From a virus (Duplodnaviria > Heunggongvirae > Uroviricota > Caudoviricetes), in the IMG/VR virus record IMGVR_UViG_2740892232_000003: a stretch of 11,223 nucleotides of DNA. One strand, 5' to 3'. The notes under the pieces are model-generated. The model did not search any database. It was given only the letters and a program-made list of their open reading frames with translations, and was not told the origin of the DNA. Below, piece after piece: positions 1 to 11,223 of this stretch (positions are counted from its first letter, which is position 1; each line of letters begins with the position of its first letter). Position numbers and translations under genes: made by a program.

Positions 1-2
1 AG

Positions 3-764
3 TATGGCGATAATCCGCTGGCGCTGAATAACGTCATGTCAGAGCAGAAAAAGACCTGGGCGGCTGAAGACCTGCTTCGCGGGAACTGGATGGCAGGCCT
101 CAGGTCCGGCTGGAGTGAGTGGGAAGAGAGTGCCACGGACAGTATGTCGCAGGTAAAAAGTGCTGCCACGCAGACCTTTGACGGTATTGCACAGAATATG
201 GCAGCGATGCTGACCGGCAGCGAACAGAACTGGCGTGGTTTCACCCGTTCTGTGCTGTCCATGCTGACAGAGATTTTTCTGAAGCAGGCGATGGTGGGGA
301 TAGTCGGGAGTATCGGCAGCGCCATTGGCGGTGCTTTCGGTGGTGGTGCGTCTGCCTCCACGGGGACGGCCATTCAGGCTGCGGCGGCGAACTTCCATTT
401 CGCGACCGGGGGATTTACGGGGACGGGGGGTAAATATGAACCTGCGGGGATTATTCATCGCGGGGAGTTTGTCTTCACGAAGGAGGCGACCAGCCGGATT
501 GGTGTCGGCAATCTGTACCGCCTGATGCGGGGCTATGCGGAAGGTGGTTATGTCGGCGGTGCCGGAAGTCCGGCGCAGATGCGGCGGGCGGAAGGCATTA
601 ATTTTAATCAGAACAATCACGTGGTGATTCAGAACGACGGCCCCAACGGGCGGGCAGGGCCGCAGCTGATGAAAGCGGTGTATGAGATGGCCCGCAAGGG
701 GGCACAGGATGAACTCCGGCTGCAGTTGCGTGATGGCGGTATGTTATCAGGGAGCGGTGGATGA
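3..764 (+). CDS. H: Tail tape-measure protein H, C-terminal part (5' end lies outside the window)
   Basis: The reading frame is open from the window edge to the TGA at 762-764. The translation (MSEQKKTWAAEDLLRGNWMAGL...GGFTGTGGKYEPAGI.HRGEFVFTKEATSRIGVGNLYRLMRGYA) closely matches the C-terminus of lambda gpH as I recall it. The stop overlaps the M start (ATGA at 761-764). Confidence 0.9.
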   Translation, partial: YGDNPLALNNVMSEQKKTWAAEDLLRGNWMAGLRSGWSEWEESATDSMSQVKSAATQTFDGIAQNMAAMLTGSEQNWRGFTRSVLSMLTEIFLKQAMVGIVGSIGSAIGGAFGGGASASTGTAIQAAAANFHFATGGFTGTGGKYEPAGIIHRGEFVFTKEATSRIGVGNLYRLMRGYAEGGYVGGAGSPAQMRRAEGINFNQNNHVVIQNDGPNGRAGPQLMKAVYEMARKGAQDELRLQLRDGGMLSGSGG

Positions 765-1090
765 AAACCTTTCGCTGGAAAGTGAAGCCGGATATGGAGG
801 TGAACTCGCAGCCATCGGTGCGTGAAGTGCGTTTTGGTGACGGGTACTCACAGCGTATGGCGGCAGGGCTGAATGCTGACCTGAAAACATACAGGGTGAC
901 GCTTTCCGTGACCCGGGAGGAGGCCCGGCATCTGGAAGCGTTCCTGGCAGAGCACGGTGGCTGGAAGGCATTTTTGTGGAAGCCACCCTATGCATACCGG
1001 CAGATAAAGGTGACCTGTGCCGGGTGGTCTGCGCGGGTCGGGATGTTGCGCGTTGAGTTCAGCGCGGAGTTTAAGCAGGTGGTGAACTGA
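761..1090 (+). CDS. M: Minor tail protein M
   Basis: A 109 aa ORF, the same length as lambda gpM, with an N-terminus (MKTFRWKVKPDMEVNSQPSVREVRFGDGYSQR) that matches lambda M from memory. It is translationally coupled to H upstream and to L downstream (TGATG at 1088-1092). Confidence 0.93.
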   Translation: MKTFRWKVKPDMEVNSQPSVREVRFGDGYSQRMAAGLNADLKTYRVTLSVTREEARHLEAFLAEHGGWKAFLWKPPYAYRQIKVTCAGWSARVGMLRVEFSAEFKQVVN

Positions 1091-1788
1091 TGCAGGATAT
1101 TCGCGAAGAAAGTCTAAACGAGTCGGTTAAGTCAGAGCAGTCACCGCGGGTGGTACTCTGGGAAATCGACCTGACGGTACAGGGTGGTGAGCGGTATTTT
1201 TTCTGTAATGAGCTGAATGAAAAAGGGGAGCCGGTCACCTGGCAGGGGCGTAAGTATGAGGCATACCCGATTGACGGCAGCGGCTTTGAGATGAACGGCC
1301 GGGGCAGCAGTGCCAGACCGTCGCTGACGGTGTCCAATCTGTTCGGTCTGGTCACCGGGATGGCGGAAGACCTGCAGAGTCTGGTGGGGGCCACGGTGGT
1401 CCGCCGCCGGGTGTATGCCCGTTTTCTGGATGCGGTGAATTTCGTTGCGGGCAATCCGGCGGCGGACCCGGAGCAGGAGCTGAGTGACCGCTGGGTGGTG
1501 GAGCAGATGTCGCAGCTGACAGCCATGACGGCCTCGTTTGTGCTGGCTACACCGACCGAGACGGACGGGGCGCTGTTTCCCGGTCGCATCATGCTGGCGA
1601 ACACCTGTATGTGGGATTACCGGGGAGATGAATGCGGGTATAACGGTCCTGCGGTGGCGGATGAGTTCGACAACCCCACCACGGATATCCGTAAGGACAG
1701 ATGCAGCAAGTGCATGCGCGGGTGTGAGATGCGCGGCATGGTGGCTAATTTTGGCGGTTTCCTTTCCATTAACAAACTTTCGCAGTAA
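1090..1788 (+). CDS. L: Minor tail protein L (tail tip complex)
   Basis: A 232 aa ORF, the same length as lambda gpL, in the conserved position after M. It has a cysteine-rich C-terminus (CMWDYRGDECGY...CSKCMRGCEMRG) consistent with the Fe-S-binding motif of gpL. Confidence 0.92.
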   Translation: MQDIREESLNESVKSEQSPRVVLWEIDLTVQGGERYFFCNELNEKGEPVTWQGRKYEAYPIDGSGFEMNGRGSSARPSLTVSNLFGLVTGMAEDLQSLVGATVVRRRVYARFLDAVNFVAGNPAADPEQELSDRWVVEQMSQLTAMTASFVLATPTETDGALFPGRIMLANTCMWDYRGDECGYNGPAVADEFDNPTTDIRKDRCSKCMRGCEMRGMVANFGGFLSINKLSQ

Positions 1789-1793
1789 ATCCA

Positions 1794-2537
1794 ATGACAC
1801 AGACAGAATCAGCGATTCTGGCGCATGCCCGGCGGTGTGTGCCTGCGGAGTCGTGCGGCTTAGTGGTGAGAACGCCGGAGGGGGAGCGGTATATCCCTTG
1901 TGTGAATATCTCTGCAGAGCCGGAGGCGTATTTTCGTATTGCACCGGAAGACTGGCTGCGGGCAGAGATGCAGGGGGAGATTGTGGCACTGGTCCACAGT
2001 CATCCCGGTGGGCTGCCCTGGCTGAGCGAGGCTGACCGGCGGCTGCAGATAAAAAGCGCACTGCCCTGGTGGCTGGTCTGCCGGGGTGACATTCACAAAT
2101 TCCGCTGTGTGCCACATCTGACGGGACGGCGCTTTGAGCACGGGGTGACGGACTGTTACACGCTGTTCCGGGATGCTTATCATCTGGCGGGGACTGAAAT
2201 GCCGGATTTTCATCGCGAGGATGACTGGTGGCGCAACGGCCAGAACCTGTACCTGGACAACCTGGCGGAAAACGGCTTTTGCCGGGTGTCTCCGTCCTCT
2301 GCACAGGCAGGCGATGTGCTGCTGTGCTGCTTTGGTGCTTCGGTGCCGAATCATGCCGCCGTTTACTGTGGTGACGGCGAGCTGCTGCACCATATTCCTG
2401 AACAACTGAGTAAACGGGAGAGGTATTCCGAAAAATGGCAACGACGAACGCATTCAGTCTGGCGTCACCGCCACTGGCACGCATCCGCCTTTACGGGGAT
2501 TTACAACGATTTGGCCGCCGCCTCAGCCTGTATGTGA
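1794..2537 (+). CDS. K: Tail tip assembly protein K (MPN/JAMM domain plus NlpC/P60 domain)
   Basis: A 247 aa ORF starting 5 nt after L. It has a JAMM-type metal-binding motif (HSHPGGLPWLSEAD, i.e. HxH-x7-S-x2-D) and, further on, an NlpC/P60-like Cys...His arrangement (DCYTLFRDAYH ... NHAAVYCGDGELLHHIP). Its 3' end overlaps I by about 103 nt in a different frame, as in the lambda K/I arrangement. Confidence 0.9.
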   Translation: MTQTESAILAHARRCVPAESCGLVVRTPEGERYIPCVNISAEPEAYFRIAPEDWLRAEMQGEIVALVHSHPGGLPWLSEADRRLQIKSALPWWLVCRGDIHKFRCVPHLTGRRFEHGVTDCYTLFRDAYHLAGTEMPDFHREDDWWRNGQNLYLDNLAENGFCRVSPSSAQAGDVLLCCFGASVPNHAAVYCGDGELLHHIPEQLSKRERYSEKWQRRTHSVWRHRHWHASAFTGIYNDLAAASACM

Positions 2538-3115
2538 ACACGGCAGCGGAAGCCATTCGCGCCCTGTCGATGCAGATGCCGGGCTTTCGCCGTCAGATGA
2601 ACGAAGGCTGGTACCAGATACGTATTGCCGGTGATGACACGGCACCGGAGGCGGTGTACGCCCGTCTTCACGAACAGCTGGGTGAGGGAACGGTCATCCA
2701 CATTGTGCCGCGACTGGCCGGGGCCGGAAAGGGTGGACTGCAGATTGTGCTGGGGGCGGCAGCCATCGTGGGCTCTTTCTTCACGGCCGGTGCCTCGATG
2801 GCGTTATGGGGTACAGCCCTGAGTGCCGGCGGTTTTTCTGCCACCACGATGCTGTTTTCACTGGGGGCCAGCATGATACTGGGCGGTGTGGCCCAGATGC
2901 TGGCCCCGAAGGCAAAAACACCGGATTACCGCGCAACGGATAACGGCAGACAGAACACGTACTTTTCCTCACTGGATAACATGATTGCCCAGGGGAACCC
3001 GATGCCGGTGCCTTACGGGGAAATGCTGGTTGGCTCCCGCCGTATATCCCAGGACATCAGCACCCGTGATGAAGGCGGGGGCGGAAAGGTCGTGGTTATC
3101 GGGCGGCAGGGGTAA
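2435..3115 (+). CDS. I: Tail assembly protein I
   Basis: A 226 aa ORF whose translation (MATTNAFSLASPPLARIRLYGDLQRFGRR...IHIVPR.AGA..GG.QIVLGAAAI.GSFFTAG...FSLGASM.LGGVAQMLAPKA.TP...TDNG.QNTYFSSLDNM.AQGN) matches lambda gpI from memory. The C-terminal half is Gly/Ala-rich and hydrophobic. Confidence 0.9.
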   Translation: MATTNAFSLASPPLARIRLYGDLQRFGRRLSLYVNTAAEAIRALSMQMPGFRRQMNEGWYQIRIAGDDTAPEAVYARLHEQLGEGTVIHIVPRLAGAGKGGLQIVLGAAAIVGSFFTAGASMALWGTALSAGGFSATTMLFSLGASMILGGVAQMLAPKAKTPDYRATDNGRQNTYFSSLDNMIAQGNPMPVPYGEMLVGSRRISQDISTRDEGGGGKVVVIGRQG

Positions 3116-3121
3116 AAAGAA

Positions 3122-3220
3122 TAAAAAAATCCCGCAGTGATCGCGGACAGGAACTGCGGGAGAGTTACGAAGATTAAGTGTAAGGAATTATTCTTATATC
3201 ACGACAAAAAAATTAACGCA
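3122..3220 (-). ncRNA. Candidate small non-coding RNA of about 95 nt, bounded by the promoter and terminator above (hypothetical)
   Basis: The interval between the predicted start (about 3218) and the terminator U-tract (about 3122) has no ATG-initiated ORF on the minus strand. This is an inference from promoter and terminator geometry only; there is no homology or expression evidence. Confidence 0.3.
3130..3161 (-). terminator. Intrinsic terminator hairpin oriented for the minus strand
   Basis: Arms at 3130-3138 (tcccgcagt) and 3153-3161 (aactgcggga) form a 9 bp stem around a 14 nt loop. On the + strand an A-run (aaaaaaa at 3123-3129, with more A upstream) precedes it, so the minus-strand RNA ends stem + AUUUUUUUAUUCUUUUU. 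There is no T-run after the stem on the + strand. Confidence 0.55.
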
Positions 3221-3225
3221 GAGAA

Positions 3226-3253
3226 ATTATACGCGCCACAGTCAGTTTGTGAA
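3226..3253 (-). promoter_or_regulatory. Candidate sigma70 promoter on the minus strand (-35 TTCACA, 16 bp spacer, -10 TATAAT)
   Basis: On the minus strand, TTCACA (complement of 3248-3253) is followed by a 16 nt spacer and a perfect TATAAT (complement of 3226-3231). It sits in a roughly 38% GC island between the GC-rich I and J genes. Its predicted start near 3218 points leftward toward the terminator at 3130-3161. Confidence 0.45.
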
Positions 3254-3325
3254 AATGTGAAGATATTCAGAATTTTTATGCCATTACCGGTTTTAACCAA
3301 CAGGATTATCGGTGGGCATGAAAGA

Positions 3326-3364
3326 AAACCCCGGTATCTGCTGATACCGGGGTTTCTCTTTAGC
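3326..3364. terminator. Strong GC-rich hairpin with U-rich flanks on both strands (bidirectional terminator-like)
   Basis: A perfect 13 bp stem (3326-3338 aaaccccggtatc paired with 3343-3355 gataccggggttt) encloses a 4 nt loop (tgct). The + strand continues CTCTTT and the minus strand continues UCUUUCAU. Confidence 0.6.
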
Positions 3365-3458
3365 ATGGCAGAAATGTGTTTCATGCTTTTCGGGCGAAGG
3401 ATATCCGACTTCTGTACGGAATGGCAAGTGGCGGTTAATTTATTCAGGGGAAGGCTGT

Positions 3459-6400
3459 ATGGGAAAAGGTGGCGGTAAGGCACACACGCCTCGTGAGGCG
3501 AAGGATAATCTCAAATCCACGCAGATGATGAGTGTGATTGATGCGATTGGTGAGGGACCGATAGAAGGTCCGGTGAAGGGACTGCAGAGTATTCTGGTGA
3601 ACAAAACCCCGCTGACGGACACGGACGGTAATCCCGTGATACACGGTGTGACTGCGGTCTGGCGTGCCGGGGAGCAGGAGCAGACACCACCGGAAGGCTT
3701 TGAGTCCTCCGGAGCTGAAACCGGACTGGGCGTGGAAGTGACGAAGGCAAAACCGGTGACGCGCACCATTACGTCCGCGAACATTGACCGCCTGCGGGTT
3801 ACCTTCGGGGTGCAGTCACTGGTGCAGACCACGTCAAAGGGCGACCGTAATCCTTCCTCTGTCCGGATTCTGATTCAGTTACAGCGTAATGGCCGCTGGG
3901 TGACGGAAAAGGATGTCACCATTAACGGCAAGACCACCTCGCAGTTCCTGGCCTCGGTGATTCTGGATAATCTGCCTCCCCGGCCCTTTAACATCCGGAT
4001 GGTCAGGGAGACGGCGGACAGCACCACGGACCAGCTGCAGAATAAGACGCTGTGGTCGTCATACACCGAAATCATCGATGTGAAACAGTGCTACCCGAAC
4101 ACGGCCATTGTGGGGCTGCAGGTGGATGCGGAGCAGTTCGGCGGCCAGCAGATGACGGTGAACTACCATATCCGCGGTCGCATCATCCAGGTGCCGTCAA
4201 ACTATGACCCGGAAAAACGCACGTACAGTGGTATCTGGGACGGCAGCCTGAAACCGGCATACAGCAACAACCCGGCCTGGTGTCTGTGGGACATGCTGAC
4301 TCACCCGCGCTACGGCATGGGAAAACGTCTGGGGGCGGCGGATGTGGACAAGTGGGCGCTGTATGCCATCGGGCAGTACTGCGACCAGACGGTCCCGGAT
4401 GGTTTCGGGGGGACCGAGCCGCGGATGACCTTTAATGCGTACCTGGCACAACAGCGTAAGGCGTGGGACGTTCTCAGTGATTTCTGCTCTGCGATGCGCT
4501 GTATGCCGGTATGGAACGGCCAGACGCTGACGTTCGTTCAGGACCGTCCGTCGGATGTGGTGTGGCCGTACACCAACAGCGATGTGGTGGTGGATGATAA
4601 CGGCGTGGGTTTCCGCTACAGCTTCAGTGCCCTGAAGGACCGGCACACGGCAGTGGAGGTGAATTACACCGACCCGCAGAACGGCTGGCAGACCTCCACG
4701 GAACTGGTGGAAGACCCGGAAGCCATACTGCGCTACGGACGCAACCTGCTGAAGATGGACGCGTTCGGCTGTACCAGCCGCGGTCAGGCCCACCGTGCCG
4801 GGCTGTGGGTGATAAAGACCGAACTGCTGGAAACGCAGACGGTGGATTTCACGCTCGGGTCACAGGGGCTGCGTCACACACCCGGTGACATCATTGAAAT
4901 CTGTGATAACGACTATGCCGGGACCATGACCGGCGGACGTGTCCTGTCCATCGATGCCGCCAGCCGTACCCTGACGCTGGACCGGGAGGTGACACTGCCG
5001 GAGACCGGCACGGCCACTGTTAATCTGATTAACGGCAGCGGTAAGCCGGCGAGCGTGGCCATCACCGCACACCCCGCGCCTGACCGGATACAGGTCAGCA
5101 CCCTGCCGGATGGTGTGGAGACATACGGTGTGTGGGGACTCTCCCTGCCGTCACTGCGTCGTCGCCTGTTCTGCTGTGTCTCCATCCGGGAAAACACGGA
5201 CGGCACGTTCGCCATCACGGCGGTGCAGCACGTACCGGAAAAAGAAGCCATTGTGGATAACGGGGCCAGCTTTGAGCCGCAGTCAGGCAGCCTGAACAGC
5301 GTTATCCCACCGGCAGTGCAGCACCTGACGGTGGAGGTGAGTGCAGCTGACGGTCAGTATCTGGCACAGGCGAAATGGGACACGCCGCGGGTGGTGAAGG
5401 GTGTGCGCTTCAGTCTGCGTCTGACCAGCGGAAGCGGAGAAGACAGCCGTCTGGTGAGCACCGCCATCACCGCAGACACGGAGCACCGTTTCAGCGGCCT
5501 GCCACTGGGGGAATACACCCTGACGGTCAGGGCGATTAACAGTTATGGTCAGCAGGGCGAACCGGCCACCACCACGTTCAGGATTAACGCGCCTGCAAAA
5601 CCCGCCACCATTGAGCTGACGCCGGGGTATTTTCAGATAACGGCGGTACCGGTGCTGGCGGTGTATGACCCGACGGTGCAGTTTGAGTTCTGGTTTTCGG
5701 AAAAACGCATCACGAACACGGCACAGGTGGAAAAATCTGCCCGTTATCTGGGGACCGGCAGTCAGTGGACTGTCCAGGGCGATCGGATTAAGCCGGGGAT
5801 GGATTTCTGGTTTTATGTGCGCAGTGTCAACCTGGTGGGCAAGTCTGCATTTGTGGAAGCCAGCGGGCAGGCCAGCAATGATGCAAAAGGGTATCTGGAA
5901 TTTTTCCGTGGTCTGATAGATGAGACGCTGCTGGGGCAGGCACTGAAAAAGCGCATTGATGCGTCAGCCCTGCGATCGGATGTCACTCAACTGGAAGAGA
6001 ATATCGGACAACTGGAAGAAGACATCCGTCAGCGGATGGACACGGATATTGCGGAAGTGACCCGGAAAATCGGGGAGGCGGAAAACAGCCTCACGCAGCT
6101 GGTTGCGAAAAAGAATGAGGATCAGACGCTGGCCATCGCGCAGGTGAGTCAGAAAGTGGACCGTGTCAGCAGTGAAATCTCACAGACGGTCAGTCAGAGC
6201 AGTGAGGAAAATACCCGACAGATAGCACAGGTCCGCCAGTACGTGGACAAAAAGCAAAGTGAAATCAAGCAGACAGTCAGCCAGGGCCAGTCAGAAAACG
6301 CCCGGCAGATAGCACAGGTCCGTCAGTACGTGGATGAAAAAGGGAGTGAAATTGCCTCGACCACGGATAAAAAACTGGGTGACCAGGCCGTGACCATACA

Positions 6401-7259
6401 GCAAATCCAGCGGGTTCAGTCAGACACGCGCGATAATCTGAATGCCATGTATATGCTGAAGGTGCAGAAAACGAAGAAGGGTATTCCGTATGTGGCCGGG
6501 ATTGGCGCGGGGATCGAGGATGTCGATGGTCAGACGCTGAGTAACATTCTGCTGCAGGCCGATCGCATTGCGATGATTACTCCGGAGAACGGTAACACCA
6601 CGCCGTTATTTGTGGCGCAGGGGAATCAGCTGTTCATGAACGACGTGTTCCTGAAGCGACTGTTTGCGGTGAGCATCACGTCATCCGGCAATCCTCCGAC
6701 GTTTTCCCTGACGCCGGATGGCAGGCTGACAGCCCGCAATGCGGATATCAGTGGAGCCATCACGGCGAATACCGGCACGCTCAATAATGTCACCATTAAC
6801 GAGAACTGTGTCATCAGAGGGAAACTGTCTGCAAACCAGATTGAAGGCGATCTCGTTAAAACAGTGGGTAAGGCTTTCCCCCGTGACTCCCGTGCACCGG
6901 AGCGTTGGCCATCAGGAACCATTACCGTCAGGGTTTATGACGATCAGCCGTTTAACCGGCAGATTGTTATTCCGGCGGTGGCTTTCAGCGGTGCCAGACA
7001 TGAGCGGGAGAACAGCGATACTTATTCGTCATGCCGCCTGATAGTGAAGAAAAACGGTGCTGAAATTTATAACCGTACCGCGATGGATAATACGCTGGTT
7101 TACAGTGGTGTTATTGATATGCCTGCTGGTCGCGGCCACATGACGCTGGAGTTTTCTGTATCAGCATGGTGGGTAAATGGCTGGTATCCCACAGCAAGTA
7201 TCAGCGATTTGCTGGTTGTTGTGATGAAGAAAGCCACTGCAGGCATCACGATTAGCTGA
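3459..7259 (+). CDS. J: Tail tip host-specificity protein J (central tail fibre), expanded variant of 1266 aa
   Basis: The N-terminus ([39 protein letters not shown]...) and long internal stretches ([22 protein letters not shown]; [30 protein letters not shown]; [24 protein letters not shown]; LETQTVDF; [31 protein letters not shown]; [11 protein letters not shown]...[16 protein letters not shown]; [17 protein letters not shown]) match lambda gpJ from memory. A GGGGAAGG Shine-Dalgarno sequence precedes the ATG. Confidence 0.95.
6183..6356 (+). repeat. In-frame tandem repeat inside J: two 87 bp (29 codon) units within a coiled-coil-like insertion
   Basis: Unit A (6183-6269) and unit B (6270-6356) align at about 75% identity and share the core cagatagcacaggtccg.cagtacgtgga. 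They encode [30 protein letters not shown] and [29 protein letters not shown]. Confidence 0.85.
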
Positions 7260-7277
7260 ATTTTATAACCCCAATAC

Positions 7278-7303
7278 GGGCGCCAGAAATGGCGCCTTTT
7301 TTA
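7278..7303 (+). terminator. Rho-independent terminator after J
   Basis: A 6 bp stem (gggcgcc at 7278-7284 and ggcgcc at 7291-7296, a GGCGCC palindrome) with loop agaaat is followed by TTTTTTATT. Confidence 0.7.
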
Positions 7304-7326
7304 TTGCAGAAAAGCGAGAGGTAATT

Positions 7327-7926
7327 ATGCGTAAATTATGTGCTGTTATTCTGTCCGCAGTAGTCTGGCTGGTTGCCGCTGGTACGCCAGCGAGCGCAGC
7401 AGAGCATCAGTCCACACTAAGCGCCGGGTATCTTCAGACCCACACTGATATGCCAGGAAGCGATAATCTGAACGGGATTAACGTGAAATACCGTTATGAA
7501 TTTACGGACACGCTGGGGCTGATTACGTCTTTCAGTTATGCCGACGCAGAAGATGAACAAAAAACGCATTACAGCGATACCCGCTGGCATGAAGATTCCG
7601 TGCGTAACTGCTGGTTCAGCGTAATGGCGGGGCCGTCTGTGCGCGTGAATGAATGGTTCAGCGCGTATGCGATGGCGGGTGTGGCTTACAGCCGTGTGTC
7701 GACTTTCTCCGGGGATTATCTCCGCGTAACTGACAACAAGGGGAAAACGCACGACGTGCTGACCGGAAGTGATGACGGTCGCCACAGCAATACCTCTCTG
7801 GCGTGGGGGGCTGGCGTGCAGTTTAACCCGACCGAATCCGTGACCATTGACCTTGCTTATGAAGGTTCCGGTAGTGGCGACTGGCGAACGGATGCATTTA
7901 TTGTTGGTATCGGATACCGTTTCTGA
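7327..7926 (+). CDS. lom: Lom outer-membrane protein (Ail/Lom/OmpX/PagC family beta-barrel), complete
   Basis: A 199 aa ORF with a signal peptide (MRKLCAVILSAVVWLVAAGTPASA|AE) and the family C-terminus (INVKYRYEFTD...SAYAMAGVA.SR...AWGAGVQFNP...IDLAYEGSGSGDWRTD.FIVG.GYRF), which is nearly identical to the lambda Lom C-terminus from memory. It has its own Shine-Dalgarno sequence (GAGAGG) and is flanked by terminators on both sides. Confidence 0.93.
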   Translation: MRKLCAVILSAVVWLVAAGTPASAAEHQSTLSAGYLQTHTDMPGSDNLNGINVKYRYEFTDTLGLITSFSYADAEDEQKTHYSDTRWHEDSVRNCWFSVMAGPSVRVNEWFSAYAMAGVAYSRVSTFSGDYLRVTDNKGKTHDVLTGSDDGRHSNTSLAWGAGVQFNPTESVTIDLAYEGSGSGDWRTDAFIVGIGYRF

Positions 7927-8029
7927 CAACAGACGCCGATTTATCTTCTGTAAATATTGTTATGATACGCAGGTTCATCCGCCTTATGGGGTGAACTGCG
8001 TTTGAGGAAACGTAAAGTTACACTGTCCT

Positions 8030-8064
8030 GAAGCCCGTGGCGTCACTGCTGCGGGCTTTTTTTA
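8030..8064 (+). terminator. Rho-independent terminator after lom
   Basis: A stem (agcccg at 8032-8037 paired with cgggct at 8052-8057) with a 14 nt loop is followed by a T7 run (8057-8063). Confidence 0.6.
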
Positions 8065-8077
8065 TTGGTGGAAAAGT

Positions 8078-8249
8078 ATGACAGTAAAAATTTCTGGCGT
8101 GCTTAAAGATGGCACAGGAAAACCAGTACAGAACTGCACCATTGTGCTGAAGGCCAGACGGACCAGCAGCACGGTGGTGGTGAACACGGTGGCCTCTGAA
8201 AATCCGGATGAAGCCGGGCGTTACAGCATGGATGTTGAGTATGGCCAGT
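8078..8249 (+). CDS. stf: Side tail fibre protein, N-terminal 57 codons; truncated by the N-run at 8250
   Basis: The translation (MTVKISGVLKDGTGKPVQNCTIVLKARRTSSTVVVNTVASENPDEAGRYSMDVEYGQ) matches the lambda Stf N-terminus (MAVKISGVLKDGTGKPVQNCTIQLKA...) from memory. A GGTGGA Shine-Dalgarno sequence precedes the ATG. Confidence 0.85.
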
Positions 8250-8259
8250 NNNNNNNNNN
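8250..8259. other. Run of 10 N (probable scaffold spacer, not biological sequence)
   Basis: Exactly 10 N. The flanks belong to different genes: an stf N-terminus on the left and the interior of a lom copy on the right. Confidence 0.95.
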
Positions 8260-8761
8260 CGGGTATCTTCAGACCCATACTGATATGCCAGGCAGTGATG
8301 ACCTGAAGGGCATTAACGTGAAATACCGTTATGAATTTACGGACACGCTGGGGCTGGTGACGTCATTCAGTTATGCAGGATACAAGAATCGTCAGCTGAC
8401 CCGTTACAGCGATACCCGCTGGCATAAAGATTCCGTGCGTAACCGCTGGTCCAGCGTGATGGCGGGGCCGTCTGTGCGCGTGAATGAATGGTTCAGCGCG
8501 TATGCGATGGCGGGTATGGCTTACAGCCGTGTTTCGACTTTTTCCGGGGATTACCTCCGCGTAACTGACAACAAGGGGAAAACGCACGATGTGCTGACCG
8601 GAAGTGATGACGGTCGCCACAGCAACACGTCTCTGGCGTGGGGGGCTGGCGTGCAGTTTAACCCGACCGAATCCGTGGCCATTGATATTGCTTATGAAGG
8701 TTCTGGCAGTGGTGACTGGCGCACTGACGGTTTCATCGTGGGTGTCGGTTATAAGTTCTGA
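8260..8761 (+). CDS. lom: Second lom copy (Ail/Lom family), 5'-truncated by the gap
   Basis: The translation (GYLQTHTDMPGSDDLKGINVKYRYEFTDTLGLVTSF...AYEGSGSGDWRTDGFIVGVGYKF, stop at 8759-8761) is about 90% identical to the lom at 7327-7926. It is a distinct allele (for example YAGYKNRQLTRYSD versus YADAEDEQKTHYSD). Confidence 0.88.
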
Positions 8762-8785
8762 TTAGCCAGGTAACACAGTGTTATG

Positions 8786-8795
8786 NNNNNNNNNN
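8786..8795. other. Run of 10 N (probable scaffold spacer)
   Basis: Exactly 10 N, with unrelated sequence on either side. Confidence 0.95.
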
Positions 8796-9095
8796 TTGGT
8801 TTTAGTTTCGCTGCTTAACTTACCGTTACTGACTACACATGTGGACCGTTCGGACTTTACCCGCATACCAATAAGCATTTTTTCCAGCCCGGCATTTTCA
8901 TTTATTCGTCGGTTTGAACCACCTATATCACAATACGGAAAACCGTCGTACCCACCTGATGAACCAAACCCCATTACGATCCCCGCATCTGCCTGATGCC
9001 GGTATGTGTCAAAAACACGCGGTGCTGCATTTGGCGTTTTATACCAGTTCTTATGTACCTCACAAAGAACCGTAAAAGGAAGATTATAAAGATTA

Positions 9096-9105
9096 NNNNN
9101 NNNNN
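9096..9105. other. Run of 10 N (probable scaffold spacer)
   Basis: Exactly 10 N. Confidence 0.95.
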
Positions 9106-9112
9106 AGTGGAT

Positions 9113-9399
9113 ATGGCAGCAGTAAAAATCTCAGGTGTGCTGAAAGATGGTGCGGGAAAACCAATACAGAACTGCACTATTCAACTGAAGGCAAAGCGTA
9201 ACAGCACCACGGTACTGGTGAACACGGTGGCCTCTGAAAATCCGGATGAAGCCGGGCGTTACAGCATGGATGTTGAGTATGGCCAGTACAGCGTCACCCT
9301 GCTGGTTGAAGGTTTTCCGCCTTCACATGCCGGGACCATTACCGTCTATGAAGGTTCCAGACCAGGTACGCTGAATGATTTTCTCGGTGCCATGACGGA
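9113..9399 (+). CDS. stf: Side tail fibre protein, N-terminal 95 codons; a third allele, truncated by gaps on both sides
   Basis: The translation (MAAVKISGVLKDGAGKPIQNCTIQLKAKRNSTTVLVNTVASENPDEAGRYSMDVEYGQYSVTLLVEGFPPSHAGTITVYEGSRPGTLNDFLGAMT) is the Stf N-terminus again, distinct from the copies at 8078 (+) and 11144 (-). Confidence 0.85.
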
Positions 9400-9409
9400 N
9401 NNNNNNNNN
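9400..9409. other. Run of 10 N (probable scaffold spacer)
   Basis: Exactly 10 N. Confidence 0.95.
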
Positions 9410-10610
9410 CCGCGTTACCGGTGCCGTCCCCGTAACAATAAAAGATGATGCGCCTGTACCAGCCTCAATCTGTGGAGTGGTTACATCGAGATAATCCCCT
9501 GATGCAACCATCTGCCCTGTATCCGGAGAATACTGGACAAAACCACCAACCGTATTTTCTGTTGTATCTGCTTTTAATGTAGCCTCAAAAAATATCCAGC
9601 CAGTTGCATCATCCTTAACAGACCTTGCTGTAACACGGCTTGTCTGACCTGTCTTGCTAATTATGCGGGTGGTAAGGTTCAGGTTTGCTGCTCCTATTGA
9701 TGTCCTTACCTCCCCATCATAATGTTCAAATAAAATACGAACGGCGATATTATCAACTTCACTTTTTACCCGACAGGATATAGTTACATGCTTTTCGTCC
9801 CCTGAAGTATCAACCCCTCCGGTACTCGAATACAGTCCGATAATGGTATGCGCTTTACTTGTACCAACAATCGAATCCTGTACGACAAACCGGCCATAAT
9901 TAAACCCGAAACTATCTGTGCCTGTTTCTGTAACGTCCAGTGAAGTTGACTTATTCCACTTCGAAGGGTCTGTACTGTTCGGGAAGAAGTTCGTTCTTTG
10001 CCCCTCAATAAGCAGGCCATCACACTCAAATCGTGGCTCATTAATTTCCGCCGTTTTCAGTTCGCCAGATTTGTTGATATATGTTGCCGTTGATGCGCGA
10101 CTGAAATTAACCTGTTTATCACTGGCAACCTGAACCACATTATCACCAATCTTCACTTTTTTATAACCCGGAGAATAGCCCGTAATCATATCCAGCGAAT
10201 CATTAAAGGGTATCCACACATCCGGCAGCGGCTGTAAAACATATCTGTACGGCTCTGCTGTCTGGTTTGCGTATTCTCTGGCAGCATCTTCACTTGCTTT
10301 TGCTGCCGTCTGGCTTGCTGCCGATGCTTTCGCCGAGTTCGCCGCCGCTGTTTCGCTCACCTTTGCGTTGGCTTCACTGTCTTTGGCATTCGTCTCACTG
10401 GTTTTCGCTGCCGTCTGGCTGGATTTTGCGTTTTTTTCGCTGGCCTTTGTGGCTGTCTCGCTATTTTTCGCGCTGGTTTCTGATTTTTTGGCTGCTGTCG
10501 CGGAGTTTGCCGATGCAGTCTGCGAGGCCGCTGCCGCCTGTGCGCTGTTAGCTGCATTCGTTTCTGAGGTTTTCGCTGCATTCTTCGATGAGGCTGCTGC
10601 CGTTTCGGAT
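9410..10610 (-). CDS. stf: Side tail fibre protein, internal segment (Ala/Ser/Thr-rich repeat region plus a central domain); both ends run into gaps
   Basis: An open minus-strand frame spans the whole segment. It reads SETAAASSKNAAKTSETNAANSAQ...AKASEDAAREYANQTAEPYRYVLQPLPDVWIPFNDS...TGTAPVTR. The low-complexity Ala-rich repeats are typical of Stf-type fibre shafts, and the first 137 nt overlap the segment that carries the stf start (see repeat 10474-10758). Confidence 0.8.
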
Positions 10611-10758
10611 NNNNNNNNNNTTGGTTTCTGATTTTTTGGCTGCTGTCGCGGAGTTTGCCGATGCAGTCTGCGAGGCCGCTGCCGCTTGTGCGCTGTTAGC
10701 TGCATTCGTTTCTGAGGTTTTCGCTGCATTCTTCGATGAGGCTGCTGCCGTTTCGGAT
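10474..10758. repeat. 137 bp direct repeat flanking the N-run at 10611-10620 (10474-10610 versus 10622-10758, one mismatch)
   Basis: The two copies are identical except for gccgcctgtgcg versus gccgcttgtgcg. The offset of 148 nt preserves the stf reading frame (148 mod 3 = 1, matching the frame classes on the two sides). Confidence 0.85.
10611..10620. other. Run of 10 N (probable scaffold spacer between overlapping contig ends)
   Basis: Exactly 10 N, flanked by the 137 bp near-identical direct repeat. Confidence 0.95.
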
Positions 10759-11144
10759 TTCTTTGCCGCCGCTGCACTCTGTGATGACGCTCCGGCATGA
10801 CGTGCCACTTCATTCACCATCAGCTCAAAACGGCGCAGTGCCTCCGGACGGGCATCATCCTCCGTCATGGCACCGAGAAAATCATTCAGCGTACCGGGTT
10901 GAGAATCTTCATACACGGTGATGGTCCCGGCATGTGACGGCGGGAATCCTTCCACCAACAGAATAACGCTGTACTGACCGTACTCAACGTCCATGCTGTA
11001 ACGCCCGGCTTCATCCGGATTTTCTGAGGCCAGCGTGTTCACCACCACCGTGGTGCTGTTACGTTTTGCTTTCAGCTGGATTGTGCAGTTCTGTACCGGT
11101 TTTCCTGTGCCGTCTTTCAGTACACCTGAAATCTTTACTGCCAT
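10621..11144 (-). CDS. stf: Side tail fibre protein, N-terminal part (ATG at complement of 11142-11144); 3' end runs into the gap
   Basis: The translation is MAVKISGVLKDGTGKPVQNCTIQLKAKRNSTTVVVNTLASENPDEAGRYSMDVEYGQYSVILLVEGFPPSHAGTITVYEDSQPGTLNDFLGAMTEDDARPEALRRFELMVNEVARHAGA... This is the closest of the three copies to the lambda Stf N-terminus as I recall it. The ORF track lists an alternative start two codons upstream (MNM...). Confidence 0.88.
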
Positions 11145-11154
11145 ATTCACCCCA

Positions 11155-11182
11155 CAAAAAAGCCCGCCTGAACCGGCGGGCT
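11155..11182 (-). terminator. Rho-independent terminator between lom and stf (minus strand)
   Basis: The minus-strand sequence is agcccgcc-ggttca-ggcgggct followed by TTTTTTG: an 8 bp GC-rich stem (11161-11168 with 11175-11182), a 6 nt loop and a T-run. Confidence 0.7.
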
Positions 11183-11208
11183 GTCATAACACTGTGTTAC
11201 CTGGCTAA

Positions 11209-11223
11209 TCAGAACTTATAACC
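11209..11223 (-). CDS. lom: Last four codons and stop of a lom copy on the minus strand (runs off the window edge)
   Basis: The reverse complement of 11209-11223 is ggttataagttctga, encoding G-Y-K-F-stop. This is identical to the 3' end of the lom copy at 8749-8761. Confidence 0.5.
   Translation of the reverse strand, partial: GYKF

Follow-up and report, generated by a model that had tools for sequence, protein, structure and literature searches.

Lambdoid prophages are already known to carry an sRNA gene between their tail genes I and J, from EHEC in 2014 and from EPEC in 2021. The EPEC RNA, PasB (E2348CN_0006), belongs to prophage PP6 of the O127:H6 strain E2348/69 and was mapped as an 83 nt RNA to the minus strand of NC_011601.1 (1466343-1466261; Table S6 of Pearl Mizrahi et al., 2021, PMC8550237). 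The same study verified PasB by Northern blotting, found its stability to be Hfq-dependent (log2 fold change of -6.8 and -2.4 in an hfq deletion) and recorded 37 RIL-seq interactions, with PasB as the second RNA (RNA2) in 99-100% of its chimeric fragments. PasB has a U-tract of 7 (PMC8550237, Table S5), and its abundance was higher under the non-activating condition (PMC8550237). More recently, the PasB seed was placed directly upstream of the terminator (Zhu, Shabalina and Storz, 2026 preprint, doi 10.64898/2026.05.13.724894). The EHEC RNAs, EcOnc22, EcOnc23 and EcOnc24, come from the O157:H7 Sakai prophages Sp15 (Stx1), Sp14 and Sp11 (Tree et al., 2014, PMC4104026, Table S2). They measured ~85 nt on Northern blots and were scored as ‘Destabilised’ in an hfq deletion (PMC4104026, Tables S2 and S3), and Hfq binding of EcOnc22 was seen by CRAC (PMC4104026). 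In a 2021 review, EcOnc22-24 are entered as RNAs of unknown function. Table S6 of PMC8550237 has an empty note for PasB and gives no link to EcOnc, and the preprint by Zhu et al. makes no mention of EcOnc.

Like the PasB family, AgvB, AsxR and HnrS are short, Hfq-associated non-coding ‘morons’ in the late regions of lambdoid prophages of pathogenic E. coli, and they too often occur in several copies, conserved towards the 3' end and variable towards the 5' end. Targets have been validated for these RNAs (GcvB, FnrS, hha), whereas none has been validated for PasB.

We analysed an 11,223 nt stretch of a Caudoviricetes virus (IMG/VR record IMGVR_UViG_2740892232_000003), hereafter the window, which covers the tail-tip end of a lambdoid prophage late operon (Table 1). 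The CFT073 ORF homologous to its gene I carries the RefSeq label ‘tail assembly protein’. I and J are separated by a gap of 343 bp (3116-3458), and GC content falls to 0.40-0.42 over 3100-3399, compared to 0.55-0.63 in the flanks. The initial annotation had described this gap as a low-GC island of that size inserted relative to lambda, and the premise is correct because the phage lambda gap measures 60 bp. Indeed, each sequence feature it named was confirmed at its position. Lambda has the same gene order and, like the window, a sense-strand hairpin with a U-tract just before J, but its short gap holds no sRNA gene. Over the whole gap the window is 100% identical to CFT073 (1364141-1364483), in which the sRNA unit falls at 1364148-1364244, and ~630 further complete E. 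coli genomes share the identical gap; this allele is thus present in ~630 of 5426 such genomes (~12%), mostly from extraintestinal strains. No RefSeq/PGAP annotation was found in the I-J gap in the more than 1400 genomes looked at.

Table 1. Features of the I-J region of the window, with identities to EDL933 and E2348/69 for selected segments.
Feature	Position	Strand	Remarks
K-type JAB/NlpC peptidase ORF	1794-2537		Pfam
Tail assembly gene I	2435-3115	+	226 aa; Pfam Lambda_tail_I, E 3e-16
Last 400 nt of I	2716-3115		95-96% identity
Predicted PasB/EcOnc22-family sRNA gene	3123-3219	-	Covariance model match; predicted primary transcript of 97 nt, from the -10 box
Intrinsic terminator	3123-3161	-	Stem CCCGCAG(U)/(A)CUGCGGG, 14-nt loop, then U7 at 3129-3123
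Mechanical ORF across gap	3137-3478	+	113 aa
RNA body	3162-3206		60-63% identity
Conserved single-stranded core	3169-3192	-	AAUAAUUCCUUACACUUAAUCUUC; 56-allele conservation profile and 12-locus BLAST-derived alignment
Putative seed	3177-3169	-	UUAAUCUUC; best-conserved stretch of the core
Mechanical ORF across gap	3483-3199	-	94 aa
Promoter segment	3220-3262		93% identity
Sigma-70 promoter	3226-3253	-	-35 TTCACA 3253-3248, 16-nt spacer, -10 TATAAT 3231-3226
A/T-rich block	3254-3281	-	AUAAAAAUUCUGAAUAUC...; upstream of -35, nearly invariant
Module B	3282-3458		J-proximal 177 bp; absent from 235-254 bp gaps (E2348/69, Sakai Sp11/14/15, others)
Long hairpin	3316-3368	both	Perfect 13-bp core 3326-3338/3343-3355, 4-nt loop UGCU
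Weak promoter-like site	3398-3427	-	TTGCCA-18-TATCCT, 9/12 consensus positions
J Shine-Dalgarno	3447-3454	+	GGGGAAGG; direct sequence reading; with start codon 3447-3461
Tail tip/host-specificity gene J	3459-7259	+	1266 aa; full set of Pfam GpJ domains
First 400 nt of J	3459-3858		96.5-97.5% identity
Lom ORF	7327-7926		Pfam

The I-proximal half of the gap contains a compact transcription unit directed against the late operon. A near-consensus minus-strand promoter had been proposed here, and a consensus scan recovered it with 11 of 12 positions matching; between 2800 and 3800 the scan found three promoter-like sites, compared to 0.7 +/- 0.9 in shuffled sequences. Both hexamers, TTCACA and xATAAT, are kept in all promoter-bearing alleles, and the window thus has the sigma-70 promoter of its own that is typical of the family (TTCACA, a spacer of 16-17 nt, xATAAT). 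The A/T-rich block upstream of the -35 hexamer is 100% identical to that of EDL933, even though the RNA body is only ~60% identical, and is a possible UP element or regulator site. Downstream, the hairpin with U-tract that had been read as the end of the unit was recovered as a 9 nt inverted repeat (3130-3138/3153-3161, 100% complementary). Its stem and U-run are those of the family terminator, CCCGCAG/CUGCGGG followed by 6-8 U in the copies seen, and the terminator with its U7 is likely the Hfq-binding 3' module. The I stop codon is 8 nt away from the predicted 3' end at 3123.

The seven terminator stem pairs are invariant in 11 homologues, with variation confined to the loop; covariation among these homologues gives no support because the stem never varies, and the structure of the sRNA rests on thermodynamics and on published RNA sizes. 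Folded over its full length, the RNA has a modest z-score (-2.1). RNAalifold, run on the 11-member alignment, pairs only the 7-bp terminator stem and leaves the remainder, including the conserved core, unpaired. Directly 5' of UUAAUCUUC, the segment AAGAAUAAU reads as three A-R-N triplets (AAG-AAU-AAU). The conserved unpaired stretch directly 5' of the window terminator corresponds to the seed position given by Zhu et al. for PasB.

Judged by its sequence, this minus-strand unit is a divergent copy of the Hfq-dependent prophage sRNA family PasB/EcOnc22-24. In PP6, PasB occupies the gap between I and J, is read against the late operon and has its 3' end beside the I stop codon, as in the window. 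When the two were aligned, 65 of the 83 PasB positions were identical: promoter, start surroundings and terminator are nearly identical (promoter 93%; terminator stem and U7 tail identical) and the core elements AUCUUC and UCCUU are common to both, but the RNA body has diverged (~63% identity) and the terminator loop of the window is 5 nt longer. The E2348/69 gap also differs in size (240 bp), as it lacks module B. Of the 23 nt in the PasB Northern probe, moreover, the first 20 match the plus strand of the window, beginning at 3128.

The same arrangement is found in EHEC, where each of the three Sakai loci has a 240-bp I-J gap with a homologous unit of promoter, body and terminator that runs against the late operon. 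In reverse complement, the published EcOnc22/23/24 probe matches an unbroken run of 23 nt in the homologous RNA body. The listed EcOnc22/23/24 peak coordinates are offset from the unit by 138-140 nt, constant at all three loci, which could reflect a coordinate shift between genome versions; because of this offset the identification of EcOnc22-24 rests on the probe match. The Sakai RNAs agree with the window in family, locus and orientation, but they represent a different allele, with AATAAT as the -10 hexamer and GAUGCCUGAAAAAUAACUCCAUAACG in the body. EcOnc22-24 and PasB are accordingly one family under two names, a link that is drawn here. The reading of the gap as a candidate small RNA therefore holds, since the unit is homologous to experimentally detected sRNAs. 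The initial annotation had also rated the unit the least explained structure of the window and had held its correspondence to a known regulatory RNA to be undecidable from sequence; as a copy of a published family it does not deserve the first description, and homology to the published sRNAs decides the second point.

A covariance model (CM) was built from an alignment of 11 E. coli family members, including EcOnc22-24 and excluding the window and CFT073. It matched the minus strand of the window over its full length (3123-3219) with 87.4 bits (E 6.9e-15), while 80 unrelated genome loci with the CCCGCAG...CTGCGGGAUUUUUU motif, taken from a genome scan with the terminator motif alone that matched unrelated terminators of many phyla, scored at most 33.3 bits, and phage lambda gave no CM match. 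This match, together with the PasB alignment, establishes sequence homology to experimentally defined members of PasB/EcOnc22-24. The Rfam search of the gap that had been proposed returned nothing relevant at gathering or permissive thresholds: cmscan of the whole window against Rfam 15 at gathering thresholds gave no match, AgvB (RF02702), AsxR (RF02703), STnc100, Esr41 and IsrG included, and a search of 3000-3600 with E up to 10 gave only sub-threshold matches of at most 19.6 bits (cut-offs of at least 39 bits), driven by terminators. Rfam holds no model for the PasB/EcOnc22-24 family.

An AgvB/AsxR-type anti-sRNA was rejected on location, size and lack of an Rfam match, as AgvB and AsxR lie downstream of PR' and measure 51-60 nt; the multicopy prophage sRNA HnrS (EcOnc10-12) was rejected because it is 66 nt long and resides at other sites, in Sp9, Sp10 and Sp12. 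EcOnc54 (Sakai Sp6), considered as a further copy or as evidence on module B, was also rejected, since it belongs to a different moron region and not to the I-J gap.

A minus-strand sRNA of about 95 nt had been predicted; homologous sRNAs from the same locus and orientation bear out the prediction, but its size does not agree with theirs. Placing the start 7 nt after the -10 box yields 97 nt in the window, 98 nt in E2348/69 and 91 nt in Sakai, and the measured homologues, at 83-85 nt, fall 6-15 nt below these 91-98 nt predictions. Processing of the 5' end could account for this, as could a start site further downstream. As the reported 5' end of PasB in E2348/69 directly follows the U-run, processing is suggested, and by analogy the mature form of the window RNA may be ~84 nt, starting near 3206.

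A search at blastn sensitivity located the family in 1847 of 5426 complete E. coli genomes, with as many as 9 places in a single genome. A pattern scan of IMG/VR returned at least 122 copies with at least 57 distinct 150-nt alleles, and the window allele is the commonest among the matches listed. In 97 of the 122 copies listed, the opposite strand encodes both the C-terminus of I, no more than 40 nt from the RNA 3' end, and the N-terminus of J, no more than 700 nt away. The window therefore shows the family's characteristic position between I and J, antisense to the late operon and with the 3' end at the I stop, an arrangement common to E2348/69, Sakai Sp11/14/15 and ten other E. coli loci. 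Promoterless copies survive outside the I-J context as the 3' end of a sodC transcript, a co-option as a sodC 3'UTR, and the I-J sRNA locus also shows tandem duplication.

The initial annotation had counted homologous I-J spacers without its elements as evidence against it; promoter and terminator are kept across the 56 alleles listed. Conserved among these alleles are the A/T-rich block, TTCACA, xATAAT, CUGCGUUA at the predicted start, the U-run, the core (...UCCUUA...UUAAUCUUC) and the terminator stem, a conservation that is in part forced by the scan pattern (ATCUU, CCCGCA, CUGCGGGAUUUU), although the forced positions are also invariant in the 12-locus BLAST-derived alignment. The 5' body and the terminator loop are variable. 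Between alleles, the body is ~60% identical, and promoter, flanking genes and terminator stem are 93-100% identical. As the body of the window RNA shares 60-63% identity with EDL933 and E2348/69, compared to 93-97.5% for flanks and promoter, divergence is concentrated in the part expected to recognise targets.

This divergence bears on how widely the family has been recognised. A published survey of PasB used blastn with word size 28 and >75% query coverage (Zhu et al. preprint, doi 10.64898/2026.05.13.724894) and reported variants that differ by ‘a few nucleotides’ (doi 10.64898/2026.05.13.724894). As the longest exact word shared by the window and the 83-nt PasB query is 25 nt, below that word size, the CFT073-type allele was probably missed by the survey. 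A literature search for UPEC interactome data on the I-J sRNA locus found none.

We consider it very probable that the half of the gap from ~3116 to 3281 is a self-contained sRNA gene of the PasB/EcOnc22-24 family that yields a stable, Hfq-dependent, trans-acting RNA. What was observed here comprises sequence features, homology, synteny and conservation of promoter and terminator; expression (on Northern blots and by RNA-seq coverage), size, Hfq dependence and the many RNA partners were established by others for the homologues, and would carry over to the window by analogy. In the proposed mechanism, an sRNA gene inserted between I and J would be transcribed against the late operon, from a strong sigma-70 promoter that would start the RNA near 3219 to a terminator with U7 that would stop it at 3123. 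The product, by homology, would be a stable base-pairing sRNA of ~85-97 nt that acts in trans with Hfq. Lysogens, in which the late operon is silent, would produce it, and it would bind Hfq via the terminator and U7 tail, possibly also via the AAG-AAU-AAU A-R-N triplets. Pairing with host and horizontally acquired mRNAs would probably involve the unpaired UUAAUCUUC and the UCCUU-containing region. For the window allele we infer expression, seed identity, trans-regulation and lysogen-specific timing, and its targets and Hfq dependence are extrapolated from PasB, whose body is only about 60-63% identical to its own, and, for Hfq dependence, also from EcOnc22. The window allele belongs to the CFT073 type that is widespread among extraintestinal E. 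coli, and it may act on other targets than EPEC PasB does.

An alternative is that the RNA acts mainly in cis, forming a duplex during lytic growth with the I-J spacer of the late mRNA that leads to RNase III/RNase E processing, or interfering with late transcription through its convergent promoter, and thereby tunes the J:I ratio or delays tail-tip synthesis. In sequence the sRNA is a perfect complement of the I-J spacer in the polycistronic late transcript, the gene lies on the opposite strand inside the late operon in 97 of the 122 copies listed, its linkage to the I stop codon (8 nt) is strict across alleles, and its position is better conserved than its body sequence, as a purely cis-antisense role would allow. 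Yet the RNA does not reach into the I coding sequence, and the J ribosome-binding site, likewise outside it, is >225 nt away; with the 3123-3219 unit clear of the I CDS and of the J SD and start codon, the overlap that defines the classical cis-antisense type (lambda OOP, anti-Q) is absent. PasB, moreover, has 37 trans partners in RIL-seq and occupies the second position in chimeras like canonical trans sRNAs (PMC8550237), promoterless sodC-3' copies persist outside I-J, and a conserved single-stranded core would be superfluous for a cis-antisense role. A mainly cis-acting RNA is therefore unlikely in our judgement, but cis and trans roles are compatible, and a cis role is possible without being required by the trans-acting sRNA that we favour.

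The J-proximal part of the gap, module B, raises a separate question. The second hairpin that the initial annotation had reported and left unexplained, perfect over 13 bp with U-rich flanks on both strands, was recovered with arms that are 100% complementary. Its U-rich tails, UUUCUCUUU on the plus and UUUUCUUUC on the minus strand, make it terminator-like both ways, and it is far more stable than shuffled sequences (z -4.0 on the plus strand, -4.8 on the minus strand). Module B could in principle hold a second sRNA ending at this hairpin, either a ~73-nt minus-strand RNA from the weak promoter-like site (3427-3398) or a plus-strand fragment at the 3' end of the I transcript, ending near 3364, which would contain the PasB complement and could sponge PasB. 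The stability of the hairpin and its terminator-like tails on both strands agree with such an RNA, as does the placement of the minus-strand promoter-like site, and the minus-strand fold of 3400-3300 consists of a 5' hairpin and the terminator. The module is also at least 99% identical in 1442 of the 1451 E. coli records that have it. This near-invariance leaves no comparative signal across the 1451 records and is uninformative, however, as the first 400 nt of J are 97-99% identical too, so that module B is perhaps just young or J-linked. Against a second sRNA, the -10 hexamer TATCCT is poor (9/12 overall), no promoter on the plus strand passed the threshold, and Rfam gave no match. We regard such an RNA as improbable.

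Module B is not alignable to E2348/69 (29.8%), and all short-type gaps have instead a non-homologous hairpin at the equal relative position, between the PasB promoter and J. That hairpin, CAGGCAyCC-loop-GGrUGCCUG followed by UUGUUUUU on the sense strand, shows one compensatory C:G to U:A change between alleles; its terminator tail is on the sense strand only, which argues against a minus-strand RNA from this region as a family feature. The lambda gap also has a sense-strand hairpin (ACCGCC-UGCG-GGCGGU, then UUUG). Given hairpins at a like position in the short gaps and in lambda, we read the 13-bp hairpin as a local pre-J terminator-like element. It is most likely a separate element outside the sRNA gene, a general pre-J feature that is here bidirectional, and it could terminate transcripts that are not antiterminated, shield the 3' end of an mRNA or act as an insulator for the sRNA promoter.

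It is very hard to maintain that the promoter and hairpins arose by chance or have a purely structural role in an AT-rich recombination scar, as an insulator or terminator between the tail genes, and that no functional RNA is made. AT-rich DNA easily gives -10-like hexamers, and the whole-RNA fold z of only -2.1 would suit a scar, but promoter, start region, core and terminator are kept in the 56 alleles listed while bodies diverge to ~60%, and the homologues are discrete Hfq-dependent RNAs found in two pathotypes by two laboratories, so that the scar is contradicted by published Northern blots. Least probable, to the point of being negligible, is a small protein: two unusually long open frames span the window gap, but the initial annotation had seen no credible ORF there and neither frame has a Pfam match, the longest plus-strand stop-free run of 117 codons compares with 24-85 in other gaps, the minus-strand run drops to 36-40 codons at two loci (L005 and L010), inter-allele indels have lengths that are not divisible by three, more than 1400 genomes lack any PGAP annotation there, and a conserved small ORF was rejected as the frames are not kept open among homologous loci.

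The sRNA gene of the PasB/EcOnc22-24 family thus remains the preferred reading, and sequence evidence newly joins EcOnc22-24 and PasB, two names in the literature, as one family. It is also much broader than the word-28 survey suggests (1847 of 5426 genomes and at least 57 IMG/VR alleles), and the window allele, common in ExPEC lineages, is divergent, widespread and unannotated. Tentatively, and as a possibility we would not yet favour, the I-J gap may be a second non-coding ‘moron’ hot spot that carries a swappable, fast-diverging target-recognition cassette, with CFT073-type targets distinct from those of PasB; such an sRNA could additionally act in cis on the late mRNA. The concentration of divergence in the body makes allele-specific target sets testable. 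As neither Rfam nor RefSeq annotation includes the family, a covariance model would close a gap that recurs in annotation.

In some prophages, two PasB-family genes lie in tandem within an I-J gap enlarged to 471 bp: L011 (501-971 in NZ_AP027217.1) and the IMG/VR copies L177 and L187. Each gene of these pairs has a separate promoter and terminator, and the two RNA bodies are unlike each other. The single sRNA gene in the window contains a direct repeat (14/18 nt identical, with a spacing of 84 nt), such that CUGCGUUAAUUUUUU, the start region as read in the RNA, is similar to the terminator 3' arm and tail CUGCGGGAUUUUUUU; this repeat is kept in all PasB-family alleles. It may represent a half-terminator relic from an ancestral tandem array or, alternatively, a second U-rich Hfq site.

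The window also carries a terminator-like 13-bp hairpin upstream of J, at which GCAUGAAA has two possible pairing partners, giving two mutually exclusive structures. A sense-strand hairpin followed by a U-tract was also observed immediately 5' of J in lambda (967-986 of locus L016) and 5' of J in every I-J gap of the short type, which lacks the J-proximal 177 bp present in the window (Sakai, E2348/69, L005, L006, L008, L010, and L011). These pre-J hairpins are not homologous in sequence to the window hairpin. They display one compensatory change (CACCC/GGGUG versus CAUCC/GGAUG). No terminator is known to have been described at this position in lambda.

Two long stop-free frames cross the AT-rich I-J gap on opposite strands, overlapping each other over non-coding sequence, an occurrence that would be unusual by chance; in homologous I-J gaps these frames are not conserved. 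Elsewhere in the window, a terminator-like hairpin downstream of lom was recovered as a weak partial match in a search with a covariance model built from 11 PasB-family homologues, the window left out. The J product of the window is 1266 aa, whereas the J gene is 3693 nt in CFT073 and 3399 nt in lambda. Ahead of its C-terminal receptor-binding domain, the window J has a Gln/Ser-rich segment with internal repeats. No complete E. coli genome was found to match the whole window beyond ~98% over 80% of its length.

Positions of features in the window
Feature	Position	Strand	Remarks
Direct repeat in sRNA gene	3123-3140 / 3207-3224		
Stop-free frame	3137-3478	+	113 codons
Stop-free frame	3199-3483	-	94 codons
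GCAUGAAA	3316-3323		can pair with extension of the 13-bp hairpin (~3356-3368) or with UUUCAUGC (3379-3386)
J	3459-7259		
Hairpin with U7 tail, CCCGUGGCGUCACUGCUGCGGGCUUUUUUU	8034-8063	+	terminator-like; ~110 nt 3' of lom

Members of the PasB family were also found behind a prophage sodC gene. At L012 (501-596 in NZ_CP024155.1), the sRNA body and terminator are present without a promoter (78.8 bits with the covariance model), 88 nt 3' of the sodC stop codon and in the same orientation as sodC, while gene I flanks the copy on its other side; the same arrangement is seen at L137, L189, L192, and L213. In this position, a PasB-family member would not be a gene of its own but would form the sodC 3'UTR and terminator.

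Follow-up and report, generated by a model that had tools for sequence, protein, structure and literature searches.

A predicted helical shaft extended by 29-residue units in the central tail fibre protein J of a lambda-like phage

Introduction

The central tail fibre, or tip attachment, protein J encoded in the window (the whole stretch of 11,223 nucleotides analysed here, from the IMG/VR virus record IMGVR_UViG_2740892232_000003, Caudoviricetes) is 1266 residues long, against 1132 residues for the J protein of lambda. Both lengths had been quoted in the original prediction and both were confirmed, leaving 134 extra residues to be accounted for. The question raised by this locus is where in the protein the excess lies and what it could do for the phage. 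In lambda gpJ, an alpha-helical shaft (AHS, residues ~809-861; PDB 8XCK for the closed and 8XCI for the open state) separates the FNIII gate from the beta-prism fibre. It is a parallel three-helix bundle placed under the FNIII-2 gate and atop the fibre, which holds the gate shut and refolds upon receptor binding, residues 840-861 becoming beta-strands when LamB is bound (Ge and Wang, 2024; PMC11101478).

Location of the extra length in J

Both the gene and its surroundings are of the lambda type. The J locus is identical to that of CE10, where the gene is annotated as gpJ, and the gene order tape measure, M, L, K, I, J, lom, stf is given by the CE10 annotation together with the ORFs of the window and the Pfam matches for lom and for the stf N-termini. 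Within J, the Pfam domains FNIII-A_GpJ, Phage-tail_3, Ig_J, Ig_J_second, Phage_Tail_Tip and Ig_GpJ_C are found in the expected order and all above their gathering scores. They outline an arrangement that is collinear with lambda J: hub, two Ig/FNIII domains, shaft, Phage_Tail_Tip beta-prism and Ig_GpJ_C receptor-binding domain (Table 1). The region where the beta-prism begins also matched the lambda J structures 8xck, 8xcj and 8iyk. Downstream of J, the window is rearranged and collinear with no complete genome.

Table 1. Features of gene J in the window, all coordinates counted from its first nucleotide.
Feature	Position	Strand	Basis
Gene J (central tail fibre / tip attachment protein), 1266 aa	3459..7259	+	ORF, intact over 1266 codons
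Second Ig/FNIII domain (FNIII-2, aa 714-816), ends in GYLEFF; N-terminal anchor of the shaft	5598..5906	+	Pfam Ig_J_second, E=3.5e-40; aligns to lambda FNIII-2
Alpha-helical shaft (AHS), aa 817-997, ~180 residues vs ~53 in lambda	5907..6449	+	AF2 helix; flanks homologous to lambda AHS 809-861; periodicity of 3.625
Six 29-residue units, starting at aa 818, 847, 876, 905, 934 and 963	5910..6431	+	Autocorrelation, stacked view
Block without counterpart in lambda J, aa 838-974, 137 aa	5970..6380	+	BLASTP and HMMER alignments
21-bp in-frame tandem duplication, one heptad (QLEENIG / QLEEDIR)	5988..6029	+	16/21 nt identical
87-bp repeat, copy 1, aa 905-933	6171..6257	+	TRF; matches the single-copy unit of 158-aa alleles at 70/87 nt
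87-bp repeat, copy 2, aa 934-962	6258..6344	+	TRF; matches the single-copy unit of 158-aa alleles at 79/87 nt
C-terminal end of the shaft, aa 975-997, homologous to lambda 840-861	6381..6449	+	Alignment from lambda 840 onward
Start of the beta-prism central straight fibre (Phage_Tail_Tip, aa 980-1107), contains YVAGIG	6396..6779	+	Pfam PF09327, E=1.1e-23
Receptor-binding domain (Ig_GpJ_C, aa 1136-1266)	6864..7256	+	Pfam PF12421, E=1.4e-37; AF2 beta-sandwich, pLDDT ~75-90

The extra length had been assigned to one block between the motifs GYLEFF and YVAGIG, and this assignment held: the segment measures 194 aa, against 57 aa in lambda, whose J has no segment of equivalent length. In the BLASTP and HMMER comparisons, the two proteins are collinear up to aa ~836 of the window J (71% identity) and the alignment resumes at aa 975, corresponding to lambda 840 (51%). 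The excess is therefore a single block at aa ~838-974 (nt 5970-6380). The sequence on either side of it is homologous to lambda 809-838 and 840-861, so the block sits between the counterparts of the upper (809-840) and lower (841-861) shaft helices. The shaft of the window J resembles the lambda AHS in protein family, in position, in these flanks and in its homologous last ~22 residues, and differs from it in being ~180 rather than ~53 residues long, with 137 extra residues that are Q-rich and arranged in 29-residue units. No other ORF of at least 80 aa is found inside 5970-6380 on either strand. An 83-aa plus-strand ORF in another frame (5665..5916) shares just the first 17 bases of the interval flagged originally, 5900-6480.

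Pfam leaves aa 817-979 uncovered, a gap between Ig_J_second and Phage_Tail_Tip, and strong PHROGs cover is restricted to the last ~65 residues of the segment. A PDB search with the shaft alone returned lambda J (for the last 47 residues) and chance-level matches (the short tail fibre 9cuy and apolipoprotein A-IV), and the repeat block is therefore without a solved homologue by sequence. Three J-like structures with long shafts (9l9p, 23gd and 25vf) were discarded as shaft homologues; they matched a larger query through the beta-prism part only.

A helix with a 29-residue period

The block had been expected to form an extended helix rather than a globular fold, and this is what AF2 predicts. 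One monomer model has a single helix over aa 824-997 (pLDDT 89-94) and the other, of a larger construct, has helices at aa 809-821, 824-835 and 838-993. Across the two, the shaft is modelled as one uninterrupted helix of 156-174 residues with a core pLDDT of about 85-94, in runs of monomers only with a low pTM (0.30-0.31) and three of the five models poor in each run. A helix between FNIII-2 and the beta-prism, with both ends homologous to lambda 809-861, identifies the shaft as the AHS of this J.

The spacing within the helix departs from what had been predicted. Instead of a heptad-like spacing (3.5), aa 817-1000 have their strongest hydrophobic periodicity at 3.625, that is 29/8 residues per turn (power 3.4; none of 500 shuffles went above 2.56), and the same peak is found in every E. 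coli allele with a segment of at least 158 aa, with a power that grows with length from 2.6 to 5.7, so that a canonical heptad coiled coil does not describe these shafts. In the 85-aa alleles the periodicity is not significant, and the lambda segment, unlike the window shaft, has neither detectable periodicity nor a detectable internal repeat. Coiled coils of the non-heptad, hendecad-containing kind have periodicities such as 11/3 (3.67) or 18/5 (3.6); the shaft resembles trimeric coiled coils of this kind in general, 29/8 corresponding to 11+11+7. This value implies a near-straight, weakly supercoiled bundle, with polar N, S and Q at some core positions. Judged from the sequence, the periodic hydrophobic stripe is compatible with a parallel three-helix bundle, which falls short of proof.

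The BLOSUM autocorrelation of the shaft has peaks at lags of 29, 58 and 87 residues. Each of the stacked 29-residue units contains 8 core positions (3, 7, 10/11, 14, 18, 21, 25 and 28, as 11+11+7) and is built of two halves, one hydrophobic (xIAQVxQxV) and the other polar (SQSSEEN). The two tandem 29-codon units reported originally at 6183-6356 are real, with 64/87 nucleotides and 22/29 amino acids identical, in a register rotated with respect to the repeat detected by TRF (period 87, 2.0 copies, 6171-6342, 82% matches, score 237). They are units 4 and 5 of a six-unit array and not an isolated pair; with copy 2 deleted, the autocorrelation at lag 29 still reaches 0.68, whereas shuffled sequences do not exceed 0.44. 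Taken in the 6171/6258 register, the two copies agree at 65/87 nucleotides, the maximum in 300 codon shuffles of J being 44/87. A shorter 21-bp duplication upstream of the 87-bp repeat had been overlooked; all the 158-aa alleles are without one copy of it.

Comparison of the 29 codons of both 87-bp copies gave 15 identical, 7 with synonymous and 7 with non-synonymous differences. With copies 75% identical, 7 codons differing by synonymous changes alone and the allele fixed in 10 genomes, the repeat does not look like a variable-number tandem repeat produced by recent slippage. An origin by unequal crossing-over between the known single-copy alleles (QSTEENA and QGQSENA types) was also considered and rejected: copy 2 fits (79/87), copy 1 fits neither (70/87) and shares no more than 80% identity with any of the single-copy alleles seen.

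An allelic series in E. coli

The block had been proposed as a site of length variation, and the J alleles of E. coli bear this out, with GYLEFF-YVAGIG segments of 57, 85, 88, 158, 194, 227, 256 and 296 aa. The indels between alleles are of exactly 7, 11, 29 or 58 aa, all in frame. Among 79 close relatives in IMG/VR, the 87-bp unit is present in one copy in 75 and in two copies in three. P0122 carries an independent 29-aa duplication in another register, and the phage records PhiR40_1 and PhiR49_2 (listed host E. coli ECOR13) have the 158-aa form and serve as a functional precedent. The homologous protein matches were fragments of at most 415 aa, which served to define alleles rather than for full-length statistics. 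In the wider J-like family, shaft length is hypervariable: representatives taken at 50% identity have shafts of 57 to over 600 aa.

The two-copy, 194-aa form recurs well beyond the window. A 581-bp segment is identical in 10 independent complete E. coli genomes and 99.8% identical in two more, and the form is also found in three IMG/VR contigs. Because the two-copy allele is present in 12 complete genomes, it is not an artefact of assembly. The allele with three 58-aa copies was met first in P0011, a frameshift-ridden assembly, and is confirmed in the complete genome NZ_CP033635. In ECCNB12-2, a shaft of the Q-rich 29-mer type is fused to an HK639-type distal end: shaft cassettes are recombined with differing distal ends. 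Two of its three 58-aa copies are identical at the protein level, as are two 11-aa repeats, and going by their sequence these copies do look recent.

Possible roles of the shaft

The original prediction had read the block as a spacer. Its extended helical nature stands, and the word spacer is incomplete, given that the domain is the AHS, a trigger element in lambda (PMC11101478). The reading that we consider fairly probable is that the block is a quantised, register-preserving extension, ~20 nm beyond lambda, of this known trigger domain. As a fully helical bundle, the segment from GYLEFF to YVAGIG would span ~29 nm, against ~8 nm in lambda, and the receptor-binding domain would therefore stand ~20 nm farther from the tail tip, each 29-residue unit adding ~4.3 nm. 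The duplications or deletions of 7, 11, 29 or 58 residues in frame by which the alleles differ keep the hydrophobic stripe in phase. By homology with lambda, the conserved ends of the shaft would clamp the FNIII gate and its last ~22 residues would refold on receptor binding. The inserted middle may act as a rigid extension that sets the reach, for example through layers of O-antigen or capsule, and that is displaced at tip opening. Lambda and Ur-lambda do not plate through the O16 O-antigen (PMC11990801). As a counterpoint to such an extension, the closest solved long shafts, those of the F-type pyocins, are not passive; they switch fold and carry side fibres (PMC12874032; PMC13455828).

The pyocins provide the material for a different view, which we hold to be rather unlikely: the shaft would be a metastable spring of the F7-pyocin type, in which the whole coiled coil of ~160-180 residues turns into a triangular beta-prism on receptor binding, its energy opening the tip and expelling the tape-measure protein, and copy number would tune the stored energy or the prism height, not reach. 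The F7 CFP shaft, residues 921-1083, has been shown experimentally to switch fold, and the switch is predicted for 21 of 24 phage CFPs, including those of the coliphages HK639 and mEp390 (He et al., 2026; PMC12874032). The window shaft has the position of the F7 switch, after FNIII-2 and immediately ahead of the beta-prism seed (the helix stops at aa ~997, with Phage_Tail_Tip next), and a similar length (163 aa in F7). The ECCNB12-2 fusion means that two shaft types occupy interchangeable positions, the polar half of each unit could leave the bundle marginally stable, and the last 22 residues contain one reverse and one forward strand motif. However, the strand pattern of such switches (alternating SxSxxMxxLxS and its reverse, with small residues, mostly Ala, at the S positions and one motif per future strand) is absent from the inserted block, aa 838-974, and the whole shaft has two matches (aa 978 reverse, aa 986 forward) against 1.7-1.8 expected from shuffles, so that the alternating pattern is not seen in it. 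The positive control, HK639, gave 8 alternating matches against 3.45 expected (p=0.03), in the order reverse, reverse, forward, reverse, forward, reverse, forward, forward from aa 831 to 1003. Composition (Q 13% and A 7% in the window shaft, A 14% in HK639) and periodicity (3.625 against 3.525) also differ, the AF2 monomers run with an MSA gave helix only, and lambda itself does not show the extensive switch (PMC12874032).

The window shaft and those of the F-type pyocins and their HK639/mEp390 homologues have in common a long (160-180 aa) helical shaft in a J-like protein directly upstream of the beta-prism, the trimeric state of the window shaft being assumed. No significant sequence similarity to the F-type pyocin shafts was found. 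The F2 pyocin central fibre PyoF10/PA0641 has a continuous heptad register with one stutter (PMC13455828; bioRxiv 10.64898/2026.02.24.707460). The window shaft differs from the pyocin shafts in its periodicity (3.625, not ~3.5), in lacking an enrichment of SxSxxMxxLxS, in its tandem 29- and 58-residue repeats and, as modelled, in having no kink or side-fibre site. A bolder proposal, which we regard as unlikely, is that the Q-rich shaft of 29-residue units is a distinct and undescribed class of central-fibre shaft, a near-straight three-helix rod (3.625) that changes length only in phase-preserving quanta of 7, 11, 29 and 58 residues. Its copy number would match reach to the thickness of O-antigen or capsule, or its half-polar units would make a second metastable spring, opening the tip without the Ala-rich F7 motif. 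In the part of the literature covered, we found no earlier account of a phage central fibre with a 29-residue supra-repeat, or of length polymorphism in J.

It is very unlikely that the extended shaft serves as a platform on which side fibres or accessory receptor-binding proteins dock. The precedent is a solved structure of the F-type pyocins, in which the shaft of F2 and F7 has a kink that is occupied by three side-fibre trimers (PMC13455828; bioRxiv 10.64898/2026.02.24.707460), but the side-fibre genes adjoining J in the window encode the lambda-type N-terminal domain (Pfam phage_tail_N), no side-fibre gene of the pyocin OB type was seen in the window, and AF2 places neither a kink nor a non-helical insert in aa 838-993. 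We dropped docking as the main explanation because the collar made by the side-fibre N-terminal domain of Ur-lambda sits on gpV/gpM and not on the shaft (PMC12617516). A reading of the duplication as an artefact of assembly, or as a neutral lesion without functional meaning in a prophage under decay, is highly improbable and already largely refuted: the rearranged region 3' of J and the frequent breaks of short-read assemblies in J genes would speak for it, but the two-copy form recurs in the genomes and contigs listed above, the copies differ at 22/87 nt including the synonymous-only codons, unexpected for a collapse or expansion, and the ORF is intact with every indel among alleles in frame and phase-preserving.

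Significance

The shaft domain as such is already known from lambda and the F-type pyocins, and is lengthened here by stacked 29-residue units. The J-like shaft has recently been identified as the element coupling receptor binding to tail-tip opening in non-contractile tails, in lambda (2024) and in the F-type pyocins (2026), and the window provides a close relative of lambda with a shaft as long as that of the pyocins and of a different sequence class. On the practical side, repeats inside J cause assembly breaks and mis-sized J annotations. The natural prophages of E. coli contain an allelic series of 57 to 296 residues in steps of 7, 11, 29 and 58, that is, ready-made length variants in a lambda-like, genetically tractable protein, which could test whether shaft length serves reach, energy storage or both.

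Location of the extra length of J

The gene set of the window is that of a lambda-type tail tip, and its J (the tail-tip/central tail fibre protein) is collinear with lambda J (1132 aa) at 71% identity up to residue ~836 (BLASTP), after which the match resumes at residue 975 (lambda 840), now at 51% identity. An HMMER comparison with lambda J chains from the PDB gave the same two pieces. Since the alignments break and resume once, the excess of J is a single block. As proposed in the original prediction, it lies between the motifs GYLEFF and YVAGIG, which are 194 aa apart in the window vs 57 aa in lambda, so that a segment of equivalent length is absent from lambda J. Pfam assigns Ig_J_second up to aa 816 and Phage_Tail_Tip from aa 980, and no domain covers aa 817-979.

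In lambda gpJ the alpha-helical shaft (AHS) is a three-helix bundle (residues ~809-861) that forms a clamp beneath the three FNIII-2 domains. When LamB is bound, the AHS flips by about 180 degrees, its lower part (841-861) turns into beta-strands atop the prism, the FNIII strings come apart and the tube is opened (PMC11101478). The block of the window is inserted at lambda ~838, where the upper shaft helices (809-840) give way to the lower ones (841-861), a position indicating that it is an expansion of the AHS. The AlphaFold2 monomer model of aa 780-1060 has a single helix (aa 824-997, pLDDT 89-94 over aa ~840-969), and that of aa 715-1266 has helices at aa 809-821, 824-835 and 838-993, then beta structure and, at the C-terminus, a beta-sandwich that is well predicted. 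Both monomer models give an extended helix and no globular fold, with low pTM and several of the five models per run poor. The segment had been described as a helical spacer: its helical nature stands, but it is not a plain spacer, the domain being the AHS trigger element.

J is also a mosaic (window 4989-8300 compared with the loci L013 and L004). It is 88-95% identical to the common 158-aa allele across the FNIII domains and shaft, and mostly 100% identical from ~6640 to ~7390, receptor-binding domain included (one 94% bin, 6789-6938).

A 29-residue periodicity in the shaft

Over aa 817-1000, the strongest hydrophobic periodicity is at 3.625 residues (power 3.4; none of 500 shuffles above 2.56). 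This is exactly 29/8, and not the 3.5 implied by the heptad-like spacing initially suggested. In coiled-coil theory a 3.5 repeat gives a left-handed supercoil and 3.625 residues per turn a nearly straight bundle. The sequence autocorrelation has peaks at lags 29, 58 and 87, and lag 29 is still prominent when copy 2 of the 87-bp repeat is removed (0.68, with 300 shuffles reaching no more than 0.44). Arranged in 29-residue rows starting at aa 818, the shaft is made up of six units with an 11+11+7 pattern: hydrophobic residues occupy positions 3, 6/7, 10/11, 18, 21 and 25, and the remaining core positions (14 and 28) are polar. Within each unit, one half is strongly hydrophobic (xIAQVxQxV) and the other polar (SQSSEEN). 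The 87-bp repeat corresponds to units 4 and 5; the two 29-codon units noticed before are thus present, not as an isolated pair but as members of this array.

Tandem Repeats Finder reports this repeat at 6171-6342 (period 87, 2.0 copies, 82% matches, score 237), and the originally predicted 6183-6356 is a rotated register of the same array (64/87 nt and 22/29 aa identical). In the register 6171/6258, 65 of 87 nt match between adjacent copies, while 300 codon shuffles of J reached 44/87 at most; 15 of the 29 codon pairs are identical, 7 have only synonymous differences and 7 change the residue. Therefore, the duplication is real and not recent. Copy 2 is identical to the single-copy unit at 79/87 nt and copy 1 at only 70/87, which points to an old duplication or to recombination with an allele outside those found.

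Coordinates of features in the window and in the J of strain ECCNB12-2
Feature	Coordinates	Strand	Remarks
113-aa GTG ORF in the I-J gap	3137-3478		unannotated in CE10
J	3459-7259	+	1266 aa
J block in excess of lambda	5970-6380 (aa ~838-974)	+	BLASTP and HMMER
21-bp in-frame tandem duplication	5988-6029		one heptad (QLEENIG / QLEEDIR); overlooked in the original prediction
lom	7327-7926
Hybrid ORF	8078-8761		side-fibre N-terminus fused to lom
Second stf N-terminus	8996-9448	+
Inverted arms, 281 nt	9119-9399 / 10861-11141
496-aa fibre-shaft ORF	10813-9323	minus	follows third stf N-terminus out of frame
Third stf N-terminus	11150-10551	minus
J of locus L084 (NZ_CP033635.1, ECCNB12-2)	1210-4926		1239 aa

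Allelic series and distribution

Protein fragments and IMG/VR loci provided GYLEFF-to-YVAGIG alleles of 57 (lambda), 85 (O157/Stx phages, with one 88-aa variant), 158, 194 (window) and 227 aa. A 256-aa segment is found in a 50%-identity representative (P0122, 538 aa) and one of 296 aa in the intact J of the complete genome NZ_CP033635. By multiple alignment, the 194-aa allele is longer than the 158-aa one by exactly 7 and 29 residues, and the 227-aa allele by 11 and 58 (two diverged 29-mers). The 256-aa segment exceeds the 227-aa one by a further 29 residues, this duplication being in a different register, and in the 296-aa allele the 58-aa unit and an 11-aa LENAINREMTQ-like repeat are each present three times. 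Every allele of at least 158 aa has a single coherent periodicity peak at 3.625, its power increasing with length from 2.6 to 5.7, and therefore the shaft indels keep the hydrophobic stripe in phase. P0122 carries an independent 29-aa duplication (AEVTKKITASENSITELVAKKSGEQSLAI twice) in another register of the same Q-rich shaft type.

Copy number differs among the 79 close IMG/VR relatives (75 single-copy 158-aa, 3 two-copy 194-aa and 1 85-aa), and together with the 57-296 aa series this establishes the predicted site of length variation. In the wider family the FNIII-to-prism spacing goes from 57 to >600 aa. The 581-bp segment has exact matches in 10 complete E. coli genomes (CE10 and IAI39 among them) and matches of 99.8% identity in 2 others, so an assembly artefact is excluded. 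Strains with the 158-aa or the 194-aa allele include extraintestinal and K1 ones, e.g., CFT073, CE10 and IAI39. Public J-derived proteins (P0001-P0120) are mostly 'partial', from ~1-kb contigs, some look chimeric (e.g., P0023, a 54-aa stretch repeated across YVAGIG), and short-read assemblies are regularly broken or confused at J.

Regions flanking J

Downstream of J (7260-11223) the window is rearranged, being collinear with none of 5426 complete E. coli genomes (the best place covers 53%). The duplicated lom and stf N-terminal segments and the 281-nt inverted arms point to a junction created by recombination between prophages or by inversion, or else to a chimeric assembly. CE10, with a J segment identical to that of the window, has an intact 687-aa stf at the corresponding place. 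The minus-strand fibre ORF contains a 137-nt direct repeat (10474-10758; two copies, 99% identical, 148 nt start-to-start), weaker 41-nt repeats are found at 10275-10462, and this may be another repeat-bearing fibre shaft. The gap between genes I and J measures 343 bp (3116-3458) vs 60 bp in lambda, and its GTG ORF had no match in Pfam or PHROG. The K gene (C40 peptidase) has about 3 copies of an 8-bp tandem repeat (TGTGCTGC) at 2315-2346.

Possible role of the expanded shaft

We consider it reasonably probable that the conserved shaft ends keep their lambda functions, the inserted 29-residue units being a rigid, register-preserving extension. The ends would clamp FNIII-2 and the last ~22 residues would refold upon receptor binding, while the inserted units would extend the shaft rigidly with the register kept. 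Computed at 1.48 Å/residue, the 194-aa segment would be ~29 nm long vs ~8 nm in lambda; the insertion adds ~20 nm, each 29-residue unit 4.3 nm and the heptad 1 nm.

F-type pyocin central fibre proteins have trimeric shafts of 160-180 residues, with side fibres at a kink (PMC13455828; bioRxiv 10.64898/2026.02.24.707460). The F7 pyocin shaft undergoes a wholesale conversion to beta-prism, required for killing; the same switch is predicted in 21 of 24 phage homologues, including the coliphages HK639 and mEp390, and its signature is an alternating, alanine-rich SxSxxMxxLxS pattern (PMC12874032). A fold switch of this type in the window shaft appears doubtful. Its position and length are as in the F7 class, and in ECCNB12-2 a shaft of this Q-rich type continues into an HK639-type distal end. 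However, the shaft of HK639 J, our positive control, has 8 matches to the signature vs a shuffle mean of 3.45 (p=0.03), mostly in alternating orientation, and the window shaft 2 vs 1.7-1.8. Both of these (aa 978/986) fall within the stretch homologous to lambda 841-861, with no match in the inserted block (aa 838-974), which is consequently devoid of the defining sequence feature of the class. The two shafts also differ in hydrophobic periodicity (3.525 in HK639, 3.625 in the window) and composition (14% Ala in HK639; 7% Ala and 13% Gln in the window). Docking of side fibres on the window shaft is unlikely, given that the side-fibre genes adjoining J encode an N-terminal domain of the lambda type, known in Ur-lambda to make up a collar on gpV/gpM (PMC12617516), and that the AlphaFold2 monomer models of the shaft have no kink.

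The J of ECCNB12-2 has a short distal end, without the lambda-type receptor-binding domain, and is followed by two small ORFs. The junction of its shaft with an HK639-type end shows that shaft cassettes and distal ends are shuffled independently.

The AHS domain is already known, as is the variability of its length among J-like proteins, while the quantised architecture of 29-residue units and the allelic series in E. coli seem not to have been described in the literature searched. The Q-rich shaft type occurs in 2 of 50,697 deposited phage genomes, PhiR40_1 and PhiR49_2, both with the 158-aa form, showing that it is present in isolated phages. As to why the reach gained by a register-preserving extension may be important, we infer this from the fact that neither lambda nor Ur-lambda plates through the O16 O-antigen (PMC11990801), and from the extraintestinal and K1 strains among the carriers of the 158-aa and 194-aa alleles.

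Follow-up and report, generated by a model that had tools for sequence, protein, structure and literature searches.

A chain of short contigs from related E. coli prophage tail-fibre regions, very probably ordered by assembly, follows an intact lambdoid tail module

The window analysed here, the whole 11,223-nt stretch of DNA, joins an intact 8.2-kb contig (S0) to five fragments (S1–S5, 294–1201 bp) lying within 8250–11223, and the layout of this latter part is very probably an ordinary artefact of assembly and scaffolding, not a real gene arrangement. Judged by their matches to sequenced genomes, the fragments very probably stem from the tail-fibre regions of three or more related E. coli prophages, designated A, B and C below, so that the E. 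coli genome or sample behind the record very probably contains no fewer than three lambdoid tail modules, each with the layout J-lom-terminator-stf. The initial annotation had described the region as a chain of repeat contigs whose order and orientation could not be trusted, a description that a closed genome with the same order would contradict. When 5426 closed E. coli genomes were searched with positions 7000–11223, no place reached at least 80% coverage, and the best places joined only S2, S4 and S5. The description therefore stands, and a closed chromosome with the same prophage reveals a different and coherent order.

Layout of the window

Contig S0 (1–8249, plus strand) carries the tail module of prophage A, as assigned from Pfam profiles, identity to assembly L246 and three others, and a terminator scan. 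It opens with the 3′ end of the tape-measure gene H (1–764), followed by M (761–1090), L (1090–1788), K (1794–2537), I (from about 2435 or 2534 to 3115), J (3459–7259) and a lom gene matching the Ail/Lom family (7327–7926), then a terminator-like hairpin (8030–8059) and the first 57 codons of an stf gene (8078–8249, ATG at 8078) inside which the contig ends, all genes being read from the plus strand. The domain order tape measure-M-L-K-I-J-Ail/Lom-stf, with phage_tail_N present, is that of a lambdoid tail module; the S0 stf start is identified through its homology with the stf sequences of S3 and S5 and through the RefSeq annotation of matching loci. All Pfam matches in the window exceed the curated cut-offs, and an Rfam scan of the whole window returned zero matches. 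Over its 8249 bp S0 is 100.000% identical in the four assemblies L243, L245, L246 (OZ040441.1) and L250, of which OZ040441.1 is a complete chromosome.

A base scan located five runs of exactly 10 N (8250–8259, 8786–8795, 9096–9105, 9400–9409 and 10611–10620) in an otherwise N-free window, as the initial annotation had reported. It had also called the junctions incoherent, which the profile coordinates bear out: at the first gap the stf start of prophage A runs into the interior of a prophage C lom gene, and at the fourth the 5′ part of an stf gene on the plus strand meets an stf body on the minus strand. The first junction is a false join, since the bases that follow an identical S0 in other genomes resemble the tail of S3 and not S1, and the fourth is false as well. 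The second falsely joins a lom 3′ end (plus) to the C-terminal part of stf (minus), and the third is also false, S2 being followed in closed genomes by 32 bp and then S4, not S3. The fifth run separates contigs S4 and S5, which truly overlap by 137 nt. Gene calling across the runs creates chimeric open reading frames at 8078–8761 (stf start plus lom interior) and 9323–10813.

The window contains stf starts of three different kinds and two lom genes. Fragment S1 (8260–8785, plus) is a lom gene of the C-type prophage, covering positions 34–199 of the 199-position Ail/Lom Pfam profile and ending with the stop codon (8759–8761) and 24 nt of downstream sequence; it is 89% identical to the S0 lom and 100% identical to KK19-02 (L251 12001–12526). 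Fragment S2 (8796–9095, minus) is distal stf, ends 145 nt short of the stf stop in the closed reference, and matches L246 16239–16538 at 100% in reverse orientation. The stf start of prophage C lies in S3 (9106–9399, plus; ATG at 9113; phage_tail_N 2–94), whose head (9106–9215) is specific to C and whose tail (9216–9399) is common with the prophage A stf, the stretch 9288–9399 differing from L246 14792–14903 by a single mismatch. An stf body makes up S4 (9410–10610, minus), which is 99.8–100% identical to 15006–16206 of L246 and L244 in reverse orientation and 99.9% identical to AR_0017, and which probably represents a copy common to, or collapsed from, more than one prophage. The left part of S5 (10621–10860, minus) is an stf segment that overlaps S4 and matches L246 14904–15143 without mismatch. 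Its right part (10861–11223, minus), 99.8% identical in EC28 and five other closed genomes, holds a B-type stf start, the third in the window, with its ATG at 11144, a terminator-like hairpin detected by the terminator scan (11182–11161, minus) and, at the window end, the 3′-terminal 15 nt of a lom gene (11209–11223, minus).

Repeats connect these fragments. The last 137 nt of S4 (10474–10610) recur on the same strand at the start of S5 (10622–10758) with one mismatch (99.3%), and the base pair 10473/10621 flanking the overlap also differs. At the paired sites 10538/10686 and 10473/10621, S4 carries a G..G haplotype and S5 an A..A haplotype. Tandem Repeats Finder detected in the Ala/Ser/Lys/Glu-rich stf region no tandem array able alone to explain the break between S4 and S5. 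Another repeat is inverted, and here the initial annotation was right about its existence but one base off in its extent: the 38-bp intervals 8748–8785 and 11186–11223 that it gave are not reverse complements, while 8747–8785 and 11185–11223 match over 39 bp, at which point the match is cut off by the window end.

Gene order in closed genomes

Adjacency in the source genome is taken here from identical or near-identical loci elsewhere. No match to a junction-spanning pattern or to a rare 129-nt word of S1 turned up in viral, genome and metagenome contig collections, and the phage collection likewise lacks the source record. In assemblies with an identical J protein, the same-strand sequence downstream of S0 consists of 214 bp, the reverse complement (rc) of S4, 32 bp and rc S2, giving the gene order J, lom, a single 687-aa stf, two small open reading frames and the host trp operon. 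This is the same prophage as S0, in a closed chromosome, and its locus can be recovered from the fragments of the window: S0, 9288–9399, rc 10621–10860, rc 9410–10472, the 32-bp bridge GCAAGCGATATGGTTACAGTTCCGATTAAGAA and rc 8796–9095 can be retiled into a sequence that differs from OZ040441.1 (L246 6543–16538) by one mismatch in 9996 bp. Joined as rc S5, rc S4, bridge and rc S2, the minus-strand fragments can be translated without interruption into 639 aa that match phage_tail_N positions 1–131, and S2, S4 and S5 are colinear and co-oriented as in actual stf genes.

The plus-strand fragments reassemble elsewhere. Tiled as S1, ACAGCCCGCCGGTTCAGGCGGGCTTTTTTGTGG (a 33-bp hairpin) and S3, they match KK19-02 at 853 of 853 positions (100%), in a different prophage that adjoins sitABCD/ompN. 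The adjacency of S1 and S3 is present also in the ungapped L219, L195, L131, L235 and L202, and S3 is found at 100% in L219 and KK19-02, 33 bp downstream of S1. The partial orders S2-S4-S5 and S1-S3 are thus genuine. A further prophage accounts for S5, which in EC28 (99.8%) belongs to a locus with a different distal stf. In closed genomes the counterparts of the three stf starts lie in prophages at separate locations, close to trp, to sitABCD/ompN and to ompT respectively.

It had been suggested from the sequence that S1 and the reverse complement of S5 represent the same locus, or near-identical loci, of the form lom, terminator, stf. The form is correct, but the pairing is not, the partner of S1 being S3 (100%, KK19-02). 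With EC28 as proxy, identity between the S1 and S5 loci is confined to the 72 nt at the right end of S1 and the 33-nt terminator hairpin, and the S1 lom is about 91% identical overall to the S5-type lom of EC28. Since S1 ends 72 nt past the last difference from the latter, the two are distinct paralogous loci. A single locus composed of S1, rc S5, rc S4, bridge and rc S2 was also considered; in closed genomes it aligns as one uninterrupted block (100% of its length), with 287 of them attaining at least 80% coverage, but despite this fitting architecture the identity is only 96%, and it is superseded by the pairing of S1 with S3 (100%) and by the assembly of S0, S3 tail, rc S5 left part, rc S4 and rc S2 (one mismatch).

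Among RefSeq closed genomes the top identities are 99.5% for S0, 100% for S1 with S3 (KK19-02) and 99.8% for S5 (EC28 and others), and the hit lists do not overlap at the top, so that no one genome of this set emerged as carrying the three modules together at about 100%. Closed genomes hold a median of 2–4 and up to 26 such J-lom-stf places, and the region is therefore repetitive within single genomes.

Contig ends and a proposed assembly mechanism

The positions at which the fragments stop offer further insight into their origin. Of ten contig ends within the window, eight fit repeat boundaries. The right ends of S0, S1 and S4 each lie exactly 72 nt past the last copy-specific base: the final 72 nt of S0 recur exactly within S3 (9216–9287); S1 ends 72 nt after 8713, its last difference from the EC28-type lom, as had been predicted before the test; and S4 ends at the polymorphic site 10538 plus 72. 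For S2 the right end is 9023 plus 72, position 9023 being polymorphic in relatives, and S3 ends at a fork, prophage C departing from A at the first base past 9399. The left ends of S2, S3 and S5 begin exactly on a copy-specific base, which for S2 (8796) is the final position at which the stf of prophage A and the EC28-type copy disagree. The left ends of S1 (8260) and S4 (9410) do not follow the rule with the available proxies.

In Velvet, the node label consists of the last nucleotide of each k-mer (PMC3488206, the MetaVelvet paper). The pattern of ends suggests a de Bruijn assembler with k = 73 and node labels of this style. Fragments S3 and S5 cross points where strict unitigs should break, and such an assembler must also have resolved some repeats. 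As for the uniform gaps, the Velvet manual has gaps shorter than 10 written as 10 N, and under the NCBI rule at least 10 N count as a gap; a literature search for a 10-N convention of assemblers or scaffolders found no usable statement.

The following mechanism may account for these features. The lom 3′ ends, terminators and stf genes of the modules would be mosaics of identical and divergent stretches, which a short-read assembler of this type would cut wherever copies converge or diverge. A scaffolder may then have linked the fragments by read pairs through shared, collapsed stretches, setting a minimal 10-N placeholder at each join, even across the 137-nt overlap. In the window as it stands, a plus-strand chain from S1 to S3 (prophage C) is interleaved with a minus-strand chain from S2 through S4 to S5, and both are attached to S0 of prophage A.

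Alternative explanations

An artefact of another kind would result if small unplaced contigs had been concatenated, or ordered along a reference, with a fixed 10-N spacer to give a pseudomolecule, whose order would then lack linkage information. This appears unlikely. All five spacers are equally long, whether the contigs in fact share 137 nt or have a true distance of 32–33 bp, and a fixed spacer is typical of simple joining; however, every fragment is lom or stf, and the successions S2-S4-S5 and S1-S3 are right in both order and strand, which would hardly be expected of an arbitrary list. Placement along a reference would moreover have given S3 the orientation of S4 and S5, and ends of the k−1 type are those of raw graph nodes, as expected within an assembler's own scaffolds. 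It is also rather improbable that the sample was mixed or metagenomic and that the paralogous fragments represent different E. coli strains (two or more) in it, and not several prophages of one genome. The metagenome scaffold L244 does contain S0 at 99.988% together with the G..G haplotype of S4, while isolates with S0 at 100% carry the A..A haplotype of the S5 left end, so that the haplotypes could be strain variants of one prophage. Yet the presence of several J-lom-stf places is routine in single closed genomes, as the counts above illustrate, and with the three stf starts matching three differently located prophages, one genome is sufficient.

The arrangement itself might be real, for instance in a rearranged or degraded prophage whose tail-to-tail fragments are parted by 10-N runs hiding a few bases. 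Prophages do rearrange, truncated stf, lom and tfa genes occur in lambdoid remnants, and EC28 has pseudogene fragments downstream of stf. This reading is nevertheless very unlikely in view of the closed-genome search, in which no place in the 5426 genomes reached 80%. At none of the junctions are the flanks contiguous in close relatives, S4 and S5 overlap by 137 nt across a gap, and the pieces tile an intact locus with one mismatch in 9996 bp. The k−1 rule of the ends lacks biological meaning, and homologous recombination between stf copies would be expected to yield intact hybrids, not gene starts placed head to head. That each run masks 10 real bases can be rejected, as the true relation of the flanking sequences is none at the first four gaps and −137 bp between S4 and S5; the true spacings are 32 bp between S2 and S4 once S3 is removed and 33 bp between S1 and S3 once S2 is removed. 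It is likewise very unlikely that a structural variant of the source strain set prophage A (plus) and the S5-type prophage (minus) head to head. Such a variant might be an illegitimate junction or inversion between two lambdoid prophages with a breakpoint in the shared stf body, perhaps in part of the population, which the assembler would have rendered as a tangle rather than invented. Least probable, to the point of being negligible, is the capture of a flipped state of an invertible segment bearing the stf body, similar to Mu G, P1 C or e14 P with their invertases Gin, Cin and Pin. Tail-fibre genes with invertible segments are a familiar feature of E. coli phages, and the stf body and C-terminus (S4, S2) indeed lie on the strand opposite to the S0 stf start. 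However, the 'inverted' block starts near codon 130, far upstream of Gin-type cut sites, and is in direct orientation in eight of eight assemblies of the identical prophage. A crossover core of the AAACCnnGGTTT type is absent from 7200–11223, the only two matches with one mismatch being the arms of the I-J hairpin (3326–3355), and the only inverted repeats are the paralogous stf starts and the 39-mer. An invertase-type Pfam family is likewise absent from the window and from the genes listed within 10 kb downstream of J in the eight assemblies. With neither crossover sites nor an invertase-type gene found, the invertible segment was rejected.

Implications and relation to known systems

The relevance of an assembly artefact in 8250–11223 is one of quality control only. 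Gene callers yield chimeric proteins across the N runs, and in prophage or tail-fibre (host-range) typing of this region lom and stf alleles would be both miscounted and wrongly paired. The k−1 rule allows such chains to be recognized without reads and unseen paralogues to be predicted; specifically, a minus-strand lom gene is predicted just past 11223 that agrees with rc S1 for exactly 72 nt (corresponding to 8714–8785) and departs from it at the base corresponding to 8713.

Among known systems, the closest likeness is to the mis-scaffolds of short-read de Bruijn assemblers of the Velvet type, with which the window shares fixed minimal N runs, ends that are copy-specific or displaced by k−1 = 72, a gap between overlapping contigs, and pieces that tile real loci when reordered. 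It differs from Velvet-type node chains in that assembler and k are deduced here from the pattern, the left ends of S1 and S4 do not fit, and S3 and S5 cross branch points. With the Mu G, P1 C and e14 P segments the likeness is limited to a part of a tail-fibre gene lying on the strand opposite to its 5′ end, whereas the inverted block here is bounded by N runs and k−1 ends. Contig S0, in turn, shares order and Pfam families with the lambda-like H-M-L-K-I-J-lom-stf modules of VT1-Sakai, CP-1639 and the OZ040441.1 prophage near trp, including the succession of lom, terminator and an stf with phage_tail_N, an order that is annotated alike in VT1-Sakai, CP-1639 and RefSeq prophages. From this lambdoid layout only the scaffolded right third deviates, very probably artificially, and the biology is otherwise ordinary.

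Segments and gene content

Five runs of exactly 10 N, starting at 8250, 8786, 9096, 9400 and 10611, hold every N of the window and divide it into segments S0 (1–8249), S1 (8260–8785), S2 (8796–9095), S3 (9106–9399), S4 (9410–10610) and S5 (10621–11223). Pfam profiles identify S0 as a lambdoid tail module comprising the tape-measure C-terminus, M, L, K, I, J and Ail/Lom. S0 stops 57 codons into a gene, starting at 8078, which, judging by homology to S3 and S5 and by RefSeq annotation of matching loci, is the side tail fibre gene stf. S1 opens at position 34 of 199 of the Ail/Lom profile, S3 holds the start of an stf on the plus strand (positions 2–94 of phage_tail_N), and S2, S4 and S5 carry minus-strand stf parts; ORF calls spanning the N runs produce chimeric frames.

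Within S0, a 343-bp AT-rich spacer (3116–3458) separates I from J, carries a strong terminator-like hairpin (3326–3358) and as a whole folds far better than shuffled controls (z = −4.8). Assemblies of the identical prophage have it too, as does the closed E. coli genome AR_0017; in EC28, another closed genome, I and J lie only ~60 bp apart. A 113-aa ORF without a Pfam family is annotated there in one relative (L250), and the spacer could be what is left of a moron, or a small element that was inserted. Inside J, 6171–6342 is an in-frame tandem duplication of 87 bp (29 aa; two copies, 82% matches).

Segment order and prophage A

Among 5426 closed E. coli genomes, none covers at least 80% of 7000–11223 at one place, and the pieces retile into real loci, supporting the initial annotation in its reading of the right third as a chain of fragments in untrustworthy order. 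This distrust holds overall, but the partial orders S2–S4–S5 and S1–S3 are genuine. The best places in closed genomes link S2, S4 and S5 only, on one strand and within 2 kb; in AR_0017, 32 bp lie between S2 and S4, with S5 overlapping the latter, and the window thus places S3 inside what is there one gene.

An exact-protein look-up with the window's J retrieved eight assemblies. Four of these carry the full 8249 bp of S0 at 100.000% identity, and one of the four, OZ040441.1, is a complete chromosome. At these loci (prophage A), J and lom precede one stf that encodes 687 aa on the plus strand; two small genes come next, then the trp operon of the host. Along the same strand, S0 is followed by 214 bp, the reverse complement of S4, 32 bp and the reverse complement of S2. 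The 214 bp consist of the S3 tail (9288–9399, one mismatch) and the reverse complement of 10759–10860 from S5 (no mismatch). Retiling S0, 9288–9399 of S3, reverse-complemented 10621–10860 of S5 and 9410–10472 of S4, a 32-bp bridge taken from the reference itself, and reverse-complemented S2 leaves 1 mismatch in 9996 bp against the closed chromosome. Cargo genes lie in the identical prophage (L243–L250) ~3.5–4.5 kb downstream of J, between the tail-fibre genes and the trp operon, and include a minus-strand CxxCxxCC-domain protein (PF03692) and a protein matching PF05526 (R_equi_Vir), a family name unexpected for an E. coli prophage.

Repeats and paralogous modules

The inverted repeat noted initially exists, though one base off the coordinates given: it matches exactly over 39 bp (8747–8785 against 11185–11223) and is cut off by the window end. 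The last 137 nt of S4 reappear on the same strand at the start of S5 with one mismatch, the pair flanking this overlap (10473/10621) differing too, and the last 72 nt of S0 are found again, exactly, within S3. In the Ala/Ser/Lys-rich region of stf, two sites 65 nt apart (10538/10473 and 10686/10621) form a G..G or A..A haplotype; both occur in the window, and the haplotype differs between assemblies (metagenome scaffold L244, OZ040441.1 locus L246) of a prophage otherwise 99.99–100% identical.

S1 and the reverse complement of S5 had been proposed as the same or near-identical lom-stf loci, a pairing that fails, the partner of S1 being S3. Ungapped contigs (L219 and others) carry S1 and S3 on one strand with 33 bp between them, a terminator hairpin identical to the reverse complement of 11152–11184, and the closed genome KK19-02 matches S1, hairpin and S3 at 100% over 853 bp; the prophage there is a different one, which adjoins sitABCD/ompN and carries another stf body. 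The closed genomes that match S5 at 99.8% identity are EC28 and five more. At the EC28 locus, S5 forms the head of yet another prophage, with a different distal stf and a lom that shares only 91% identity with S1. Identity between this EC28 proxy and the S1 locus is confined to the 33-nt hairpin plus the final 72 nt of S1, and we infer that the lom at the right edge of the window is a distinct paralogue of that in S1. Since S0, S1/S3 and S5 are placed in separate prophages, at least three paralogous modules of the form lom-terminator-stf are represented in the window: S0 comes from A, S1 and the head of S3 from C, and the right part of S5 from B.

In its 5' region stf is mosaic, one S4/S2 body carrying S0-type starts in L064/L037 and S3-type starts in L146/L148/L166; places of this kind number a median of 2–4 per closed genome, and up to 26. 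The phage_tail_N variant joined to this body (99.5–100%) changes from prophage to prophage (the same five relatives and L242), and in EC28 the S5-type start leads into another distal body. The window's own 5' variants lie at 8078–8249, 9113–9399 and 10861–11144, and exchange points fall at short identical stretches.

Contig ends and their proposed origin

Contig ends sit on copy boundaries in a regular, asymmetric manner. On the right, S0 ends 72 nt past 8177, its last difference from S3, S4 72 nt past SNP 10538, and S2 72 nt past 9023, polymorphic in relatives; for S1 the end was predicted beforehand, the last difference from S5-type lom (EC28) being 8713, exactly 72 nt before 8785. S3 ends at the last base common to C-type and A-type copies, i.e., at the fork. 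On the left, S3 begins at the first base differing from the S5-type copy beyond the shared hairpin, S5 at an allele-specific base, and S2 at the last position where prophage A departs from the EC28-type copy, >220 nt beyond it being identical. S1-left (8260) and S4-left (9410) matched no copy boundary in the window or the proxies used: S1 begins 18 nt ahead of the first A/C difference in lom, and relatives show no variation at 9410. These two ends may point to another paralogue, not seen so far, or to breaks related to coverage.

In the description of Velvet, each k-mer contributes its last nucleotide to the node label (PMC3488206). Such a de Bruijn node would be expected to span from the first copy-specific base to the last plus k−1, and the 72-nt rule thus implies k = 73. 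Bubble branches and short shared nodes would have fallen under 200 nt and been discarded, a loss that would explain why the 32-bp and 33-bp stretches are missing and why the 9319-A allele is absent. The runs of 10 N are consistent with a placeholder for a minimal gap, which we take to be the convention of the Velvet manual and NCBI; no citable source for it was found in the literature. Masking of 10 real bases per run was rejected, as the observed spacings are wrong.

Alternative explanations

Plain concatenation with a fixed spacer is an unlikely alternative, and it leaves the correct partial orders unexplained. It is likewise unlikely that the fragments come from a mixed sample instead of from several prophages of a single genome. 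A mixture would agree with the occurrence of both G..G and A..A among copies of prophage A that are otherwise nearly identical, yet one genome is enough. That the arrangement is real, a rearranged prophage region, is very improbable, being contradicted at every junction, by the 137-nt overlap lying across a gap and by the k−1 rule of the ends. Least credible, to the point of being negligible, is a Gin/Cin/Pin-type invertible segment: crossover cores were not found in or near stf, none of the genes listed near the identical prophage is of invertase type, and orientation is direct in all eight assemblies. With high confidence, the right third of the window is an assembly artefact of an ordinary kind, affecting lambdoid tail genes that are well known.
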